Sequence record: PZ445437.1
Strand: one strand, 5' to 3'
Source of the DNA: a phage
DNA length: 64,000 nucleotides
Shown here: piece after piece, positions 1-64,000 of the stretch
Layout: each line of letters begins with the position of its first letter
Numbering within the stretch: position 1 is the first letter of the stretch
Notes under the pieces: generated by a model
Seen by the model: only the letters and a program-made list of their open reading frames with translations
The model's database searches: none
Told to the model about the DNA's origin: nothing
Made by a program: the position numbers and the translations under genes

Positions 1-53
1 TACCAAGCAACTTGATGCTCGTTTAATTGAATATCATCTTCAAATAAGCTCAT
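1..53 (-). CDS. 62: clamp loader small subunit gp62, N-terminal fragment (gene continues beyond window start)
   Basis: Reverse complement of 1-53 translates MSLFEDDIQLNEHQVAW, matching my recollection of the T4 gp62 N-terminus; its ATG overlaps the gp44 stop (TGATATG). Confidence 0.6.
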   Translation of the reverse strand, partial: MSLFEDDIQLNEHQVAW

Positions 54-54
54 A

Positions 55-1014
55 TCACTTCCACTGCATTTCGCATGCTAATTGAATGAAAAGATAAGCT
101 AGATGCAATTCAGTATTAGCTGCAATACCATGATACTGATTATTTTCGCCGACAATTTCGTACATACGAATAATACTCTGTGGAGTTACACGTGAATAGA
201 TTTCTTCGGCAAGTTTACCTACGAACCACGAATAATCGGCTGCATATTTTGGTGCTAAAGCTCTGAGTTGTTTAACATCTTTATTTTTGAGAGACTCAAG
301 AACATCATCAATAGCACCACGATCATTAGTAACCAGTGATAAAATACCAGCATCCAAAACACCTTTAGATGAATAACTATCGAGCTCGCCAATAGTTTTA
401 CGAAAATCAGGAAAATTCTTTTTAACCAAAGCTGCTACAACTTTCATATCAGCTATAGCAATACCTTCATGTTTACAGATTTCGGTCAACCGACGAATCA
501 TCTGCTTCATCATTTCAATTTTATCTTCATCGGTCGGTTGACCGAATGTGATAACTCGGCAGCGTGACTGAAGCGGTTTAATAATACCATCAATATTGTT
601 AGCAGTAATAATAATACTACAGTTTGAGCTGTAAGCTTCCATAAAGGAACGAAGATGTCGCTGAGATTCTGCTAAACCTGAACGGTCAAATTCATCAATA
701 ACGATTACTTTTTGACGACCATCAAATGAAGCGGCGCTGGCAAAATTAGTCAAAGGACCACGAACGAAATCAATTTTACAATCTGACCCATTCACAAACA
801 TCATATCAGCATTTACATCATGACACAATGCTTTTGCTACAGTTGTTTTACCTGTTCCTGGAGAAGGAGAATGAAGAATAATATGTGGAATCTTACCTTT
901 ACTTGTAATAGATTTAAAGGTTTCTTTATCAAAGGCGGGAAGAATACATTCATCGATAGTAGATGGACGATATTTCTGTTCAAGAATGTGTTCTTTTTCA
1001 TTTACGGTAATCAT
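55..1014 (-). CDS. 44: clamp loader large subunit (AAA+ ATPase) gp44
   Basis: ORF 55..1029; Walker A GTGKTT and clamp-loader motifs; start taken at MITVNEKEH to give the 319 aa length of T4 gp44. Confidence 0.92.
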   Translation of the reverse strand: MITVNEKEHILEQKYRPSTIDECILPAFDKETFKSITSKGKIPHIILHSPSPGTGKTTVAKALCHDVNADMMFVNGSDCKIDFVRGPLTNFASAASFDGRQKVIVIDEFDRSGLAESQRHLRSFMEAYSSNCSIIITANNIDGIIKPLQSRCRVITFGQPTDEDKIEMMKQMIRRLTEICKHEGIAIADMKVVAALVKKNFPDFRKTIGELDSYSSKGVLDAGILSLVTNDRGAIDDVLESLKNKDVKQLRALAPKYAADYSWFVGKLAEEIYSRVTPQSIIRMYEIVGENNQYHGIAANTELHLAYLFIQLACEMQWK

Positions 1015-1049
1015 AATTTCCTCATTCAAGTTTTAGTGTAAATTATAAA

Positions 1050-1064
1050 GGGCCGAAGCCCTCT
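1050..1064 (-). terminator. GC stem-loop with tetraloop (GGGCCGAAGCCC) just downstream of gene 45
   Basis: Perfect 5-6 bp GC stem with a 4-nt loop read directly; followed by a T-rich run on the minus strand; typical T4 intergenic hairpin. Confidence 0.5.
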
Positions 1065-1065
1065 A

Positions 1066-1752
1066 TTAAAAATCGTGGGTAGAATCAGCTTCAAGAGCTA
1101 CTACATAATTCGCATGTTCACCTTCAAATTTAGCAGCGCCTTGTTTACCTTTTGCCCAGAGCAGAAGTTTATAATTTCCTGGTTGCATTTTCATATTTGC
1201 CATATTGATAATGAAATTAAATGTGTTTTCACCATCATAATCACCAAGAGTCAAAGAATATTTAACACGGGTCAGAGCAGAATCTTCTACTTTATTAAAA
1301 CCGTTAATTACGATTTTACCTTCTTTTACTGTGATAGCAATTGTATCAATTTGCAGACCACGAGATACACGCAACAGTTGTTGAAGGTCTTCAGCTTTAA
1401 TTTCAGTAACAACAGATGCTACCGGGAATGGAATTGGTTTATTAGGAGCAACTACTGTGCTCGGATCGGCTGCTGGCCAAAAAATTGTTGAGCGGGCATC
1501 AGCAATTTTAATATTTCCATCTTCTGACTGGGAAATTTCTGCATCATCATTAACTAGAGACAGAATGCCGAGAAAACCGTTCAAATCGTAAATTGCTACA
1601 TCAAAATCAATAACGTCAGAAATATTTGCTTCCGCGTAAGTTGTACCATTAACTGCGCGAGTCATAATAAATTGACCGGATTTAAGCATAATGCCAGAGT
1701 TAATAGTAGCGAAATTTTTAAGCAGAGCAGTAGTATCTTTAGACAGTTTCAT
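1066..1752 (-). CDS. 45: sliding clamp (DNA polymerase processivity factor) gp45
   Basis: 228 aa ORF; sequence MKLSKDTTALLKNFATINSGIMLKSGQF... matches recalled T4 gp45; lies between 44 and rpbA as in T4. Confidence 0.92.
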   Translation of the reverse strand: MKLSKDTTALLKNFATINSGIMLKSGQFIMTRAVNGTTYAEANISDVIDFDVAIYDLNGFLGILSLVNDDAEISQSEDGNIKIADARSTIFWPAADPSTVVAPNKPIPFPVASVVTEIKAEDLQQLLRVSRGLQIDTIAITVKEGKIVINGFNKVEDSALTRVKYSLTLGDYDGENTFNFIINMANMKMQPGNYKLLLWAKGKQGAAKFEGEHANYVVALEADSTHDF

Positions 1753-1807
1753 GTAATTTCCTTCAATTCAAATGGGATTTAATTTTATAACTAATTAAAT
1801 AAAGCAA

Positions 1808-2197
1808 TTAACGATTAAAATCAGCTGCGATTGTTTCGGCAACAATTTGAGCAGCAACAATCAGACGTTCATCTGCATTACCGCAATAATCATCTTCAAG
1901 GCGTTCACCGCATGAAGTCATAATAAATTTAGCACCGGCGTTTAGGGATTCTGTAGTATGTTTGCGCATTAGTTCAATCCATTTATTACTTACTTCACGA
2001 TCGATAGCTTCATAATACGCATGACGAGCAGGTGCAGATTTAATTTTGTTCTGAATAACTTCCATCGCGTTATCAGAAAGAGACAAAACCCACGCTCGAC
2101 GAATTTTATTTTGGTTTTGTGGATTTGATTCAGAACGCACATGTTTTGGCTGAATATCTTTTACATCAACAGTATAATTCACAGTAATTTTAGTCAT
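1808..2197 (-). CDS. rpbA: RNA polymerase binding protein RpbA
   Basis: 129 aa ORF immediately upstream of gene 45, the T4 position and length of RpbA. Confidence 0.75.
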
Positions 2198-2206
2198 AAT
2201 ACACCT

Positions 2207-2395
2207 TTAGTCATAATAATCAGTAACAGTCCAAGCTTCATTTCTATTGGACATTATTTTTGTATATTCTGCTTTAAATGCATTCTTAAGCATAGATTCA
2301 GTAACTATATGCTCTTCATTAGAAAAATTATTTCTCAGAATATATCGTTTTATTTCAGGAATAGTTAATAGATGCTGTCCAGTTGAATATTCCAT
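2207..2395 (-). CDS. hypothetical protein (position of T4 45.2)
   Basis: 62 aa ORF between 46 and rpbA, same strand. Confidence 0.45.
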   Translation of the reverse strand: MEYSTGQHLLTIPEIKRYILRNNFSNEEHIVTESMLKNAFKAEYTKIMSNRNEAWTVTDYYD

Positions 2396-2450
2396 GTTTT
2401 TCCTCCATAGAGATTATACTCTAATAAATTAAAGCATAATCTCTTATAAA

Positions 2451-4133
2451 TTAAACCATTACAGTAAATCGACCAACTTTCTTCATTTGAAGATGCTGAC
2501 CGTATGCTTGCGGGTCATGGTCTCTATGCGAAATAACAAAAACGTTAGTATTTTTTAAACTATCTAAAATAGTTGAAATAGCTTTTACACCTTCAACGTC
2601 GGTCGCTGAATCAAAAACTTCGTCAAGAATTAACGTGTTTATTTTAACACCTGAAACTTTTTCAGCAATATCACGCCAAGTAAATAAAAGAGCAATATCA
2701 ATTCGTGCTTTTTCACCTTGACTGAATGAAGCATAACTAAAATCTTCGCGACCACGGGATTTAATTGTCTCATTAAATTCTTCATCTAATGTAAACACAT
2801 AATCCGCTTCCATTATTTTAAGATAATGGTTAATCTGCTTATTAAATAATGGAATGTACTTTTTAATAATAGCACCTTTAATACCAGAATCTTTGAGCAT
2901 ATCAGTCAAAATTCCTCGGTGGTATTTTTCCATTACTAAATTAGTTTTTGTCTTAACAATTTTATCAAGTTCTTCTTGAAGCAGTGCTATTTCATCAGCA
3001 TGGTCAATAAACTCAGAAGATGCTTTTTCTATAGCCGCTTTAACTTTTTTAGCTTTATCTACCGTTGTGATTAGAGATTGTTTTTTATTGCGAATATCAT
3101 TTGCCAACGACTGCTGGGTTTTAATATTATCTCGGTATTCATCAACAAGAACTTTTAAATTATCACGATGCGTTGAAAGCTGTTCAAACGAATGCGTGCA
3201 TTCAGAAACTTTATCTTTAATTTTAGAAACAACTTTATCACCGGAACTCAATTGTGACAAACAGGTTGGACATAATCCACCTTCGTGATACATATTAATG
3301 ACTTTATTATACGAGTCAATTTTTGATTTAATTAAAACTGCTTCTTGACCGATTTTATTAAATGCATCAGTCGGGTCTTCATCCAAAACAATATTAACTA
3401 ATCTTTCGTTAGCTTCTTCTATTTCCGATTTTAGCGTTCTAGCTTCTTTTGCCAAATCATCATACATATTTTGCAGACGAGTAAGGTTGTCACCTGTTAA
3501 TTTTTTCTGGCGTTCAACGTTATCATTATATATTTTAATTTGTTGGATAATACTATCTTTTTTAACATCAAGCACTTGGTTCTGCGAATTTAATTCACGT
3601 ATTAGTGCTTTATTAAGCTTATCCATTTCAGCTAATGTTCCTACCTCAAGCAGGTCTTCCACAAGCTTTCTTCGCGCAGGGGTCGACAAACCCATGAAAG
3701 GGGTATACCCTGCTGTACCAAGGACAACAATCTGCTTGAAACTGGCATATGACATTCCGATAAGCTGTTCAAATTCTGCTTGGAAATCTTTACTGCTGGC
3801 AGATTCATTAAGACGTGTACCGTTAACGGTGATTTCAAAAACGTTCGGTTTTTGTCCTCTTTTGATATAGTACTTTTTCTCATCATATTCCATCCACAGT
3901 TCAACTAAAAGTTCTTTCTTATTTGTGCTGTTTATTAATTGACCTTTCTTTACATCACGGAATGGCTTGCCAAAAAGCCCAAATGTGATGGCTTCTAACA
4001 TAGTAGACTTACCACCGCCATTTCGTCCAGTAATAAGAGTTTTTTGAACCTTATCTAATTGAATGTCAATAGGATTTCCACCTACTGACATTATATTTTG
4101 ATACCTAACTCGGTTTAGTTTAAAATTCTTCAC
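2451..4133 (-). CDS. 46: recombination endonuclease subunit gp46 (Rad50/SbcC-like ATPase)
   Basis: 560 aa; N-terminal Walker A GRNGGGKST, long central coiled coil with CPTC zinc hook, C-terminal signature and Walker B (LILDEVFD). Confidence 0.92.
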   Translation of the reverse strand: MKNFKLNRVRYQNIMSVGGNPIDIQLDKVQKTLITGRNGGGKSTMLEAITFGLFGKPFRDVKKGQLINSTNKKELLVELWMEYDEKKYYIKRGQKPNVFEITVNGTRLNESASSKDFQAEFEQLIGMSYASFKQIVVLGTAGYTPFMGLSTPARRKLVEDLLEVGTLAEMDKLNKALIRELNSQNQVLDVKKDSIIQQIKIYNDNVERQKKLTGDNLTRLQNMYDDLAKEARTLKSEIEEANERLVNIVLDEDPTDAFNKIGQEAVLIKSKIDSYNKVINMYHEGGLCPTCLSQLSSGDKVVSKIKDKVSECTHSFEQLSTHRDNLKVLVDEYRDNIKTQQSLANDIRNKKQSLITTVDKAKKVKAAIEKASSEFIDHADEIALLQEELDKIVKTKTNLVMEKYHRGILTDMLKDSGIKGAIIKKYIPLFNKQINHYLKIMEADYVFTLDEEFNETIKSRGREDFSYASFSQGEKARIDIALLFTWRDIAEKVSGVKINTLILDEVFDSATDVEGVKAISTILDSLKNTNVFVISHRDHDPQAYGQHLQMKKVGRFTVMV

Positions 4134-4393
4134 AAAAGATTCCTTTTAATGTATCTTTTAGACCATTCTATCATATCATCATAATCTAAAAAGTATTCAT
4201 CAAATTCAGCCATGCAAACAACACCTTGTGCTGCTTTTGATGTGATATAAATTATTCCAACATATCTAGAATCTTCTTCGGTGTAATCAATATTTGCTAT
4301 GAATTCATCATTAATGTCAAATGTCGAAAACTTCACAGTATGCATCCTTAATACAAGATACAGCCATATCTTGTAATGATTTAGGTGTGTCAT
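4130..4393 (-). CDS. hypothetical protein (46.1-like)
   Basis: 87 aa ORF, stop overlaps gp46 start; start uncertain (overlaps the next ORF). Confidence 0.4.
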   Translation of the reverse strand: MTHLNHYKIWLYLVLRMHTVKFSTFDINDEFIANIDYTEEDSRYVGIIYITSKAAQGVVCMAEFDEYFLDYDDMIEWSKRYIKRNLL

Positions 4394-4580
4394 TATCTAA
4401 AATGTTGAAGTTAAAAGATACAGCCCAGTCAGTGCAGACTGTAACCTTTTTAATACAATTATCTTCAACCTCTAGCGGTTCAAACCAATATTCAATAATT
4501 TCTTTATGCCCAATATCATCTTTTACTTCGCATTCAAAATGCTGACTCATCATAACATTTTTAAATTCATCAAAAGTCAT
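4317..4580 (-). CDS. hypothetical protein (46.2-like)
   Basis: 87 aa ORF whose start overlaps the gp47 stop (translational coupling). Confidence 0.45.
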   Translation of the reverse strand: MTFDEFKNVMMSQHFECEVKDDIGHKEIIEYWFEPLEVEDNCIKKVTVCTDWAVSFNFNILDNDTPKSLQDMAVSCIKDAYCEVFDI

Positions 4581-5596
4581 TGTGTTGCCTCTACATATAG
4601 CTGGTTTGCATATTGAATAAGTGCTTCACGGTCAGAATCAGTGATGTCTGGAATTGCATTAATGTATTCTTCCATCAACGTCTGAAGAGATTGAACTTCA
4701 ACTTCTTCACTGTCATCTGACTCGACAGAGTTATCAATTTTTGACACAACTCGTAATGAATGCACAACTTTTTCTAGTTCAGATTCGAACTTCGTTAGAT
4801 TTTTGTCTACTTCAGTTACTATAACACGTACTGATAGATTTGTAAAATCTTTATAGTCAATTTTTCCTTTAAATGGATAATGAATTCTACGATGCCAGGT
4901 AGTGTTGTTTGGAATAAATTCCATTCGTTCTGTTTCTGTATCAAACATCCAGAACCCACGAGGGTCATTCTCGTCACCTGCAGTTAGTGTCCATGGTGTC
5001 CCAATATATCTGACGTTAGCAGCCTCAGAGATAGTATGGAAGTGACCAGACCACACTTCTTTATAAGTCTTAAGGAAATCAGGTTCAAGACCATGAGATT
5101 TCATTCCTTTATAAAAATAAAATCCGTTCAGTTCCCAGTGACCAACGCAAAAAGAAGCAGATGAAGTTTTGATGTGTTCAAGAATTTCACCAGTATTTTC
5201 TTCACACATCCAAGGAATTAAATCAATTAAACATCCGTCAAAATCTACTGTAGTAGGCTTATCATATACTTTAACATTAGGATATTTAGCCAAAAGCTCA
5301 GTAGAGGCATTTGGATGCATTACATTTTTATAGTGGAGATCGTGATTTCCTACAATAGTGTGTAATGTAATTCCAGCATCATCAAGCGTTTGAACTATTT
5401 CACGGGCAAACTCCATAGTTTTATGTGTGATCGCTTTTCTCACATCAAAAATATCACCATATTGAATCCAGGTAGTAATTCCATTTTTCTTAGAATATTC
5501 TATTGCTTGTTTAATTCCATCAATTTGAATACCGCGAATCCACTCATCATCAGCTTTAACGCCTAAATGCCAATCACCCAAGTTTAGTATTTTCAT
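4577..5596 (-). CDS. 47: recombination endonuclease subunit gp47 (Mre11/SbcD-like phosphoesterase)
   Basis: 339 aa; calcineurin-like phosphoesterase motifs (GDWHLG, GDIFD, GNHD, GHWE, GHFH). Confidence 0.92.
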   Translation of the reverse strand: MKILNLGDWHLGVKADDEWIRGIQIDGIKQAIEYSKKNGITTWIQYGDIFDVRKAITHKTMEFAREIVQTLDDAGITLHTIVGNHDLHYKNVMHPNASTELLAKYPNVKVYDKPTTVDFDGCLIDLIPWMCEENTGEILEHIKTSSASFCVGHWELNGFYFYKGMKSHGLEPDFLKTYKEVWSGHFHTISEAANVRYIGTPWTLTAGDENDPRGFWMFDTETERMEFIPNNTTWHRRIHYPFKGKIDYKDFTNLSVRVIVTEVDKNLTKFESELEKVVHSLRVVSKIDNSVESDDSEEVEVQSLQTLMEEYINAIPDITDSDREALIQYANQLYVEATQ

Positions 5597-6197
5597 GGTG
5601 TCTTTTCCATCCTAATTTAGCTGCTTTTGAAACTAGTTCTTTAATTTTTCCTTTTGTCCATTCAGGACCAGGAGGTTCATGACATAACATTTGCTTAACT
5701 CCGTTATTATACCATTTTTTACCTTTATTATGTGATGAAGCTTTAAATTTATTTGACCTTCCTTTTACATAACCTTCTGGAATATAAGGCAAAAAGGCAG
5801 ATTTTCCTGTTAATGGATCATGTGAATGTATATTTCCTTTACAATTATGAGAACCATATAATGGATGATTTTGTCCTTTATTATCTCTTCCAAATGAACC
5901 TTTTGGAGCAGCATATGACATATTAAAGAATAATGGATTTTTAACTGCATCATGCAATCGTTGATAATATAACTCGCATTTAATAGCTTCTTCACGCGTA
6001 TCAAATTCAGCTAAAATGCATGAATCAAATAAGTGAGGATTATCTGAAAGCTCTTTATTATAAATTTTCTTATACTTTTTAGATAAAACTGAACCATGAT
6101 ATCCAGCTAAATGCCTATCTAAAGACGTAGATCCAATATAAAAAGGAGGAAGTTTATCTCCACTATATATTGTTAAATAAGTTATATATTTTTTCAT
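5574..6197 (-). CDS. free-standing GIY-YIG-like homing endonuclease (Seg-like)
   Basis: 207 aa; N-terminal YLTIYSGDKLPPFYIGST (GIY...YIG-type motif) with downstream R and E; C-terminal repeated NUMOD3-like motifs (HPLYGSHN, GKKWYNNG); sits between 47 and a-gt. Confidence 0.6.
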   Translation of the reverse strand: MKKYITYLTIYSGDKLPPFYIGSTSLDRHLAGYHGSVLSKKYKKIYNKELSDNPHLFDSCILAEFDTREEAIKCELYYQRLHDAVKNPLFFNMSYAAPKGSFGRDNKGQNHPLYGSHNCKGNIHSHDPLTGKSAFLPYIPEGYVKGRSNKFKASSHNKGKKWYNNGVKQMLCHEPPGPEWTKGKIKELVSKAAKLGWKRHHENTKLG

Positions 6198-6358
6198 ATA
6201 TCAAGAACCGTCATTGAAATGCAAAATAAAATTATTGAAATAAATCCATCTGGAGTGCTAAAGAACCCAATCCAACATGCTCTAGTGAATAGATAAAATG
6301 CAAGAAAAAGTATCACATATCCAAGAAATATCATTATATCAAACTCCGTATAAAGCTA

Positions 6359-6373
6359 AAGGGCCGAAGCCCT
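6359..6373 (-). terminator. GC stem-loop (GGGCCGAAGCCC) immediately downstream of a-gt
   Basis: Same tetraloop hairpin as at 1050; flanked by T runs on both strands. Confidence 0.5.
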
Positions 6374-7576
6374 TTATTTTGTAATAATGTCAAACTGTTC
6401 TTTAAAGCAGAAGCTTGAATCTTGATGCTGATACAAAAATTCATATGCTTTTTCTCGCTCACGGTCATAAAGAGCTCGGTCAGATGACAGTTCTTTAATA
6501 CGTTCAAATGTTGATTCCATATCATTTTCATCAAACCAAATGATACCGCTATCATGCGAGGTCAAAGGAGTATTATCAACACGGAATTTTAAATTTTCGC
6601 CAGTAGATTTCCAAAATACCGGAATTGTTCCACATGCACCAAGCTCGAGATGAGTATATTCTAAAGAACGTTGTAGATATTTTTTATCCAACTTACTCAA
6701 CTGATAACCAAAACCGGATTTACTCATACGCTCAAGCATTTCGCTATTTACATAACGATCGAGAATTTGCGTTGGCAAATTAGGAGCAATTTTAATTTGG
6801 TCTACTTGATGAAGACGATAATACTCGTATTGAATTCCTTTTTCTTTAATAGGAATGAACGCTGGAGAACGTTCCAGACCTTCCATAATAGTACTTAGTC
6901 CTGCAGGTTTAAGATGTTTTTCATGAAAATCAAACATCTGATAAAAACCTTTCCATGTAGTCGTACGACCAATCCAACGGTTGATATTCATGTTAATTTC
7001 AGAAACATCTTTCCAGTAGGTTGACCGAACCTTCGCAATATCCATAGGAGGCTGAAAGTTATATACTGTCGGTGCTTCTTCAATATCATCAAACAGAGAA
7101 ACAGTTTCTGGATACCATTCTTTCATCAGAACTTTATTAAAATCACCATTATCAGAATGGCTAAAAATAACATCAGCTCGACGAACAGTTTCTTCTAATC
7201 CCAAATTTCGACGCAAAGAAAGAGAAGAATGGTCATGCTGATAAACTACAACACGAACCGAAGGTTTAATGTTATCAATAATTTTTTTATAGTTATTAAT
7301 AGTGTCTTCTTCAACCGAAGTAGCAGGAACTGAATTGATAATTAGAATATCACAATCATTTACCAGCTTAAGTGTTTTATCATATTCTTTTGCCAATAAA
7401 ACCGGAATTGAAAATGATTTATAATCATGCGCGCAATTACGAGTAAATGATTTATCTTTAGCATAAACCAAAGTCACTTCATGACCATTTTTAATAAACC
7501 AATCACGTTGCTCGAGTGAGAATTTTGTTACACCACAACCTTCAAGACCTCGAGCCATAAAAATACATACTTTCAT
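6374..7576 (-). CDS. a-gt: DNA alpha-glucosyltransferase
   Basis: 400 aa; MKVCIFMARGLEGCGVTKFSLEQRDWFIKNGHEVTLVYAKDKSF... near-identical to recalled T4 alpha-GT. Confidence 0.92.
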   Translation of the reverse strand: MKVCIFMARGLEGCGVTKFSLEQRDWFIKNGHEVTLVYAKDKSFTRNCAHDYKSFSIPVLLAKEYDKTLKLVNDCDILIINSVPATSVEEDTINNYKKIIDNIKPSVRVVVYQHDHSSLSLRRNLGLEETVRRADVIFSHSDNGDFNKVLMKEWYPETVSLFDDIEEAPTVYNFQPPMDIAKVRSTYWKDVSEINMNINRWIGRTTTWKGFYQMFDFHEKHLKPAGLSTIMEGLERSPAFIPIKEKGIQYEYYRLHQVDQIKIAPNLPTQILDRYVNSEMLERMSKSGFGYQLSKLDKKYLQRSLEYTHLELGACGTIPVFWKSTGENLKFRVDNTPLTSHDSGIIWFDENDMESTFERIKELSSDRALYDREREKAYEFLYQHQDSSFCFKEQFDIITK

Positions 7577-7819
7577 TTAATATCCTCTTTGTTTTGGTTT
7601 ATTTTACCAAAAATTTATAAAGCAATATAGGAGCCGAAGCTCCTATCCGCATAATACGCCATACAGAGGCTCGTTAGAACTTTTAAATTTTATGCGCTTA
7701 TATTTTATAGTTCCTTCTGCTTTAGCTTTATCATGAGACTCTTTAAAGCGTCTCATCATTTCCTCTTTAGAGGAACGAATTTTATTATAATCTATTTCAG
7801 AAGTCTGGGTGTTCATCTT

Positions 7820-8026
7820 TCATAGTTGCCACCATTTTTTGACTTGATAGGAATCAACCCACACTTTCATATTAGGGTCTGCTCTTACAATAGGAGGATT
7901 AACTTCTTTAATTGAACTATCATGGTATTCTTTTTCAGAAATTTTCACACAAAGATGACCATTCAAAGATTCAGTAAATCCTGCATTAATTTTAAGACGC
8001 TTGAATTTTACGTGTGTAAGCATCAA
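7820..8026 (-). CDS. hypothetical protein
   Basis: 68 aa ORF between a-gt and 55, same strand. Confidence 0.35.
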   Translation of the reverse strand: MMLTHVKFKRLKINAGFTESLNGHLCVKISEKEYHDSSIKEVNPPIVRADPNMKVWVDSYQVKKWWQL

Positions 8027-8309
8027 TCATATCCTCAATTTGCGATCTAGTAGTCTTCCAAAGAATACTGATGAGTTCATCGTTATATGGCTGTTTTAGA
8101 ATATCCCGACTTTTCTTGATAGCATATTCGTATTGAGCAAAATTATTGTTTTCAGCTGCGATCTGAGCGTGCTTATAAAGACGATTCAGTTCGCGTTTGT
8201 TTTTAGACAATAACTTATTTGCTTTTCTTTCTGCTTCAAGACGGTTCTTTTCTTCAATAGAAGAAATAAGCTTTTCCACTTCATCATTAATTTCGGGTTT
8301 ATCAGTCAT
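7992..8309 (-). CDS. hypothetical protein
   Basis: 105 aa ORF, charged/coiled-coil composition, same strand. Confidence 0.4.
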   Translation of the reverse strand: MTDKPEINDEVEKLISSIEEKNRLEAERKANKLLSKNKRELNRLYKHAQIAAENNNFAQYEYAIKKSRDILKQPYNDELISILWKTTRSQIEDMIDAYTRKIQAS

Positions 8310-8310
8310 A

Positions 8311-8529
8311 TTATTTCTCTAATATAAAATAAAAATCATCATCTGTTAAATGATACCGATAGTTTAATTCTACACCATTAGATTTAAAAGCGGTATCATA
8401 CGGATTTTCTGGATCAATATCAATGTCAAGAGCTAAAACTTCCCTGAGATACATTTTAAGTAAATAGGGAATAGCTTCAACTTCAGGTATTTCTTCCAAG
8501 AATCCGGAGAGGTTAATCGTTAGCCTCAT
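8311..8529 (-). CDS. hypothetical protein
   Basis: 72 aa ORF directly downstream of gene 55, overlapping its stop. Confidence 0.4.
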
Positions 8530-9070
8530 ATAAAAAATCCAAACTAGGAGAATCGTCTACAACACTTTTCTTTTCAGCCCCCGGTGTTCTATAGGTTGAT
8601 TCTTCGTAATGCGTCATTTTATCGTAGATGTCTTGAATAAAAGTTTCATCTACTAACGCAACCATATCGTCGTCACGACTGTCATAGACATTGTGAACGA
8701 AGTAACTATATTTCTTTGCAACTTCCTTACGTTCTTTTTTAATACGCTGGACGAATGCATTAAAACAAGCTTGAGTTATATACGCATGTGGGTTTTTATA
8801 TTTCGTTTCATCAAAATTATGAAGCCCCTTAATAGAAGCTTCTATACCATCTGCAATCATTTCTTGTTTCCAAGACTGGGTGTATCCTGAAAAGTTGAAA
8901 CGTTTAGATAAGCCTTCTGCAATAAGCATAATGGCTAATCCAATAGTATCATTTTGACGAACTACTTTATTTGGGTCTTTATTATTTGCTAATTCTGTTT
9001 TCCAATCAATAATAGCTTGTAAAAGCTCTTTATTGTTTACGTAATTATATTTAGGCTTAGTTTCTGACAT
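8513..9070 (-). CDS. 55: late-transcription sigma factor gp55
   Basis: [24 protein letters not shown]... matches recalled T4 gp55; start trimmed to give 185 aa. Confidence 0.92.
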
Positions 9071-9099
9071 TTTCACCTCTTAGCTCAATTCATAGATCT

Positions 9100-9137
9100 A
9101 TTATATCATAATATTTGAAGATCTATCTTAAAGCATA
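9100..9137 (-). promoter_or_regulatory. candidate promoter upstream of gene 55 (extended -10 TGATATAAT; MotA-box-like TGCTTTAA upstream)
   Basis: Minus-strand TGATATAAT at 9100-9108 and TGCTTTAA around 9130-9137; spacing is not canonical for a T4 middle promoter. Confidence 0.3.
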
Positions 9138-9148
9138 GAGGATATCAG

Positions 9149-9418
9149 TTATCTAAGTAAACAGTATGCTTGGAATACTTTTTCCATCATCTTTTTAAAT
9201 TCATGAATATCTATATAATGACTAGTTAAATCAGCATGATATAAAAAGTCTAAAAACTTTTCATGTGTACTAACATATTCACTTTCATTTAATTCAGAAA
9301 CATGGCTTTCCCAATATCCAACACCAGTTTTATTTGGGAAAAATGAAATTTTCATGTATTGGTCAACATAGAAAATGCCATAATTTTCAATAGTAATAGA
9401 AATATTAATAAATTTCAT
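9149..9418 (-). CDS. hypothetical protein
   Basis: 89 aa ORF upstream of 55, same strand. Confidence 0.4.
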   Translation of the reverse strand: MKFINISITIENYGIFYVDQYMKISFFPNKTGVGYWESHVSELNESEYVSTHEKFLDFLYHADLTSHYIDIHEFKKMMEKVFQAYCLLR

Positions 9419-9630
9419 ACATTCATCAACTTAGCCGCTTCAAGAGCTGCATCTAGTGAATCAAATTGGTCAACATATTCAATCAATTCGCCATAATTGG
9501 CATATAACCACCATTGGCTAAATTCATACTCAAGGATGAATCCATTTCCTTCAATTTGAGTTAAACCATTGCCGTTTGTATTTACTTCATATCCGGCAAG
9601 ACGCAAATCGTTAATAAGAGCTTCGTTCAT
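9415..9630 (-). CDS. hypothetical protein
   Basis: 71 aa acidic ORF, stop overlaps next start. Confidence 0.4.
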   Translation of the reverse strand: MNEALINDLRLAGYEVNTNGNGLTQIEGNGFILEYEFSQWWLYANYGELIEYVDQFDSLDAALEAAKLMNV

Positions 9631-9632
9631 AA

Positions 9633-9959
9633 TTATACCTTAGTAATTTTCAGGTCTGCAAATTTTTTCTTGCGTTGATTTTTCATGCGACGAATAGTTT
9701 TATCGGAAATTTCATGCTTTTGATAAGCTTTAGATTCTACACCAAAAGCTTTAACATCAAATTCTGACAAGATATATTGAACCAACAATTCACGGACAGT
9801 ATTGCGTCCAATCTTCTGATCATTCTGTTTCATCGTCTGATGAAGCTCTTTTTCCCATTTATCCAAAATTTGAGGAGTTACAATATCGCCTTTTTCTAGC
9901 AAAGAAACTACTTTATCATATGCGTAAGAATTAATGACGTTTTTAATTTGAATAGTCAT
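9633..9959 (-). CDS. hypothetical protein
   Basis: 108 aa ORF; hairpin 9998-10011 lies upstream. Confidence 0.4.
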   Translation of the reverse strand: MTIQIKNVINSYAYDKVVSLLEKGDIVTPQILDKWEKELHQTMKQNDQKIGRNTVRELLVQYILSEFDVKAFGVESKAYQKHEISDKTIRRMKNQRKKKFADLKITKV

Positions 9960-10011
9960 ACATTATCCTCAATTACGTTAAAATTTTATTATCCAAAAAG
10001 GGCCGAAGCCC

Positions 10012-10212
10012 TTAGCTAAACTTTTTGGCACCCTTCCAGCCTTCATACATCATTGCGGCTGATATTAATATTGCTCCTGAGCAACTTGAATATTTGTGAT
10101 TCCAAAACCAGTTTAGAAAAACTTCATCATCAATACCTTGGGCTATCATATTTTCAAAGAACTGACGACGAGATTCGGCAATTCGTTGTGATAATTTAGA
10201 TTCAGGATTCAT
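10012..10212 (-). CDS. hypothetical protein
   Basis: 66 aa ORF followed by a GGGCCGAAGCCC hairpin. Confidence 0.35.
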   Translation of the reverse strand: MNPESKLSQRIAESRRQFFENMIAQGIDDEVFLNWFWNHKYSSCSGAILISAAMMYEGWKGAKKFS

Positions 10213-10344
10213 TTAAATTTTCCAGTTACCGTTTTCATCAATAAATTTAATCCAGTCATTTACTGACCACTTAGTTGTATCACCTTTTGGAGTAACATTT
10301 AAAGTGTATAACCCCTGCTTAAAAAGCATTCGTTTGATATTCAT
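10213..10344 (-). CDS. hypothetical small protein
   Basis: ORF 10213..10428 trimmed to an internal Met to avoid a 77-nt overlap; start uncertain. Confidence 0.25.
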   Translation of the reverse strand: MNIKRMLFKQGLYTLNVTPKGDTTKWSVNDWIKFIDENGNWKI

Positions 10345-10351
10345 AATTTCC

Positions 10352-10645
10352 TCAGCTGTAACGATAACACTCGTTTGATTTACGTTTAGCAACTCGTTGA
10401 GAAGTATTATAATCAAAATCATCGTCAATGTAAACTGATTTTTTCAACTTTCTTACTTCACCACGTAATTGGCGATTTAGCTCATCTTTAACTTCTGAAT
10501 CAATACCTTTCATTCTACGCCATTTATCTGAGCGAAAAATGTTTTCAACCATATCTTTATGACTTACCCCATCAGGAGCTTTACGCTTTCCGAAATAGTC
10601 ATAATCACGCACTTTTAAGTCTTTACGACGATACGTTTTACCCAT
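10352..10645 (-). CDS. hypothetical basic protein
   Basis: ORF 10352..10684; very Lys/Arg-rich; start chosen at MGKTYRRK. Confidence 0.35.
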   Translation of the reverse strand: MGKTYRRKDLKVRDYDYFGKRKAPDGVSHKDMVENIFRSDKWRRMKGIDSEVKDELNRQLRGEVRKLKKSVYIDDDFDYNTSQRVAKRKSNECYRYS

Positions 10646-10820
10646 GGAGTTTAATTTCCTTAGCAACTGAACTAAATGCAGCACGATCGCAAATCATGCG
10701 TTTATGTAACTTGAGTATAATATAGCAAACTTCAAAACTATTTACATGAGTAACACGAACAGCATTACCATTAATGAGATAATACTGTCCCTTTTTAATT
10801 TCTTTATCAACCATAACCAT
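10638..10820 (-). CDS. hypothetical protein
   Basis: 60 aa ORF; RBS GAGGAA before the ATG at 10820; early promoter at 10851-10880. Confidence 0.4.
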   Translation of the reverse strand: MVMVDKEIKKGQYYLINGNAVRVTHVNSFEVCYIILKLHKRMICDRAAFSSVAKEIKLHG

Positions 10821-10850
10821 ATCAATTCCTCAAAGGTAATTCATATGTTA

Positions 10851-10880
10851 ATAATACCACGGTTTGAACTTGTTGTAAAC
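10851..10880 (-). promoter_or_regulatory. T4-type early promoter (-35 GTTTAC, 18-nt spacer, extended -10 TGGTATTAT)
   Basis: Minus-strand GTTTAC at 10875-10880 and TGGTATTAT at 10851-10859, read directly. Confidence 0.55.
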
Positions 10881-10962
10881 AACTTTGTGAAAAATATTTC
10901 AGGGAATGATAAGAAAGGAACGATAGCTTAGAATGGTAATATACAGAATGTAAGAAAGAAAG

Positions 10963-10977
10963 GCCCAGAGGGCCCAT
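10963..10977 (-). terminator. GC stem-loop (GGCCCAGAGGGCC) downstream of nrdH
   Basis: Inverted repeat immediately 3' of the nrdH stop. Confidence 0.4.
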
Positions 10978-10978
10978 C

Positions 10979-11272
10979 TTAGTCTTCTATGATATCTCTA
11001 TTATATCCAAGTGAAATGAGAGTTTCTTTGAAGTGTTTAATGTTCTTTTGTCTGGAATCATTAATGAAAATGACTGGATAACGAATGTTAAGAGATGTGA
11101 ATCCAGCGCGTTTAGCAAGAGATACAATCAGTTGACGATCATACTCAATCTTACCATTATTAGTAAGAACTTTATAAAAAGTAAAAGGAACATTGAGCTC
11201 CTTTAGAAGTTTTGTAACTGATTGACATCCAGGACAACAACCTACTTCATCTGGAATTCCATAGACTTCAAT
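10979..11272 (-). CDS. nrdH: glutaredoxin-like protein NrdH
   Basis: CPGC redox motif in KIEVYGIPDEVGCCPGCQSV; the start is unclear (no in-frame ATG just upstream of the redox domain; an ATT or GTG start is possible), so the 5' end is approximate. Confidence 0.55.
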   Translation of the reverse strand: MEVYGIPDEVGCCPGCQSVTKLLKELNVPFTFYKVLTNNGKIEYDRQLIVSLAKRAGFTSLNIRYPVIFINDSRQKNIKHFKETLISLGYNRDIIED

Positions 11273-11273
11273 C

Positions 11274-11585
11274 TTATTCTTTAAGTTCGAGTTTTGTTCC
11301 ACGAGAAATAATTCCTTGGTAAGCCCAATAAGGAGGATTAACAGAATCCTCACCAGAGTTTTCTTCAGGAAAATAAACCTGGATAACGAAGCCGGATTCA
11401 TCAAAGGTAAAATAAACCGTAGGCAGTTCACCTAACAAATCGGCACGAGCGTTGATTTCTTCGAGGTCTTGTTCACGTCCAGCCCAGAAGCTTGGGTTCA
11501 GACTACATTCATAGAAATAATAGTCATTACCGAACATATCAAAACCATTCCAACTCTCTACTACATACCGCTCAAAACTAATCAT
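11274..11585 (-). CDS. hypothetical protein
   Basis: 103 aa acidic ORF directly upstream of nrdH. Confidence 0.4.
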   Translation of the reverse strand: MISFERYVVESWNGFDMFGNDYYFYECSLNPSFWAGREQDLEEINARADLLGELPTVYFTFDESGFVIQVYFPEENSGEDSVNPPYWAYQGIISRGTKLELKE

Positions 11586-11587
11586 AA

Positions 11588-11803
11588 TTAATCCTTTTTA
11601 TCAAGAACCGCATTCAGCTTGTTAGTAATTTTATCCAGACGCTCATTGAACTCACTAGAAGATAAGCCCTTTTCTGGAGAAATTAAACTAATCACGAAAA
11701 ATATAGCAATAAAAGGAATAAGGAAAATAGCTCCAACTGCCATAAACAGAAAGAATGTTACAGTTGTAAGAAAATCAGCTAAACCTTTACGAAATTTATA
11801 CAT
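11588..11803 (-). CDS. small membrane protein
   Basis: 71 aa with one long hydrophobic segment (FFLFMAVGAIFLIPFIAIFFVISLI). Confidence 0.4.
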   Translation of the reverse strand: MYKFRKGLADFLTTVTFFLFMAVGAIFLIPFIAIFFVISLISPEKGLSSSEFNERLDKITNKLNAVLDKKD

Positions 11804-11918
11804 ATTTTACCCTTAATTGATTAACCAAGCATTGATAAGCACTAAACTATATTGCGAATAAAATTCTGGACCAAAATGAAAAATCATATCATTTATAGTA
11901 TCCATAATGTAATTCAAT

Positions 11919-12389
11919 TTAATCATGTGTCCACACCCCATCGGTATTTGACCAAAGTCGCTGATTATCTGATCCTCGCCACAGCTTTTTAGTCGGAAGA
12001 TTTTTCTCATACTTCCCATCAATAATAACATCAACATATTTAAGCATTTCTAGTTGTTTAATATCTTCAAACTTATATCCTGTCCACAACCAAATGCTTT
12101 TATTGGGATAAAGATTTTTAATAGTTTGAACCACAGAGTGAATCACGTCTCTGTTATCAGGATAAAGAGGGTCACCTCCGGTTATAGTCAATCCTTCTAT
12201 ATAATCATTATTCAAACATTCAATTAATTGTTCTAGTGTTTCACCAGTGAATGGAACACCATTTCTAGCATTCCATGTTGATTTATTATAACACCCTTCG
12301 CATTTATGCAAACAACCTGTAACGAAAAGAACTGTCCTGCATCCAGGACCATTAACAAAGCAGCACGGGTATATTCTGTCATAATTCAT
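11919..12389 (-). CDS. nrdG: anaerobic ribonucleotide reductase activating protein (radical SAM)
   Basis: 156 aa; radical-SAM CxxxCxxC motif (CLHKCEGC) and N-terminal MNYDRIYPCCFVNGPG. Confidence 0.9.
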   Translation of the reverse strand: MNYDRIYPCCFVNGPGCRTVLFVTGCLHKCEGCYNKSTWNARNGVPFTGETLEQLIECLNNDYIEGLTITGGDPLYPDNRDVIHSVVQTIKNLYPNKSIWLWTGYKFEDIKQLEMLKYVDVIIDGKYEKNLPTKKLWRGSDNQRLWSNTDGVWTHD

Positions 12390-13218
12390 TTATATATTTC
12401 CAATTATAGCCTTCAACACTTTTACGTTCGCCATTTAAACATTTTAAAATATTTCCTTTGCTAGAAATATTAAAATATTTTGCTGCGTCTGGTATATAAT
12501 TAAATGTTTTTAAAAGAACACCATCTTTATATGCGCCAAATAAATTAAGAGTATATTTTTCTCGAAGACGCTGATGTTTCCTTTTCATAACCTCAGGATT
12601 TGCATACGCCAACTTCAATGAATTTCTGTGTTTTTCTTTTACTTCAGGTTTTTGCATTGCTAACTTAGTTAGCCTGGAAATTTTATTTCTAACTTCGTCA
12701 GTTTTCATTGCATTTGACAAATTTAATAAAGTTTTATTTCTAACTTCAGGTTTTTGCATTGCTAGCTTAGTTAGTTCTCTATGTCTTTTTCTAAAATCGT
12801 CATCCTTCCATATATTTTTCGATAATTTTGACATAGAGCGGTGAAATAATTCCTTTTCACTGGAATACAATTTAAAAATTTCATCCAATTCATCCGCATT
12901 AAATCTATCGGTATTCGAGTTTATCATTCTATGAAAGGCATAACACATTTTACTATTGCTTGTTTTAGCTAAATAGTAATGAGCTAACGCATGGTCATAA
13001 TATGACAAATTAACAATATTCCATTTATCTGTTTTATATTCAGGAAATATAGATTTGGGAAGCACGTGATGTGCTTCCGTTTTTCCTTTTATTTTAGGAT
13101 TATTATAATTTTTTGTTATCAAATCAACATATGACAATAGTAAATCATTATTTTCTTCAAATATTAAAGATAATTTATCATTCACAAAATCGCAAGGATA
13201 AAATCTATCATAATTCAT
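12379..13218 (-). CDS. mobD: HNH-family homing endonuclease-like protein MobD
   Basis: 279 aa between nrdG and nrdD; HNH-like EAHHVLPKS...HALAHY; repeated basic motifs; N-terminus MNYDRFYPCDFVN copies the nrdG N-terminus. Confidence 0.75.
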   Translation of the reverse strand: MNYDRFYPCDFVNDKLSLIFEENNDLLLSYVDLITKNYNNPKIKGKTEAHHVLPKSIFPEYKTDKWNIVNLSYYDHALAHYYLAKTSNSKMCYAFHRMINSNTDRFNADELDEIFKLYSSEKELFHRSMSKLSKNIWKDDDFRKRHRELTKLAMQKPEVRNKTLLNLSNAMKTDEVRNKISRLTKLAMQKPEVKEKHRNSLKLAYANPEVMKRKHQRLREKYTLNLFGAYKDGVLLKTFNYIPDAAKYFNISSKGNILKCLNGERKSVEGYNWKYINEL

Positions 13219-15032
13219 TGGTGTTTAACCCTATGCATGATTTCTTTATTTTTACCGAGATTAAATCCGCGTTCGTTCGGATTTCCCAAATAACCACATG
13301 TTCTTCTTATTGTGTTCATCTTTTTAGGATCAGTTTCTCCACAAATAGAACAAACAAATCCGTTTTCAGTAGGAGTCATTTCATGGGTACTTCCACATGT
13401 AAAACATTTATCTACTGGCATATTAACACCAAAATAATCTAAATGTTGTGCAGCATAATCCCATACGGCCTCAAGACCCTTTAAGTTATTTTTCATATCA
13501 GGAAGTTCAACATAAGAAATGTGACCACCTGTCGCAATGAAATGATATGGCGCTTCACGAGAAATCTTTTCAAACGGAGTAATATTTTCTTCTACTGAAA
13601 CGTGGAAACTGTTAGTGTACCAGCCTTTATCGGTAACATCTTTTACACTTCCATATTTTTCTGTATCAAGTTTACAGAAGCGATAACAAAGGTTTTCAGC
13701 AGGAGTAGAATACAAACTAAAAGCAAACCCAGTTCTTTCAGTCCACTGTTTAAGACGAGCATTCATTTTAGTTAAAATTTCTCGTCCAATATCACGACCT
13801 ACAAGAATATTCAATTCGTGAATACCAATGTATCCTAGAGACACTGAACTTCTGCCATTTTTAAATAACTCAATTATATCGTCATCAGGTTTAAGACGAA
13901 CCCCGAATGCACCTTCTTGGTAAAGAATAGGAGCAACAGTTGCTTTAACTCCTTTTAAGGAACTAATTCTACACATCAAAGCTTCAAAACACAAATCCAT
14001 TCGCTCATTGAACAATTCGATAAATTTCTGTTCATTGAACTGTGTTCCAATATAAGAATCTAATGCGATACGAGGAAGATTCAGTGTTACAACACCAAGA
14101 TTATTACGTCCATCAAGAATTTCATTACCAGTCGAATCTTTCCATACGCTCAAGAAACTACGGCAACCCATCGGAGAAACAGGAACAGATGAACCAGTGA
14201 TAGCTTTATTGTTCTTAGCTGAAATAATATCAGGATACATCCTTTTGCTTGCGCACTCTAGAGCAAGCTGTTTAATATCATAGTTCGGATCGTCTTTATA
14301 AAGATTAACACCTTCTTCAACAAACATAACAAGCTTAGGGAAAATAGGAGTTATCCCATCACGACCAAGACCTTTAATACGATTTTTCAGAATTGCTTTC
14401 TGAATCATTCGTTCAGTCCAGTCAGTTCCCGTACCAAATGTAATTGTTACAAAAGGCGTTTGTCCGTTTGAACTAAAGAGAGTATTTACTTCATATTCAT
14501 AAGCTTGGAATGCATCGTATACATCTTTTTCTGTTTTAGATTGAGCATAATTCAGTGCATCGGCGATTTGCCATTTTTCTGCATCCTCAATATGTTTTGC
14601 ATAGGTGCGTTTAACATAAGGAGAAAGTACTTTATCTACATTAGCAAAAGTCGTTCCGCCGTATTGATGGGAAGCAACCTGTGCAGTAATTTGTGCCATA
14701 ATTGCAGTAGCAACTCCAATTGATTTAGGAGTTTCAATCTGCGCATTACCAAGCTTAAATCCGTTCTCAAGCATTCCTTTTAAATCTACTAAACAGCAAT
14801 TAGTAAAAGGCAATGATATACTGTAATCTAAATCATGAAAATGAATTAATCCAACATTATGGGCATTTACAATATGACTTGGAAGAATACGACAAGCGAT
14901 ATGTTTAGAAACAATACCGGCCATTAAATCTCTTTTTGTTGGAAAGACGCGAGAATCTTTGTTGGCGTTTTCTGTATTTAATTCTTTATCTTTATTTGAA
15001 ATAAAATTTAAAACATCTTTTTCTAAAGACAT
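13215..15032 (-). CDS. nrdD: anaerobic ribonucleoside-triphosphate reductase (glycyl radical enzyme)
   Basis: 605 aa continuous ORF; C-terminal zinc ribbon (CFTCGS...CSICG) and glycyl radical motif RTCGYLG. Confidence 0.93.
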   Translation of the reverse strand: MSLEKDVLNFISNKDKELNTENANKDSRVFPTKRDLMAGIVSKHIACRILPSHIVNAHNVGLIHFHDLDYSISLPFTNCCLVDLKGMLENGFKLGNAQIETPKSIGVATAIMAQITAQVASHQYGGTTFANVDKVLSPYVKRTYAKHIEDAEKWQIADALNYAQSKTEKDVYDAFQAYEYEVNTLFSSNGQTPFVTITFGTGTDWTERMIQKAILKNRIKGLGRDGITPIFPKLVMFVEEGVNLYKDDPNYDIKQLALECASKRMYPDIISAKNNKAITGSSVPVSPMGCRSFLSVWKDSTGNEILDGRNNLGVVTLNLPRIALDSYIGTQFNEQKFIELFNERMDLCFEALMCRISSLKGVKATVAPILYQEGAFGVRLKPDDDIIELFKNGRSSVSLGYIGIHELNILVGRDIGREILTKMNARLKQWTERTGFAFSLYSTPAENLCYRFCKLDTEKYGSVKDVTDKGWYTNSFHVSVEENITPFEKISREAPYHFIATGGHISYVELPDMKNNLKGLEAVWDYAAQHLDYFGVNMPVDKCFTCGSTHEMTPTENGFVCSICGETDPKKMNTIRRTCGYLGNPNERGFNLGKNKEIMHRVKHQ

Positions 15033-15844
15033 AATTCTAATTTATCCTTTTGAAATTCTTCGTCTAAATATGGGTTCCAACCCATTTTAAACCTTTTGAT
15101 GAAATTATCAATTCTAAATTTCGGTAAGTTTAAATCCGCAAAAATAGATGATTTACTTTTAAAATCTGGACTTAAATAATCATATAAAATTTCTGCGTAT
15201 TTTAACCATAATATACAAGTACCAGATTTAATTGCTCTCGGAGTTTTCCAAGGTTTTACACCATACATCGGATTTCCGCTTCCTTTATGCCTGATAGAAG
15301 ATGAAATTCCAATTTTAATTTTAGCTTCCTTTGTATGCGAAAATCCACGATGTGGATTTTCTTTCCAGTATTTTTTAGAAGCTTCTGATATTTTCTTTCT
15401 GGCTAAATTAGTATGATGCTTTCCATAAAATCCATGATTTTTGCCTTTATTACGATTTCTTTTAATCATGGTTATTGATTGCTTTTCTCTAGTTTCTTTA
15501 GAAGGAGAAATACCATATGTCGTAAATTTGCCATCAGCATATGCTAAATTAAAATACTCTTTATTCCATACATCTTTTTCTATATTCTTTTGAAATTCAG
15601 CTTCAATGCTAGTTATTTGTTCATCTCCGACTAATTGAAAATATAATATTTCAACTTTCGGCGTTTCTTTCAATAAGGCTTTTTGAAATTCGGAAGATGA
15701 CGAAGACGAATAATAAAATTTACCATTTTTATCAATAATATTCGTTCCATCAAAAGTGCAATTGGTTTTACTTCCAATGTAATAATATGGTGGGGTTTTA
15801 GCATTAATTCTATTAATAAATGATAGTTTATATACTACATTCAT
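15023..15844 (-). CDS. free-standing GIY-YIG homing endonuclease-like protein (Seg-like)
   Basis: 273 aa; N-terminal VYKLSFINRINAKTPPYYYIGSKT (GIY-YIG-type) and NUMOD3-like motifs (GKNHGFYGKHHT, GNPMYGVKP); 3' end overlaps the nrdD start by 10 nt. Confidence 0.65.
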   Translation of the reverse strand: MNVVYKLSFINRINAKTPPYYYIGSKTNCTFDGTNIIDKNGKFYYSSSSSSEFQKALLKETPKVEILYFQLVGDEQITSIEAEFQKNIEKDVWNKEYFNLAYADGKFTTYGISPSKETREKQSITMIKRNRNKGKNHGFYGKHHTNLARKKISEASKKYWKENPHRGFSHTKEAKIKIGISSSIRHKGSGNPMYGVKPWKTPRAIKSGTCILWLKYAEILYDYLSPDFKSKSSIFADLNLPKFRIDNFIKRFKMGWNPYLDEEFQKDKLELCL

Positions 15845-16314
15845 TTTAAACTCTTTCTAAGCTGCTTCTTAAATGAAGCTATTAATTGTGTTTTAGTGTC
15901 AGATTCATTATATTCAAATCCTCTTTGAAGCATCTCAGCCATCATTTCCTCTTTTCCTAAACGAGAAAATTCCTTTGATTTATCTCCAACGAAGTTAGGG
16001 TGAATATTATTTTGGGTGTAATCGGATTTTAAATAAGTAAGTAAATTTTCTAACCATTCAAGATAATCAACTCCTTGTCCCTTTAAGCCAGAACGATTAA
16101 ATTTATGCTTCATTTGACCTTCTGCGGCATTGCAGAGATTACAAAGCAATCCACGTACCTTTCCTGCTTTTGGTCCATTTAATTCATGGTCATGGTCGAG
16201 GTGATTAGCTTGAACATCAGGATTTAGTTCTCGTTGGCAAATTAAGCATTTACCATTTTGTGCATCATAAAATTTCTGTTTTTCTTCTTTATATAATTTG
16301 CCAGTCAATAACAT
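15841..16314 (-). CDS. 49: endonuclease VII (Holliday junction resolvase) gp49
   Basis: 157 aa; MLLTGKLYKEEKQKFYDAQNGKCLICQREL... with CxxC...CxxC zinc site and HLDHDH motif, as recalled for T4 gp49. Confidence 0.9.
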   Translation of the reverse strand: MLLTGKLYKEEKQKFYDAQNGKCLICQRELNPDVQANHLDHDHELNGPKAGKVRGLLCNLCNAAEGQMKHKFNRSGLKGQGVDYLEWLENLLTYLKSDYTQNNIHPNFVGDKSKEFSRLGKEEMMAEMLQRGFEYNESDTKTQLIASFKKQLRKSLK

Positions 16315-16356
16315 AATAAAACCCTTACCTTAAATAGATAAGGGTATTTATTATTT

Positions 16357-16842
16357 TCAAGTATTGTAAAACATTTGATTCAATCGCTTATATTGCCGAA
16401 TCTTTTGGTCAGAAAAAGAAATTTGGGTTTCAAGCCATTCAATATATTCTGCCGCAGCTTGCATCAAATTTCCTTCATAGCCATCGTTATTTTCTTGTGC
16501 AGCTAATTTAGCTAATGCGTATGGAATACGTTCACCTTGAAAATCGGCTTTAGGCTTCTGAACAACTTGATTAGTTCTCTCTACAACTTCTTCAATTTCG
16601 CCATTTTCTACTGATTCAGTATTCCACAAGCACCAATACGTAATTGGCTTATCGTAGATGTTAATAATCTTTCCGTCGGAAAGTTCAATTTCAACAATTC
16701 CAGTATCAGGTTCTATATCATCTTCACATTCTTTTGCAAGTTCACGAACTTTAAAGACAGTACCTGCGCTAAGTTCCGGCCAGTAATTACATAGCCCTGT
16801 ATCAGCACGATTAATTCTAAACCACTTATCTACTGTAATCAT
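16357..16842 (-). CDS. pin: probable Pin (inhibitor of host Lon protease)
   Basis: 161 aa from the internal Met; T4 position (next to 49) and length fit Pin; the sequence itself was not verified. Confidence 0.5.
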   Translation of the reverse strand: MITVDKWFRINRADTGLCNYWPELSAGTVFKVRELAKECEDDIEPDTGIVEIELSDGKIINIYDKPITYWCLWNTESVENGEIEEVVERTNQVVQKPKADFQGERIPYALAKLAAQENNDGYEGNLMQAAAEYIEWLETQISFSDQKIRQYKRLNQMFYNT

Positions 16843-16964
16843 GTCCCATCTCCATATCAATTAAGTCATTTATCGTTGGTTCATTATATACTGTTTCTTC
16901 ATCAGTGTAAACCGGTTCTTCCGGCTCTGGTTCTACAGTTTCCCATCTAGACGCCCACCAAGGT

Positions 16965-17174
16965 TTAACCCCGAAGCTTATTAAGTTCTTCATAATCAAT
17001 CCAGGATTCTAATCCTGATGGCAAATCAGATTCAATTTCCCAAAGAAGTTCTTCAATTTTATGAAGACGATCTAGTTCTTTAGCAGGAATAGTAACCATT
17101 GACGGAGCTCTTGCTACATTAATATCGTAAATCATATTTACCCCAGTTTGACCATACAATCGCCATATTTCCAC
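16965..17174 (-). CDS. hypothetical protein
   Basis: 69 aa ORF, start uncertain. Confidence 0.35.
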   Translation of the reverse strand: MEIWRLYGQTGVNMIYDINVARAPSMVTIPAKELDRLHKIEELLWEIESDLPSGLESWIDYEELNKLRG

Positions 17175-17353
17175 TTAGAAATAGACTTTTCACCATTAGA
17201 ATAATAAACTTCAAGTTTAGCACGATTATTTTTAATTTGAATAACCTTTGCTGTCATCAAAGTTCCATACCCATAATAAACTGCAACTTCATCACCTACA
17301 TATACCGCGCTTCCGCGGTAATCGTGAATATAGTCAGTTCCTTCGAGCATCAT
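17138..17353 (-). CDS. hypothetical protein
   Basis: 71 aa ORF whose start overlaps the nrdC stop. Confidence 0.4.
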   Translation of the reverse strand: MMLEGTDYIHDYRGSAVYVGDEVAVYYGYGTLMTAKVIQIKNNRAKLEVYYSNGEKSISKWKYGDCMVKLG

Positions 17354-17613
17354 TTAAAATATTCTCGCAGTTGGTCAAATCCACCAATATGACTTCCATC
17401 AGGAGCAAATACCTGGGGCATTGTCAAGCCGATTTGAGTATCACGACCTAGTTTAGTTAGAAGCTCAGCGATTTTCTCATCATCAAAAACACCTTTTTCC
17501 GGCATAATGTTGATAAATTCAAACGGCTGTTTCTTCACGGTCAAAAGACGTTTTGCATTATCACAATACACGCATTTATGAATGTTGCTATCATAACCAT
17601 ATACTTTAAACAT
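17350..17613 (-). CDS. nrdC: thioredoxin NrdC
   Basis: 87 aa; MFKVYGYDSNIHKCVYCDNAKRLL... with CVYC redox site, matching recalled T4 NrdC. Confidence 0.88.
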   Translation of the reverse strand: MFKVYGYDSNIHKCVYCDNAKRLLTVKKQPFEFINIMPEKGVFDDEKIAELLTKLGRDTQIGLTMPQVFAPDGSHIGGFDQLREYFK

Positions 17614-17614
17614 A

Positions 17615-17872
17615 TTATTCCTTAATTCCTAGTACTTGTTTAAAAGTCTCGTCGTAATCAAGACTTTGGCCCGTTTGTTCTTTATGTTTGTATATAATAT
17701 CACTTACTTCTAATAGCATATTTTTATATGAACGAGTTAAAGCAGATTTAAGCACGCTGTATTTATCAGGAAATTTACCATGTTCATTATAATAAGCTAT
17801 TGCTAATTCACGGACTGCCTTTTCAGCAGTCTCCATATATTCTTTACGCTTGGCCATTTTCTTCTCTCTCAA
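17615..17872 (-). CDS. hypothetical protein
   Basis: 85 aa ORF immediately upstream of nrdC. Confidence 0.4.
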
Positions 17873-18161
17873 ATCGGTGTTTGCAATGACGGCATTTATA
17901 ACGAAGAATACTAGTCTGCCAATGAACTAATTGTACCTGTTCAGTACCACATTTTGGGCAGTTCGGAACATTCTTAGAAGCCCTTTCGCGACGTTCAACC
18001 ATAACCATAATGGCATCCAAAGCAGGAGGTTTAAAGTCTAAATCGTCACAACCATGAATCTTTCCACGCATTTCCAGATCGTCTTCTTCACCAGTCATAA
18101 TAATTTTAATTAGACTAGAATTACTTGAAGCTGCAATGTCTTCTAATAGACGCTTTTTCAT
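17844..18161 (-). CDS. hypothetical zinc-ribbon protein
   Basis: 105 aa; CPKCG...CRHCKH (four-Cys zinc ribbon). Confidence 0.4.
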
Positions 18162-19087
18162 TTCAATACCTCAATAGCATTACGTAAACCATTTGCTTTT
18201 GCATTAAGAGCTTTTAACAGTTTGGTGTGTTCGGCAATCTGGGCTTCAACTTCAATCAAACGAGCATTGAGATATTCACGTTCTTCGCTCAGGTTATCAA
18301 CCTTTTCTACTTTAGGTTCTTTTACAACTTGCTTATATGTATTAGGGTTCTTCAGTTTAATTAGAATGCGTGAACTGTACAGCATTGAACCATTATCTTC
18401 GGTTTCGTCATACATTTCCACTACGTCCATCATCTCCACCATCGTGCAGAGTTTATAAGACAACGAACGAATAATTTTGTTGTGCTTATTAATTTCTCTA
18501 GCTGTCATGGTGCCGAGATTACGTGAGTAATAATAAGGAACCTGGATATTAATTAATACTGATAAACCACCTGGCTTGTGTGTTACTTCATCAGCAATAA
18601 CCCAATCCTTAACATGAACTGTATTTGTACGGTCATCGCCCGCGGTAAATAGTTTACGAGCATGCTTAAAAAGCATATTCACTTGGGTATTGAATTGACA
18701 AGCGAATTTATCAGCAAATTTAGTTTCGGGAATGGTAGATAACCAATCAGCTAAATGGGTCTTTTTAACATCGTTAACAATAGTAAATTCAACCAAATCG
18801 GTTATAGATGTCTCAGATTTAATGAAGCTCGGCTTCATAAAGTTTTTAATGTTATCACTAGCTACAGTAGAAGATAACAGACGAGAACGTTTAAACCATT
18901 GAAGCAAATTGCCTAACGAATGAGAATAAGCGTTTTGAGTATCTTTACAGATATGATTTTCCTGACCAACATATTGAAGGAAATCACGAAGAATATTATT
19001 GATTACTGCTCTGTGCCCGATCTGATAATTACGGTGTTTAGTAATAAGACTGTCAAAATAATCAATATAATGTTTACGAGTTTTCAT
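18158..19087 (-). CDS. hypothetical protein
   Basis: 309 aa ORF with C-terminal coiled coil; no motif recognised. Confidence 0.45.
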   Translation of the reverse strand: MKTRKHYIDYFDSLITKHRNYQIGHRAVINNILRDFLQYVGQENHICKDTQNAYSHSLGNLLQWFKRSRLLSSTVASDNIKNFMKPSFIKSETSITDLVEFTIVNDVKKTHLADWLSTIPETKFADKFACQFNTQVNMLFKHARKLFTAGDDRTNTVHVKDWVIADEVTHKPGGLSVLINIQVPYYYSRNLGTMTAREINKHNKIIRSLSYKLCTMVEMMDVVEMYDETEDNGSMLYSSRILIKLKNPNTYKQVVKEPKVEKVDNLSEEREYLNARLIEVEAQIAEHTKLLKALNAKANGLRNAIEVLK

Positions 19088-19142
19088 ATTCTTCTCACTT
19101 GGTTAATGGTTTATACTCCGAGCCATCCTTGGTATAAAGCGG

Positions 19143-19670
19143 TTATGCGAGTACCGTCTTTAACCGTTCTTCAAACTTCCGAAGAGTATTCTGGCGTTCA
19201 GCTCTTTGCTTTTTGTAAGTTTCAATACGCTCTGAAATGAGAGTGTATCGTTCATTTACTGATTCTTTCATAAAATCAGGAATTTCACGAGAAGCTTTAA
19301 TCTCATCAAATTTATCAATAACAGCTTGCTCTTCAGCAATTAAGTTATCATACATCAAAATATCTTTCTTGATGAACTCAATATCTTCTTGAGTTACACG
19401 AGATAATTTAGATGCTTTATCCTTTTTGTACTGTTCGTTAGTATCACGAGACCAGTGTAATGTACGATTTTTATTCGTATTCTTGTAAATTTCTACAATA
19501 CCAATCTCATCGATAATAACGATCCAATTCCAACGAGATTTGTAAATTTGTCCTCCGTCAACCGTGATTTCACCTCCGATTGAGATGTCATTAAAGAACT
19601 TGCTTTGTGCTTCTGATTTAAATTTACCATCGTTGTAATTTACCAGGTTGAAAATATCTTTAGCGTTCAT
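19143..19670 (-). CDS. hypothetical protein
   Basis: 175 aa; RBS GGAGGAA before the ATG; early promoter just upstream. Confidence 0.45.
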   Translation of the reverse strand: MNAKDIFNLVNYNDGKFKSEAQSKFFNDISIGGEITVDGGQIYKSRWNWIVIIDEIGIVEIYKNTNKNRTLHWSRDTNEQYKKDKASKLSRVTQEDIEFIKKDILMYDNLIAEEQAVIDKFDEIKASREIPDFMKESVNERYTLISERIETYKKQRAERQNTLRKFEERLKTVLA

Positions 19671-19698
19671 TTTGTGTTCCTCCGTAGTTGATAGTTGT

Positions 19699-19728
19699 AT
19701 AGTACCACAAAGGAACAGTCTTGTAAAC
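19699..19728 (-). promoter_or_regulatory. T4-type early promoter (-35 GTTTAC, 18-nt spacer, -10 TGGTACTAT)
   Basis: Minus-strand GTTTAC at 19723-19728 and TACTAT at 19699-19704 with an upstream TG. Confidence 0.55.
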
Positions 19729-19730
19729 CA

Positions 19731-20045
19731 CTAAAAGAAACTTCTTTCACAATTTTTTCCACTGAACCACGCGCTCACCGCTTTCTTAGTCTCAGGAGCA
19801 GTGTTATCCATAAACCATTCAAAGGCAGCCTTTTTATGATTCTGGAGGGCTTCTCGGGCTTTAATCTGCTCACGGTCTATTAACACTAACATATGAGCCT
19901 TTCTTGTCACCATGGGCTTCTTATGATTTTTTGAATACTCCCAATCATTTGTCCATCGCATCGTTGTTGCGAACTGAAATACTGCTTCTTTAATTTTAGT
20001 TTCGTAAATTTCACGAGCCTTTGAGTATAACATCACTACCTCCAT
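19731..20045 (-). CDS. hypothetical protein
   Basis: 104 aa ORF. Confidence 0.4.
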   Translation of the reverse strand: MEVVMLYSKAREIYETKIKEAVFQFATTMRWTNDWEYSKNHKKPMVTRKAHMLVLIDREQIKAREALQNHKKAAFEWFMDNTAPETKKAVSAWFSGKNCERSFF

Positions 20046-20134
20046 TTACCAGTTTAATTCTAGTCATCTTTTTGATGGCAGTCCATATAATCTATTTCTG
20101 AACTGCCTTTTTGTCATAGAAGGCCTCTTATGAA

Positions 20135-21103
20135 TTATTTCAGAAGAGTAACCTCAGCAATTTCTTCCCAACCATTTTTGTCGGTCATAATAAAGTCAGC
20201 AAGATAAAGAGCAGTACGCAGTGAAACATTGCGTAAACGATTAACATTGACTTTCATCCATGATAATGCTTTATAAGTTTCTTCATCAGAAAGACCGCGC
20301 TTTTGCATCATATCAGTCGAAAGAATAACATCTTCAACCCTGACCATAATTTCTTCATTAGTGTGAACACCCAAATCCAAATAAACTGAGCGGGACACTA
20401 ATGCTTGTAAATGTGGAGCAAGTTTAGTACCACGGTCTAATTCGCGGTCAATGTCAACGTTTGTGATAAAAACAATCGTTCCTTTAAATTCAAACTCACG
20501 CTCAATGCCTTTTTCTTCTAAGTAAGAAGATGCAGTGCTCCAGCAGACTTTACGGGTCTCTCCAGTGTCCAGAGCAGCTTTCAGAAGATTAAGAATGTCC
20601 ATATCAGAGAAAACATCCACATCATCAATCAAAAGGACAGAATTCTCTTCACGATTATTCCAAAGCTGTTCATAAAGACCGATACCAGAGATTTTACCGT
20701 TAATGCTTTTATATTCAATGTATCCAATATCATTTGCTTTATTTAAAGCTTTATCTAAAGAATACGTTTTACCAATACCCGCCGCACCAGAGATAATTAA
20801 TGAACGAATATTTCCATTAATAATACCATTCGTCATCATTCCCATAACATTAAATCTTTTATTAATGCGGGTTTTCATATCTTCATATGATTCTTTAACT
20901 TCTTCAACTTTTACACCATCATATGAAATGTCTGATTTATAAACCCAAACACCGCGACGTTTACCGTCAATTTCAACAAAAACTTTACCATCTCCTTGTG
21001 CATCTACCGGAGCATTATCTGGGAACCATTCGCCTAAGAGCTCAAAAGTTCCAGAGATTTCTTTACCGAAGTAGATACCCTTATTGATAGTTACAGTTTT
21101 CAT
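20135..21103 (-). CDS. P-loop NTPase (AAA-like ATPase) of unknown function
   Basis: 322 aa; Walker A GAAGIGKT and Walker B-like VLLIDDVD. Confidence 0.55.
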   Translation of the reverse strand: MKTVTINKGIYFGKEISGTFELLGEWFPDNAPVDAQGDGKVFVEIDGKRRGVWVYKSDISYDGVKVEEVKESYEDMKTRINKRFNVMGMMTNGIINGNIRSLIISGAAGIGKTYSLDKALNKANDIGYIEYKSINGKISGIGLYEQLWNNREENSVLLIDDVDVFSDMDILNLLKAALDTGETRKVCWSTASSYLEEKGIEREFEFKGTIVFITNVDIDRELDRGTKLAPHLQALVSRSVYLDLGVHTNEEIMVRVEDVILSTDMMQKRGLSDEETYKALSWMKVNVNRLRNVSLRTALYLADFIMTDKNGWEEIAEVTLLK

Positions 21104-21160
21104 TTTATTCTCCTTTGATTTGATAGGACTACTATAACATAGTCCTATCAGTTTGTATAC

Positions 21161-21361
21161 TTATTTTGACATTTCTTCGATGTCACGACGATACCCGTCA
21201 CGAACTTCACGAAGAGCTTCAAGGCCACACATAGGCTCGATACCTGTAATGTGAACTTGATTAATCTGATACTCTACATCTTCTAACTGAGCGAAAACAT
21301 AACGACGTTCAGCTGCACAACCAGATTTAGCTTTACCGAAACGTTTATTCAAAGTAGTCAT
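21161..21361 (-). CDS. hypothetical protein
   Basis: 66 aa; RBS GGAGAT before the ATG; early promoter upstream. Confidence 0.4.
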   Translation of the reverse strand: MTTLNKRFGKAKSGCAAERRYVFAQLEDVEYQINQVHITGIEPMCGLEALREVRDGYRRDIEEMSK

Positions 21362-21399
21362 TTTGTATCTCCAATTTACTCATTTGTTTTGATAGGTCT

Positions 21400-21429
21400 A
21401 TAGTATCAACAACTACAGACCATGTAAAC
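21400..21429 (-). promoter_or_regulatory. T4-type early promoter (-35 GTTTAC, -10 TGATACTAT)
   Basis: Minus-strand GTTTAC at 21424-21429 and TACTAT at 21400-21405, 18-nt spacer. Confidence 0.5.
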
Positions 21430-21460
21430 CGTTTTGTGAAAAATTTTTGAAATAAAAAAG

Positions 21461-21479
21461 GGAGCCCGAAGGCTCCCTA
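21461..21479 (-). terminator. GC stem-loop (GGGAGCCCGAAGGCTCCC)
   Basis: 7-bp GC stem with tetraloop immediately 3' of the 337-aa ORF. Confidence 0.45.
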
Positions 21480-22493
21480 TCATTTATAATAACTTCGGTG
21501 GTTTTCAAGATAGACCTTCTCAAGGAAGTCATCCCAGAAACTCATGTCTACTGTTTTAGGCATACCGTTCTTAGAAGCTTCAGTAGATGCTGCTTCTACT
21601 TGATCGACCACATCTTCCAAAAACTCTTGAACTGTTTTAAATGGATGTTTACCCAACTTCACGTCGAGAATAAATGGAGCATCTTGAAGTGGATAGACTA
21701 AGTCACCAGTTTTGTAAATTTCCAATAGTTGGAGTCCACCACGACAAGCATGACTCAAAGCTTTCCAGTCAATACCTTCATTGGCTTCAGCCTTACGAGC
21801 ACGTTCACCGTATTCAGCATCTAATTTGTTCAGTGACTGCTTAAGCTCAATAAGAGAAAGCGTTGTCTGATATTTACGACCCAACACTGTGTAAAACGTC
21901 TGTGGGCCTGTTTTCTCATGATTATGGAACACCCATTCACAGAATTCGTTTTCTGGAAGACGATGCTTAATATCTTCAACTTTAGTACGACGCTGCTTAA
22001 TGGAACCGTCTTCTTGGTAATCAACCCATTGCTCAGGGATTTGATTAACTACTTTCAATACATCGCGTAATGCAGCCAAACGAGAACCCTTGACACCGTA
22101 TTTAGAAGCTTGCTTGCGGACATATCCTAAATAGGATTTCATGTTAGTCGTATAAAAACGAGAACGGTTGTCTTGAATAAACTTCCACACATCAGGCAAA
22201 TCAGATTTAACCACTAGTTCAGGTGGAGTGTGAAGCATATCCAATGCTACAGTTTCACCATCTGCTGCTAATTTAAAGAAATATTTAAGACTGTATAGTT
22301 CATGGTCAATATCATCTTTAGTGTTTTTAGATGATGTGTTGTTAGTGTTTTTACTCATGTGCTCTTTGACATTTCCGATAAGAATATCACGAGCAGGAGG
22401 AACAAAAATTTCTTTAAAATCTACATCAGATTCTGGGGTAGAAGTTCCATAAAGATGACTACCAAAATAGCTTTTCATTACTGTTTTCATCAT
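21480..22493 (-). CDS. putative pol-beta-superfamily nucleotidyltransferase-like protein
   Basis: 337 aa; N-terminal GSHLYGTSTPESDVDF fits the GS-x(9-13)-DxD nucleotidyltransferase signature; the rest is unassigned. Confidence 0.45.
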   Translation of the reverse strand: MMKTVMKSYFGSHLYGTSTPESDVDFKEIFVPPARDILIGNVKEHMSKNTNNTSSKNTKDDIDHELYSLKYFFKLAADGETVALDMLHTPPELVVKSDLPDVWKFIQDNRSRFYTTNMKSYLGYVRKQASKYGVKGSRLAALRDVLKVVNQIPEQWVDYQEDGSIKQRRTKVEDIKHRLPENEFCEWVFHNHEKTGPQTFYTVLGRKYQTTLSLIELKQSLNKLDAEYGERARKAEANEGIDWKALSHACRGGLQLLEIYKTGDLVYPLQDAPFILDVKLGKHPFKTVQEFLEDVVDQVEAASTEASKNGMPKTVDMSFWDDFLEKVYLENHRSYYK

Positions 22494-22663
22494 TCAGCCT
22501 TATATTCAATAACAGGACATACTTTAGCTTTACGAGCTTTTAAAAATTCAACGATAATCGATTTCTTGGGTTGAATAGGAGGTAAACCTTTATACGCCCT
22601 ATCAATATTTTCTATGTGTAAAGCATAATCCTTTTTTCCATTTATAATCTTTATATTTTTCAT
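22490..22663 (-). CDS. hypothetical small protein
   Basis: ORF 22490..22789 trimmed to an internal Met; stop overlaps the downstream start (ATGA). Confidence 0.3.
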   Translation of the reverse strand: MKNIKIINGKKDYALHIENIDRAYKGLPPIQPKKSIIVEFLKARKAKVCPVIEYKAE

Positions 22664-22952
22664 GCAAATGTGCAGGAATAACAAATGAACCGATAATAAG
22701 TAAAACAACCAAAAGCGCAAGTATAAATGCTGATGGAAGAAGAGTCCATAAACTACCGAAAATAAGCCAACGTTGTAGGCTTTCTGCACAAATAATTGTT
22801 AGCCCTACGAGTATAGCACATCCAAAAATAGAAACGAAAAATGTAGGAATGGCAATAGACCAAAAATATGCGCATAGTGTCTTAGGTCGTTGCCATTCAT
22901 CGTTAAACAATTTGAATAATTTATAGTGCCAAGCGTTTTCATTAATAATCAT
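22602..22952 (-). CDS. membrane protein (about 3 TM segments)
   Basis: 116 aa with three long hydrophobic stretches. Confidence 0.45.
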   Translation of the reverse strand: MIINENAWHYKLFKLFNDEWQRPKTLCAYFWSIAIPTFFVSIFGCAILVGLTIICAESLQRWLIFGSLWTLLPSAFILALLVVLLIIGSFVIPAHLHEKYKDYKWKKGLCFTHRKY

Positions 22953-22954
22953 AA

Positions 22955-23245
22955 TTATCCTTTCATTGAAGGCGTAACAGTTGTTAAATACTTAATCATA
23001 GCTTCAGCTTCTGATTTTGATAATGAAATTTCTCCATTGTTTTGACGAATAGAAATAAAATCCGGATGACGGTCACCACCAGCTTTTAAAACACACATAT
23101 AAGTATCAACTTCATCACACATATTATAACGTTTCTTAAGAAGTTCTACAAGTTCTTCACTAGTAACTTCATCCATGTCGACGAAAAAATCACCATTAAT
23201 GATGACGTAGATATTTCCTTCTTGATTGAGTGCTTCAATTTTCAT
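22955..23245 (-). CDS. hypothetical protein
   Basis: Start moved to MKIEALNQ (ATG at 23245) because a strong RBS AAGAGGAGAA precedes it and the promoter overlaps the longer ORF. Confidence 0.45.
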
Positions 23246-23273
23246 GATGTTCTCCTCTTTATCTGATAGTTGT

Positions 23274-23303
23274 ATAGTACCACAGCTCAAACGGAAAGTA
23301 AAC
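23274..23303 (-). promoter_or_regulatory. T4-type early promoter (-35 GTTTAC, -10 TGGTACTAT)
   Basis: Minus-strand GTTTAC at 23298-23303 and TACTAT at 23274-23279; same module as at 19699. Confidence 0.55.
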
Positions 23304-23340
23304 CGGTAAAATGAAAAAAGTCTCCCGAAGGAGACTAATG

Positions 23341-23727
23341 TTATTCGAGGGAAAGAAGATACTTACTCTGATAAAACATTCCAGTAATATCATCTATCGT
23401 GCTTTGGATGGCTGGAGGCATTTCTTTATAAATGCTGTTAGATTGGTCTAGTATGCGATCAATCATTTTAATTGTGTCGGTAGGAAGTTTACTGGCATCT
23501 GGAATTGAAGGTGTGTATTTTCTACCAGAATACCCCAAATATTGCTCACCAAATTTATCAATCAAATCTGGCAACTCGGAGAAAATAAAATCGTATGCTT
23601 TGTGTCTAGCATAATTTTTAGTTTCAAAATGTGCAGAATGAAAATAAGCTTGTGCAGCCATTAATAAACCTAAGTATTCATCTGCCTTTGAAGGTTTTCC
23701 ACTTTGTGAAAAGTCGCTGAATTTCAT
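23341..23727 (-). CDS. hypothetical protein
   Basis: 128 aa ORF followed by hairpin GTCTCCCGAAGGAGAC. Confidence 0.4.
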
Positions 23728-24017
23728 TCAGTCTCCAATTTAATGTTCATAATTCTAGCGTATGATTGTGCCATCTCCGCGCCTCGTTCTATACATTCAA
23801 AATCAGAAGAGCACGGGTCATTTTTATAGGTCGTTCTCATAAAACTATAGAATTGTTCAGACGATTCTATAGTTTTATTTTCAAAAAGCATATAAACGTG
23901 CCTAATACCAGATTCCATAAATTTATCAAAATGAGGATCGACATTCGCTTCAATCGATGGAGATAAAACAAATGACAATCCTAGCATGGCAAAAAGTGCC
24001 GTTGCTTTTAAGGCCAT
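23724..24017 (-). CDS. rI: lysis inhibition regulator RI (antiholin)
   Basis: 97 aa; N-terminal signal/SAR-like MALKATALFAMLGLSFVLSPSIEA; sequence matches recalled T4 RI. Confidence 0.8.
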   Translation of the reverse strand: MALKATALFAMLGLSFVLSPSIEANVDPHFDKFMESGIRHVYMLFENKTIESSEQFYSFMRTTYKNDPCSSDFECIERGAEMAQSYARIMNIKLETE

Positions 24018-24029
24018 AAAGGCCTCCTA

Positions 24030-24242
24030 TCATTTTTGTCCTGTATTTACTTTATGCCGATGCACGGCCTTAACTTTATCAAGGTATTTTTCAAAATTTC
24101 GCAATCTAGTATAGTCTGCCGGAGATTGGTTGAGTGATACTTCTCGACGCAAAGCTGAAATGATATTTCCAACTTCCCTACGAATTTCATCTAATTGAAG
24201 CACAGTAAGATTGCGAAGTTGCTTTTCAGTTAATTGTAGCAT
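24030..24242 (-). CDS. hypothetical protein
   Basis: 70 aa ORF between tk and rI. Confidence 0.4.
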
Positions 24243-24284
24243 ATATACCCCTTTAGTTAGATAAACCTATTTATAACTTTTACA

Positions 24285-24866
24285 CTAACCGAGCTTTTTA
24301 GTTAATTCATTCCAATGTTTTCTGCACAAAGAAACATAAATTTCATCACCAATACAGATTTGATTACCTTCTTTAACTGGTGTTCCATCTTCCATTAATC
24401 GAGCTGTCATAATCGCTTTTTTGCCGCAATGACAAACTGCCTTTAGTTCAATAAGTTTATCTGCAATCGCTAAAAGTTCTTTAGAACCTTCAAACAATTT
24501 TCCAGCGAAATCAGTCCTTAATCCATAAGCCATAACAGGAACATTATATGTATCAACAATTCGACTTAATTGATGCACCTGTTCAGTTTTTAAAAACTGA
24601 GCTTCATCTACAAATACGCAATGAATATCTTTTTGTGCTTCAGCCCATTTATAGAACTCGAAAATATCCATATCATCTGTAATAATATTCGCTTCCTGTT
24701 TAATTCCAATGCGAGAAACAACTTCACAGACAGAATCGCGAGTATCAATAGCAGGCTTAAGAACTAATACACTCATTCCACGTTCTTTATAATTATGTGC
24801 AGCAGTCAAAAGAGAAGCAGATTTTCCAGCATTCATTGCTGCATAAGTAAAAATTAAACTCGCCAT
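24285..24866 (-). CDS. tk: thymidine kinase
   Basis: 193 aa; P-loop YAAMNAGKS and C-terminal zinc-binding cysteines (CHCG...C..C). Confidence 0.9.
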   Translation of the reverse strand: MASLIFTYAAMNAGKSASLLTAAHNYKERGMSVLVLKPAIDTRDSVCEVVSRIGIKQEANIITDDMDIFEFYKWAEAQKDIHCVFVDEAQFLKTEQVHQLSRIVDTYNVPVMAYGLRTDFAGKLFEGSKELLAIADKLIELKAVCHCGKKAIMTARLMEDGTPVKEGNQICIGDEIYVSLCRKHWNELTKKLG

Positions 24867-24867
24867 C

Positions 24868-25056
24868 TTAGTCCTTAGTTAAATTTTCTAAATATGTTTC
24901 TAAATCATTTTCAGCTTTATCGATAGATTTTACTAATTCGTAATATGTTTCGGCATCTCCATATTCAGAAGATATTTCAAAAGACAAATCCTTTTCTAAA
25001 CTAATAATTTCACCAACTAAAAATAATATTTCGTTCTTTTGTTCGCGAGTAATCAT
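24868..25056 (-). CDS. hypothetical small acidic protein (paralogue of the next ORF)
   Basis: 62 aa; REQKNEILFLVGEI pattern. Confidence 0.4.
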   Translation of the reverse strand: MITREQKNEILFLVGEIISLEKDLSFEISSEYGDAETYYELVKSIDKAENDLETYLENLTKD

Positions 25057-25238
25057 AAGGAATTTATATAATTAATAAGTTCTTGTTCTTTATTATCGAA
25101 TTCTTTAGAAAGTTCTTCGTACTCGTTTGCACTAAAAGGACCGCATTCATTACAAACTTTTTCCAATTCGCTATTTTTATCCATAACTTCGTGGATAAGA
25201 GAAAAGAGTTTGTCTTTTTGTTCTTTGCTTAGGCTCAT
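25053..25238 (-). CDS. hypothetical small acidic protein (paralogue of the previous ORF)
   Basis: 61 aa; KEQKDKLFSLIHEV pattern. Confidence 0.4.
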   Translation of the reverse strand: MSLSKEQKDKLFSLIHEVMDKNSELEKVCNECGPFSANEYEELSKEFDNKEQELINYINSL

Positions 25239-25404
25239 ATATTAATTTCCAGAAGTTTTAAAATAATTCGCTTTTGCTTAAATATTTCCATAGTTAAATG
25301 ATCAGTATCTTTTTGACCAATTCCAATGGCAAAACCTTTATTAGCAGCGAGTTCAATTAAATTATCAAGTTCACGTAACACTTCGTACTGTAACTCAGAA
25401 CTAT

Positions 25405-25617
25405 TCATTTCGGTTTACCTTCTTTAACGAAATCTGGATAAGGATAAAATCCCGAATAAAATCCTTCACCTTTATGATTGACGCATCCTTTATTAGAACA
25501 ATAGCACCAATAATCGAAATCACAAGCCATTTCATCGTTGCATAAAGCAAAAACAACCGGCCACTTACACTTTTCACAATGGGCATTTTTAAGAATACTA
25601 GTTTGGCTCATAACCAT
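25405..25617 (-). CDS. cysteine-rich small protein (putative zinc binding)
   Basis: 70 aa with 9 Cys, including CEKCKW and CYCSNKGC. Confidence 0.4.
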   Translation of the reverse strand: MVMSQTSILKNAHCEKCKWPVVFALCNDEMACDFDYWCYCSNKGCVNHKGEGFYSGFYPYPDFVKEGKPK

Positions 25618-25835
25618 GTCACCTTTAAGCAGTATTCTTCTACATGCTGTTTACGACCTTTCTTATCAATAAAGGTATATTCAACGAATGTTCCAATGTA
25701 GTCTTTATCTACATCATGTGGACTATTAATTGGACATTTAGTACGGCAAATGCGTTCCCATTGACGAATAATTACTGCCTTATTCTTTGGGTCATACGGA
25801 TGTGGATAATGTATATTCATAATAACGGTTCCCAA
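25608..25835 (-). CDS. hypothetical protein
   Basis: 75 aa ORF. Confidence 0.4.
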   Translation of the reverse strand: MGTVIMNIHYPHPYDPKNKAVIIRQWERICRTKCPINSPHDVDKDYIGTFVEYTFIDKKGRKQHVEEYCLKVTWL

Positions 25836-26284
25836 TCAACAATCACAATTTCTAATTTAGAGGAATATGTATCTAAAATCCCCTCAATAATATCCCAGTT
25901 CCCTTTACCTATGCCTGCACCAATCCTAGGCATATAGATTGTAGGTTTAATCAGTTTATTTTCACCAAACTCATTTAATTCTAACATACAATTCATTAAA
26001 GCGGAATACTCAAAATTTGGCCCCGGTTGAAATTGAGTATAAAGATTGAAGCAGTAAGCTTTATGAGTCCTAAAGTATTTTTCATAGACTGAGTAAGAAC
26101 CGAGTTTAGTTACATCGCCCCATTCTGTCTGTAATTTATCAGCTTCCAAAATTTTAGGGAAAGCTTTGGTTAATTGACCCGCTACGCCTGAACCCATAGT
26201 ATGAAAACAATTGCATCCATGCGCAATATTTTTACCTTCAGCGAAAAGGGCGACAATATCGCCCTTGATATATTTTACAATCAT
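25817..26284 (-). CDS. macro domain protein (putative ADP-ribose binding/hydrolase)
   Basis: 155 aa; GDIVALFAEG..IAHGCNCFHTMGSGVAG and later IGAGIGKG, resembling macrodomain nucleotide-binding loops. Confidence 0.55.
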   Translation of the reverse strand: MIVKYIKGDIVALFAEGKNIAHGCNCFHTMGSGVAGQLTKAFPKILEADKLQTEWGDVTKLGSYSVYEKYFRTHKAYCFNLYTQFQPGPNFEYSALMNCMLELNEFGENKLIKPTIYMPRIGAGIGKGNWDIIEGILDTYSSKLEIVIVDWEPLL

Positions 26285-26628
26285 CTAGTACTCAATCCTC
26301 GATTATAAGAATCTACCAAACAGTCAACCATTGAATGACAAGCGGCTTTATCTTTCTCCTCCGCAACTGAGCATTCTAAGGTATTCCACTTTTTAGCATA
26401 TCGTTTTAATAATGTATCGTTTTTGTATCTGCTTGATTTATCTCTTTCTCCGTCTTTATATGCATATATTAATTTCTGTGCAAATTCAACTTGGCATGCT
26501 TTATTTTTCCCACAATAATCTGCCGCAGTGCGGTTTACATATTCTCTAATTTCAGTATATGATGTATCTGCTGATGCAGAAGCAGAAAATGAAATTAATC
26601 CTATACATAAAACCAAAATTTTAGTCAT
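26281..26628 (-). CDS. secreted cysteine-containing protein
   Basis: 115 aa; N-terminal signal-peptide-like MTKILVLCIGLISFSASASA; 6 Cys. Confidence 0.45.
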   Translation of the reverse strand: MTKILVLCIGLISFSASASADTSYTEIREYVNRTAADYCGKNKACQVEFAQKLIYAYKDGERDKSSRYKNDTLLKRYAKKWNTLECSVAEEKDKAACHSMVDCLVDSYNRGLSTR

Positions 26629-27166
26629 TTACTATTTCCAAAAGTTTATTATTTTTAAGGTAATTAGCCTTTTCTAGGACTTCAGAAGCATATTTAGAAC
26701 CTGCTTTAACATTCCATCCCGAATTATAAGAGGATATTGCTTTTCTTATATCGCCCTTATGTATATTTAACCAATAAGAAAGTTCAATGTACGCCCAGGA
26801 AGCTGAATTGGATCGTTTATTCAACATTCTTTTTATTTCAGCATCAGTCATATTATAACCAAGTTCCTTAACTCTCGCTCGCATAGTAGGCAAATAATTT
26901 TGGAACATTCCATAAGCGTGATGCTTTGGTTTAGATTTTAAATTAACTCCGCCAGAGCTTTCTTGCCATAAAATGGCTGCCATTATATGACCTAATCCGC
27001 TCTTGTGGATATTTTTATGTGTTTTATATTTTCCATCCTTAGAAAATTGTTCCCCGAATTGATACGCGTAACGCATGTTATCGAGTTGGACATTACTGAA
27101 AGTATGCTCGGAGCTATGTGCCATCATTGAAATGGCCAATAGACCAGCGAGTAGTGCTTTTCTCAT
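26621..27166 (-). CDS. secreted lytic-transglycosylase-like protein
   Basis: 181 aa; signal-peptide-like N-terminus; LWQESSGG and YGMFQ resemble lytic transglycosylase catalytic motifs. Confidence 0.5.
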   Translation of the reverse strand: MRKALLAGLLAISMMAHSSEHTFSNVQLDNMRYAYQFGEQFSKDGKYKTHKNIHKSGLGHIMAAILWQESSGGVNLKSKPKHHAYGMFQNYLPTMRARVKELGYNMTDAEIKRMLNKRSNSASWAYIELSYWLNIHKGDIRKAISSYNSGWNVKAGSKYASEVLEKANYLKNNKLLEIVND

Positions 27167-27173
27167 GCTTACC

Positions 27174-27635
27174 TCATTGAGTTTTAATTACTGCTTTAGA
27201 AGCCTTTCCTGGTAAACGACGACTGTTAATAATTGCCATCCTACATTGAAGTGACGGGTCTTTGAACTTCTCGTTAGGTTTACAAACTGTAAATCCAAGC
27301 CAAAGATTTCCATCTGTGATTTCTAAACGTCCAGGACGATATTCAACCCCATCAATAAAATCCTCGTCAATGTCAGGACGCGGAGGCATACTCAGGAATT
27401 CATTAACTTCTAAAACATGGTCTTTTATTTTATGGAATAATTCAAAAACATATGTCTCATCAATCTCCCGCTGAATTGCGCGATCAAGAAGATGCTGAGA
27501 ATATTTTAGATGAAACGATGAGACCCCTGCTGCTTTTGATGCCTCACGAATCTCATTGTTAATTTGACGAAACTCCGACTCAAAGTGACGACGAAGCTTA
27601 TTTCGACGAATAAAAACTTCTGTATTGATAGTCAT
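27174..27635 (-). CDS. regB: endoribonuclease RegB
   Basis: 153 aa; sequence and position consistent with T4 RegB; RBS AAGAGGAGAA and early promoter upstream. Confidence 0.75.
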   Translation of the reverse strand: MTINTEVFIRRNKLRRHFESEFRQINNEIREASKAAGVSSFHLKYSQHLLDRAIQREIDETYVFELFHKIKDHVLEVNEFLSMPPRPDIDEDFIDGVEYRPGRLEITDGNLWLGFTVCKPNEKFKDPSLQCRMAIINSRRLPGKASKAVIKTQ

Positions 27636-27662
27636 GTTGTTCTCCTCTTAACTGATAGAAAA

Positions 27663-27692
27663 ATTATACCACAGTCAAGAGGAAAAGTAAAC
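27663..27692 (-). promoter_or_regulatory. T4-type early promoter upstream of regB (-35 GTTTAC, extended -10 TGGTATAAT)
   Basis: Minus-strand GTTTAC at 27687-27692 and TGGTATAAT at 27663-27671. Confidence 0.6.
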
Positions 27693-27694
27693 AG

Positions 27695-28015
27695 TTATTC
27701 TTTAAATCTAATCAATTTATTCATAGACTTTGAAACTTCTGCACGAACCTCATGTAGATTTTTGAGCTGTTCAAGACGCTGCGTATAGTAAGCAATTTCA
27801 TCTTCTTCGAGACAGTCCTGCGAATCTTCTTTAAGATAACGTGCATAGTCCTGAAAAGCGTTACGGATTACTTCCTGGAAGTCATCAAGACTTTGAATTT
27901 TCTTAGGAGCAGCAGATACACGACAAGGGGCAGTATAATACTCATAACCAAACCCTGCGCTTAATTGAGCCATTAGTATTTTTCCTCTGGTTGGAACACT
28001 GCACGACAAGCCCAC
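27695..28015 (-). CDS. hypothetical protein
   Basis: 106 aa ORF, start uncertain. Confidence 0.4.
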
Positions 28016-28275
28016 ATACTGGCTTCTTTGAGTTTCGTTTTAGCAATAGTTAACTGATCGAGGCTTTCGGCGTAATTCTTCGCGAGTTCATCATCTTCAC
28101 AGCTATCAAATGCTTCCCAAAATTCATCGTATAAAGCATCAAAGATAAGTCCTAAACGAACTTCAGCGTCTTTAATAGCATTTACTTTACCGATTTTTTC
28201 GTCGGTATGTGGCTTATAACCTTTAATATCTTCAATCATATTTGACTTCCTCACCAGTACATAAATCGTATTCAA
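27973..28275 (-). CDS. hypothetical small protein; by synteny a candidate Vs.4/Acb2-like anti-CBASS sponge
   Basis: 100 aa ORF three genes upstream of regB; assignment rests on recalled T4 gene order only. Confidence 0.3.
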
Positions 28276-28453
28276 CTAAACGAATAGGTTCATGAATGCC
28301 ATATCCCTGAACAGAAATTTCTGTAGTAGGATAAATTCCATTAATATCACCCATGTTCCATGCTTCGTTAAATTGCTGTTCGCCTGAATTACTAAACCAT
28401 TCGGCGAAAGCATTTAGCACATCTTCAGAACCTTCAATAATTATCTTTGCCAT
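28232..28453 (-). CDS. hypothetical protein
   Basis: 73 aa acidic ORF. Confidence 0.4.
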   Translation of the reverse strand: MAKIIIEGSEDVLNAFAEWFSNSGEQQFNEAWNMGDINGIYPTTEISVQGYGIHEPIRLVEYDLCTGEEVKYD

Positions 28454-28815
28454 TACAAACTCTCGGTAAAGGTACGAGCGATAACGTCGCGCTGCTGTTC
28501 CGGAGTCAGAGAGTTAAAGCGAACTGCATAACCGGATACACGGATGGTCAGCTGCGGATATTTTTCCGGATGCTTAACTGCATCTTCCAGAGTTTCGCGA
28601 CGCAGAACGTTAACGTTCAGGTGTTGACCACCTTCAATTTTAACTGTAGGCTGTTGCTCAATTTCAATTTCACGGGCATGCAAACCGTAGAAAATTTCTG
28701 GGTCTACAAAAGAGTCCTCTTTAAAGGTTTTGGAGACAATAATTCGTGCTTGAATACCATCTTCAAAATAAATAGTACCTTTATGTGTGCCTTCAAGAAT
28801 TTGATATGCTTTCAT
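28453..28815 (-). CDS. GrcA/YfiD-like autonomous glycyl radical cofactor
   Basis: 120 aa; C-terminal RVSGYAVRF glycyl-radical motif in a small stand-alone protein. Confidence 0.75.
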
Positions 28816-28822
28816 ATAAACC

Positions 28823-29203
28823 TCAATTAGAAAATAAATTTATCCAAGATTGTTCTTTAATTAAAAATGGCTCAGAATCATATGCCATTAAACTTTGCGT
28901 AATTAATCCTTTAAAAGGTCCATCAATAAATTCCATGGTAAAATATGGAATTTTATTCATTAGCCGTGCATTAGGAGCAGTGCACAAAACTCTGCATCCT
29001 TTGAATACGCCTTTTTGTAATTTGTATTGCTTAGGATAAAATTCACTTAAAATGTTATTTTTTGCCAAAATTTCAAAATGATTCACCAATTTATTTTTAA
29101 TAGTTTTTGGTGAAAAATAAAGATACTCGAAAAGTTGCGCATCTGTCATCATTGCATTCCGATTACGAAAAACTGCGGACGAGTAATACCACCAATGCAA
29201 CAT
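28823..29203 (-). CDS. hypothetical protein
   Basis: 126 aa ORF; start probably internal. Confidence 0.35.
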
Positions 29204-29736
29204 TTACTATTACAGCAGTAGTGTACAGTGTCAATATGGACACTATAAATCTTATCCATATCAGGAGATTTGACAGGCTCATCAATTATATACAAAATTC
29301 GCGAAAGCGATAAACCTCTGAACTTGCTTCCTTTATTACCAATAAAACTGCGCACAGAATCAGTAAATAAACGAAAACGTATATCATCATTAGAATAACG
29401 CGAAAATTCCTTTTTAATGTTATTTGCAGAAATTTTAGCGTAAGCTGAAGTATTAGAAAGAACAATAACTGTTCCGCCATCATACAGCCAATTAGCAGCA
29501 AAGTTAGTCACAGCAATTGATTTACCAGATTGACGTCCACCGTCTAGTCGAAGTGTGCAGTACTGTTTAAGTAATTCTTCAAATGGCGGGATATATTCGT
29601 TTTTACAAATTTCTTCTACTCTAGCATCAGAATGGTGTGTAAAAGCATTCATCAGGGATAGATAAGGACCAGTTAAAAATGTTCTCATTTTCTTCTCTCT
29701 AAGTTTGGGCCATTCCATGGCGCATGAATTGTCCAT
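29149..29736 (-). CDS. P-loop NTPase-like protein
   Basis: 195 aa; Walker A-like GGRQSGKS and Walker B-like LYIIDEP. Confidence 0.45.
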   Translation of the reverse strand: MDNSCAMEWPKLREKKMRTFLTGPYLSLMNAFTHHSDARVEEICKNEYIPPFEELLKQYCTLRLDGGRQSGKSIAVTNFAANWLYDGGTVIVLSNTSAYAKISANNIKKEFSRYSNDDIRFRLFTDSVRSFIGNKGSKFRGLSLSRILYIIDEPVKSPDMDKIYSVHIDTVHYCCNSKCCIGGITRPQFFVIGMQ

Positions 29737-29829
29737 TTCTGTATTTACCCATTACCGCACTTGGGCTCGACCTTATTACAGGTTGGCGGGAATCCCTCAC
29801 AGAATCATGAGGTCCAGGTTGTTCCCATA

Positions 29830-30303
29830 TTATTTGAACGATTTAACGTACTGAATAGAACCTTTACTATTCACAAAGGCAATTTTACCATTTTTGTTAT
29901 ACATGGTAGCAGTACGTTGATAGCCATAAGTTTGTTTACCAGATTGATAACCAACTAATGCAAAATTATCTTCACCCATTTTATTCTGTTTAGCGCGAAT
30001 GCGTTCATGGCCATGTGCCATAAGAACCTTAGCATCACCTGTTGCAATGGATCGACGAGTTTTTTCATCTTCAACTGTATTAACAAAGTCGTCAAATGAA
30101 TCAAATTTAGCATGAGATTTATTATACAGTTTTCCATCTACTGCATAATTATATCCTTGTACATCCATCTCAACTTCTGTACCATCATCCAGTACAGCAG
30201 TGATTTTCTGTCCTTTTTTAAATTTCAAAAGATCAGTAAAAGATTCAGCAATAATTTGAGAATTAATAGTTGCTTCAGTAATAAATTCTTGATATGTTTT
30301 CAT
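29830..30303 (-). CDS. internal-protein-like protein with prohead-protease capsid-targeting sequence
   Basis: 157 aa; starts MKTYQEFITEA, the conserved capsid-targeting N-terminus of T-even internal proteins. Confidence 0.6.
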   Translation of the reverse strand: MKTYQEFITEATINSQIIAESFTDLLKFKKGQKITAVLDDGTEVEMDVQGYNYAVDGKLYNKSHAKFDSFDDFVNTVEDEKTRRSIATGDAKVLMAHGHERIRAKQNKMGEDNFALVGYQSGKQTYGYQRTATMYNKNGKIAFVNSKGSIQYVKSFK

Positions 30304-30363
30304 GTGTATCCTTTAAATGTAAATATTTTAATTAATAATTTGGCTCTTCAAGTAACTGTGAAT

Positions 30364-30393
30364 ATACTATCACAATTCTAGGAGAAAGTAAAC
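30364..30393 (-). promoter_or_regulatory. T4-type early promoter (-35 GTTTAC, -10 TGATAGTAT)
   Basis: Minus-strand GTTTAC at 30388-30393 and TAGTAT at 30364-30369. Confidence 0.5.
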
Positions 30394-30397
30394 AACT

Positions 30398-31366
<969 letters not shown>

Positions 31367-31385
<19 letters not shown>

Positions 31386-31855
31386 TCAGTGATAAAGTTA
31401 TTTAAATTTTGAGTGTATTTCTTTTCATCAAAAATCTTTTGCTGTCTGCGTAGCCGCCATGGCATTTCAATGAACACGCACCATATCCCAGATAATATTG
31501 CTGCTGTAAAAATATTAACAAGTATGGTTAAAAGAATCCAATCTCCTATTCTGTCCATTGGATTTTTTATAAAAAAGTAAAATACGAATGATGTCACAGG
31601 AAGACTAATAATATACCACAGAATCATAATTTTATCTGTGAACCAATCAGCGTTCGTTAACTTAGCACGACCATTATGAATACACACGAATTTATCATCT
31701 GTTATAATAGATGGCTTAGCTGCTTGATATCCCATTCTAAACTCCCTAATCAACAAATTTTTCATATCTTCGGAACAACCATTCCAGTCAACTCTATCAA
31801 CTGAAATGCCATCATCCCCATCATCTAAATCATACCAGCGAGTTTTTAAAATCAT
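31367..31855 (-). CDS. membrane protein
   Basis: 162 aa with two adjacent TM segments. Confidence 0.4.
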
Positions 31856-32214
31856 TTAATTTTCCTACAATCACTCACAAACTCTTCCATTGATTCTTTT
31901 TCAATATAAGACATATAGCTATTATATTCCTTTAATTGTATTTTGTAATCCTTTTTTCTTTGCCAATTTATTTTAAAATTATCATAATGAAAATATAACA
32001 TTGTACCAAAGAATGAAAATAATGAAATAATTTTAGTATAGCGAAGTTCACTCCAAACTTCTATTATATTTACTGTGCCGTCGATGTTTAAAATAAGACA
32101 GTCAATTAACAATCCAAAAAGACTACCCGCAAGAGCTGCAGCCAACGCCACAGCAAAAATTAAAAATGACTCAGGAAGCGAATATTTGACTTTATTTAGT
32201 TTTGGCTTTTGCAT
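31852..32214 (-). CDS. membrane protein
   Basis: 120 aa with two TM segments. Confidence 0.4.
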   Translation of the reverse strand: MQKPKLNKVKYSLPESFLIFAVALAAALAGSLFGLLIDCLILNIDGTVNIIEVWSELRYTKIISLFSFFGTMLYFHYDNFKINWQRKKDYKIQLKEYNSYMSYIEKESMEEFVSDCRKIK

Positions 32215-32609
32215 CGTGATTCCTTAACAAATTTCATAATTTCATCAAATTCATACGCAGCAAGTTTAAGCTGGTGTTCCTTTTTAATCTTTTTACACTG
32301 TGCTTTCCATTCGCGTACGCGTTTACGATAATGTCTTCCTTGATACCAGTATCCTACCCAATTTACAGGTACTAATAAAAATGGAACTACTAATGGAAGA
32401 ATTAATACTAACAGAAATATTACGCCAGATTCAATATCAGTCATAACGTCTATAATCATTCCAACAATCAATAGAATTACAAATGATATAGCTGTCACAG
32501 GACCTATTAATACATCAGTAGAAATTAGCTGGCGCTTTAATTCATACTTTAAGGGTTTACTTGGAAGATACATTGATGGCTTTGACATATTCTCTACATT
32601 CCTTAACAA
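32196..32609 (-). CDS. membrane protein
   Basis: 137 aa with two TM segments. Confidence 0.4.
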   Translation of the reverse strand: MLRNVENMSKPSMYLPSKPLKYELKRQLISTDVLIGPVTAISFVILLIVGMIIDVMTDIESGVIFLLVLILPLVVPFLLVPVNWVGYWYQGRHYRKRVREWKAQCKKIKKEHQLKLAAYEFDEIMKFVKESRCKSQN

Positions 32610-33162
32610 ATTTTTCTAGTAATAAATCGCTTTCAAAACTAGGATTTTCCACGAATTTATCAAAAAGATCATCAACAATAGTTAAGATATTCTTTTTACT
32701 AAGAATACGCTTATTTTCATGCTTCGTTTCAGAATCAACTATAAGAGTAAAGAAATATTTCTTGCCCTGAAATTTTACAGTAGTATCAATATAGAATAAA
32801 TTTGACTTTTGTAAATTACGTTTAAACCATGCATCACTTAAACTATAAACGCCAAGATAATCATAATCGTCGTTTAAATAACAGACCGTCCATTCAGGAG
32901 AAACAAAATCAGTAAATTCAACGTCAAAATCGCATGTTAATAAATGAATTGATTCAATACTGTTAATAAGTATTCCAGGACGTATTAAAGACTTTTTACC
33001 TTTATAAAATCCAGAAAGACTTTCATCAGTTTCATATGAAGAACCCCAATAATAATTACGTCCTTCTGCCATACGTTTAAGAGCATTTAATAATTGGTCT
33101 GGAACATCAACCTGTCTTTGGAACTCTTCAAACATTGAATTGAAATCACTTTGCATTTTCAT
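32557..33162 (-). CDS. hypothetical protein
   Basis: 201 aa ORF followed by hairpin GGGGCCGAAGCCCC (33182-33195). Confidence 0.45.
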   Translation of the reverse strand: MKMQSDFNSMFEEFQRQVDVPDQLLNALKRMAEGRNYYWGSSYETDESLSGFYKGKKSLIRPGILINSIESIHLLTCDFDVEFTDFVSPEWTVCYLNDDYDYLGVYSLSDAWFKRNLQKSNLFYIDTTVKFQGKKYFFTLIVDSETKHENKRILSKKNILTIVDDLFDKFVENPSFESDLLLEKFVKECREYVKAINVSSK

Positions 33163-33203
33163 TCCTACTTACTCCAAGTAATAGGGGCCGAAGCCCCTTA
33201 TCA

Positions 33204-33797
33204 TTATTTCAGAGAATTAATGTATTCCTGAACATCGGCAGAGGTAGTTTCAACCCCAGAAATATTGCCATTAAAGGTTTCAACTCGAGCAAGAGTATCT
33301 TCAATATCAACCTTAGTCAGTGCTGCAATTTCAACTACATCATCAGCAGTACTAATTCCGAGGGCATTCGCGGCGCGAGTTTCACGGATATATTCCAATT
33401 TAACTGCAAGTTCTTGGCGAGCATCATCTAACTCAACTACTTTCTTGGCAATTTCAATTCGCATTTCAGCATAACCATCAGCTTTAGTAGTCAACTGCTC
33501 AGCTGTTCGACGATATAGTAAACCGAGTTTAGCATGCATTGTTACATCTTGACCTTCAGAAAGAAGCTTGCGAATTTCACGCTCTTTTGATTCGGCCTGC
33601 TTATTCTTTTCGACAATAAGTTCACGAATACGCTTTTCTTCATTAATAGATTTAACAGAAGCAGTTTTTAGATCTTTAATCTTATCAAGTAGTTTTGCTG
33701 CCGCAGCAGTATACTGTTCTTCAACAGATAGATTTTTAGCCATAGCAGAACCAAGTTTAGTGCGAATAAACTCAACAATTTTCTTCAGCATGTTCAT
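33204..33797 (-). CDS. coiled-coil protein (possibly PspA/IM30-like)
   Basis: 197 aa, predominantly heptad-like charged helices; PspA-like assignment is a guess from composition. Confidence 0.4.
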
Positions 33798-33841
33798 AGC
33801 ATTTCCTTTAGTTAATTAAGGGTTTTATAATCCGTGGGAGT

Positions 33842-33871
33842 ATTATACTCTACTCCCAAGAGTTTGTAAAC
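33842..33871 (-). promoter_or_regulatory. T4-type early promoter (-35 GTTTAC, -10 TATAAT)
   Basis: Minus-strand GTTTAC at 33866-33871 and TATAAT at 33842-33847. Confidence 0.55.
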
Positions 33872-34204
33872 TTATTCTTCGTCCAATTCATCAATAAATT
33901 TATCGATACTACTATTAATAGACTCATCGATGATTAACAAAGCATCATCATCTATAATATTAATATTTTCTAAAGCATCAATATAAGCTTGATTGACTAT
34001 AGACCATGCCCTTTGAAAATATGGGGCTTCATCATCAGGACTGAACCAACGTACACCTTCAAAGATACGTTTAGCATAATCCAACACCCATTGTACAGGC
34101 ATGTTTTGAGAGCGTTCATTAAACTCTTCAAAGTCCTTAGATTCAAAAAGCTCTTCAGGATAATAATTTCTATTACAAAAAGCTTTACTAAAGTTACGTT
34201 TCAT
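33872..34204 (-). CDS. hypothetical acidic protein
   Basis: 110 aa; RBS GAGGAGAA before the ATG. Confidence 0.45.
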   Translation of the reverse strand: MKRNFSKAFCNRNYYPEELFESKDFEEFNERSQNMPVQWVLDYAKRIFEGVRWFSPDDEAPYFQRAWSIVNQAYIDALENINIIDDDALLIIDESINSSIDKFIDELDEE

Positions 34205-34230
34205 AATGTTCTCCTCAAAGTTATAGGCTC

Positions 34231-34260
34231 ATAATATCTCAATCATGAGCCTGTGTAAAC
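34231..34260 (-). promoter_or_regulatory. T4-type early promoter (-35 GTTTAC, -10 TATTAT)
   Basis: Minus-strand GTTTAC at 34255-34260 and TATTAT at 34231-34236. Confidence 0.5.
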
Positions 34261-34524
34261 TTATTTCATATTATTGAAATATTCTTCTGCGATTTCGTCG
34301 TTATCATGGTAAACTTTAGAAGACAGTTTAACATAACTTTCAGCAGTGAACATGTTAATCACAACCTTTACAGTATACCACTGACCATCTTCATTACCCA
34401 TTACTGCGTAAGTTTCAAACATCGGATGATCAGGACCGATAACTTTAATATCATTCACTGTACGACCAAAATCTTCTGAAACACATTTCATAAAGAAGTT
34501 GAACAGTTCGCCGTAATTATCCAT
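34261..34524 (-). CDS. hypothetical protein
   Basis: Start moved to MDNYGELF (ATG 34524, RBS GGAGAA) because the longer ORF overlaps the promoter. Confidence 0.4.
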   Translation of the reverse strand: MDNYGELFNFFMKCVSEDFGRTVNDIKVIGPDHPMFETYAVMGNEDGQWYTVKVVINMFTAESYVKLSSKVYHDNDEIAEEYFNNMK

Positions 34525-34567
34525 TTCATTCTCCAAGTTGTTTTCTGTATCAGTAGTTGATAGTTGT

Positions 34568-34597
34568 ATAGTACCATGGAAGGACAAGGATGTAAAC
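34568..34597 (-). promoter_or_regulatory. T4-type early promoter (-35 GTTTAC, -10 TGGTACTAT)
   Basis: Minus-strand GTTTAC at 34592-34597 and TACTAT at 34568-34573. Confidence 0.55.
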
Positions 34598-34739
34598 CGT
34601 TTTGTGAAAAAATTTTTAAAAAGTTTTGGGGAATTCTAGGGCAGGGAGGGGAAATCAAAGGATAGGATAATATATTATAAAGGGTAGAAACTAAATGATG
34701 TCTAGAGAGGCCTGGAAAGGCCTAGATACCAAAAAGCCC

Positions 34740-34763
34740 CAACCTTTCGGCTAGGGCTAAGAA
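34740..34763 (-). terminator. rho-independent terminator (hairpin AGCCCTAGCCGAAAGGTTGGGGCT followed by TTTTT on the minus strand)
   Basis: Inverted repeat with GAAA loop and U-tract immediately 3' of the 34766 ORF. Confidence 0.6.
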
Positions 34764-34765
34764 TG

Positions 34766-35239
34766 TTATTTGATTTGTTTAGCAGACCAAATGCGGTCTT
34801 TAATAATTTTTTGGATGTCTTCAACATACTCAAGAGAGTGAGCATGTGGGTTATCTTTGAAACTATAAGCACGAGCTAGCTTTTGGCCTTCAGTTTTGAT
34901 TACTAAAAGCTCTTTAAGGATAGCTTCATATTTGGAGATAATTCCTTTAACGATATTTTTCTCTTGCGTGACTTTAGGATCTGCTTTAGGAGCAGGTTTA
35001 CCTGAAGCCTTTGCAAAAGCAGCTCCAGTAGCAACTAAACTTTTCCAAGCCATACTAACTGCATTCCCTGTAAATCCTTCGGCTTTCATATCACGAGCAA
35101 ATTGGAATCGTGATTCATCGGAAGCATCTTTATAGGAATATTTACCCGCGGCAATGGCTGCTTTTGCGACAGCTTGAATTTCGGTGCTAGATGCTTCATT
35201 TAACACCGCTTCATTTAAAAATTGAGCATATGATTTCAT
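34766..35239 (-). CDS. internal-protein-like protein with divergent capsid-targeting sequence
   Basis: 157 aa; N-terminus MKSYAQFLNEA resembles the MKTYQEFIAEA motif; Ala/Lys-rich. Confidence 0.5.
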   Translation of the reverse strand: MKSYAQFLNEAVLNEASSTEIQAVAKAAIAAGKYSYKDASDESRFQFARDMKAEGFTGNAVSMAWKSLVATGAAFAKASGKPAPKADPKVTQEKNIVKGIISKYEAILKELLVIKTEGQKLARAYSFKDNPHAHSLEYVEDIQKIIKDRIWSAKQIK

Positions 35240-35288
35240 CTTATTTCCTGTTTTAATTTGTGGTTTTAATATACTTATTTATACTAAA

Positions 35289-35312
35289 AAGCCCCAACCT
35301 TTCGGCTGGGGC
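35289..35312 (-). terminator. rho-independent terminator (near-identical copy of the 34740 hairpin)
   Basis: AGCCCCAGCCGAAAGGTTGGGGCT followed by TTTTT on the minus strand. Confidence 0.6.
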
Positions 35313-35620
35313 TAAGCCTTGCGGCAACCTTGTCGGGGTTCCACCTGCTAAGGCAAGTGTTTGTACGAAACGCCGGGATTCGAACCCGGTTATCAAGCAG
35401 TTGACGCTACTCAATATTTTTAAAAGGCCATATCTCGACCATATCCGAACGTTCCGTCAAAAACGCTACTCGGCTTACGGCAAAGATATTTCCTCGAATC
35501 GATAATTCGGTGCGCCGTTTCTGCTGTGATATAAGGGGACATTAACAAAACATAAAGATTTATTAATGCCAGTCCTTAAACAGGGAACATCAGTCCGACG
35601 ACTTACCGGTAGCGACCCGG
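35313..35620 (-). ncRNA. candidate small stable RNA(s) with a tRNA-like T-arm
   Basis: Non-coding 300-nt stretch between a minus-strand ORF and a terminator; contains CCGGGTTCGAATCCCGG on the minus strand; no complete cloverleaf found. Confidence 0.35.
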
Positions 35621-35624
35621 TTTC

Positions 35625-35975
35625 TTAATATTCTTTTAAAGCATCAATCTGTTCACGGCGTTTACGCCATAAATCAATTGCTTCATACACAGATTCAGCA
35701 TTTCGAATTAGCCGGCATTTATGTAAAGACTTATGATTTTGATATTGTGTAGATAATGGAATTGTATCTAAAAGGTCTTTACGATCAAAGTATTCGTAAC
35801 CATCTAAACCAAATGAACGATTTTTGAGAAATTGCCAATGGCCAAATTCATTTTCAACATAAACATAATCTGCATGCTGATAAAGTAAATTAATTACACG
35901 TTCAGAAATAGCAGTATCATTATGATTAAAATAGAATGTTAAATCATGAACTACTAAATAAACATTACCTTTCAT
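35625..35975 (-). CDS. hypothetical protein
   Basis: 116 aa ORF immediately downstream of tRNA-Arg. Confidence 0.4.
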   Translation of the reverse strand: MKGNVYLVVHDLTFYFNHNDTAISERVINLLYQHADYVYVENEFGHWQFLKNRSFGLDGYEYFDRKDLLDTIPLSTQYQNHKSLHKCRLIRNAESVYEAIDLWRKRREQIDALKEY

Positions 35976-35993
35976 ATTTTCCTCACTTATAAT

Positions 35994-36069
35994 TGGTCGA
36001 GGCAGTAGGGATCGAACCTACGACCTAGGACTTAGAAGGTCCTTGCTCTTCCTTCTGAGCTATGCCCCG
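35994..36069 (-). tRNA. tRNA-Arg (anticodon UCU)
   Basis: Cloverleaf folded by hand: acceptor CGGGGCA/TGCCTCG, anticodon loop CUUCUAA, T-arm GGTTCGATCC, encoded CCA. Confidence 0.8.
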
Positions 36070-36073
36070 TAAT

Positions 36074-36149
36074 TGGGGTGACCGATGGGAGTCGAACCCA
36101 TGACTACGAGAATCACAATCTCGAGTTCTACCAACTGAACTACGGCCAC
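36074..36149 (-). tRNA. tRNA-His (anticodon GUG)
   Basis: Acceptor GTGGCCG/CGGTCAC, anticodon loop TTGTGAT, discriminator C, encoded CCA. Confidence 0.65.
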
Positions 36150-36263
36150 ATTAATACCTACTCCAACAATCAAGATGTCTTCACACGAAATTAAGAGAAG
36201 AGTGATCAGTTCAACCCCTATAATCGCGTCAAGTAGATATTAATGTGACAGTTGTCACAAATT

Positions 36264-36338
36264 TGGCGGACGTGATAGGATTCGAACCTATAACCAATCG
36301 CTTAACAGGCGATCGCTCTGCCATTGAGCTACACATCC
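36264..36338 (-). tRNA. tRNA-Asn (anticodon GUU)
   Basis: Acceptor GGATGTG/CACGTCC, D-arm GCTC/GAGC, anticodon loop CTGTTAA, encoded CCA. Confidence 0.7.
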
Positions 36339-36342
36339 AAAT

Positions 36343-36429
36343 TGGTGGGGAGTGATGGAGTCGAACCACCCGAGTCGCAATGACAATGGATTTACAGTCC
36401 ACACCGCTACCTCTACGGGATAACTCCCC
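36343..36429 (-). tRNA. tRNA-Tyr (anticodon GUA), class II with long variable arm
   Basis: Acceptor GGGGAGT/ACTCCCC, anticodon loop CTGTAAA, 15-nt variable arm, encoded CCA. Confidence 0.65.
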
Positions 36430-36438
36430 AAATTAATT

Positions 36439-36513
36439 TGGTGGCCCTGGGTGGAATTGAACCACCATCTGGCGATTATGAGTCGCTTGCTTGAACCTTC
36501 CAGCTACAGGGCC
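36439..36513 (-). tRNA. tRNA with anticodon CAU (Ile via lysidine, as in T4, or Met)
   Basis: Acceptor GGCCCTG/CAGGGCC, anticodon loop CTCATAA, encoded CCA. Confidence 0.7.
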
Positions 36514-36514
36514 T

Positions 36515-36590
36515 TGGTGCTGATTGACGGAATCGAACCGCCGACCTTCTCATTACAAGTGAGTTGCTCTACCTACTGAGCTAAATCAGC
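36515..36590 (-). tRNA. tRNA-Thr (anticodon UGU)
   Basis: Acceptor GCTGATT/AATCAGC, anticodon loop CTTGTAA, encoded CCA. Confidence 0.8.
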
Positions 36591-36595
36591 AAAAC

Positions 36596-36685
36596 TGGCG
36601 GAGGCGATAGGATTTGAACCTATGAGTCGCCGGAGCGACTGCCGGTTTTCAAGACCGGTGCATTAAACCACTCTGCCACGCCTCC
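36596..36685 (-). tRNA. tRNA-Ser (anticodon UGA), class II
   Basis: Acceptor GGAGGCG/CGCCTCC, anticodon stem-loop CCGGT-CTTGAAA-ACCGG, long variable arm, encoded CCA. Confidence 0.8.
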
Positions 36686-36691
36686 AAATAT

Positions 36692-37300
36692 TTATATATT
36701 GTTAATTTGATTTAGAATTCTTTTTGCTTGAGTATGACTTACGCCAATATGCTTAGCATATTTAGATAATTCACCACGCTTAGAAAAATCATATAATTTA
36801 GAAATTTCTATTCTTCTTTTTCTTTCATCCACAGAAACTTTTGCTTCGTTTGCTTTTGCTATTTTACGTTTAGCTTCTTGAGAATGAGTTTTACCAGCAA
36901 AGCCATTCTTCATTAATCCATTTGAAGACCATCCTTTTAATTTTCCGTTAGAATGTGCCTTTTTAACACCCAATGAAATTAATTCGCGTTGCTGGTCTGT
37001 CATAGGATAATTATTTATATGATCCCATCCACCTTCACCGCCAAGTTTTAAATTATACACATCTGGTCTATTTAAAAACTCTTCTGTAACAATATTTTTC
37101 TCGGCTTCAAGCATAGATTCTTTATCATCAAAATACTCTAATATTTCTTTAGAAAAATTTTCTATACCATACTTATCTTGGGCTCTTTTTAATAATTTAC
37201 CAGAACCCATATATCCATCATCTAAATTTTCGGTAGAATGCACACCAATATAAATTTTATTATTAATTTTATTTGTTATTTTATAAAGATAAAAATGCAT
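36692..37300 (-). CDS. segB: GIY-YIG homing endonuclease SegB-like, inside the tRNA cluster
   Basis: ORF 36692..37342; MHFYLYKITNKINNKIYIGVH GIY-YIG-type motif plus NUMOD-like C-terminus; start at the internal Met is preferred because the longer ORF abuts tRNA-Gly. Confidence 0.65.
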   Translation of the reverse strand: MHFYLYKITNKINNKIYIGVHSTENLDDGYMGSGKLLKRAQDKYGIENFSKEILEYFDDKESMLEAEKNIVTEEFLNRPDVYNLKLGGEGGWDHINNYPMTDQQRELISLGVKKAHSNGKLKGWSSNGLMKNGFAGKTHSQEAKRKIAKANEAKVSVDERKRRIEISKLYDFSKRGELSKYAKHIGVSHTQAKRILNQINNI

Positions 37301-37346
37301 ATCAGTCCCTAATAAAGAACTGAGCGTCTCACGACGAGTCATAAAT

Positions 37347-37420
<74 letters not shown>

Positions 37421-37425
37421 AAATT

Positions 37426-37512
37426 TGGTGCGAGAAGTGGGACTCGAACCCACAAGGAAATCATTCCGCAGCATTTTAAGTGCTGTGCCTTTACCAATTT
37501 GACCATTCTCGC
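37426..37512 (-). tRNA. tRNA-Leu (anticodon UAA), class II
   Basis: Acceptor GCGAGAA/TTCTCGC, anticodon stem-loop CAGCA-CTTAAAA-TGCTG, encoded CCA; 1 nt from tRNA-Gln. Confidence 0.8.
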
Positions 37513-37513
37513 G

Positions 37514-37586
37514 CTGGGAATAAAGGACTCGAACCTTTGCATCCTGGAATCAAAATCCAGTGCCTTACCAACTTGGCTAATTCCCA
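37514..37586 (-). tRNA. tRNA-Gln (anticodon UUG)
   Basis: Acceptor TGGGAAT/ATTCCCA, anticodon stem-loop CTGGA-TTTTGAT-TCCAG; CCA not encoded. Confidence 0.8.
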
Positions 37587-37672
37587 ATTATTAACAAAGG
37601 CTCTCAAGCAAGAACCCTTGATGATAGAGGGTATTAATCAGTGCGGTATGAGTTAATAATAACAAATAATTC

Positions 37673-38188
37673 TTAAAGCAAATTAAACATTTTAACAGTC
37701 GGCAAAACAATTTCTTTTTCTATATAAGAGTATTTAACACTCTCAACTACGCGCAGAAAATCATAATCATAATATTCAGAAGCACTGCCTAAAATATTAA
37801 TAAGTCCTTCAAGCACTTTATTACCATTCACAAAGAATAAGTCAAATACACGTTCTTCATCTTCTTCAGATTTATTACCAAGGTCAACTTCTATATCAAA
37901 GACCTTTTTAATGAATTCTGGATAAAGCTGGTCTGAGAACAGTCCTTCAACCAAGTATTCATAGATAAAAAGCGATTGCTCGCTGAACAAGCCATTACCA
38001 CAATAACGTTCAGCTTTAGTACTAGAATGTCTACTTTTAAACTTCTTTAAAAGATATTGAAATTGTAAGATTTCATGCTCTTCTACGCCAAACAGTGTTT
38101 TAGTTTTATAGTTGTCACCATCATTTTCCCAGGTAGTGACATCAATTACGTAACCCTGTGGAATTGTAGTACCTAAACAAATATTCAT
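37673..38188 (-). CDS. hypothetical protein
   Basis: 171 aa ORF upstream of the tRNA cluster. Confidence 0.45.
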   Translation of the reverse strand: MNICLGTTIPQGYVIDVTTWENDGDNYKTKTLFGVEEHEILQFQYLLKKFKSRHSSTKAERYCGNGLFSEQSLFIYEYLVEGLFSDQLYPEFIKKVFDIEVDLGNKSEEDEERVFDLFFVNGNKVLEGLINILGSASEYYDYDFLRVVESVKYSYIEKEIVLPTVKMFNLL

Positions 38189-38478
38189 TTGCTCACCATA
38201 TTAATGTAAGTATATTCAATACATTCAAGACCCAAAGGATTCTTGAAAATATCATATTCAAGAGGACCTTTTTCCGTTTCAATAAAGAAATCAAAATTTA
38301 CTGTATTAAATTTACGGTCTTCCTTCACTAATTTAACCTGAGAAGATGAACGGTCAATGTAAACCTTTTCAACTTCAAAACATGTTAAAATGCCATAATC
38401 ATCAATCAAGGCTTTAGCTGCTTCTTGATCATATTTATATCCATTTTCAATGGATGATACTTTAGCATAAAGAATCAT
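38185..38478 (-). CDS. hypothetical protein
   Basis: 97 aa ORF, stop overlaps downstream start. Confidence 0.4.
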   Translation of the reverse strand: MILYAKVSSIENGYKYDQEAAKALIDDYGILTCFEVEKVYIDRSSSQVKLVKEDRKFNTVNFDFFIETEKGPLEYDIFKNPLGLECIEYTYINMVSK

Positions 38479-38480
38479 TA

Positions 38481-38891
38481 TCAGCCTCTATCAACGATAG
38501 CATGAGTATGGGCATTTACGATTTGCCACCAGTCGAAACGATTGGAACCATAATCTGGTTTATTTTCATTTTCTTTAATGATATCACGCAACTTATCTTC
38601 TGTTTCAGCATACGCAATTAAATCATCATATCCACCGCAAGGATAATAATTATCACCTGCGAATAAAAGAAAATTTACCTTAGATGGATTTACGTAATAA
38701 TGGTCTTTAGGATATTTAGTTCCTCTCCAATCAGTTACTTCAACATAACGGTAAGAAAATCCATTTTTACTTTCAATCCAACTCCACGCTTCAAAAGGAG
38801 TATTAAAAACTTTATCAGGTATTAAATTACCTTCAAAATGAGAAGGATTTGCATAATCCCCGGCATAAACATAATATTCGTTAATACTCAT
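38481..38891 (-). CDS. hypothetical protein
   Basis: 136 aa ORF, aromatic-rich. Confidence 0.45.
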   Translation of the reverse strand: MSINEYYVYAGDYANPSHFEGNLIPDKVFNTPFEAWSWIESKNGFSYRYVEVTDWRGTKYPKDHYYVNPSKVNFLLFAGDNYYPCGGYDDLIAYAETEDKLRDIIKENENKPDYGSNRFDWWQIVNAHTHAIVDRG

Positions 38892-39077
38892 TTATTCACC
38901 TTTAGAAATTTTATCCATAACGATAGCGATTAAACCAATTAAAAATGCTACTACAAGCGAAAACACATTTTCTGCTGTAGTTAATAATCCGCATATAAAT
39001 CCAACAAACATTGAAAAACTAAAAGCGGAAGCAGAAATTGCAATAGCAACATTTCGAATTAATTCACAACGTTTCAT
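38892..39077 (-). CDS. small membrane protein
   Basis: 61 aa with two hydrophobic helices; RBS GAGGAGAA before the ATG. Confidence 0.4.
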   Translation of the reverse strand: MKRCELIRNVAIAISASAFSFSMFVGFICGLLTTAENVFSLVVAFLIGLIAIVMDKISKGE

Positions 39078-39105
39078 TTTATTCTCCTCAGTAGTAGATA
39101 GGGTA

Positions 39106-39135
39106 ATAGTATCACTACCCTATCTAAAAGTAAAC
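39106..39135 (-). promoter_or_regulatory. T4-type early promoter (-35 GTTTAC, -10 TGATACTAT)
   Basis: Minus-strand GTTTAC at 39130-39135 and TACTAT at 39106-39111; part of a repeated cassette (see 39406). Confidence 0.55.
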
Positions 39136-39369
39136 TTATTTTTTACGAAAAATTGATTTATATTTATCAGCCCATTTCTCGATGACTTTTGCCGGGCCAT
39201 AGATAACAAAATAATCACCAAACTCTTCACCACCGAGTTGACCGAAATTATCTAATGCATCACGAAGAACTCCATGAGGCATTTCGCCCATTTTATCTTT
39301 CTTACCAATGTAAATAAACTCAACTTTTACATCAGCAGCTTCAGCAATAAATTCTTGATACGTTTTCAT
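39136..39369 (-). CDS. internal protein (IPI-like) with capsid-targeting sequence
   Basis: Starts MKTYQEFIAEA at the RBS-preceded internal Met of ORF 39136..39387; 77 aa. Confidence 0.6.
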   Translation of the reverse strand: MKTYQEFIAEAADVKVEFIYIGKKDKMGEMPHGVLRDALDNFGQLGGEEFGDYFVIYGPAKVIEKWADKYKSIFRKK

Positions 39370-39405
39370 TTTATTCTCCAATTTCACATTTGTTTTGATA
39401 GGGTA

Positions 39406-39435
39406 ATAGTATCACAACTAAAACCCTATGTAAAC
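39406..39435 (-). promoter_or_regulatory. T4-type early promoter (-35 GTTTAC, -10 TGATACTAT)
   Basis: Minus-strand GTTTAC at 39430-39435 and TACTAT at 39406-39411; shares GATAGGGTAATAGTATCAC with the promoter at 39106. Confidence 0.55.
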
Positions 39436-39447
39436 AACTTTGTGAAA

Positions 39448-40144
<697 letters not shown>

Positions 40145-40145
<1 letters not shown>

Positions 40146-40870
40146 TATAGTACCTTTAGTGTATTTTTAATTTTAGAAAAAAGTTCTTCAAGAGAACCAT
40201 CGTTTGTAATTACTAAATCGCCATCACGAATTGGCAATCCAGCTTCTGTAATATGTGTATCATTGGATTTTTGACCAGGACGAACTACATGAATTACTGT
40301 AGCACCCATCGCCCTAGCCGCATCCATTTCATGATCTTGACGGGTATCAGGAACGATATAATAATCATAACCTGAGTTAAATTTATCAAGATAATCTAAA
40401 GCAAATAATTTTACCCAGTACATGCGGTCGAAGTTATTAACAATCAAATCCGTACCTAGGGCTTGCATCAGACGACGGACTGACCATTGATCTTCAATAT
40501 TATTTATAACGTCAATAATCTTGTTAAATGCTACGGAATTAACTGATTCTTGTCCTTCGTCATCAAAAACAAACACACCTTTAATCGGGCTTTTACCATT
40601 AAGATAGCAAAATGCTTGTTCCATAATCGTGATTACTTCTAATTTAGTCAGATTTAAATTAGTCTCACGATCATAGTCAATTCCTTCAAACTCTTTACGA
40701 GTTAAGCAAGGATAGTCAGTGTTTGCTGCAAATACTCCCCATGCATAAGCCAATGCATCCTTAATAGGACCAGCAAGTTGGTATTTAACTGCAGAATAAT
40801 TGCTCATGATAAAATCAGCAGTAGTATCTTTTCCACTGCGCTTTACACCGCTTAAAAAGATTAGTTTCAT
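40145..40870 (-). CDS. 1: deoxynucleoside monophosphate kinase gp1
   Basis: P-loop GVKRSGKDT; start taken at MKLIFLSG to give 241 aa. Confidence 0.85.
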
Positions 40871-40919
40871 GTGTTTCTCCTCAAATTTAATTAAGATTAT
40901 AACACACAAAACTGAAGCA

Positions 40920-41450
40920 TTAAACTTCCGCTATAATTTTTCCATCTTTTTCTACTTGAAAATAGGTGTAAGGAATCGTTGCAGTACATACTAAAGCCGG
41001 GTCTGAATCTTCTGTGTAGCTAAATTCTACTTCAGACAGGTCAGAAACCCAAGGCTTATAAAAATTTATTGACATCACGATTTCAGTTTTGCTATTATCT
41101 AAGATGTAAAGCGTAATGTATTCAGGACCTGTTTTTTGAGCAGTATTTTCACCTGTAAGATAGTTACTAGTTCCTAGCATCCATTCATACATTCCTATCC
41201 ACGACTTAAGTTCTTCATCAACTATAAATCTCACAATGAGTGGATCGTATTCAAATGTAACACCTGGTCGTTGTGCTCGGCCAAGTCCAAACGGCCCAGT
41301 CACGGTATCAGTAACAGGTATTCTAATTCCTGGAATAGGAACTGACTGAGCATTTAAAGTAAAAGCAGATGTAGTATTACTATGTGGTATTGATACTACA
41401 AAGTTAGTTGTATTTGCTTGGTTAAAAATTTGTTGCAGAGCTTGCGACAT
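40920..41450 (-). CDS. 3: tail completion / sheath stabilizer gp3
   Basis: ORF 40920..41531; internal Met start gives the 176 aa expected for gp3; T4 gene order 1-3-2-4. Confidence 0.75.
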   Translation of the reverse strand: MSQALQQIFNQANTTNFVVSIPHSNTTSAFTLNAQSVPIPGIRIPVTDTVTGPFGLGRAQRPGVTFEYDPLIVRFIVDEELKSWIGMYEWMLGTSNYLTGENTAQKTGPEYITLYILDNSKTEIVMSINFYKPWVSDLSEVEFSYTEDSDPALVCTATIPYTYFQVEKDGKIIAEV

Positions 41451-41556
41451 ATATTCCTCATAATGCTTTATAACTGTTGGTGGTATAATGGGTCTAAGTC
41501 CCTTCCATTCAATTCCATTTAGAACAAACAACAGAAAAGAATGGAAGATAATAGAA

Positions 41557-42381
41557 TTAGATATTTGACCAGACTTTGTTTGCAGAGAAACGTTTTCCTT
41601 TTGAAACGAACTGCTGAAGTGGCATCAACACAACGTTCGCCCAGTCTTTCGGGGCGATTTCAACAAGGCTACCCATAATATTACCGGGTATATATGCCTT
41701 AATCATTTGGTCTGCACCCCTAAATCCTTTCACTTGACTCCAATCAATTTTTAATTTCGTTTTATTAGTAATAGTAGGTGTATTTGAATATTGCTTTAAA
41801 AGCTCTTCTAGAAATTGCTGACGAGCTTTAGGTGGAATATAGTGCAAGTTCAATCCGTACATTAAATTATGCTTACCTAAACCAAGGTAAATTATCAAAG
41901 GAAATTTATCCCAGTAAGGAAGAGTTTCCTTGTGTTTAGCATCATAAGCAAAAGCATATATTCGTCCCGGCTGCGGGCGAACAACTTTATGTCCTTTTAC
42001 TTGCTTAATAGTTTCAGCAAACCACTTTCTGGTTTTATTATTAATTGCTGCACCTTCATTACGAATTTTATCACGCAATGTTTGTCTGAATGAATTTATC
42101 ATAAGCAGTTGTCTTTCTTGCTTATTGAGTTTATTCATTGGTTTTGATTCAAGTTTTTGAATCTTTTCAGCTGTTTTAATTCCTGAAGCATATTTTGACA
42201 TTGCCGAAGTAAACGTAGAGTATTTGATTCCTCTTTCTTCAGCAAATTGCTTTCCTGTCATTCCTTTTGCTTTGGCCTTTTTATATTCAAGACCTATTTG
42301 AATCCATTTCTTTTCGTTTAATGATTGCTTAACCTTTGGAACTTGGGGAGTGCTTTCATTAATTATTTGAAAAATAGCCAT
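41557..42381 (-). CDS. 2: DNA end protector protein gp2
   Basis: 274 aa basic protein between 3 and 4; length and order match T4 gp2. Confidence 0.8.
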
Positions 42382-42833
42382 TATGCCCCCTTAAAGCCAA
42401 GAGCTCGTAATCCATCTTCTGTTAGAATTCTAAATTTTATTCCACGCTTTTCAGCTAAAGATTGTGCTGCTTTCCATTTATCAGTGTTCACAGACCAGGT
42501 ATAAATTTCATTCATAAATCTTTTCTTCGCTGCGGTTGTTAGATGTGCTGGTTTAACTGGTGGTTGTGTTTCTTTTTTAGGTTTTATTTCAATAAAAAAT
42601 TCTTGTCCAGAAGAATCTTTCATCCAAATATCCATGAAGTATCTACGTTTTTTCCCTTCTGCATTACAAAAATAAGGAATTACTGCTGTTTCACTACCCC
42701 ATGCAATAATTTCTGGATTTTTATCTAACCATTCAAAAAAGAATTTTTCCCAATTTGATCTATACGTAATTTTTTTAGGGTCACCTCTATACTTTGATAT
42801 ATTTTTAGGAACCCATTTTCCAGAATATGCCAT
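42381..42833 (-). CDS. 4: head completion protein gp4
   Basis: 150 aa ORF, first gene of the minus-strand block, divergent from gene 53. Confidence 0.8.
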
Positions 42834-42844
42834 TGGATTCTCCT

Positions 42845-42852
42845 TATAAATA
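42845..42852 (+). promoter_or_regulatory. T4 late promoter TATAAATA upstream of gene 53
   Basis: Exact TATAAATA about 29 nt upstream of the gene 53 ATG, followed by RBS AGGAGG. Confidence 0.65.
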
Positions 42853-42880
42853 GATAATATATTTATAAACAGGAGGGCCC

Positions 42881-43471
42881 ATGCTCTTTACATTTTTTGA
42901 TCCGATTGAATATGCGGCCAAAACGGTGAATAAAAACGCGCCGACTATTCCTATGACAGATATTTTTAGAAACTATAAAGACTATTTTAAACGCGCTCTT
43001 GTGGGATACCGCTTACGTACTTATTATATTAAAGGTTCACCACGCCCGGAAGAATTAGCAAATACTATATATGGAAATCCACAGTTGTATTGGGTTTTAT
43101 TGATGTGTAATGATAATTATGATCCATATTATGGATGGATTACTTCACAAGAAGCTGCTTATCAAGCATCTATACAAAAATACAAAAATGTAGGTGGAGA
43201 CCAAATAGTATATCATGTGAATGAGAATGGTGAAAAATTTTATAATTTAATATCATACGATGATAATCCATATGTTTGGTATGATAAAGGCGATAAAGCT
43301 AGAAAATATCCTCAATATGAAGGAGCACTTGCTGCGGTCGATACGTATGAAGCGGCTGTTCTTGAAAATGAAAAACTTCGTCAAATAAAAATAATAGCAA
43401 AATCAGACATTAATTCATTTATGAACGACCTTATACGTATAATGGAGAAATCTTATGGAAATGATAAGTAA
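42881..43471 (+). CDS. 53: baseplate wedge protein gp53
   Basis: 196 aa ORF; position and length of T4 gp53. Confidence 0.85.
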   Translation: MLFTFFDPIEYAAKTVNKNAPTIPMTDIFRNYKDYFKRALVGYRLRTYYIKGSPRPEELANTIYGNPQLYWVLLMCNDNYDPYYGWITSQEAAYQASIQKYKNVGGDQIVYHVNENGEKFYNLISYDDNPYVWYDKGDKARKYPQYEGALAAVDTYEAAVLENEKLRQIKIIAKSDINSFMNDLIRIMEKSYGNDK

Positions 43472-45182
43472 TAACCTTAATTGGTTTGTTGGTGTTGTTG
43501 AAGATAGAATGGACCCATTAAAATTAGGTCGTGTTCGTGTTCGTGTGGTTGGTCTGCATCCACCACAAAGAGCACAAGGTGATGTAATGGGTATTCCAAC
43601 TGAAAAATTACCATGGATGTCAGTTATTCAACCTATAACTTCTGCAGCAATGTCAGGAATTGGAGGTTCTGTTACAGGGCCAGTAGAAGGAACTAGAGTT
43701 TATGGTCATTTTTTAGACAAATGGAAAACTAACGGAATTGTCCTTGGCACGTATGGTGGAATAGTTCGCGAAAAACCGAATAGACTTGAAGGATTTTCTG
43801 ATCCAACTGGGCAATATCCTAGACGTTTAGGAAATGATACGAACGTATTAAACCAAGGCGGAGAAGTAGGATATGATTCGTCTTCTAACATTATCCAAGA
43901 TAGTAACTTAGACACCGCAATAAATCCCGATGATAGACCACTATCAGAGATTCCAACCGATGATAATCCAAATATGTCAATGGCTGAAATGCTTCGCCGT
44001 GATGAAGGATTAAGATTAAAAGTTTATTGGGATACTGAAGGATATCCGACAATTGGTATTGGTCATCTTATCATGAAGCAGCCAGTTCGTGATATGGCTC
44101 AAATTAATAAAGTTTTATCAAAACAAGTTGGTCGTGAAATTACTGGAAACCCAGGTTCTATTACAATGGAAGAGGCGACAGCTTTATTTGAGCGTGATTT
44201 GGCTGATATGCAACGGGACATTAAATCACATTCTAAAGTTGGCCCAGTTTGGCAGGCAGTTAATCGTTCTCGTCAAATGGCGTTAGAAAATATGGCATTT
44301 CAGATGGGTGTTGGCGGTGTAGCTAAATTTAACACAATGTTAACTGCTATGTTAGCCGGAGATTGGGAAAAAGCATATAAAGCTGGTCGTGATTCATTGT
44401 GGTATCAACAAACAAAAGGCCGTGCATCCCGTGTTACCATGATTATTCTTACAGGGAATTTGGAATCATACGGTATTGAAGTGAAAACACCGGCTAGGTC
44501 TTTGTCTGCAATGGCTGCTACTGTAGCTAAATCTTCTGACCCTGCTGATCCTCCTATTCCAAATGACTCGAGAATTTTATTCAAAGAACCAGTTTCTTCA
44601 TATAAAGGTGAATATCCTTATGTGCATACAATGGAAACTGAAAGTGGACATATCCAAGAATTTGATGATACCCCTGGGCAAGAACGATACAGATTAGTTC
44701 ATCCAACTGGAACTTATGAAGAAGTATCACCGTCAGGAAGAAGAACAAGAAAAACTGTTGATAATTTGTATGATATAACCAACGCTGATGGTAATTTTTT
44801 GGTAGCCGGTGATAAAAAGACTAACGTCGGTGGTTCAGAAATTTATTATAACATGGATAATCGTCTTCACCAAATAGATGGAAGCAATACAATATTTGTA
44901 CGTGGCGATGAAACTAAGACGGTTGAAGGTAATGGAACTATCCTAGTCAAAGGTAATGTTACTATTGTAGTTGAAGGCAATGCTGACATTACAGTTAAAG
45001 GAGATGCTACCACTTTAGTTGAAGGTAATCAAACTAATACAGTAAATGGAAATCTTTCTTGGAAAGTTGCTGGGACAGTTGATTGGGACGTTGGCGGTGA
45101 TTGGACAGAAAAAATGGCATCTATGAGTTCTATTTCATCTGGTCAATACACAATTGATGGATCGAGGATTGACATTGGCTAA
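43455..45182 (+). CDS. 5: baseplate hub / tail-associated lysozyme gp5
   Basis: 575 aa; central T4-lysozyme-like domain (MAEMLRRDEGLRLKVYWDTEGYPTIGIGHL) and C-terminal VxGxxxxx beta-helix repeats. Confidence 0.95.
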   Translation: MEMISNNLNWFVGVVEDRMDPLKLGRVRVRVVGLHPPQRAQGDVMGIPTEKLPWMSVIQPITSAAMSGIGGSVTGPVEGTRVYGHFLDKWKTNGIVLGTYGGIVREKPNRLEGFSDPTGQYPRRLGNDTNVLNQGGEVGYDSSSNIIQDSNLDTAINPDDRPLSEIPTDDNPNMSMAEMLRRDEGLRLKVYWDTEGYPTIGIGHLIMKQPVRDMAQINKVLSKQVGREITGNPGSITMEEATALFERDLADMQRDIKSHSKVGPVWQAVNRSRQMALENMAFQMGVGGVAKFNTMLTAMLAGDWEKAYKAGRDSLWYQQTKGRASRVTMIILTGNLESYGIEVKTPARSLSAMAATVAKSSDPADPPIPNDSRILFKEPVSSYKGEYPYVHTMETESGHIQEFDDTPGQERYRLVHPTGTYEEVSPSGRRTRKTVDNLYDITNADGNFLVAGDKKTNVGGSEIYYNMDNRLHQIDGSNTIFVRGDETKTVEGNGTILVKGNVTIVVEGNADITVKGDATTLVEGNQTNTVNGNLSWKVAGTVDWDVGGDWTEKMASMSSISSGQYTIDGSRIDIG

Positions 45183-45216
45183 TATACTTCCAATGAGCGC
45201 TGATTTAGGAGAATCC

Positions 45217-45711
45217 ATGGAAGGTTCTTCTATCGACGTCACCTTTACCGCTCAATTAGAAACAGGTGAAACGTTAGTATCTATAAATATAACTAGTTAC
45301 GAAGAAACTCCTGGGGTTTTAGTAGAAGAAAATCGCTTATATGGAACATATGAATCTGTGTTTGGATTTGGAAATGACGCGTTGAAATATCGTTTAGGCG
45401 ATGAATTTAAAACTTCTGCTTCATGGGAAGAACTTCCTACTGATTCTGATACTCAGTTGTATTTGTGGAAAGCTCCTCAGAATCTCCAGAAGACATTCAC
45501 TTACGAAGTAACATTAATATATGACTACCAAGAACAAAGTGAATCTGGAGGTTCTGGTAGTAATTCTAGGTCATCTTCTGATACTACTGAACCAACAGAT
45601 CCTCCTGCTCCAGTAAGAAAAACTCTCGTTAAAAATTATACTAAAACTATAGTTGGAAATTGGAGTCGTTGGGCTAATAAACTGAGAGAATATGTCTATG
45701 CAAGACCATAA
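45217..45711 (+). CDS. 5.1: hypothetical protein gp5.1
   Basis: ORF 45154..45711; start placed at the ATG preceded by RBS AGGAGA (MEGSSIDV...). Confidence 0.55.
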   Translation: MEGSSIDVTFTAQLETGETLVSINITSYEETPGVLVEENRLYGTYESVFGFGNDALKYRLGDEFKTSASWEELPTDSDTQLYLWKAPQNLQKTFTYEVTLIYDYQEQSESGGSGSNSRSSSDTTEPTDPPAPVRKTLVKNYTKTIVGNWSRWANKLREYVYARP

Positions 45712-46288
45712 ATATTTTTATTTGTATTCAATAACTAATAAAACAACAGGAAAAATTTATGTAGGCGTCCACAAAACTTCAAATTTGGATGATGGGTATA
45801 TGGGTTCTGGCGTTGCCATTAAAAATGCCATTAAAAAATATGGCATAGATAATTTTTATAAGCATATTATAAAATTCTTTGAATCTGAAAAAGCTATGTA
45901 TGACGCAGAGGCAGAAATAGTCACAGAGGAATTTGTTAAATCTAAGAAAACTTATAATATGAAACTAGGCGGTATCGGTGGCTTCCCAAAACATAACACA
46001 GCGGGTGCTAAAAATGGATTTTACGGTAAATCTCATTCGCGTGAAACTAGATTGAAAATTAGCATTAAATCGTCTAGAAAAAGAGGGCCTAGAGGGCCTA
46101 GAGGTAAAACTCTGAAGATGTGTGGCGCCAATAACCCAAGGTATGGCAAAATAGCCCCTAATGCTAAATCTGTTATTATCAACGGCGTTTTATATAAAAG
46201 TATTAAAATCGCAGCTAAAGCTCTTAATATAAATTATAGTACCTTAAAGGGGCGAGTTAAAGCGGGGTATTATAAATGTCAGGATTAA
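45692..46288 (+). CDS. segC: GIY-YIG homing endonuclease SegC-like
   Basis: 198 aa; [20 protein letters not shown] motif, paralogous to the SegB-like protein; between 5.1 and 5.4. Confidence 0.7.
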
Positions 46289-46569
46289 GTTATGATAAGT
46301 GTGTTACTGCTGGCCATGAAGCGTGGCCTCCAACAGTTGTGAATGCTACACAAAGTAAAGTATTCACTGGAGGAATTGCTGTTCTCGTAGCAGGTGATCC
46401 AATTACAGAACATACAGAAATTAAAAAGCCATATGAAACACATGGCGGAGTGACACAACCTAGAACTTCTAAGGTATATGTCACTGGAAAGAAAGCTGTT
46501 CAAATGGCTGATCCAATATCATGCGGTGATACTGTGGCTCAGGCATCATCTAAAGTATTCATTAAATAG
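46276..46569 (+). CDS. 5.4: PAAR-repeat spike tip protein gp5.4
   Basis: 97 aa Gly/Cys-containing ORF immediately upstream of gene 6. Confidence 0.75.
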
Positions 46570-46577
46570 GATTTAAA

Positions 46578-48560
46578 ATGGCAAATACCCCTGTAAATTA
46601 TCAATTAACAAGAACAGCAAATGCTATTCCCGAGATATTCGTCGGGGGTACGTTTGCTGAAATAAAACAAAACCTCATTGAATGGCTTAATGGCCAAAAT
46701 GAATTTTTGGATTATGATTTTGAAGGCTCAAGATTAAACGTTCTGTGTGACCTTTTGGCTTATAATACGCTGTACATTCAGCAGTTTGGTAATGCTGCTG
46801 TGTATGAAAGCTTTATGCGTACTGCTAACTTACGAAGTTCAGTTGTTCAAGCTGCACAAGATAACGGATATTTACCTACTTCAAAATCCGCTGCGCAGAC
46901 CGAAATTATGTTAACATGCACCGACGCATTGAATAGGAATTACATTACTATTCCTCGCGGAACTCGCTTTTTAGCATATGCAAAAGATACTTCTGTTAAT
47001 CCATATAACTTCGTTTCTACCGAAGACGTTATTGCTATTCGTGATAAAAATAACCAATATTTTCCACGTTTAAAATTGGCCCAGGGACGTATAGTAAGAA
47101 CTGAAATCATTTATGATAAATTAACACCTATTATCATTTATGATAAAAATATTGATAGAAACCAGGTTAAATTATATGTTGATGGAGCGGAATGGATTAA
47201 CTGGACGAGAAAGTCAATGGTTCATGCTGGTTCAACATCAACGATTTACTATATGCGTGAAACTATTGATGGAAACACTGAATTCTATTTTGGCGAAGGT
47301 GAAATTTCTGTTAATGCTTCTGAAGGAGCTTTGACCGCTAATTATATCGGAGGTCTTAAACCTACTCAGAACTCTACGATTGTTATTGAGTACATCAGTA
47401 CTAACGGTGCAGATGCGAATGGCGCAGTCGGATTTTCATATGCAGATACATTAACAAATATAACTGTCATCAATATTAATGAAAATCCAAACGACGACCC
47501 AGATTTTGTCGGAGCAGATGGTGGTGGTGATCCGGAAGATATTGAGCGTATTCGCGAATTGGGTACTATTAAACGCGAAACCCAGCAACGCTGCGTAACT
47601 GCAACTGATTATGATACATTCGTTTCAGAGAGATTTGGTTCTATTATTCAAGCAGTTCAGACTTTCACTGATTCTACTAAACCTGGGTATGCATTTATTG
47701 CTGCTAAACCTAAATCAGGTCTGTATTTAACTACCGTACAGCGCGAAGATATTAAAAATTATCTCAAAGACTATAATTTAGCTCCTATTACGCCATCAAT
47801 TATTTCTCCTAATTATCTTTTTATTAAGACTAATTTAAAAGTCACATATGCTTTAAATAAACTGCAAGAATCCGAGCAGTGGCTTGAAGGTCAAATAATT
47901 GATAAAATTGATCGCTATTATACCGAAGATGTAGAAATTTTTAACTCGTCTTTCGCTAAATCTAAGATGTTGACATATGTAGATGATGTAGATCATTCTG
48001 TCATTGGTTCATCAGCGACTATTCAAATGGTTCGTGAAGTACAAAACTTCTATAAAACGCCTGAAGCGGGTATTAAATACAATAATCAAATAAAAGATCG
48101 TTCTATGGAATCTAATACGTTTTCATTTAATTCTGGACGAAAGGTTGTAAATCCTGATACTGGTTTAGAAGAAGATGTATTATATGACGTTCGTATAGTA
48201 TCAACAGACCGAGATTCTAAAGGAATTGGTAAAGTTATTATTGGTCCATTTGCTTCTGGCGATGTTACAGAAAATGAAAACATTCAGCCGTATACAGGCA
48301 ACGATTTTAACAAATTAGCAAATTCTGATGGACGCGACAAATATTATGTTATCGGTGAAATAAATTATCCAGCTGACATGATTTATTGGAATATCGCTAA
48401 AATTAATTTAACATCTGAAAAATTTGAAGTTCAGACTATTGAATTATATTCTGACCCAACCGATGATGTTATCTTTACTCGCGATGGTTCACTGATTGTA
48501 TTTGAAAATGACTTACGTCCACAATACTTAACTATCGATTTGGAGCCTATATCACAATGA
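46578..48560 (+). CDS. 6: baseplate wedge protein gp6
   Basis: 660 aa, matching T4 gp6 length and order. Confidence 0.9.
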   Translation: MANTPVNYQLTRTANAIPEIFVGGTFAEIKQNLIEWLNGQNEFLDYDFEGSRLNVLCDLLAYNTLYIQQFGNAAVYESFMRTANLRSSVVQAAQDNGYLPTSKSAAQTEIMLTCTDALNRNYITIPRGTRFLAYAKDTSVNPYNFVSTEDVIAIRDKNNQYFPRLKLAQGRIVRTEIIYDKLTPIIIYDKNIDRNQVKLYVDGAEWINWTRKSMVHAGSTSTIYYMRETIDGNTEFYFGEGEISVNASEGALTANYIGGLKPTQNSTIVIEYISTNGADANGAVGFSYADTLTNITVININENPNDDPDFVGADGGGDPEDIERIRELGTIKRETQQRCVTATDYDTFVSERFGSIIQAVQTFTDSTKPGYAFIAAKPKSGLYLTTVQREDIKNYLKDYNLAPITPSIISPNYLFIKTNLKVTYALNKLQESEQWLEGQIIDKIDRYYTEDVEIFNSSFAKSKMLTYVDDVDHSVIGSSATIQMVREVQNFYKTPEAGIKYNNQIKDRSMESNTFSFNSGRKVVNPDTGLEEDVLYDVRIVSTDRDSKGIGKVIIGPFASGDVTENENIQPYTGNDFNKLANSDGRDKYYVIGEINYPADMIYWNIAKINLTSEKFEVQTIELYSDPTDDVIFTRDGSLIVFENDLRPQYLTIDLEPISQ

Positions 48561-51500
48561 CAGTAAAAGCACCTTCAGTCACTAGTCTCAGAATTTCCAA
48601 GTTATCCGCAAATCAGGTGCAAGTACGCTGGGATGACGTTGGTGCTAATTTCTACTATTTTGTAGAAATCGCTGAGACAAAAACAAACTCGGGGGAAAAA
48701 CTCCCGAGTAATCAATATCGTTGGATTAATTTAGGATATACAGCAAATAATAGTTTCTTTTTTGATGATGCTGATCCATTAACAACATACATTATTAGAG
48801 TAGCCACAGCTGCGCAAGATTTTGAGCAGTCTGACTGGATTTATACAGAAGAGTTTGAAACTTTTGCTACAAATGCTTATACATTTCAAAACATGATTGA
48901 AATGCAATTAGCCAATAAATTCATTCAGGAAAAATTTACTCTTAATAATTCTGATTATGTTAATTTTAATAATGACACTATAATGGCTGCATTGATGAAT
49001 GAATCGTTCCAATTCAGCCCATCATATGTTGATGTTTCATCAATAAGTAATTTTATTATTGGTGAAAATGAGTATCATGAAATACAAGGTTCTATTCAGC
49101 AAGTATGTAAGGATATTAACCGAGTTTATTTGATGGAATCAGAAGGAATTCTATATCTTTTTGAGCGCTATCAACCTGTAGTTAAAGTATCCAATGATAA
49201 AGGACAAACCTGGAAAGCCGTAAAGCTCTTCAATGACCGTGTAGGATATCCTTTATCTAAGACAGTATATTACCAATCTGCGAACACAACATACGTTCTA
49301 GGATACGACAAGATTTTCTATGGCCGTAAATCTACTGATGTTAGATGGTCAGCTGATGATGTCAGATTTAGTTCTCAGGATATAACATTTGCTAAACTTG
49401 GCGACCAGTTATATTTAGGATTTGATGTAGAAATCTTTGGTACTTATGCGACTTTACCAGCGAATGTATATCGTATAGCTGAAGCCATTACTTGTACGGA
49501 TGATTATATCTATGTTGTTGCCAGAGATAAAGTTAGATATATAAAAACGAGCAATGCACCTATAGATTCTGATCCATTATCTCCAACATATTCGGAAAGG
49601 CTATTTGAATCTGATACAATGACTATAACTGGAAATCCTAAAGCAGTATGCTATAAAATGGATTCTATTGGTGATAAAGTTTTTGCTCTTATTATTGGTG
49701 AAGTTGAAACATTAAATGCTAATCCTAGAACATCAAAAATAATTGATTCCGCTGATAAAGGAATATATGTTTTAAATCATGACGAAAAAACATGGAAAAG
49801 AGTTTTTGGTAATACTGAAGAAGAAAGAAGACGTATTCAACCCGGATATGCGAATATGTCAACTGACGGTAAATTAGTTTCTCTGTCTTCGAGTAATTTT
49901 AAATTTTTAAGTGATAATGTTGTTAATGACCCTGAAACTGTGGTGAAATATCAGTTAATCGGTGCTGTTAAATATGAATTTCCTCGTGAATGGTTAGCTG
50001 ATAAGCATTATCATATGATGGCATTTATAGCGGATGAAAAATCTGATTGGGAAACTTTTACGCCTCAGCCAATGAAATACTACGCAGAACCGTTCTTTAA
50101 CTGGTCTAAAAAATCTAACACACGTTGTTGGATAAACAACTCCGATAGGGTTGTAGTAGTTTATGCTGATTTAAAATACACTAAAGTTATAGAAAATATT
50201 CCGGAAACATCACCAGATAGATTAGTTCATGAATACTGGGATGATGGCGATTGTACTATAGTAATGCCAAATGTTAAATTCACTGGATTTAAAAAATATG
50301 CATCTGGGATGCTTTTCTATAAAGCCTCTGGTGAAATAATTTCTTACTATGATTTTAACTATCGCGTGAGAGATACAGTAGAAATTATTTGGAAGCCAAC
50401 TGAAGTATTTTTAAAAGCGTTTTTACAAAACCAAGAGCATGAGACTCCTTGGTCACCAGAAGAAGAGCGTGGATTAGCTGACCCTGATTTAAGACCATTA
50501 ATTGGCACAATGATGCCTGATTCTTATTTGTTGCAGGATTCGAATTTTGAAGCATTTTGCGAAGCATATATTCAGTATCTTTCTGATGGATATGGAACTC
50601 AATACAATAATTTACGAAATTTAATTCGTAATCAGTATCCTAGAGAAGAGCATGCGTGGGAATATTTGTGGTCAGAGATATATAAAAGAAACATTTATTT
50701 AAATGCTGACAAACGTGATGCTGTTGCAAGATTTTTCGAATCACGTAGCTATGATTTTTATTCTACTAAAGGAATTGAAGCATCATACAAATTTCTTTTT
50801 AAAGTTCTTTATAATGAAGAGGTTGAAATTGAAATTGAATCTGGGGCTGGTACTGAATATGATATAATCGTTCAATCTGATTCTTTGACTGAAGACTTAG
50901 TAGGACAAACGATTTATACAGCTACAGGAAGATGTAATGTTACTTATATAGAAAGAAGCTATTCTAATGGTAAATTGCAATGGACCGTAACTATTCATAA
51001 TCTTTTGGGACGATTAATTGCTGGCCAAGAAGTTAAAGCAGAAAGACTTCCTAGTTTTGAAGGCGAAATTATTCGTGGGGTTAAAGGAAAGGATTTGCTT
51101 CAAAATAATATAGACTATATTAATAGAAGTCGATCATATTATGTAATGAAAATTAAATCCAATTTACCTTCTTCTCGTTGGAAATCTGACGTTATTCGTT
51201 TTGTTCATCCAGTAGGATTTGGATTTATAGCAATTACCCTTTTAACGATGTTTATTAATGTTGGTTTAACTCTTAAACACACAGAGACTATAATTAATAA
51301 ATACAAAAACTATAAATGGGATTCTGGATTGCCTACTGAATATGCTGATAGAGTAGCTAAATTGACTCCAACTGGTGAAATTGAGCATGATTCGGTAACA
51401 GGCGAAGCAATTTATGAGCCTGGCCCAATGGCTGGTGTAGAATATCCTCTTCCTGATGACTATAATGCTGAAAATAACAATTCAATATTTCAAGGTCAAT

Positions 51501-51655
51501 TGCCGTCTGAACGACGTAAATTAATGAGTCCTCTATTTGACGCATCTGGAACAACATTTGCACAATTTAGAGATTTAGTTAATAAACGTCTAAAAGACAA
51601 TATAGGAAATCCAAGAGACCCTGAAAATCCAACACAGGTTAAAATAGATGAATGA
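48557..51655 (+). CDS. 7: baseplate wedge initiator gp7
   Basis: 1032 aa, matching T4 gp7 length and order. Confidence 0.9.
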   Translation: MTVKAPSVTSLRISKLSANQVQVRWDDVGANFYYFVEIAETKTNSGEKLPSNQYRWINLGYTANNSFFFDDADPLTTYIIRVATAAQDFEQSDWIYTEEFETFATNAYTFQNMIEMQLANKFIQEKFTLNNSDYVNFNNDTIMAALMNESFQFSPSYVDVSSISNFIIGENEYHEIQGSIQQVCKDINRVYLMESEGILYLFERYQPVVKVSNDKGQTWKAVKLFNDRVGYPLSKTVYYQSANTTYVLGYDKIFYGRKSTDVRWSADDVRFSSQDITFAKLGDQLYLGFDVEIFGTYATLPANVYRIAEAITCTDDYIYVVARDKVRYIKTSNAPIDSDPLSPTYSERLFESDTMTITGNPKAVCYKMDSIGDKVFALIIGEVETLNANPRTSKIIDSADKGIYVLNHDEKTWKRVFGNTEEERRRIQPGYANMSTDGKLVSLSSSNFKFLSDNVVNDPETVVKYQLIGAVKYEFPREWLADKHYHMMAFIADEKSDWETFTPQPMKYYAEPFFNWSKKSNTRCWINNSDRVVVVYADLKYTKVIENIPETSPDRLVHEYWDDGDCTIVMPNVKFTGFKKYASGMLFYKASGEIISYYDFNYRVRDTVEIIWKPTEVFLKAFLQNQEHETPWSPEEERGLADPDLRPLIGTMMPDSYLLQDSNFEAFCEAYIQYLSDGYGTQYNNLRNLIRNQYPREEHAWEYLWSEIYKRNIYLNADKRDAVARFFESRSYDFYSTKGIEASYKFLFKVLYNEEVEIEIESGAGTEYDIIVQSDSLTEDLVGQTIYTATGRCNVTYIERSYSNGKLQWTVTIHNLLGRLIAGQEVKAERLPSFEGEIIRGVKGKDLLQNNIDYINRSRSYYVMKIKSNLPSSRWKSDVIRFVHPVGFGFIAITLLTMFINVGLTLKHTETIINKYKNYKWDSGLPTEYADRVAKLTPTGEIEHDSVTGEAIYEPGPMAGVEYPLPDDYNAENNNSIFQGQLPSERRKLMSPLFDASGTTFAQFRDLVNKRLKDNIGNPRDPENPTQVKIDE

Positions 51656-52652
51656 TTCAAGTGTTATCTATCGTGCGATAGTTACTTCAAAATTTAGAAC
51701 AGAAAAAATGTTGAATTTTTATAATTCAATTGGAAGTGGTCCGGATAAAAACACTATCTTTATCACATTTGGAAGATCAGAACCGTGGTCATCAAATGAA
51801 AATGAGGTGGGCTTTGCCCCACCTTATCCAACCGATTCTGTATTAGGCGTAACTGACATGTGGACGCATATGATGGGAACAGTAAAGGTTCTTCCATCAA
51901 TGCTTGATGCTGTTATTCCTCGCAGAGATTGGGGAGATACTAGATATCCGGATCCATACACATTTAGAATTAACGATATTGTAGTGTGTAACTCAGCTCC
52001 TTACAATGCTACTGAATCAGGCGCAGGCTGGTTAGTATATCGTTGTTTAGATGTTCCTGATACCGGAATGTGTTCAATAACATCTTTAACTGATAAGGAT
52101 GAATGCCTCAAATTAGGTGGAAAATGGACTCCTTCTGCTAGGTCAATGACTCCGCCTGAAGGCCGAGGAGATGCTGAAGGAACAATTGAACCTGGGGACG
52201 GATATGTTTGGGAATATCTATTTGAGATTCCGCCTGATGTATCTATAAATAGATGCACGAATGAATATATCGTGGTTCCTTGGCCTGAGGAATTAAAAGA
52301 AGACCCGACTAGATGGGGATATGAAGATAATTTCACTTGGCAGCAAGATGATTTTGGATTAATTTACCGTGTTAAGGCAAATACTATCCGTTTTAAAGCA
52401 TATTTAGATTCAGTTTATTTTCCTGAAGCTGCATTGCCAGGAAATAAAGGATTTAGACAAATATCAATAATCACGAATCCTCTTGAAGCTAAAGCTCATC
52501 CAAATGACCCAAACGTTAAAGCTGAAAAGGATTATTATGATCCGGAAGATTTAATGAGGCATTCGGGCGAAATGATTTATATGGAAAATAGGCCACCTAT
52601 TATTATGGCAATGGATCAGACAGAAGAAATCAATATTCTGTTTACATTTTAA
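51648..52652 (+). CDS. 8: baseplate wedge protein gp8
   Basis: 334 aa, matching T4 gp8. Confidence 0.9.
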   Translation: MNDSSVIYRAIVTSKFRTEKMLNFYNSIGSGPDKNTIFITFGRSEPWSSNENEVGFAPPYPTDSVLGVTDMWTHMMGTVKVLPSMLDAVIPRRDWGDTRYPDPYTFRINDIVVCNSAPYNATESGAGWLVYRCLDVPDTGMCSITSLTDKDECLKLGGKWTPSARSMTPPEGRGDAEGTIEPGDGYVWEYLFEIPPDVSINRCTNEYIVVPWPEELKEDPTRWGYEDNFTWQQDDFGLIYRVKANTIRFKAYLDSVYFPEAALPGNKGFRQISIITNPLEAKAHPNDPNVKAEKDYYDPEDLMRHSGEMIYMENRPPIIMAMDQTEEINILFTF

Positions 52653-52657
52653 ATTAA

Positions 52658-52680
52658 GGGAGCCCATGGGCTCCCTTTTT
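52658..52680 (+). terminator. rho-independent terminator after gene 8 (GGGAGCCCATGGGCTCCC + TTTTT)
   Basis: Perfect 7-bp GC stem followed by T5. Confidence 0.7.
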
Positions 52681-52683
52681 CTT

Positions 52684-52691
52684 TATAAATA
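52684..52691 (+). promoter_or_regulatory. T4 late promoter TATAAATA upstream of gene 9
   Basis: Exact TATAAATA 25 nt upstream of the gene 9 ATG. Confidence 0.65.
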
Positions 52692-52715
52692 CTATAAACT
52701 CATAAGGAAACCGCT

Positions 52716-53582
52716 ATGTTCATTCAAGAACCAAAGAAATTGATTGATACCGGCGAAATTGGTAACGCTTCTACTGGTGATATCTTATTCGACGGTGGTA
52801 ATAAAATTAATAGTGATTTTAACGCAATTTATAATGCGTTTGGCGATCAACGTAAAATGGCAGTAGCAAATGGCACCGGAGCAGATGGTCAAATTATCCA
52901 TGCTACTGGATATTATCAAAAACACTCTATTGCAGAGTATGCAACTCCAGTAAAAGTTGGCACTAGGCATGATATTGATACCTCTACCGTAGGTGTTAAA
53001 GTTATCATTGAAAGAGGCGAACTCGGCGATTGTGTTGAATTCATTAATTCTAACGGATCAATATCAGTTACTAATCCTTTGACAATTCAAGCTATTGATT
53101 CAATTAAAGGTGTTTCAGGTAATTTAGTAGTAACTAGCCCATATAGTAAAGTTACTTTACGCTGTATTTCATCTGATAATTCTACGTCGGTTTGGAATTA
53201 TTCTATTGAAAGTATGTTTGGACAAAAGGAATCACCAGCTGAAGGTACATGGAATATTTCTACATCTGGATCAGTTGACATTCCATTATTTCATCGCACT
53301 GAATACAATATGGCTAAATTACTAGTTACATGCCAATCGATAGATGGAAGAAAAATTAAAACAGCAGAAATAAATATTCTTGTGGATACTGTTAATTCAG
53401 AGGTCATTTCTTCTGAATATGCTGTCATGCGAGTTGGGAATGAAACCGAAGAAGACGAAATCGCTAATATTGCATTTAGTATTAAAGAAAATTATGTAAC
53501 GGCGACTATAAGTTCTTCAACTGTCGGTATGAGAGCAGCAGTTAAAGTTATCGCTACGCAGAAAATCGGGGTGGCTCAATAA
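52716..53582 (+). CDS. 9: baseplate wedge / long-tail-fiber socket protein gp9
   Basis: 288 aa, T4 gp9 length and order. Confidence 0.9.
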   Translation: MFIQEPKKLIDTGEIGNASTGDILFDGGNKINSDFNAIYNAFGDQRKMAVANGTGADGQIIHATGYYQKHSIAEYATPVKVGTRHDIDTSTVGVKVIIERGELGDCVEFINSNGSISVTNPLTIQAIDSIKGVSGNLVVTSPYSKVTLRCISSDNSTSVWNYSIESMFGQKESPAEGTWNISTSGSVDIPLFHRTEYNMAKLLVTCQSIDGRKIKTAEINILVDTVNSEVISSEYAVMRVGNETEEDEIANIAFSIKENYVTATISSSTVGMRAAVKVIATQKIGVAQ

Positions 53583-55390
53583 TGAAACAAAATATTAATA
53601 TCGGTAATGTTGTAGATGATGGTACCGGTGACTACCTGCGTAAAGGTGGTATAAAAATAAATGAAAACTTTGATGAGCTTTATTATGAACTCGGTGATGG
53701 TGATGTTCCATATTCAGCCGGTGCCTGGAAAACTTATAATGCTTCATCAGGACAAACATTAACAGCAGAATGGGGAAAATCATACGCTATTAATACATCT
53801 TCTGGAAGAGTGACTATAAATCTTCCAAAGGGCACAGTTAATGATTACAACAAGGTAATTAGAGCTAGAGACGTATTTGCTACATGGAACGTTAATCCAG
53901 TTACACTAGTAGCTGCTTCCGGAGATACGATTAAAGGGTCTGCAGTACCAGTTGAAATTAATGTTCAATTCAGCGATTTAGAACTAGTGTATTGTGCCCC
54001 AGGACGTTGGGAATATGTCAAAAATAAACAAATTGACAAAATTACCAGTTCAGACATTAGTAATGTAGCTCGTAAAGAATTTTTAGTCGAAGTCCAAGGA
54101 CAAACAGACTTTTTAGATGTTTTCCGTGGAACCAGTTATAATGTAAATAACATCAGAGTAAAACATCGTGGTAACGAATTGTATTACGGCGATGTGTTTA
54201 GCGAAAACAGCGATTTTGGCTCTCCGGGCGAAAATGAAGGAGAACTAGTTCCTCTTGATGGATTTAATATTCGATTAAGACAGCCTTGTAATATTGGTGA
54301 CACTGTTCAAATTGAAACATTTATGGATGGTGTATCGCAGTGGAGAAGTTCATATACAAGACGTCAAATTAGATTGTTAGATTCAAAATTAACGTCAAAA
54401 ACTTCTTTAGAAGGAAGTATTTACGTTACTGATTTATCAACAATGAAATCAATTCCATTTTCTGCTTTTGGATTAATTCCAGGAGAACCTATTAATCCTA
54501 ATTCTCTTGAGGTTCGTTTTAACGGGATTTTGCAGGAATTGGCTGGAACAGTTGGAATGCCATTATTTCATTGTGTTGGTGCCGATTCAGACGATGAAGT
54601 AGAATGCTCTGTTTTAGGTGGAACTTGGGAACAATCTCATACCGATTATTCAGTTGAAACTGATGAAAACGGCATACCGGAAATTTTACATTTCGATAGA
54701 GTATTTGAGCATGGTGACATTATCAATATCACCTGGTTTAATAATGATTTGGGTACATTATTAACGAAAGATGAGATTATTGATGAAACTGATAATCTCT
54801 ATGTATCGCAAGGACCAGGGGTAGATATTTCAGGTGATGTAAATTTAACAGACTTCGATAAAATTGGTTGGCCAAATGTAGAAGTAGTTCAATCTTATCA
54901 ACGCGAATTTAATGCTGTTTCAAATATCTTTGATACGATTTATCCTATTGGAACTATATATGAAAACGCTGTTAATCCAAACAACCCTGTTACATATATG
55001 GGATTCGGCTCATGGAAATTATTTGGGCAAGGAAAAGTTTTAGTTGGATGGAATGAAGATATTTCGGATCCGAATTTTGCTCTAAATAACAACGATTTAG
55101 ATTCTGGCGGAAATCCTTCGCATACTGCAGGTGGAACAGGTGGTTCTACTTCTGTTACATTGGAAAATGCTAATCTTCCTGCAACTGAAACAGATGAAGA
55201 AGTTCTAATAGTTGATGAAAATGGATCAGTCATTGTTGGTGGGTGTCAATACGATCCAGATGAATCCGGTCCAATTTACACTAAATACCGTGAAGCTAAA
55301 GCATCTACTAACTCTACTCACACTCCGCCAACATCAATAACTAACATTCAACCATATATTACAGTTTATCGTTGGATAAGGATTGCATAA
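53582..55390 (+). CDS. 10: baseplate wedge protein gp10
   Basis: 602 aa, T4 gp10 length and order. Confidence 0.9.
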
Positions 55391-56049
55391 TGAGTTTACT
55401 TAATAATAAAGCGGGAGTTATTTCCCGCTTAGCCGATTTTCTTGGTTTTAGACCTAAAGCTGGTAATATAGATGTAATGAATCGTCAATCAGTTGGGTCA
55501 GTGACAATTTCTCAATTAGCGAAAGGTTTTTATGAACCAAACGTAGAATCAGCTATTAATGATGTTCATAATTTTTCTATAAAAGACGTTGGTACAATTA
55601 TTACTAATAAAACTGGTGTTTCTCCTGAGGGTGTTTCTCAAACTGATTATTGGGCATTTTCTGGAACTGTAACAGACGATTCTCTTCCTCCGGGTTCTCC
55701 TGTTACAGTATTAGTATTTGGTCTTCCAGTTTCAGCAACAACTGGAATGACGACAATTGAGTTTGTTGCAAAAGTTCGTGTTGCCCTTCAAGAAGCTATT
55801 GCGTCATTTACTGCTATCAACTCATATAAAGACCATCCGACAGATGGTAGTAAATTAGAAGTTACTTATTTAGATAATCAAAAACATGTATTAAGCACAT
55901 ATTCTACATATGGAATAACTATTTCACAGGAAATTATTTCTGAGTCTAAACCTGGCTACGGTACATGGAATTTATTAGGCGCACAAACTGTAACTTTAGA
56001 TAATCAGCAGACTCCTACAGTATTTTATCATTTTGAGAGAACAGCATGA
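55390..56049 (+). CDS. 11: baseplate wedge protein gp11 (short tail fiber attachment)
   Basis: Start at [10 protein letters not shown] (ATG overlapping the gp10 stop, ATAATGA) gives 219 aa. Confidence 0.88.
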
Positions 56050-57629
56050 GTAATAATACATATCAACACGTTTCTAATGAATCTCGTTATGTAAAATTTG
56101 ATCCTACCGATACGAATTTTCCACCAGAGATTACTGATGTTCAGGCTGCTATAGCAGCCATTTCTCCTGCTGGCGTAAATGGAGTTCCTGATGCATCGTC
56201 AACAACAAAGGGAATTTTATTTCTTGCCACTGAACAGGAAGTTATAGATGGAACTAATAATACCAAAGCAGTTACACCAGCAACGTTGGCAACAAGATTA
56301 TCATATCCAAACGCAACTGAAACTGTTTACGGATTAACAAGATATTCAACCAATGATGAAGCCATTGCCGGAGTTAATAATGAATCTTCTATAACTCCAG
56401 CTAAATTTACTGTTGCTCTTAATAATGCGTTTGAAACACGAGTTTCAACTGAATCCTCGAATGGTGTTATTAAAATTTCATCTCTACCGCAAGCATTAGC
56501 TGGTGCAGATGATACTACTGCAATGACTCCATTAAAAACACAGCAGTTAGCTATTAAATTAATTGCGCAAATTGCTCCTTCTGAAACCACAGCTACTGAA
56601 TCGGACCAAGGTGTTGTTCAATTAGCAACAGTAGCGCAGGTTCGTCAGGGAACTTTGAGAGAAGGCTATGCAATTTCTCCTTATACGTTTATGAATTCAT
56701 CTGCTACTGAAGAATATAAAGGCGTAATTAAATTAGGAACACAATCAGAAGTTAACTCGAATAATGCTTCTGTTGCGGTTACTGGCGCAACTCTTAATGG
56801 TCGTGGTTCTACAACGTCAATGAGAGGCGTAGTTAGATTAACAACAACGGCCGGTTCACAGAGTGGAGGAGATGCTTCATCAGCCTTAGCTTGGAATGCT
56901 GACGTTATCCACCAAAGAGGCGGTCAAACTATCAATGGAACACTTCGCATTAATAACACGCTTACAATAGCTTCAGGTGGAGCAAATATTACCGGAACAG
57001 TTAACATGACCGGTGGTTATATTCAAGGTAAGCGTGTCGTAACACAAAATGAAATTGATAGAACTATTCCTGTCGGAGCTATTATGATGTGGGCCGCTGA
57101 TAGTCTTCCTAGTGATGCTTGGCGTTTTTGCCACGGTGGAACTGTTTCAGCGTCAGATTGTCCATTATATGCTTCTAGAATTGGAACAAGATATGGCGGA
57201 AGCTCATCAAATCCTGGATTGCCTGACATGCGTGGTCTTTTTGTTCGTGGCTCTGGTCGTGGCTCTCACTTAACAAATCCAAATGTTAATGGTAATGACC
57301 AATTTGGTAAACCTAGATTAGGTGTAGGTTGTACTGGTGGATATGTTGGTGAAGTACAGAAACAGCAGATGTCTTATCATAAACATGCTGGTGGATTTGG
57401 TGAGCATGATGATTCTGGGGCATTCGGTAATACCCGTAGATCAAATTTTGTTGGTACACGTAAAGGACTTGACTGGGATAACCGTTCATACTTCACCAAT
57501 GATGGATATGAAATTGACCCGGCATCGCAGCGAAATTCCAAATATACGTTAAATCGCCCTGAATTAATTGGAAATGAAACACGTCCATGGAACATTTCTT
57601 TAAACTACATAATTAAGGTAAAAGAATGA
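56046..57629 (+). CDS. 12: short tail fiber protein gp12
   Basis: 527 aa, T4 gp12 length and order. Confidence 0.92.
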
Positions 57630-59089
57630 CAGATATTGTACTGAATGACTTACCATTCGTTGACGGCCCTCCTGCAGAGGGCCAGAGCCGCATTTCCTGG
57701 ATTAAAAACGGCGAAGAAATATTAGGAGCTGACACACAGTATGGAAGCGAAGGTTCAATGAATAGACCTACAGTTTCTGTACTAAGAAATGTTGAAGTTC
57801 TTGATAAAAACATTGGAATACTTAAAACATCTTTAGAAACCGCAAATAGTGATATTAAAACAATTCAGGGCATCTTAGATGTATCTGGTGATATTGAAGC
57901 TTTGGCCCAAATAGGTATCAATAAAAAGGATATTTCTGACCTCAAAACGCTAACCAGTGAACACACAGAAATATTAAATGGAACTAATAATACGGTTGAC
58001 AGTATTCTTGCCGATATTGGTCCATTTAACTCCGAGGCCAACTCTGTATACAGAACAATCAGAAATGATTTATTGTGGATAAAGCGTGAACTTGGACAAT
58101 ACACTGGTCAAGATATTAATGGTCTTCCTGTTGTAGGAAATCCTAGTAGTGGAATGAAGCATCGTATTATTAATAATACTGATGTCATTACTTCACAGGG
58201 AATACGTTTAAGCGAATTAGAAACAAAATTTATTGAATCTGATGTAGGTTCTTTAACTATCGAAGTTGGTAATCTTCGCGAAGAGCTTGGACCGAAACCA
58301 CCATCATTTTCACAGAACGTTTACAGTCGTTTAAATGAAATTGACACTAAACAGACAACAGTTGAGTCTGACATTAGTGCTATTAAGACCTCAATAGGAT
58401 ATCCAGGAAATAATTCGATTATCACGAGTGTTAATACAAACACTGATAATATTGCATCTATTAATTTAGAGCTAAATCAAAGTGGAGGTATTAAACAGCG
58501 TTTAACCGTTATTGAAACTTCTATTGGATCAGACGATATTCCTTCAAGTATTAAAGGCCAAATCAAAGATAATACAACTTCAATCGAATCTCTAAATGGA
58601 ATCGTCGGTGAAAACACTTCATCTGGTTTAAGAGCGAATGTTTCGTGGTTAAACCAAATTGTTGGAACTGATTCTAGCGGTGGACAACCTTCTCCTCCTG
58701 GGTCTCTTTTAAACCGAGTTTCTACAATTGAAACTTCTGTTTCAGGCTTGAATAATGATGTTCAAAACCTACAAGTAGAGATTGGTAATAACAGCACAGG
58801 AATTAAAGGGCAAGTTGTAGCGTTAAATACTTTAGTAAATGGAACTAATCCAAACGGTTCAACTGTTGAAGAACGCGGATTAACCAATTCAATAAAAGCT
58901 AACGAAACCAACATTGCATCAGTTACACAAGAAGTGAATACAGCTAAAGGCAATATATCTTCTTTACAAGGCGATGTTCAAGCTCTCCAAGAAGCCGGTT
59001 ATATTCCTGAAGCGCCAAGAGATGGGCAAGCTTACGTTCGTAAAGACGGCGAATGGGTATTGCTTTCTACCTTTTTATCACCAGCATAA
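57626..59089 (+). CDS. wac: fibritin (whisker antigen control)
   Basis: 487 aa; long coiled-coil region and C-terminal foldon-like [27 protein letters not shown]. Confidence 0.95.
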
Positions 59090-59092
59090 CAT

Positions 59093-59108
59093 GGGGCCGC
59101 AAGGCCCC
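59093..59108 (+). other. GC stem-loop (GGGGCCGCAAGGCCCC) after wac
   Basis: 6-bp GC stem with tetraloop; no U-tract follows. Confidence 0.4.
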
Positions 59109-59120
59109 AAAGGATTTTAA

Positions 59121-60822
<1,702 letters not shown>

Positions 60823-60863
60823 TAAATATTATAAACTAATTAAAGCCCAGATTAGGAGAAATC

Positions 60864-64000
<3,137 letters not shown>

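Follow-up and report, generated by a model that had tools for sequence, protein, structure and literature searches.

The window analysed in this study, a stretch of DNA of 64,000 nt in all, comes from a T4-type phage (Tequatrovirus). An ATG-to-stop open reading frame lies exactly at positions 28453 to 28815 on its minus strand in the list of open reading frames, and its product is a protein of 120 amino acids with a calculated mass of 13.9 kDa. The gene and the features immediately around it are as follows, the functional assignment of the ribosome-binding element being putative:

28821 to 28824, minus strand: Shine-Dalgarno-like GAGG, 5 nt upstream of the vs.6 ATG (reverse complement ...TTGAGGTTTATATG)
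28453 to 28815, minus strand: vs.6, assigned from its open reading frame, its Pfam, NCBIfam and PDB matches, the position of vs.6 in T4 and 118 of 120 residues shared with T4 NP_049730.1
28531 to 28533, minus strand: codon of Gly95, the predicted radical-bearing glycine in RVSGY, aligned to the glycyl loop of pyruvate formate-lyase (PFL) and GrcA
28232 to 28453, minus strand: vs.5 open reading frame, with its start at 28453

In a nucleotide search, the 1.3 kb around vs.6 had 98-99% identity to many phages of Escherichia, Shigella and Citrobacter, whose records describe the gene either as "autonomous glycyl radical cofactor" or as "pyruvate formate-lyase". The nucleotide identity reached 100% with a gene of Citrobacter phage PhiZZ23 that is annotated as pyruvate formate-lyase/GrcA. 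The protein was identical to T4 Vs.6, also called Y06I (NP_049730.1), at 118 of 120 positions, with Q54 and R73 in place of the P54 and H73 of T4. The name vs.6 is used in phage KMB40 and in the T4 reference, where the gene has vs.7 and vs.5 as its neighbours, with e on its upstream side and regB on its downstream side; the same gene order was found around it in the window. Both the near-full-length match and the vs.7 - vs.6 - vs.5 locus thus identify it as an orthologue of T4 Vs.6/Y06I (Straboviridae; PHROG 1209). Homologues were present in 1512 phage records, which included T4-like, RB43-like, RB49-like, T5-like, Aeromonas and jumbo phages. The open reading frame is almost certainly the Tequatrovirus gene vs.6 (T4 Y06I), encoding a phage-borne autonomous glycyl radical cofactor, and nothing was found against this identification. 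This core finding is already known, and hundreds of phage genomes carry an annotation of the gene. For a protein whose function has been published, gaps persist in the databases, where many GenBank phage records call it a "hypothetical protein" or, misleadingly, a "pyruvate formate-lyase".

The genes of this region are tightly packed. The stop codon of vs.7 (28823-25) overlaps the Shine-Dalgarno-like GAGG of vs.6, and the stop codon of vs.6 (28453-28455) overlaps the start codon of vs.5 (28451-28453) in the sequence TAATG, an arrangement of vs.7, vs.6 and vs.5 that is consistent with translational coupling. Scans of positions 27600 to 30400 gave no usable signal, either for promoters (14 promoter-like sites, as compared with 10.5 +/- 3.5 in shuffled sequences) or for terminators (2 terminator-like sites, as compared with 1.2 in shuffles); the model used for these scans lacks the T4 early and middle promoters.

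Several differences from T4 were observed nearby. No homologue of denV (endonuclease V), which in T4 and KMB40 lies between vs.8 and e, was detected by tblastn at E<=1e-3 in the 64-kb window. The T4 Vs.8 protein matched the window vs.8 (29149-29800) in two pieces, at 29800-29678 and 29736-29152, and the longest open reading frame there has 195 amino acids as compared with 219 in T4, which points to a frameshift, or to another start, as compared with T4. Moreover, T4 ipII and ipIII are replaced by a single open reading frame of 157 amino acids (29830-30303, minus strand) that is 31% identical to IPII. Its product begins with MKTYQEFITEA, a start that resembles the capsid-targeting leader of the T4 internal proteins.

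The vs.6 product has the architecture of a small stand-alone protein, in a family of about 120-127 amino acids, with a leader and one glycyl-radical domain. Pfam PF01228 (Gly_radical) gave a single match at residues 60-101 (2.5e-18), and the NCBIfam model TIGR04365, "autonomous glycyl radical cofactor GrcA", matched with an E-value of 1.2e-45 and 154.9 bits, as compared with 2.5e-25 for the NCBIfam PFL model. Among structures, the NMR structure of E. coli GrcA/YfiD (PDB 6OWR) matched residues 22-120 (9.3e-42), and the E. coli PFL structures 1H16 and 1CM5 matched at 5e-26, with residues 58-120 aligned to PFL 697-759; the other glycyl radical enzymes listed reached 4e-12 or weaker, against the 5e-26 of PFL. 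A hand count of the alignment gave 49 identical residues of 63 (approximately 78%) between this segment and PFL 697-759, and the C-terminal 60 residues were identical at all 60 positions to E. coli GrcA 68-127. The glycyl loop is therefore of the PFL type, with RVSGY in a C-terminal domain whose nearest relative among glycyl radical enzymes is PFL 697-759, and Gly95 aligned with Gly102 of GrcA and Gly734 of PFL. A sequence-only reading of this DNA had described a 120-residue protein that ends in RVSGYAVRF. The size and the motif were correct; the latter occupies residues 92-100 and is thus C-terminal, with 20 residues after it. The same reading had taken the protein for a spare part like GrcA/YfiD, and this is borne out by the Pfam (2.5e-18) and 6OWR (9.3e-42) matches and by the fact that the near-identical T4 protein has been tested experimentally; the alignment with GrcA revealed strong similarity to GrcA and to the PFL C-terminus, which decisively contradicts an absence of similarity to them.

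At full length, the protein missed the NCBIfam equivalog cutoff for bacterial GrcA (154.9 as compared with 170 bits) because its N-terminal half is divergent, with only 15 of 60 residues identical to E. coli GrcA. It was therefore assigned to the phage (Vs.6) branch and not to the bacterial-type GrcA equivalogs; the T4 protein is nonetheless named GrcA in RefSeq. The phage family PHROG 1209 (phrog_1209) matched residues 1-120 at 5.7e-63; it carries the PHROGs label "unknown function" because of the same N-terminal divergence.

The function of this family has been established for two of its members. Wagner et al. (2001, PMID 11444864), a report also cited for YfiD and Y06I in a 2026 review (PMC13450708), reportedly described both proteins as autonomous glycyl radical cofactors that reconstitute oxygen-fragmented PFL. 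Andorfer et al. (2021, PMC8683613) counted only YfiD and Y06I as validated spare-part proteins and attributed the rescue to a radical put on YfiD or Y06I by PFL-AE and to a complex with oxygen-cleaved PFL. According to the 2026 review, spare parts are known only for formate-lyases (PMC13450708). On this basis, the following sequence of events may be proposed for the phage protein. In an anaerobic or microaerobic host, PFL would carry its radical on Gly734, where oxygen would cut the chain so that the last 26 residues are lost. Vs.6 would then bind the cleaved PFL, its C-terminal 60 residues taking the place of the lost glycyl-radical domain, and the host activase PFL-AE (PflA) would put a new radical on Gly95. 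PFL activity (pyruvate + CoA -> acetyl-CoA + formate) would thereby restart and sustain the fermentative ATP supply during infection, and the rescued PFL might also sustain formate for the phage's own anaerobic ribonucleotide reductase, NrdD. These four steps are the published biochemistry of E. coli YfiD and T4 Y06I, and they would extend to the window protein on the grounds of its motif, its homology and synteny, the selection on it and its near-identity to the protein tested. That PFL-AE activates it and that it rescues cleaved PFL, as published for T4 Y06I with its 118 of 120 identical residues, are accordingly to be read as predictions here. The likely benefit to the phage would be a continued supply of acetyl-CoA/ATP and formate in the oxygen-fluctuating gut. 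The literature searched, of which the coverage was incomplete, contained no in vivo phenotype of vs.6 in infection. The gene illustrates well how a lytic phage can bring along a repair part for a fermentation enzyme of its host.

The N-terminal half deserves separate consideration. YfiD has been divided into a disordered region (residues 1-60) and a structured region (61-127) (PMC8683613). The C-terminal domain of YfiD has the fold of PFL 693-759, and its N-terminal half favours both the association with cleaved PFL and the installation of the radical; the function of the N-terminal region has also been called enigmatic (2026 review, PMC13450708). In the window protein this half shared 43 of 60 residues with that of Klebsiella phage JD18, as compared with the 15 of 60 shared with E. 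coli GrcA, and AlphaFold2 on the single Vs.6 sequence returned a mean pLDDT of 34.8 and a pTM of 0.29, values too low for the model to be informative on the order of this half. Between the window and JD18, dN was 0.20 and dS was 1.52 in the N-terminal half (dN/dS approximately 0.13). In general, the N-terminal half had dN/dS values of approximately 0.1-0.2 and the C-terminal half had lower ones, and vs.6 is under purifying selection. Given the role of the YfiD N-terminus in PFL binding and activation and the few residues shared with it, the phage version may therefore differ from GrcA in kinetics, affinity, regulation or partner preference. The same observations bear on the idea that Vs.6 is a modulator or decoy, which would sequester PFL-AE or bind intact PFL/TdcE and so redirect host fermentation. 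An N-terminal half that is so unlike GrcA and yet selected among phages would suit such a role, since in YfiD it is this half that governs cleaved-PFL binding and the efficiency of activation; moreover, GrcA is reported (Kammel and Sawers 2022) to act on inactive full-length PFL in vivo. Against this, T4 Y06I was published as restoring and not inhibiting PFL activity (PMC8683613), and the strict conservation of the radical domain as a whole (60/60), catalytic glycine included, would be needless for a decoy. A decoy is thus extremely unlikely, and repair of PFL is the reading followed here.

The sequence-only reading had also pointed out that the phage encodes NrdD and its activase NrdG and had suggested that the protein might serve glycyl-radical enzyme activity, by extension also that of NrdD. 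Both genes were confirmed in the window, as follows:

13215 to 15032, minus strand: nrdD, anaerobic class III ribonucleotide reductase, intron-less, 605 aa (PF13597 5.2e-171; Gly_radical 1.3e-25)
11919 to 12389, minus strand: nrdG, radical-SAM activase of NrdD (Fer4_12 9e-49; Radical_SAM 9e-8)

In this region, nrdD is flanked on both sides by homing-endonuclease-like open reading frames on the minus strand (12379-13218 and 15023-15844), the former of 279 amino acids, with an I-HmuI NUMOD-like match that falls short of the Pfam cutoff, and the latter of 273 amino acids, containing NUMOD3. Next comes gene 49 (endonuclease VII) at 15841-16314.

The extension to NrdD fared less well. It would make Vs.6 a spare part for the oxygen-cleaved C-terminal radical domain of the phage NrdD, activated by NrdG. 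The presence of both genes in the window together with vs.6 is in keeping with it, and Nolan et al. (2006) speculated about a role of vs.6 in nucleotide metabolism. Furthermore, in the unrelated jumbo phage ph0011 of Escherichia (OP557969.1, Asteriusvirus) a GrcA-like gene of 120 amino acids (2324-2686) lies directly between nrdD (507-2312) and nrdG (2990-3469), where a DUF4326 gene is also found. On direct comparison, BLASTP of Vs.6 against the window NrdD detected no significant similarity (best E=2.4), in the C-terminal glycyl-radical/Zn region or elsewhere, and the glycyl loops were not aligned; the Vs.6 C-terminal domain, by comparison, matched GrcA at 60 of 60 residues and PFL at approximately 78%. 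In addition, Vs.6 lacks the Zn-binding C-terminal domain that forms part of the NrdD radical domain (PMC4493059), and the restriction of known spare parts to formate-lyases (PMC13450708) also argues against it. The ph0011 homologue, too, keeps the PFL-type motif RVSGYAVRF, and its position beside nrdD and nrdG, which is explained equally well by metabolic coupling via formate, is therefore read as such coupling and not as NrdD repair. Repair of NrdD by Vs.6 is consequently very unlikely. As a structural replacement for a part of NrdD, Vs.6 was rejected, and it was retained only as a metabolic link through formate. The anaerobic ribonucleotide reductase of T4 uses formate, as does that of the host. 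For E. coli, formate is reported as the hydrogen donor of the class III ribonucleotide reductase (Mulliez et al. 1995). As PFL makes formate, a metabolic link from PFL to NrdD is plausible.

At the nucleotide level, vs.6 proved to consist of three segments of different character:

28638 to 28815, minus strand: phage-specific 5' part, gene nt 1-178 (approximately residues 1-59), GC3 0.23, 15/60 residues identical to E. coli
28466 to 28637, minus strand: host-identical patch, gene nt 179-350, with 172/172 nt identical to E. coli grcA, GC3 0.47
28453 to 28465, minus strand: phage-type last 13 nt (ACC GAG AGT TTG TAA minus first base), with 4 synonymous differences from E. coli

Pairwise alignment of the 5' half with E. 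coli grcA gave near-random nucleotide identity, whereas the patch, which encodes the structured glycyl-radical domain with its beta strand, Gly loop and C-terminal helix, was identical to the host gene, and the GC content climbed from approximately 0.35 to 0.50 across it. In a BLAST comparison, all 5426 of 5426 complete E. coli genomes matched vs.6, only at gene nt 179-363 and at 95-99%; in all matches listed, the identity to E. coli over nt 179-363 was 97.8%. The 5' breakpoint, at about residue 60, coincides with the boundary between the disordered (1-60) and structured (61-127) regions of YfiD, and the phage-type last 13 nt mark the 3' edge of the host patch within the gene. A 3' crossover inside vs.6 is the simpler reading, since homology to the host is absent downstream. 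The idea that the changes in the last 13 nt served as a ribosome-binding site for vs.5 was dropped, as the GAG change is absent from T4 and RB69.

The patch is shared by T4, by RB69 (Mosigvirus) and by a Tequatrovirus isolated on Hafnia, which were 98.8-99.4% identical to E. coli over 171 nt, and 632 phage records matched the E. coli grcA 3' segment at 95-99%. Among bacteria, grcA was 91.8% identical to that of E. coli in Citrobacter and 82.5% identical in Salmonella. The dS of the patch relative to E. coli was 0-0.024 across phages and 0.023 for the window; for reference, the dS of E. coli grcA was 0.073 relative to a sister Escherichia clade and 0.42 relative to Citrobacter. Comparison of the window with RB69 gave a dS of 0.42 for the 5' half and one of 0.024 for the 3' half, and the flanks were 70-74% identical in nucleotide sequence. 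The patch is therefore much younger than the split of these phage lineages. Taken together, vs.6 is very probably a mosaic of a phage 5' half and a host-derived 3' half.

These 172 nt identical to E. coli, with their host-like GC content, could also be viewed as host DNA without function that is passively carried, either as a relic of illegitimate recombination or as an assembly artefact. Such a fragment would not be expected to sit in frame inside a complete open reading frame between a 5' half and a last 13 nt of phage type, nor to be shared, at one and the same locus, by hundreds of isolates of independent origin, the T4 reference included. Moreover, homologues with phage-like codon usage exist in many other phage genera, and dN/dS is well below 1 in both halves. 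This view has scarcely any probability left and is effectively refuted by the conservation and the selection. Assembly contamination and an artefact of laboratory passage were likewise rejected, since the patch lies in frame between phage-type sequences and is carried by T4, by RB69 and by over 600 independently isolated phages.

A second host-like type was found in Klebsiella phages. The 3' halves of Jiaodavirus (JD18, PSE-D1 and Shinkou) were 95.3-97.1% identical to K. pneumoniae grcA (JD18 95.3%, PSE-D1 97.1%) and 86.5-88.9% identical to E. coli grcA, and 106 phage records matched the K. pneumoniae grcA segment at 95-99%, with a maximum of 98.2%. The window and JD18 were compared with E. 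coli and K. pneumoniae as a quartet, in which informative sites were classed as host-tracking, as a phage/bacteria split or as other. The 5' half contained 1 host-tracking site, 60 sites that split phages from bacteria and 3 others; the 3' half contained 17, 1 and 0, respectively. Diverged 3' halves that are not host-like (66-84% identical to the hosts tested) occurred in Karamvirus, Winklervirus, Pseudotevenvirus, Slopekvirus, Krischvirus and the T5-like, Aeromonas and jumbo phages, and in several genera without a host-like patch the 3' halves were AT-rich. No Salmonella-type patch was seen in the phage collection, in which no phage matched the Salmonella grcA 3' half at more than 90%. For Enterobacter, 2 phage records matched the grcA 3' segment at >=99%, which could reflect a third host-type patch or prophage records flanked by host DNA. 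The host grcA DNA was taken from PLSDB records, including K. pneumoniae CP125156.1; PLSDB holds chromosomes labelled as plasmids (for example, a 5.37-Mb record). The grcA gene of K. aerogenes (LR134122.1) is annotated as truncated, with one extra A in GGAAAAAATACCC that is probably a sequencing error, and removal of this A restores a full GrcA of 127 amino acids.

Bacterial grcA genes have diverged evenly in both halves, in the order Escherichia - Citrobacter - Klebsiella - Salmonella, and the discontinuity exists only in the phage genes. The transfer was therefore from host to phage, and a transfer from phage to E. coli was rejected on the same grounds. The data support at least two independent replacements, of which that in Tequatrovirus/Mosigvirus would be of the E. 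coli type and that in Jiaodavirus of the K. pneumoniae type. The simplest reading, indicated by these comparisons of sequence, is that vs.6 is an old phage gene whose radical-domain half has probably been replaced by host grcA DNA at least 2 times through homologous recombination in a conserved region. Recurrent overwriting by the grcA of the current host would keep the spare part matched to the PFL and PFL-AE of that host, either as adaptive matching or as neutral conversion, and the phage-specific N-terminal half would meanwhile evolve independently. No published description of the vs.6/grcA mosaic was found in the literature searched, of which the coverage was incomplete; that the mosaic is at once real, host-derived, recurrent and undescribed is a proposition to which we give slightly less than an even chance. 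If true, it would be a clear case in enterobacterial phages of domain-precise gene conversion between host and phage in an auxiliary metabolic gene, and the 3' patch would represent a datable host-to-phage conversion in phages that degrade host DNA.

With respect to known systems, the closest is T4 Vs.6/Y06I, which has the same length of 120 amino acids, the same place between vs.5 and vs.7, approximately 98% nucleotide identity with its flanks and likewise an E. coli-type 3' patch. Only 2 substitutions separate the window protein from it, and at position 73 the window protein keeps the residue of E. coli GrcA (R). E. coli GrcA/YfiD (P68066; 6OWR) is likewise a stand-alone protein of approximately 14 kDa with the RVSGY loop and an identical stretch of 60 C-terminal residues; unlike it, the phage protein is 7 residues shorter, has an N-terminal half with only 15 of 60 residues in common and belongs to a phage family of its own, PHROG 1209. 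In addition, vs.6 resides in a lytic phage genome, whereas the host grcA locus is between ung and eamB. The C-terminal domain of PflB (697-759; 1H16, 2PFL) aligns with residues 58-120 of the vs.6 product from end to end, including the Gly734 loop and the C-terminal helix, but the vs.6 product is a free-standing domain without the 10-stranded barrel and without catalytic cysteines of its own. For the mosaic, a parallel is cyanophage psbA, for which intragenic recombination between host and phage was reportedly described by Zeidner and colleagues in 2005 and by Sullivan and colleagues in 2006. psbA is also an auxiliary metabolic gene of phages with host-exchanged segments, mosaic nucleotide identity and GC shifts, but the gene, the host group and the phage biology are different. 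Furthermore, unlike in psbA, the segment exchanged in vs.6 coincides with a single structural domain, and in each of two phage lineages it matches the genus of the lineage's own host.

Follow-up and report, generated by a model that had tools for sequence, protein, structure and literature searches.

The DNA analyzed here, referred to as the window, is a 64,000-nucleotide stretch of a phage sequence (record PZ445437.1). Between the T4-type soluble lysozyme gene e and vs.8, it carries a single internal-protein gene, ip4, so the order of the locus is e-ip4-vs.8. Two further genes, ip6 and a gene that we call p157, encode products with a similar N-terminal leader and lie elsewhere in the window. 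The coordinates of all features are provided in Table 1. These minus-strand reading frames had been reported from inspection of the sequence alone and are present as claimed, including the Ip4 leader MKTYQEFITEA and the P-loop of the 195-aa protein, in which both the Walker A and the Walker B motif were found.

Table 1. Features of the ip loci and of the p157 cassette in the 64-kb window
Feature	Coordinates	Strand	Basis
vs.8 orthologue, P-loop NTPase, 195 aa	29149..29736	-	T4 Vs.8 identity, PHROG 1488, Walker motifs
Out-of-frame vs.8 remnant, GTG-initiated upstream ORF ending in TAG	29678..29800	-	T4 Vs.8 N-terminal 41 residues
ip4, internal protein 4, 157 aa	29830..30303	-	Pfam DUF7412, PHROG 3155, T2 Ip4 identity
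Segment unique with respect to T4, 441 bp, mature Ip4 coding part	29831..30271	-	Pairwise blastn breakpoints, stop-codon alignment
Conserved ip-gene upstream cassette	30304..30397	-	Alignment with T4 e-ipIII, T4 ipIII-ipII, and ECO4
Gene e, T4-type soluble lysozyme (anchor)	30398..30892	-	97% identity to T4 e; Pfam Phage_lysozyme
520-bp cassette, missing from T4 and T2	34761..35280	-	blastn against T4 and T2
p157, candidate internal protein, 157 aa	34766..35239	-	CTS-like leader; PHROG 2280
Perfect T4 late-promoter box TATAAATA	35276..35283	-	Read directly from the sequence
Terminator hairpin, upstream copy, ending the tRNA/rnaD/rnaC transcription unit	35290..35313	-	Terminator scan
ip6, internal protein 6, 77 aa	39136..39369	-	PHROG 8111, annotation in relatives, leader

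Homology to T4 covers e, the spacer between e and ip4, and the initial 32 nt of the ip gene, ending at position 30272, and returns precisely at the ip4 stop codon, from position 29830 downward. Between these two points, the window contains the 441 bp that encode mature Ip4, whereas T4 contains approximately 1.44 kb comprising mature ipIII, ipII, and denV. The two phages differ by a clean swap of cassettes: one breakpoint coincides with the end of the 10-codon leader and the other with the stop codon. They share the flanking genes e and vs.8, the promoter/RBS/leader cassette, and codons 1 to 10 of the first ip gene, but T4 has three genes where the window has one, its mature internal proteins are unrelated in sequence to those of the window, and it encodes DenV. 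The upstream cassette consists of a sigma-70/T4-early-like promoter motif (GTTTAC...TAGTAT), an RBS, and a 5'UTR, and it is common to T4 ipIII and ipII and to ip6; copies of the corresponding repeat family are found at 30364-30399, 39106-39141, and 39406-39441. The conserved promoter, RBS, and 10-codon leader ahead of every ip gene bound the swap on one side and the stop codon ahead of vs.8 on the other, an arrangement consistent with the repeated cassettes having undergone homologous recombination. We infer this mechanism from the positions of the breakpoints.

The original prediction had placed a P-loop protein together with ip4 where T4 has denV, ipII, and ipIII. The substitution of the T4 trio by ip4 is borne out, but the P-loop protein is no part of the difference, since T4 itself encodes Vs.8 immediately beside denV. 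The 195-aa protein is 93% identical to residues 26 to 219 of T4 Vs.8, matches PHROG 1488 (E 5e-79), and contains the Walker A sequence GGRQSGKS (residues 66 to 73) and the Walker B sequence LYIIDE (residues 148 to 153). Its gene is syntenic with that of T4 (vs.6-vs.7-vs.8, upstream of vs.7) and is annotated as vs.8 in RB14, AR1, and T2; a sequence search against the PDB gave no meaningful match. The annotated versions in relatives have 179 to 189 aa, and the true start of vs.8 is likely the internal ATG at 29688 (MRTFLTGPY...). Residues 1 to 41 of T4 Vs.8 match the upstream remnant at 80%, in a frame different from that of the P-loop domain. An 8-bp duplication in T4 (CTTATAGA) fuses the two frames, and the alignment shows that this duplication is missing from the window, RB14, and T2.

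The window shares gene order and 97 to 99% DNA identity over 2.5 kb with 303Ecol101PP, RB14, RB27, AR1, and T2, and the locus is annotated in these relatives as vs.6, vs.7, vs.8, Ip4, and e. The ip4 loci of T2, RB14, RB27, AR1, RB18, and 303Ecol101PP match it in order and junctions, encode an Ip4 that is 99% identical, and have no denV. No substantive differences were noted, vs.8 being intact in the window and fragmented in T2. The e-ip4-vs.8 arrangement is found in T2, RB14, RB27, AR1, and roughly 100 sequenced Tequatrovirus records, and the complete T4-type trio (ipIII, ipII, and denV) in only 31 records. Taken together, these data make it very likely that the locus is the T2/RB14-type allele, in which mature ip4 stands in place of the T4 trio; Ip4 would be an injected protein, and the phage probably lacks denV. 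The arrangement is therefore a known polymorphism, already described from T2, and does not represent new biology.

A third haplotype bears on how the denV-less arrangement arose. In RB51, wV7, ECO4, and MLF4, the order is e-denV-ip4-vs.8, with ip4 and vs.8 as in the window (95 to 98% identity) and with a denV allele, 78% identical to T4 DenV, that the window does not have. The denV-bearing and denV-less haplotypes are both common and about equal in frequency. An e-denV-vs.8 haplotype also exists. It is accordingly possible, at somewhat less than even odds, that the arrangement of the window was generated by a simple deletion of denV from a locus of the RB51/ECO4 type and not by a cassette exchange with a T4-like locus. 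In ECO4, denV falls precisely in the gap that separates the ip promoter from the ip4 RBS, and its last five codons and stop (AAAAATATTTACATTTAA) correspond to sequence that the window retains ahead of ip4. However, this 17-nt 5'UTR sequence also lies upstream of T4 ipII, with no denV before it, and is thus not necessarily left over from denV; the window retains no denV-internal fragment, and the opposite event, an insertion of denV into a locus lacking it, accounts for the data equally well.

Several observations place Ip4 in the internal-protein family. (i) It matches Pfam DUF7412 with 318.7 bits (cut-off of 27) and PHROG 3155, whose name, internal virion protein, is a homology label (E 1e-101). 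(ii) It is 99.4% identical to T2 Ip4, and Ip4 is annotated in T2, RB14, and AR1. (iii) Codons 1 to 10 (30274-30303) form the capsid-targeting leader; cleavage by gp21 is predicted after Glu10 (between the E and A of I-T-E-A), and residues M1, K2, F7, and E10 are invariant across 13 family members. A further invariant motif, I-A-E, ends at residue 20, so that a second cleavage in front of Ser21 is possible. (iv) The mature protein is basic, with a pI of 9.1. By analogy to T4 IPIII, the leader would use Tyr4 and Phe7 to send Ip4 to the prohead scaffolding core and would be removed after Glu10 of the I-x-E motif by the prohead protease gp21, and the basic mature protein would then leave the head with the DNA. 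More weakly, T4 Ip1 to Ip3, which act on GmrSD variants, and the Ip6 relative Bas37_0260, which acts on McrBC, suggest that Ip4 may block a single kind of modification-dependent (type IV) restriction enzyme inside the cell. A comparison with the known internal proteins had been suggested. Ip4 gave a tblastn match to IPII (E 1e-4) that was lost when the leaders were removed (E 4.4), so the similarity is driven by the leader only, and mature Ip4 had no detectable similarity to IPI, IPII, IPIII, Ip6, or p157. Its sequence resembles that of no solved structure in the PDB, and an AlphaFold2 model built from a 13-sequence alignment (mean pLDDT of 56) was too poor for a fold search. Any anti-restriction target of Ip4 is thus proposed purely by analogy. 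A literature search for the function of Ip4 and for virion proteomics of Ip4, Ip6, and p157 returned nothing; the primary source for Ip4 to Ip10 is Repoila et al. 1994, as cited in PMC12373910, PMC3012670, and PMC9026906.

The window contains 610 Met-initiated reading frames with a length of 40 aa or more. Exactly three of them, Ip4, Ip6, and p157, have an N terminus resembling a capsid-targeting sequence (CTS). The CTS determinants have been mapped to residues 4 and 7 for targeting and residues 8 and 10 for processing (PMC9026906), and all three proteins have aromatic residues at positions 4 and 7, Ile or Leu at position 8, and Glu at position 10. Ip4 and Ip6 are also encoded behind a promoter-RBS-leader cassette at e/vs.8 or 57B/trna.4 and match the profile of a named Ip family, whereas p157 shows neither property. 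A search of NCBIfam yielded no match above cut-off.

Gene ip6 lies between 57B and trna.4, which is the classical ipI locus, and is flanked by 39-nt promoter repeats (39097-39135 and 39397-39435). T4 IPI had no match in the 64-kb window, and a T4-type ipI is thus missing. The Ip6 leader, MKTYQEFIAE followed by Ala, is identical to that of T4 IPII and IPIII. The protein matches PHROG 8111 (E 6e-51), for which the name internal virion protein is likewise a homology label, and the gene is annotated as ip6 or ipVI in VR20, VR25, fHoEco02, and PST; a sequence search against the PDB gave no meaningful match. Over its full length of 77 residues, Ip6 shares 82% identity with Bas37_0260 of phage KarlGJung, which shares the leader and the position beside trna.4. 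Bas37_0260 inhibits McrBC, and its knockout renders the phage McrBC sensitive (preprint 10.1101/2025.11.20.689424). The 14 substitutions between the two proteins are concentrated in the C-terminal third, and inhibition of McrBC by Ip6 is putative. Bas37 also has a second ip gene at the trna.4 locus (bas37_0261), which the window does not.

The third leader-bearing gene is located outside both polymorphic ip loci, between rnaC and e.8, in a 520-bp cassette composed of a late promoter, the p157 gene, and a second terminator copy. Both flanks of the cassette match one 35-bp terminator in T4, as determined by blastn against T4 and T2, and the upstream flank is homologous to the T4 region annotated rnaC/rnaD. 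The flanking repeats (34726-34761 and 35281-35316) are 94% identical; the downstream terminator copy is at 34735-34758, and the hairpins have 10-bp stems followed by a T run. The late-promoter box precedes the start codon of p157 by 36 nt and is one of 13 such octamers on both strands of the window. Among five p157 homologues examined, the box is intact in three (AR1 and two Jiaodavirus phages) and one base off in phage a48 (TATAAATT) and in the Dhakavirus copy (AATAAATA).

The leader of p157, MKSYAQFLNE followed by Ala, is encoded by DNA that is 75% identical to the ip4 leader, and the mature protein has a pI of 9.5. The only profile matched is PHROG 2280, of unknown function. The mature part has no sequence similarity to other internal proteins, and a sequence search against the PDB gave no meaningful match. 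Its AlphaFold2 model is all-helical (pLDDT of 71); Foldseek searches with it retrieved nothing from the PDB at an E value of 0.001 or below and only the orthologues of p157 itself from BFVD. The gene occurs in 511 phage records, which correspond to about 500 sequenced T-even-like phages belonging to three genera or more. Of the 40 p157 matches listed, 38 carry the label hypothetical protein or unnamed protein product; the remaining two lack a feature or any annotation.

We tentatively propose that p157 is an unrecognized capsid-targeted, injected protein that is encoded in a self-contained late-promoter/terminator cassette and that its site, after the stable-RNA operon, is a third ip locus. 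Equally tentative is the reading that p157 is an ordinary late accessory protein whose resemblance to a CTS is fortuitous or vestigial. The latter is favored by its position outside the two classical loci, without their promoter cassette, by a leader in which 4 of the 10 residues differ from the canonical sequence, by the hypothetical labels in all annotated records sampled, and by published HIDEN-SEQ transposon data, in which the p157 orthologue bas37_0244 was neutral for fitness on K-12 and on two clinical isolates. Against it, p157 retains the critical residues Tyr4, Phe7, Leu/Ile8, and Glu10, followed by Ala, and the leader is conserved as MK[ST]Y..FL..E or MKFKEFLAEA in its Tequatrovirus, Dhakavirus, and Jiaodavirus homologues. 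Its variation parallels that of known CTSs, as MKFKEFLAEA and the MKTFKEF leader of T4 IPI illustrate; the motif is rare among the candidate N termini of the window, and the upstream late-promoter box suits expression during head building. In addition, one homologue from a Klebsiella phage is labeled Internal head protein.

T4 IPI*, Ip2, and Ip3 resemble the proteins of the window in their N-terminal leader with an L/I-x-E motif, in their small, basic mature parts, and in the use of the same two polymorphic loci, but their mature parts have no sequence similarity to those of the window. The T4 head contains about 360 copies of each internal protein, a number that argues for a structural role, and the leader-bearing proteins of the window are all basic, with a mature pI of 8.2 to 9.5, like T4 IPII and IPIII. 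Furthermore, IPIII mutants assemble heads more slowly and have a burst of about 40% of normal (PMC9026906), and the missing fitness effect of bas37_0244 points in the same direction. It might therefore be argued that Ip4 and the other leader-bearing proteins serve mainly as basic DNA counterions or scaffold-associated head proteins and that their variation is largely neutral. We consider this unlikely. All internal proteins with a known phenotype (Ip1, Ip2, Ip3, and Bas37_0260) are specific inhibitors of type IV restriction, with T4 Ip1, Ip2, and Ip3 each blocking a distinct GmrSD enzyme (PMC12373910); ipIII is required on ECOR17, and leaderless IPIII in the cytoplasm still rescues infection (PMC9391042). 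Moreover, the presence of unrelated mature domains behind one conserved leader is more readily reconciled with diversifying selection than with a shared structural function.

The claim that the window contains no DenV-like reading frame withstood all searches. The best tblastn match of T4 DenV in the 64-kb window had an E value of 3.8, and none of seven diverse DenV queries (T4 and six others) gave a value below 0.09. A DenV HMM was run with all filters off, and ECO4 served as a positive control (227 bits). The sole candidate, at 15841-16314 (16 bits, E 5e-4), was rejected: the reading frame encodes gp49 endonuclease VII, and the alignment is confined to a 57-residue C-terminal helical stretch, without the catalytic N terminus, in which Thr2 and Glu23 of DenV lie. 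The phage, of which 64 kb were seen, probably lacks any pyrimidine-dimer glycosylase, like T2, and host and recombinational repair would serve it after UV irradiation. T2 is more UV sensitive than T4, and the loss of denV in the window agrees with this. Classical genetics (Streisinger in 1956 and Harm in 1963) reportedly established the UV sensitivity of T2 and its lack of the v gene; our literature search on these two points found no documenting paper. Although only about 38% of the approximately 167-kb genome is visible and denV homologues, present in 1,119 phage records, occupy differing positions within the locus among T-even phages, we regard a divergent or relocated denV outside the window, and hence a phage proficient in UV repair, as very improbable, because denV, where present, always lies between e and vs.8 in the T-even genomes inspected, T2 and 303Ecol101PP, whose genomes are complete and have the same e-ip4-vs.8 junction, gave no DenV match anywhere, and 1,125 places in the 1,119 records amount to essentially one copy per genome.

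The variable set of internal proteins had been put forward as a candidate host-range determinant. The published work on Ip1 to Ip3, ipIII, and Bas37_0260 supports this idea in general; the arrangement itself, being the standard T2/RB14-type haplotype, is not peculiar to this phage. The only modestly new item at these loci is the p157 cassette. The leads that remain are Ip4, which is very common, and the 157-aa late cassette, apparently an overlooked member of the injected-protein class; if p157 is indeed injected, it would, together with Ip4, widen the set of injected type IV restriction inhibitors beyond two Ip loci. In T-even phages, injected anti-restriction proteins are swapped at hotspots, the ip loci, and the set of ip genes helps decide which wild E. 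coli strains a phage infects, which matters for the choice of phages for therapy.

The window is a segment of a mosaic Tequatrovirus (T4-like) genome: separate parts of it are 96 to 99% identical to separate Tequatrovirus records, and no identical phage was found among the deposited records. The minus-strand gene run comprises gene 46/47, nrdD to tk, vs, regB, e, the tRNA cluster, the ipI locus, and gene 1, with the strand switch at the baseplate genes. There are 10 tRNA genes (including His, Asn, Tyr, and Met), compared with eight in T4, and the two sets differ. A putative homing endonuclease ORF carrying a NUMOD3 motif lies between nrdD and gene 49, with an overlap at each end, whereas nrdD directly adjoins gene 49 in T2 and 303Ecol101PP. 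In the tRNA cluster, a GIY-YIG homing endonuclease matches T4 SegB only over the N-terminal 117 residues (83%) and then diverges; its counterpart in AR1 is annotated segD, and it may be a chimeric seg gene.

Coordinates of the features discussed, all on the minus strand of the window
Feature	Position	Product	Start	Family match
NUMOD3 ORF	15023-15844	273 aa
vs.8	29149-29736	195 aa
ORF upstream of vs.8	29678-29800	33 codons
ip4	29830-30303	157 aa	MKTYQEFITEA	DUF7412; PHROG 3155
p157	34766-35239	157 aa	MKSYAQFLNEA	PHROG 2280, 'unknown function'
GIY-YIG gene	36692-37342
ip6	39136-39369	77 aa	MKTYQEFIAEA	PHROG 8111
57B	39448-39906	59 + 68 aa

At the ip locus beside the lysozyme gene e, T4 homology (89%) begins at the end of e, crosses the intergenic region, and stops at 30272, 32 nt into the ip gene; it returns (95%) exactly at the ip4 stop codon, from 29830 downward, identity in the alignment beginning right after the TAA. 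Thus, about 1.44 kb of T4 is swapped for 441 bp coding for the mature part of a different protein, Ip4. The T4 segment concerned comprises the mature part of ipIII, then ipII, which has a separate copy of the promoter/leader cassette, and denV. The ip4 ORF and its leader are present as originally predicted. Ip4 matches its Pfam family with 318.7 bits and a PHROG described as 'internal virion protein', it is 99.4% identical to T2 Ip4, and the same gene is annotated Ip4 in T2, RB14, and AR1; its structure model (pLDDT 56) was uninformative. Ten residues past the canonical cleavage site, Ip4 has a second invariant I/L/M-x-E motif (I-A-E20|S, residues 18 to 21); judged from this motif, the mature N terminus could be residue 21 rather than 11 (compare the 19-residue leader of T4 IPI).

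The adjacent ORF, with Walker A (GGRQSGKS) and Walker B (LYIIDE) motifs, was also found, but its interpretation as a P-loop protein replacing denV, ipII, and ipIII was wrong, since T4 itself has this gene, vs.8, directly adjoining denV. The protein is the orthologue of the P-loop NTPase family protein Vs.8 (93% identity to T4 residues 26 to 219; synteny with vs.6 and vs.7). The N termini differ because T4 has an 8-bp tandem duplication (CTTATAGA; T4 locus L001:3780-3913) by which the P-loop domain is joined to a short frame upstream. This duplication is missing from the window, RB14, and T2, which have a separate upstream ORF instead of the N-terminal extension of the 219-aa T4 Vs.8; T2 vs.8 is fragmented further. 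The vs.8 5' end, beside the swap junction, is unstable.

The predicted absence of denV from the window was borne out by sequence and profile searches, which gave no accepted match. The best E value in the window was 3.8 for T4 DenV, and none was below 0.09 for seven DenVs spanning 35 to 100% identity. An HMM built from these seven sequences was searched, with all filters off, against every stop-to-stop frame of the window; the positive control, ECO4, scored 227 bits. The sole window match (16 bits), to a helical stretch of the gp49 endonuclease VII, was rejected as DenV. DenV had no match anywhere in the complete genomes of T2 and 303Ecol101PP, the latter being 99% identical to the window at the ip4 locus, with the same junctions. 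In every denV-bearing T-even genome inspected, the gene is located between e and vs.8; with 1125 places in 1119 records, it is essentially single-copy. Given this fixed position and its absence from the window, T2, and 303Ecol101PP, the phage very probably lacks denV, like T2. In classical genetics, the UV sensitivity of T2 is about twice that of T4, owing to the lack of v-gene function in T2.

In a ranked spread sample (770 matching records, 21 full-coverage rows), several alleles were seen between e and vs.8: (i) e-ip4-vs.8 in about 8 of these rows (the window, T2, RB27, SG1, and others), (ii) e-denV-ip4-vs.8 in about 10 (RB51, wV7, MLF4, ECO4, and others), and (iii) e-denV-vs.8 without an ip gene (DalCa and VEc20; it also occurs in Bas37). 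Several further alleles include the T4 trio, of which 80% or more of the length is covered in just 31 records. The ECO4 denV allele, 78% identical to T4 DenV, fits exactly into the gap separating the ip promoter from the ip4 RBS, and the 17-18 nt that make up its last five codons and stop (AAAAATATTTACATTTAA) also occur ahead of window ip4 and of T4 ipII. The denV 3' end doubles as ip-gene 5'UTR sequence (ECO4 L010 3001-3440 versus window 30304-30345), so that denV and the ip cassette physically overlap. Deletion of denV from the e-denV-ip4-vs.8 type could have given the window allele; the reverse event, insertion of denV into a denV-less allele, could also have occurred.

Of the 610 Met-initiated window frames with 40 aa or more, exactly 3 start with a sequence resembling the capsid-targeting leader (CTS); besides ip4, these are the two further predicted genes, ip6 and p157. 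The former, which several phage annotations name ip6 or ipVI and which shares 80% identity with a T6 gene, lies between 57B and trna.4 at the classical ipI locus, with 39-nt copies of the ip promoter cassette on either side; T4-type IPI is absent from the window. Over its full length, Ip6 shares 82% identity with Bas37_0260 of phage KarlGJung, which is needed to overcome McrBC in E. coli K-12 and bears the packaging signal (2025 preprint, 10.1101/2025.11.20.689424). The Bas37 ipI locus carries a second ip gene, Bas37_0261 (L026:1064-1321; leader MKTFKEFATKTTITE, followed by S), with no homologue in the window; its significant depletion in one clinical-isolate comparison (log2FC -2.09, adjusted p 0; HIDEN-SEQ supplementary file 8) hints at another Ip with a host-specific role. 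Gene 57B, a LigT-like 'RNA ligase' 98.7% identical to T4 57B, is split into two ORFs by an in-frame stop (39724-39726) where T4 has Gly61, and is either a pseudogene or a sequencing error.

The candidate internal protein p157 was found in 511 phage records. Of 40 listed rows, 38 bear the label 'hypothetical protein' or 'unnamed protein product', and 2 have no feature or no annotation; one Klebsiella-phage homologue in a large protein collection is labelled 'Internal head protein'. The 520-bp cassette, absent in T4 and T2, is inserted past the terminator of the tRNA/rnaD/rnaC unit, with a terminator copy on both sides. A perfect T4 late-promoter box (TATAAATA), one of 13 such octamers in the window, lies 36 nt upstream of the start; the box is intact in 3 of 5 homologues examined and one base off in the others. 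Terminator and CTS-like leader (MK[ST]Y..FL..E, or MKFKEFLAEA in Klebsiella phages) are kept in Tequatrovirus, Dhakavirus, and Jiaodavirus homologues. In the model (pLDDT 71), a small N-terminal domain of four helices is followed by a linker rich in Pro and Lys and by a helical hairpin; a fold search with this model gave no informative match. The orthologue bas37_0244 is non-essential and neutral in those host comparisons that were examined. A frameshift immediately following the conserved 'AQEK', at a short A-run (GAGAAAAATATC) corresponding to window ~34940-34960 (p157-family alignment A4), shortens several homologues (e.g., Shigella phage SfPhi01, 111 aa); such repeated loss of the C terminus may reflect mutational noise or phase variation. 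The protein p157 is plausibly an injected protein encoded at a third locus; that it is a new capsid-targeted anti-defence protein is possible but somewhat doubtful.

Ip4, Ip6, and p157 all keep the residues mapped by experiment in IPIII, where positions 4 and 7 are necessary for capsid targeting and 8 and 10 for processing by the prohead protease gp21 (PMC9026906). The mature proteins are basic (pI 8.2-9.5), like the T4 IPs, and are unrelated when compared with one another and with IPI-III. Outside the window, the 54-aa gp61.1 (T2 L006:17862-18026; 303Ecol101PP L023:11065-11229) starts with a CTS-like MKTYKEFIKED, with Asp at position 11, and may, on this sequence, be another unrecognised capsid-targeted T-even protein. 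By analogy, each of the three window proteins would inhibit one type IV restriction enzyme: among T4 Ip1, Ip2, and Ip3, each blocks a single GmrSD variant, with no cross-protection, and T2 and T6, without Ip2 and Ip3, are restricted (PMC12373910); in ECOR17, loss of ipIII abolishes growth (PMC9391042). The analogy is close for Ip6, given its 82% identity to the McrBC inhibitor, and no target can be proposed for Ip4 and p157.

Taken together, the ORFs, the leaders, and the denV-less window of the original prediction stood, and the replacement of the T4 trio by a P-loop protein did not. Its anti-restriction and host-range reading of injected proteins is reasonable, with growing experimental support (Ip1-3, ipIII, and Bas37_0260), but not new. 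Later papers (PMC12373910, PMC3012670, and PMC9026906) credit Repoila et al. (1994) with two polymorphic ip loci, a conserved leader, and at least 10 Ip ORFs. Since this polymorphism is established and many deposited genomes already carry the e-ip4-vs.8 allele with its annotation, the ip-locus finding is already known. Only p157 may so far be under-appreciated, as a plausibly injected protein from a third locus, in contrast to 'the two Ip loci' of recent literature (PMC12373910).

Follow-up and report, generated by a model that had tools for sequence, protein, structure and literature searches.

The window analysed here, a 64,000-nucleotide stretch of phage DNA, comes from a T4-like phage of the genus Tequatrovirus, and the region of interest is found on its minus strand at the end of a tRNA cluster. 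The cluster itself (35994..37586) comprises ten tRNA genes, all recovered by both ARAGORN and Rfam, and two T4 late-promoter-type motifs (TATAAATA, at 36696..36689 and 37019..37012 on the minus strand) fall within the same interval. Downstream of the tRNA-Arg gene come, in order and on the same strand as the tRNAs, a 116-aa open reading frame (ORF; 35625..35975), the species 2 RNA gene rnaD (35508..35628, approximately 119–121 nt), a 5-nt spacer reading AAUUA (35503..35507), the species 1 RNA gene rnaC (35364..35502, 139 nt), a conserved 50-nt trailer (35314..35363), and an intrinsic terminator (35285..35313). The earlier note on this DNA, made from the sequence alone, had described a strong minus-strand terminator at this position, and a terminator-like hairpin is indeed present there (35313..35290; 10 pairs, seven of them G-C, with a 4-nt loop), followed by TTTTT; it is the sole strong terminator 3′ of the cluster. 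A 157-aa ORF lies beyond. The order tRNA-Arg, 116-aa ORF, rnaD, rnaC, 157-aa ORF is common to phages RB68 and BW-1 and the window, and comparison of both flanking ORFs against Pfam and PHROGs gave no functional assignment, the 116-aa ORF corresponding to phrog_3355.

T4 makes two small stable RNAs, rnaD and rnaC, whose discovery dates to the 1970s; species 1 RNA was also sequenced in that decade. The earlier note had suggested that the stretch may encode counterparts of the T4 species 1 and 2 RNAs, and this was borne out; judged by alignment, it is the direct homolog of T4 rnaD (species 2) and rnaC (species 1), both of which are annotated in relatives. The finding is therefore real but already known from T4. 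The 351 bases from 35280 to 35630 match 805 phage records, almost all of them Tequatrovirus, and are 100% identical in Shigella phages ESh33 and ESH35 and in Escherichia phage vB_Eco_EL. Features for rnaC or rnaD are annotated under the query match in RB5, RB68, RB27, GiZh, Kha5h, and T4: the T4 record (NC_000866.4) places rnaC at 70908–71046 and rnaD at 71053–71171, the RB5 record carries both rnaD (as “species II RNA”) and rnaC, the RB68 record also carries both, and the GiZh record describes rnaC as “small stable RNA; species 1 RNA”. We carried feature coordinates to the minus strand of the window by alignment to the T4, RB5, RB68, and GiZh records, with the intervening spacer placed by alignment to the T4, RB5, and RB68 annotations; the RNA ends given for the window phage are thus putative ones, assigned by homology to the T4 and RB68 annotations.

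Sequence identity is high for both RNAs. The window rnaC is 100% identical to the annotated RB68 rnaC and 97.8% identical to T4 rnaC over 139 nt, and the corresponding values for rnaD are 99.2% (RB68) and 86.0% (T4). Covariance models built for the two RNAs each returned a sole match in the window, namely rnaC for model R1 (158.5 bits, E 2e-40) and rnaD for model R2 (149 bits, E 6e-35). Comparison of predicted folding with that of shuffled sequences gave z-scores of −3.81 (minus strand) and −0.38 (plus strand) for rnaC, and of −2.44 (minus strand) and +0.46 (plus strand) for rnaD; the minus strand alone folds better than shuffles, which supports the assignment of both RNAs to this strand. When 185,579 bacterial and archaeal genomes were searched with the cores of rnaC and rnaD, nothing matched, and hence no cellular or prophage homolog was recovered at that stringency; rnaC and rnaD are restricted to T4-like phages.

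Annotation of this locus across the approximately 800 related records is uneven, as most either carry no annotation here or carry spurious “hypothetical protein” calls, and many deposited genomes have two to three such calls under the match. One may postulate on this basis that the region codes for small proteins, and mechanical ORFs can indeed be drawn: the plus strand has one of 81 aa (35260–35505), and the minus strand has two, of 53 and 42 aa. The earlier note had seen no convincing ORF here, and closer inspection agrees with it: every one of the six frames is interrupted, with 3–8 stops per frame in a 346-nt region of the window and 2–11 per frame in the same region of five relatives. The note had also named a conserved protein-coding frame, revealed by comparison, as evidence that would speak against an RNA; we found no reading frame conserved among the window and the five relatives. 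Close relatives differ by single-base insertions or deletions within both RNAs (three in rnaD of T4, one in rnaC of L010), the longest open frame shifts in both frame and length from phage to phage, substitutions track base-pairing and not codons, and curated records carry ncRNAs instead of coding sequences. We therefore regard a protein-coding role for the region as very improbable.

The sequences available for rnaC permitted a comparative assessment of its structure. We assembled 17 distinct sequences that are 57–99% identical to the window and derive from Tequatrovirus, Karamvirus (ZX13, KaAlpha), Kanagawavirus (PEi20), Winklervirus (Kc304), and unclassified relatives; conservation of rnaC thus extends over at least four named genera, with a length of 138–141 nt throughout and an identity of 82–87% between Tequatrovirus, Karamvirus, and Winklervirus. 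The earlier note had proposed a covariation analysis against related phages, and this analysis yielded supported structures for rnaC and, as described below, for rnaD. The consensus fold of rnaC contains 46 pairs, and 98.1% of cells in the alignment of 17 sequences are able to pair. Double changes are present in 19 of the 46 pairs, compared with 3–6 when the partners are slid by 1–3 columns, and none of 500 shuffles reached the observed pairing values.

In this fold the two ends of rnaC are joined by a terminal stem in which positions 2–8 (35495..35501) pair with positions 131–137 (35366..35372), interrupted mid-stem by two invariant U·U mismatches; column 4/139 of this stem is A-U in 10 sequences and G-C in seven. 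Positions 9–78 form a long irregular hairpin of 70 nt, most of whose sequence is replaced in KaAlpha and PEi20 with the pairing retained, and this is followed by an A/U-rich linker of 8 nt and a 10-bp hairpin at positions 87–112. The last element before the 3′ strand of the terminal stem is a T-arm-like hairpin (positions 114–130; 35373..35389) with a 5-bp stem and the 7-nt loop UUCGAAU. The third pair of its stem covaries (G-C in 12 sequences, U-A in four, A-U in one). The loop reads UUCGAAU in most sequences, UGCAUUC in Kc304, and UGCAUGC in MY742; the canonical loop sequence is accordingly not essential. The terminal stem (2–8/131–137), with its two U·U mismatches, adjoins the T arm (114–130), and the long irregular hairpin and the 10-bp hairpin stand in place of D and anticodon arms. 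Our structural model thus describes rnaC as tRNA-like solely at its ends, where a 7-position acceptor-like stem adjoins a 5-bp T stem. The genome continues past the 3′ end of rnaC as GUA|CAA, so a CCA terminus is not templated.

This T arm is the near-perfect T stem-loop reported in the earlier note, recovered here as the minus-strand 17-mer CCGGGTTCGAATCCCGG at 35389..35373. The window contains 10 copies of the T-loop motif GGTTCRANTCC, where chance would give 0.2; eight copies lie in called tRNAs, one lies at 35376–35386, and the one at 63087–63097, which lacks a stem, was set aside as a chance match. As the earlier note had also stated, no complete cloverleaf is found, with neither ARAGORN nor Rfam at gathering score detecting a tRNA here. 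The fold of rnaC accounts for this, since the partner of the acceptor-like 3′ strand is the 5′ end of rnaC, approximately 130 nt upstream, leaving no cloverleaf that could fold locally.

A second possibility raised in the earlier note, a decayed tRNA gene, fared less well; on this view the T arm would be what is left of the gene and the remainder would be drifting spacer. Some features appear compatible with it: the T stem-loop looks canonical, the adjoining 3′ strand is acceptor-like, the whole lies within a tRNA cluster, and the stretch aligns weakly to tRNA-Sec (16.4 bits, E 2.8, against a gathering score of 47), which was its best match in an Rfam search at E ≤ 10. Decay is difficult to reconcile, however, with a length that remains constant at 138–141 nt across genera and with compensatory changes in helices that have no counterpart in tRNA, and both tRNA detectors are silent here and at seven related loci. 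We also considered an internal 8-bp “acceptor” (positions 46–53 with 131–138), which can be drawn in the single sequence of the window and gives a cloverleaf-like 3′ domain; it was rejected on comparison, as column 49/139 cannot pair in 7 of the 17 sequences while the partner at the 5′ end covaries there (A-U in 10, G-C in seven). Ongoing decay of a tRNA gene is consequently a most implausible account of this conserved RNA, and it is a separate matter that rnaC may possibly have descended from a tRNA in the distant past.

The results of automated detection are consistent with this assessment. ARAGORN identified the ten tRNAs at 35994–37586 but no tRNA in the rnaD/rnaC stretch and no tmRNA in the window, and in seven related loci it never called rnaC or rnaD. 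The Rfam scan proposed in the earlier note named no family: with Rfam 15 at gathering score only the ten upstream tRNAs were returned, rnaC and rnaD matched nothing, and no Rfam family for either RNA appears to exist. Matches below threshold, among them isrK, tRNA-Sec, mascRNA (14.2 bits against a threshold of 42.5, at E ≤ 10), and others, were rejected because all of them rest on either the T hairpin or the terminator. The element is not a member of the tRNA, tmRNA, or any Rfam family, and it is not a protein gene.

A further feature of rnaC concerns its two hairpin tips. The long hairpin carries at its tip the sequence UUGACG (positions 43–48; 35460..35455), which is fully complementary to CGUCAA in the loop of the 10-bp hairpin (positions 97–102; 35406..35401), and both hexamers are invariant in 31 of 31 rnaC sequences, even where the closing stems have been replaced in KaAlpha and PEi20. 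A loop–loop contact between them is possible and would be a reasonable inference from this complementarity, with the caveat that covariation cannot support a contact in which both partners are invariant.

The structure of rnaD was estimated from 21 distinct sequences and is of a different kind. Its conserved core begins at 35624 (GAAACCGGG...) and its 3′ end reads ...GGCGCACC(G); the TAA stop codon of the 116-aa ORF overlaps its 5′ end and abuts the core. The 21 sequences support a five-helix scaffold with compensatory changes, in which three nested long-range helices are arranged around the invariant junctions GGACUGA, UCCCUG, AUCAC, and GAAA. A hairpin at the 5′ end has an invariant 7-nt loop and a closing pair that is A-U in 17 sequences and G-C in three, and a long-range stem pairs GUCGUCG with CGGCG.CAC, the latter immediately ahead of the 3′ end. 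Alignment of the 21 sequences also supports a 4-bp helix that joins alignment columns 40–44 with 109–112 (pair 40/112 is U-A in 14 sequences and A-U in six); the third helix of the minimum-free-energy structure, which would instead pair 36–43 with 107–113, breaks in 6–7 of the 21 sequences and was discarded. The remaining helices are a UAAG/CUUA helix and an apical hairpin, the latter occurring in at least three unrelated sequence versions (a T4 type, a JS98 type, and a type shared by the natural variant L009 and BW-1). Relatives differ at the 3′ end (CCG, CCA, CAG, or CCT), indicating that conservation does not extend to the CCA of T4 rnaD. The molecule does not resemble a tRNA, and any tRNA-like chemistry at the 3′ ends of rnaC or rnaD would be hypothetical.

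There is also evidence that rnaD is part of a wider family found in the tRNA clusters of T4-like phages. The rnaD model gave weak full-length matches (13–20 bits) in the gaps of Karamvirus-type tRNA clusters, and these share the motifs AAG(U/C)CGUC, (A/U)UCCCUG, and GGCGCAAC. Their third helix shows compensation, in that UGUU/AGCA becomes UGAAU/AUUCA or UUUAAU/AUUAAA. Three contigs (L028–L030) additionally carry a 68-nt miniature version of rnaD between tRNA-Arg and rnaD itself. When the distant members are included, double changes are observed in 17 of 33 rnaD pairs, a value that should be interpreted cautiously given that this alignment was fitted to the covariance model and leans toward the structure of that model.

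The position of both RNAs points to a shared transcript with the tRNAs. In T4, transcription is described as traversing the entire tRNA cluster and ending behind the gene for species I RNA, with a primary transcript of approximately 1.75 kb that is the precursor of eight tRNAs and the species I and II RNAs (PMC2330249). In the window, rnaC likewise lies on the strand of the tRNA cluster, downstream of the cluster, after rnaD, and before the operon terminator. The arrangement differs at rnaD: the 116-aa ORF, which separates tRNA-Arg from rnaD in the window, RB68, and BW-1, is missing from T4 and RB5, where rnaD starts 1 nt after tRNA-Arg. Direct adjacency to tRNA-Arg is the T4 arrangement and not necessarily a defining one, as the annotated rnaD of RB68 shares the variant seen in the window; nevertheless, with an ORF and not a tRNA immediately upstream, formation of the rnaD 5′ end may differ from that in T4. 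At the other end of the transcript, the 50-nt trailer (CAAACACUUGCC...GCAAGGCUU) is near-identical in T4, RB5, and GiZh and is also present in the Dhakavirus phages JS98 and VR5, both of which lack rnaC; its predicted fold is no better than that of shuffles (z = −1.35).

In T4, RNAC and RNAD were classed as late RNAs by RNA-seq, with confirmation reported by Northern blot assay (PMC9697503), and the oligonucleotide given for the T4 RNAC Northern-probe template in that study matches nt 1–58 of the window rnaC exactly. In cells infected by the window phage, rnaC is predicted to accumulate as a stable RNA of approximately 140 nt.

How the two RNAs might be released can be proposed from their contexts. 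In other genera rnaC is spaced like a tRNA: it lies between tRNA-Trp and tRNA-Gly in ZX13 and KaAlpha, with 5-nt spacers on either side, and 5 nt after tRNA-Met in MY742, and the spacer between rnaD and rnaC in the window has the same length. In Providencia phage PSTCR6, rnaD is found between tRNA-Arg and tRNA-Ile. The 7+5 stack of acceptor and T stems is recognised by RNase P and by enzymes that process tRNA 3′ ends. We propose that rnaD and rnaC would be read as the tail of a transcript that includes the ten tRNAs and the 116-aa ORF, that RNase P may cut at the 5′ end of rnaC, and that exonucleases may then shorten both RNAs from the 3′ side as far as their stable terminal helices. The tRNA-like spacing in other genera and the acceptor/T-arm stack of rnaC both lend support to this route, and excision from the tRNA-cluster transcript by tRNA-processing enzymes would fit the features of the locus. 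Species 1 RNA is cleaved by RNase III in vitro and has a dimeric precursor, p2Sp1. Taken as a whole, it is very likely that the locus encodes rnaD, rnaC, their trailer, and terminator as the tail of the tRNA transcript, here with the 116-aa ORF included, and that the two RNAs are excised from it as stable structured RNAs.

What these RNAs do is less clear. Their biological roles were described as unknown in a 2010 review (PMC3014915), the function of RNAC and RNAD was said to be yet unknown in an omics study of 2022 (PMC9697503), and a paper of 2025 likewise gives the function as unknown (PMC12685909). Several of our results argue for functional molecules over debris: the stems covary around loops and junctions that do not change, rnaC retains 82–87% identity between genera, each RNA is retained separately in different genera, rnaD has paralogs, and neither RNA was found in the bacterial and archaeal genomes scanned.

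An alternative scenario is that the RNAs are stable but have no function of their own, being either leftovers of processing or cis elements that protect the 3′ end of the transcript or organise its processing. Lying 3′-terminally, just ahead of the terminator, they would suit a protective role, rnaC is missing from JS98, VR5, and PSTCR6, and deletions of the T4 tRNA region are viable. Furthermore, neither a phenotype nor a partner has been reported in approximately 50 years (PMC3014915, PMC9697503). Against it stand the invariance of loops and junctions across genera in the presence of covarying stems, the 82–87% identity of rnaC between Tequatrovirus, Karamvirus, and Winklervirus, and the retention of each RNA alone in varied tRNA-cluster contexts and not just at the ends of operons. 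The rnaD-like paralogs, together with a convergent adaptive mutation in rnaD, also weigh against this scenario, which we accordingly consider unlikely.

This mutation was reported in phage BW-1, whose local gene order is that of the window: a single convergent SNP in rnaD, T to C at position 164264, arose in three of three independently evolved lines adapted to the host ECOR34 (PMC12685909). We mapped it onto the rnaD structure on the assumption that the coordinates are those of OR125554.1, with which both the identity of the base and the stated rnaC–rnaD range agree. The change is A to G in the RNA and converts a C·A mismatch in the apical hairpin to a C-G pair; the local energy of the hairpin drops from −7.6 to −13.8 kcal/mol, and the sequence found in two natural variants (L009 and L030) is recreated. 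This repair suggests that some hosts demand an intact apical hairpin in rnaD for best performance of the phage.

Our best guess, which we hold with low confidence, is that rnaC and rnaD are accessory RNAs that act on a host or phage factor binding RNA or tRNA, with a benefit that depends on the host. A more specific proposal would make them host-range or counter-defence RNAs, with rnaC serving as a tRNA-shaped decoy or adaptor and rnaD as an invariant scaffold bearing an exchangeable apical hairpin; the BW-1 mutation, which repaired this hairpin in the three ECOR34-adapted lines, points this way, yet the proposal is speculative and its chances are slim. Were it to hold, rnaC would engage a factor that recognises the stacked acceptor and T arms, for instance an enzyme of processing or modification or a host nuclease that targets tRNAs. 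Under the same proposal, the integrity of the rnaD apical hairpin would set fitness on particular hosts.

As a discovery the locus is of little weight, since both RNAs have long been known in T4 and are annotated in several close relatives. The analysis adds folds for both RNAs that are backed by covariation, a delimitation of the tRNA mimicry of rnaC to its acceptor/T-arm end, a wider rnaD-like family, and a structural reading of the sole adaptive mutation reported in either RNA. The alignments, structures, and covariance models could be used to mend the annotation of existing records and to supply the missing Rfam families, and the results sharpen the 50-year-old question of the role of the species 1 and 2 RNAs.

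Compared with T4, the window shows minor differences. The T4 rnaC has the same length and fold and likewise closes the series of RNAs in the tRNA region, with trailer and terminator following; the window copy differs from it by three substitutions, two of which change G·U to A-U in the 10-bp hairpin while one lies in the long hairpin. The T4 rnaD has the same scaffold and lies directly upstream of rnaC with a 5–6-nt spacer, as in the window. The closest annotated counterpart of the window rnaD is RB68_s002; the window copy has a different allele of the apical hairpin from that of T4, and its 3′ end reads ...CACCG where that of T4 reads ...CACCA. After the terminator the window carries a 157-aa ORF cassette that T4 lacks.

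A further comparison is that of rnaC with tRNA (RF00005), which it resembles in its 7-position terminal stem with a contiguous 5-bp stem and UUCGAAU loop, in its location within a tRNA cluster, and in its tRNA-like spacing in other genera. It is unlike a tRNA in that it lacks a D arm, an anticodon arm, and a templated CCA, contains two U·U mismatches in the terminal stem, is 139 nt long, and falls below the thresholds of both tRNA detectors. An acceptor/T-arm module mounted on a non-tRNA body, as in rnaC, is also found in the tRNA-like domain of tmRNA, in the bacterial Y RNA YrlA, and in mascRNA; rnaC differs from tmRNA in lacking a tag reading frame, and ARAGORN did not call it as one.

Divergent RNAs resembling rnaD, the species 2 RNA, were found in the gaps of tRNA clusters of Karamvirus-type phages, lying at 161-264 in L008, 167-297 in L015 (Enterobacter phage MY742), 2877-3007 in L024, 4559-4660 in L025, 6428-6529 in L018 and 5433-5563 in L042, where L-numbers designate the related phage loci compared. 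A 68-nt miniature version lies between tRNA-Arg and rnaD in three further contigs (L028-L030). These RNAs are annotated in none of these loci; they share the motifs AAG(U/C)CGUC, UCCCUG and GGCGCAAC and their helices are compensated, and the overall pattern suggests that they are part of a wider family.

A convergent host-adaptation SNP described in Escherichia phage BW-1 (PMC12685909) falls within rnaD. It lies at position 965 of the BW-1 locus (L033, OR125554.1; record position 164264), which by alignment is equivalent to approximately 35548 in the window. No clear structural effect of this SNP was reported in that study; when mapped onto the rnaD structure, the change repairs the apical hairpin by re-forming a C-G pair (CACAG/CUAUG to CACAG/CUGUG), as seen in natural variants.

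Sequences that may be related to tRNAs occur next to rnaC, the species 1 RNA, in several relatives. Immediately after rnaC, Edwardsiella phage PEi20 (L013, ~746-880) and MY742 (~674-800) have in common a conserved stretch of ~130 nt (CAATTTATGATTTGTGTGGTGAAATTTGGTAGACACGACTGGAATAGC...GTGTAGGTTCGAGCCC), which was not called by ARAGORN; it resembles a tRNA with an interruption following its anticodon region, or else a structured RNA of another kind. Just upstream of rnaC in Kosakonia phage Kc304 (L014, ~455-528), a tRNA-like sequence, likewise without an ARAGORN call, has a CCA end, a GAA anticodon-like loop and a non-canonical T loop (GGTTGGATCGTTACCAAC), and may be a degenerate tRNA-Phe. Outside the tRNA region of the window, an additional match to the T-loop motif (GGTTCAAATCC) occurs at 63087-63097 (-); it lacks a flanking stem, and we judged it a chance match.

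The tRNA cluster itself varies between phages. A 216-aa ORF (36692-37342, -) with a GIY-YIG-like N-terminus (YLYKITNKINNKIYIGV) lies between tRNA-Gly and tRNA-Ser, at the position occupied in T4 and RB5 by tRNA-Pro, which is absent from the window; RB68 carries at this position an annotated 'truncated SegB-like protein'. The ORF is probably a homing endonuclease that has displaced a tRNA gene. The 114-nt gap between tRNA-His and tRNA-Asn (36150-36263, -) received no call from ARAGORN, Rfam (gathering score) or our rnaC and rnaD covariance models, and both tRNA-His and this spacer are missing in RB5 and T4.

A 116-aa ORF (35625-35975, -; phrog_3355, a PHROG without assigned function), whose sole domain match was a sub-threshold hit to DUF2654, occupies the precise boundary between tRNA-Arg and the core of rnaD as an insertion, which converts the tRNA-Arg/rnaD junction into an mRNA/rnaD junction. 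It is found in RB68 and BW-1, whereas T4 and RB5 lack it.

Downstream, two terminator copies form a 36-bp direct repeat of 94% identity (34726-34761 and 35281-35316), and between them lies a 555-bp cassette containing a late-promoter motif (TATAAATA, 35283..35276) and a 157-aa ORF (34766-35239; phrog_2280, likewise without assigned function). This cassette looks to have been gained or lost via recombination between the terminator copies; T4 and RB5 do not have it, and in these phages the sequence beyond the second terminator copy joins directly.

Follow-up and report, generated by a model that had tools for sequence, protein, structure and literature searches.

The original account of the elements of the IP locus is reportedly that of Repoila, Tetart, Bouet and Krisch in 1994 (EMBO J 13:4181). 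A later description, which credits Repoila et al. 1994 with their first observation, treats these T-even elements as PeSL-like (promoter-early stem-loop) analogues: T4 early promoters with weak, AT-rich stem-loops of variable size, found with alternative ip genes bearing a capsid targeting sequence (CTS) and proposed to cause IP shuffling (PMC2839356). The PeSLs proper of RB49/phi1, PST/T4 and nt-1/KVP40 (Arbiol 2010; Comeau 2014) have a sigma70-dependent early promoter, lie in hyperplastic regions, and show a characteristic order of parts, namely the stop codon of the upstream gene within AT-rich sequence, a −35 sequence, a stem-loop over the −10, a Shine-Dalgarno sequence (SD), and a start codon. 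The stem-loop most commonly lies between the −35 and −10 or overlaps the −10, the overlapping class being the commonest, and mapping has placed crossovers in the loop (PMC2839356). A model of gene shuffling by cassettes is, as these papers present it, already known for the IP1 locus (Repoila 1994, Arbiol 2010, and Comeau 2014, via PMC2839356 and PMC4122927). Here we describe two repeats in a T4-like phage which share with the Repoila elements the same IP1 locus by ipI/57B, the same phage group, and the features listed above, and which, as far as the later papers describe those elements one by one, differ from them in no substantive respect. We propose, with a probability of about 85%, that the repeats are PeSL-like cassettes of the T-even type that punctuate the hypervariable IP1 locus, and that genes are swapped there by crossovers within them.

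The window, by which we mean the whole 64,000-nucleotide (64-kb) stretch of DNA analysed, is a Tequatrovirus (T4-like) genome in which all of the genes of the 39-kb region lie on the minus strand. Gene order in this region, 57B followed by an ip gene and a trna.4-like gene, agrees with the T4 annotation and places the interval at the IP1 position. Gene 57B (acb1; 39448–39903, minus strand) is the conserved 5′ anchor of the locus, and the trna.4-like gene (38892–39077, minus strand), which encodes a 61-aa predicted membrane protein of phrog_1692 and is annotated trna.4 in T4, is the conserved 3′ anchor. Between them an open reading frame at 39136–39369 (minus strand), enclosed by the two cassettes, encodes a 77-aa internal virion protein which begins MKTYQEFIAEA, and thus with an N-terminal CTS (MKTYQEFIAE; pattern MKT[YF].EF...E), as expected of the T-even internal proteins, whose genes are small and non-essential. 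The protein falls in phrog_8111 (“internal virion protein”, 5.9e-51) and is annotated Ip6 in phage JK1. An earlier note on this DNA had called the gene IPI-like; the likeness holds for the CTS, which is of the IPI type, but the gene is of the Ip6 type and we rejected homology to IPI, as BLASTP to T4 IPI aligned residues 1–16 only, at 38% identity, and the two proteins fall into different PHROG families (8111 for the window protein and 4363 for T4 IPI). At this locus the T4 records NC_000866 and AF158101 hold CDS entries only, with no promoter features. The locus is one more IP1 allele, with a single Ip6-type gene between two PeSL-like cassettes.

Cassette A (39364–39452, minus strand) lies between 57B/acb1 and the ip gene, and cassette B (39072–39135, minus strand) separates the ip gene from the trna.4-like gene, which B is predicted to drive. 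Both contain the promoter elements GTTTAC (−35) and TGaTACTAT (extended −10) with a spacer of 17 nt, together with GGAGAATAAAATG and an inverted repeat enclosing the −10. Read on the minus strand, each runs GTTTAC-N17-TACTAT, with the N17 counted from TTTACW, then GGAGAATAAA-ATG, so that both end in GGAG...ATG, the SD and start of the downstream gene; the final codons are ATG AAA, followed in ip genes by the conserved CTS codons. At its 5′ end, cassette A includes the 57B stop codon (TAA, 39450–39448), 12 nt before the −35, and an upstream element AATTTCACAAAGTT; its −35 is at 39435–39430 and its −10 hexamer at 39411–39406. In cassette B the ip stop codon (TAA, 39138–39136) abuts the −35 at 39135–39130, and the −10 TACTAT is at 39111–39106. 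Both promoters match TTTACW-N17-TAYWAT, the published PST/T4 PeSL promoter consensus (PMC4122927), and belong to 12 strict matches in the window, all 12 on the minus strand. Cassettes A and B would thus be expected to act as early promoters, with transcription predicted to start ~7 nt past the −10, at roughly 39399 in A and 39099 in B.

The earlier note had reported two repeats, at roughly 39074–39135 and 39367–39435 and about 300 bp apart, each with a −35 GTTTAC, a shared stretch, a ribosome binding site, and a start codon. The repeats were found there with all of these parts, on the minus strand, at a start-to-start spacing of 300 nt; A also extends upstream to 39452. Their similarity goes well beyond the promoter hexamers, contrary to what the note had named as grounds for refutation. 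An exact 19-mer (GATAGGGTAATAGTATCAC; GTGATACTATTACCCTATC for the minus-strand feature) at 39397–39415 in A and 39097–39115 in B takes in the −10 and the right arm of the hairpin, reaching 4 nt beyond the −10 on its upstream side and 9 nt on its downstream side, and has only these two copies in 64 kb, even when 3 mismatches are allowed. With 0.01 expected and none of 100 shuffles giving two matches, a chance origin of the repeats was rejected. A second exact block, the 16-mer TTTCATTTTATTCTCC, occurs at 39364–39379 and 39072–39087. The special likeness of A and B is confined to these two blocks. Gapless identity between the cassettes is 39/66, within the range among the other early promoters of the window, indicating that much of their similarity comes from a shared functional consensus and not from recent common ancestry. 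The idea that they are an unusually close pair overall was also rejected, A being nearer to the cassette at 21428 described below.

Other members of the family are scattered through the window. Three of them, at 19699, 23274, and 34568, had been listed in the earlier note, and TGTATAGTACCA is indeed present at all three (19696–19707, 23271–23282, and 34565–34576; 0.29 expected). On the minus strand these sites read as early promoters of the form GGTTTAC..TGGTACTATACAACTATCA, a sub-family occupying 19699–19727, where a hairpin pairs the spacer with the SD, and 23274–23302 and 34568–34596. Three further members, at 21428, 21172, and about 30392, had been missed. The A-like cassette at 21428 (21361–21442, minus strand) has flanks as in A and compensated arms ATGGTCT/AGACCTAT, and its gapless identity to A (48/66) is the highest in the window. 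The B-like module at 21172 (21100–21172, minus strand) has a degenerate −35, and its arms GATAGGACTA/TAGTCCTATC flank TGTTATAGT; it also contains the window's remaining perfect GGAGAATAAAA, the third in all. When the 89-nt cassette A was used as query, it found 2854 places in 939 phage records, about 3 per genome. A and B are old members of this dispersed family.

The motif GGAGAATAAAA, at 39379–39369 in A and 39087–39077 in B, is a perfect match to the 11-nt strong RegB/S1 consensus GGAGRAYARAA (written GG*AGRAYARAA in PMC3014915); it lies in the 16-mer and runs into the start codons at 39369–39367 and 39077–39075. Perfect consensus sites number 3 in the 64-kb window versus 0.46 expected, and two of them are those of A and B. 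In both cassettes, as in the strong intergenic RegB/S1 sites of T4 early mRNAs (Durand et al. 2006; reviewed in PMC3014915), the consensus coincides with the translation initiation region of a gene driven by an early promoter. The site in A adjoins a long hairpin that reaches as far as the first G of the motif, and structure can protect GGAG. We consider it probable that RegB cuts the GGAG of A and B and so shuts off early translation.

In the inverted repeats the spacer of the promoter pairs with the bases transcribed first, which puts the −10 in the loop. In A the left arm ATAGGGT (39429–39423) faces the right arm ACCCTAT (39404–39398), with an outer arm AAACAAATGTGAAATT; the predicted RNA fold is a 72-nt hairpin from 39450 to 39379 (−28 kcal/mol, z −5.8) whose stem consists of 7 bp plus the outer arms and encloses the −10. 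In B the arms are TAGATAGGGTA (39126–39116) and TACCCTATCTA (39105–39095), and the fold is a 14-pair stem (11 bp Watson-Crick, 14 with G.U) of −18 kcal/mol, z −5.4; the arms are arranged differently from those of A. At the promoters at 27691 and 19727 the 3′ arm lies over the SD. Of 45 distinct promoter cores, 15 have the −10 within a perfect stem of 7 bp or more, versus 1.7 ± 1.2 in shuffles. These stems fall into two fixed registers but use at least seven arm sequences (GATAGGGTA/TACCCTATC versus GATGAGGTA/TACCTCATC, for instance), and the non-Watson-Crick positions within them are G.T in 6 cases and A.C in 0. The hairpin thus covaries, complementarity being kept while the arms change.

In two respects the stems depart from those of the described PeSLs. 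The RB49 stems are G/C-rich (GGGG...CCCC) and have been shown to terminate transcription, whereas those of the window are AT-rich, have no U-tract, and are not predicted terminators, a terminator scan of 38400–40200 having found no intrinsic terminator; the terminator role may therefore not apply here. The PST stems, according to a figure legend, stand just upstream of the promoter, whereas the stems in the window enclose the −10. A search for the late promoter motif TATAAATA found none between 39370 and 40500, the nearest one upstream on the minus strand being at 40501–40508, ~1.1 kb away, so that late synthesis of the head protein may need read-through of hairpin A, which counts against strong termination. 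A search of 38700–39700 against Rfam gave no match to a known RNA family at E≤1. Chimeric cassettes in which the inverted repeat is broken exist in relatives (for example, locus L027), indicating that the hairpin is not essential.

In the hairpins of T4 gene e, soc, 49, and I-TevI, translation depends on where the transcript starts: late promoters lie inside early read-through transcripts, in which the SD is sequestered. Cassettes A and B resemble them in having the promoter inside the hairpin, so that RNAs started upstream would fold and those started internally would not; they differ in that the SD is adjacent to the stem and not inside it. With a start ~7 nt past the −10, locally initiated mRNAs would not include the 5′ arm and would be unfolded. 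Read-through RNAs from upstream would form the hairpin, whose function in A and B would probably be to attenuate these transcripts, or to mark and stabilise their 3′ ends.

Gene content at the locus is highly variable. Among 36 related loci, counted as those with both anchors (57B and trna.4), the 57B-trna.4 interval held from 0 to 4 CTS-bearing ip genes, of at least 16 families; an additional ip gene is present in KAW1E185 and in QOTSP. Both cassettes occupy orthologous positions in JK1, KAW1E185, QOTSP, and others. The earlier note had suggested that the repeats may explain the variability of the region, and had asked how cassette boundaries compare with the gene-content breakpoints of relatives. 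Homology breakpoints, taken as BLAST HSP ends against 40 loci, clustered at 39325–39475 and 39050–39150 and so coincided with the cassettes, which, together with the variable gene content, supports that suggestion. Several junctions could be placed at the level of single blocks. In alignment, the T4 ipI-trna.4 spacer consisted of the 5′ half of window cassette A and the 3′ half of B, joined in the 19-mer, and the product of an A × B crossover made in silico within the 19-mer matched that spacer at 105/108 positions. The 21-nt block AATTTCACAAAGTTGTTTACA (39432–39452, minus strand), comprising the upstream element and the −35, has two copies 367 nt apart in KAW1E185, and 367 nt is also the difference in length between KAW1E185 and the window; removing in silico the 367 nt between the repeats gave a sequence matching the window at 212/220. 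The block is the junction of the indel of the ipI cassette that separates KAW1E185 from the window; each of these events may have been a deletion or an insertion. In a further relative (L034) the gene body alone, 39136–39332, was replaced, with breakpoints at the B −35 and in the CTS codons. All four combinations of the half-modules {a,b} × {beta,gamma} exist, and the chimeric cassettes pass the four-gamete test. As with the PeSLs, then, the cassettes adjoin indels and replacements, and crossovers fall within them, the loop region included. These chimeric junctions bear out the earlier proposal that the repeats serve as recombination substrates that shuffle genes; the recombination is, however, not truly illegitimate, as it involves short homology of 19–31 nt.

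In our proposal, each cassette forms an autonomous unit of early expression made up of promoter, inverted repeat, SD GGAG in the RegB consensus, and ATG. Blocks of 16–31 nt recur before every gene of the array, so T4 recombination can cross over between cassettes. With T4's very active homologous recombination, such crossovers can join the cassettes of adjacent genes or those of two phages infecting the same cell, and they delete, insert, or swap whole promoter-plus-gene units while leaving the neighbours undisturbed, as the comparison with relatives shows. Exchange between neighbouring cassettes would excise a mini-circle, predicted from the A-B spacing to be 300 bp; mini-circles are not reported for T-even cassettes.

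It could be argued instead that the similarity of the cassettes is nothing but functional convergence or constraint, that they have no special role in gene turnover, and that ip genes vary through exchange in 57B and trna.4 or through co-conversion by a homing endonuclease. The conserved blocks do coincide with known signals (−35, extended −10, RegB/SD, and start), the A-B identity is no outlier among the early promoters of the window, and a GIY-YIG homing endonuclease gene (36692–37342), variably present among relatives, lies 1.5 kb away. Exchange in the flanking genes would, however, leave junctions there, whereas those observed are inside the cassettes: the T4 spacer is an A/B chimera within the 19-mer, 21-nt repeats mark both ends of the 367-nt indel, the L034 replacement took the gene body only, and every half-module combination is represented. 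We regard this explanation as unlikely. Still less probable is that the pair arose by recent tandem duplication of a promoter in this phage genome. Copies 300 nt apart with exact 19-nt and 16-nt blocks are what such an event would leave, and in speaking of a duplicated cassette the earlier note was right as to the two copies; but both are orthologous in several other phages, their arms are arranged differently, and similar places occur about 3 times per genome across the 939 records, all of which make a recent duplication hardly credible.

The inverted repeat might also be a site acting at the DNA level, either an operator bound by a dimeric regulator or a sequence on which a dedicated recombinase or structure-specific nuclease acts, in which case exchange would be site-specific and integron-like. 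The fixed register of the stems relative to the −10 would suit such a site, as would the location of crossover blocks within or beside the hairpin loop, and for RB49, where a crossover mapped in the loop, the authors themselves raised the possibility (PMC2839356). The arms, on the other hand, covary and are not conserved; arm sequences that differ between cassettes while complementarity is kept point to a structure in the nucleic acid and away from a site recognised by a sequence-specific protein, and so disfavour an operator. Tolerance of G.T but not A.C (6:0) favours one folded strand (RNA or sense single-stranded DNA) over recognition of a duplex, some junctions lie away from the hairpin (in the CTS codons and in the upstream block of 21 nt), and T4 recombination, according to work cited in PMC2839356, needs short homology patches only. 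We therefore consider a DNA-level site very unlikely, and prefer homologous crossover within PeSL-like cassettes.

Within that preferred reading the hairpin might be more than an attenuator, namely a dedicated device serving as a transcript-origin switch, a recombination hotspot, or both. We think this rather unlikely, and mention it on account of the covarying hairpin, its fixed register round the −10, and its ending at or a few bases before the RegB site. As a switch, folded read-through RNAs would hide the RegB/SD sequence or give the upstream message a protected 3′ end, whereas locally initiated RNAs would stay open, and each cassette gene would have its own autonomous expression and shut-off. 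As a hotspot, the structure extruded in DNA or in single-stranded DNA intermediates would be a preferred point of crossover, and the IP locus would be an integron-like cassette array without an integrase.

For the window itself the gain is a correct annotation and base-level junctions to T4 and KAW1E185, and no new question is opened. The internal proteins matter as injected anti-defence effectors, Ip1 and Ip2 being inhibitors of GmrSD-type restriction enzymes (PMC12373910), and the cassette architecture would allow T4-like phages to swap effectors quickly, and thereby to change host range. As a minor feature of this allele, the 5′ anchor gene 57B is interrupted in the window by an in-frame TGA at 39724–39726.

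Every gene around the cassettes lies on the minus strand, in the order gene 1 (dNMP kinase, 40145-40909), 57A (39903-40145), 57B/acb1 (39448-39903), a 77-aa ORF (39136-39369) and a 61-aa membrane ORF homologous to T4 trna.4 (38892-39077), followed by trna.3 and then the tRNA cluster. Over the 3 kb surrounding the cassettes, identity to Escherichia phage JK1 is 98.8%, and there are matches in 886 phage records, most of them from Tequatrovirus (T4-like) phages of Escherichia, Shigella, Klebsiella and other hosts. The locus is the IP1 locus of T4, in whose annotation ipI occupies the slot between 57B and trna.4. The 77-aa ORF begins with the capsid targeting sequence (CTS) MKTYQEFIAE, is assigned to phrog_8111 'internal virion protein' (5.9e-51), and has an orthologue annotated as Ip6 in JK1. 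The name "IPI-like" given to it in the earlier note thus suits the locus and signal peptide but not the protein, whose likeness to T4 IPI is confined to the first 16 residues and whose PHROG is a different one.

Copies A (39452-39364) and B (39135-39072) flank this gene with a spacing of 300 nt. In the 64 kb there are just two copies of the 19-mer GATAGGGTAATAGTATCAC, at 39097-39115 and 39397-39415, and no more when three mismatches were allowed; 0.01 were expected, and two copies were reached in 0 of 100 shuffles. A second exact block common to both copies, of 16 nt, lies at 39072-39087 and 39364-39379. These blocks confirm the two-copy promoter and RBS repeat described in the earlier note and show that it extends past the promoter hexamers. 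On the minus (coding) strand copy A reads GTTTAC-ATAGGGT-TTTAGTTGTGA-TACTAT-T-ACCCTAT-CAAAACAAATGTGAAATT-GGAGAATAAA-ATG, and copy B reads GTTTAC-TTT-TAGATAGGGTA-GTGA-TACTAT-TACCCTATCTA-CTACTGA-GGAGAATAAA-ATG. Both have TG two bases ahead of the -10 and fit TTTACW-N17-TAYWAT, the consensus for promoter-early stem-loops (PeSLs) in the PST/T4 pair (Comeau et al. 2014, PMC4122927); the 12 strict matches in the window share the minus strand and the 17-nt spacing. The three further modules that the note had listed were recovered at 19696, 23271 and 34565 (0.29 expected) as minus-strand promoters of the form GGTTTAC..TGGTACTATACAACTATCA. Recent duplication as the origin of the pair was rejected, because cassette A (89 nt) has 2854 matches spread over 939 phage records, or about three to a genome; the cassettes are an old dispersed family.

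We compared the locus with 36 viral-contig loci obtained via the 57B protein and four from GenBank (JK1, KAW1E185, QOTSP and T4, the last also present as a duplicate record). The number of CTS-bearing ORFs separating 57B from the trna.4 homologue was 0 in 2 loci, 1 in 15, 2 in 12, 3 in 6 and 4 in 1. After removal of the signal peptide these ORFs formed at least 16 sequence families, and the Ip6-type family was seen in first, second or last place in the array. In more distant relatives (loci L005, L010, L020-L023, L025-L031, L036, L037 and L039) there is no intergenic cassette: the start of the first ip gene and the 57B stop codon overlap (ATGA, position -4 relative to that stop), and the gene is apparently translationally coupled to 57B.

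When window positions 37500-41000 were searched by BLAST against all loci, HSP ends were concentrated at 39325-39475 and 39050-39150. Base-level junctions were taken from three close relatives: T4, KAW1E185 and the viral-contig locus L034. Homology to T4 covers 38207-39115 and 39348-41000; the T4 ipI-trna.4 spacer aligns to copy A until the common 19-mer and to copy B beyond it, and the product of an A x B crossover made in silico from the window agreed with T4 at 105 of 108 positions, equal to the background divergence. KAW1E185, with the gene order 57B-ipI-ip6-trna.4, gave two HSPs overlapping at window 39348-39453 and contains the 21-nt block AATTTCACAAAGTTGTTTACA twice, 367 nt apart, which is its length difference from the window; with the interval between these copies deleted, it matched the window at 212 of 220 positions. 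In L034 the replacement is limited to the ip gene body (39136-39332), its edges being the B -35 and the CTS codons. For a four-gamete test we typed the half-cassettes flanking the conserved GTGATACTAT core and found each of the four pairings of {a,b} with {beta,gamma}: T4 has a-beta, the window has b-beta, and L027 has both a-gamma and b-gamma. Also present are chimeras whose inverted repeat is broken, and one with a slipped tandem duplication. Given all four combinations and the chimeras, crossovers inside cassettes are shown by comparison, not merely suggested. Sequence comparison thus established the anatomy of the cassettes and placed the junctions of gene content in the repeated blocks; the proposal that these modules are recombination substrates that shuffle accessory genes is correct and well supported. 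In one cassette of L020 (~4674-4760) the segment GATACTATTACCTCATCAA, with the -10 and right arm, is duplicated in tandem, a pattern suggestive of slippage or unequal exchange within the cassette. At least four minus-strand early promoters in the window have the conserved element TTTCACAAA(g/a)nnGTTTACA upstream of them (10851-10900, 21400-21450, 34568-34620 and 39406-39452); the element takes in the 21-nt block of the KAW1E185/window junction, so that ectopic exchange between distant loci could also be supported.

The inverted repeat in A and B pairs the promoter spacer with bases just past the -10, leaving the -10 in the loop. As RNA, hairpin B has a 14-pair stem (-18 kcal/mol, z -5.4), and hairpin A (39450-39379, 72 nt; -28 kcal/mol, z -5.8) starts with the 57B stop codon and ends with the first G of the SD. 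The fold is not peculiar to this pair: 7 or 8 of the 12 promoters in the window share it. The window and 40 related loci together gave 45 distinct promoter cores, and in 15 of these the -10 is enclosed by a perfect stem of 7 bp or more, versus 1.7 +/- 1.2 (maximum 6) in segment shuffles. These stems fall in two fixed registers with at least seven different arm sequences, for example GATAGGGTA/TACCCTATC, GATGAGGTA/TACCTCATC, AGGGCTAT/ATAGCCCT, AGGGTTAT/ATAACCCT, TGGGAGTA/TACTCCCA and AGGCTCAT/ATGAGCCT, a covariation indicating that structure is kept, not sequence. Imperfect positions comprised six G.T and no A.C in a small, partly non-independent sample, which is no more than suggestive of sense-strand (RNA) selection. 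Neither hairpin A nor B has a U-tract, a scan of 38400-40200 predicted no terminator, and no Rfam family covers them. At promoters 27663-27691 and 19699-19727 (minus) the 3' arm covers the SD (GAGGAG and GGAGG, respectively), so that the RBS is predicted to be sequestered in read-through RNAs and free in locally initiated ones. The block common to both RBS regions, GGAGAATAAAATGAAA, includes GGAGAATAAAA, a perfect match to GG*AGRAYARAA, the 11-nt consensus of strong RegB/S1 cleavage sites (PMC3014915); the window has three perfect sites (0.46 expected), two of them in A and B.

PeSLs were defined in RB49 and phi1 by Arbiol et al. (2010, PMC2839356) as an upstream stop codon in an AT-rich stretch, a -35, a stem-loop, a -10, an SD and a start codon, the stem-loop usually lying between the -35 and -10 or overlapping the -10. 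Their stems terminate transcription, and their crossovers, one mapped in the loop, yield deletions and mini-circles (PMC2839356). The window cassettes have every one of these sequence-level features, but unlike those of RB49 their stems are AT-rich and lack a U-tract, exactly the differences described for T-even IP elements in one account in PMC2839356. According to that account, Repoila et al. (1994) saw PeSL-like sequences at both hypervariable T-even IP loci, and the elements there are built on T4 early promoters, with weaker stem-loops that are AT-rich, and may cause IP shuffling; Comeau et al. (PMC4122927) extended PeSLs to PST/T4 and restated the T-even IP point. The annotation of the T4 records lists no promoter features. 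The cassettes are real and their shuffling role was already known for the IP1 locus; added here are the base-level junctions linking the window allele to T4 and KAW1E185, the quantified covariation of the -10-enclosing hairpin, and the recognition of the conserved RBS block as a perfect RegB consensus.

Exchange most likely proceeds by T4 general recombination on short homology of 19-31 nt; Arbiol et al. (PMC2839356) cite a requirement of <50 bp. Exchange between A and B would release a 300-bp circle carrying ip6. Transcription would start about 7 nt past the -10, with the 5' arm missing from locally initiated mRNAs and folding confined to read-through RNAs; the hairpin probably attenuates or 3'-stabilises upstream transcripts. 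The closest upstream late-promoter motif is at 40501-40508, so late synthesis of the head protein may need read-through, which makes strong termination by the hairpin unlikely. RegB probably cuts the GGAG, ending early translation.

Two further cassette-like modules (21100-21480, minus) flank a 66-aa ORF (21161-21361). The A-like cassette (21442-21361, minus), preceded by a terminator-like GC hairpin and T-run (~21478-21450), has the compensated arms ATGGTCT/AGACCTAT; the B-like module (21172-21100, minus) has the arms GATAGGACTA/TAGTCCTATC, a degenerate -35 (GTATAC) and the third perfect RegB consensus of the window. A second internal-protein gene (29830-30303, minus; 157 aa, MKTYQEFITEA start, phrog_3155), presumably marking the second (ipII/ipIII-type) IP locus, has the promoter TTTACT-N17-TAGTAT (~30364-30392, minus) with the inverted repeat AATTGTGA/TCACAGTT around the -10. 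The anti-CBASS gene 57B/acb1 is interrupted at codon 60 by an in-frame TGA (39724-39726, minus); the codon is GGA (Gly) in each of the seven close relatives for which a match could be made. The TGA is thus either a true nonsense mutation in the phage or an error of sequencing. Within the tRNA cluster, a 216-aa homing-endonuclease-like ORF (36692-37342, minus) sits between tRNA-Ser (36596-36685) and tRNA-Gly (37347-37420), as it does in KAW1E185 and QOTSP; JK1 instead has tRNA-Pro there.
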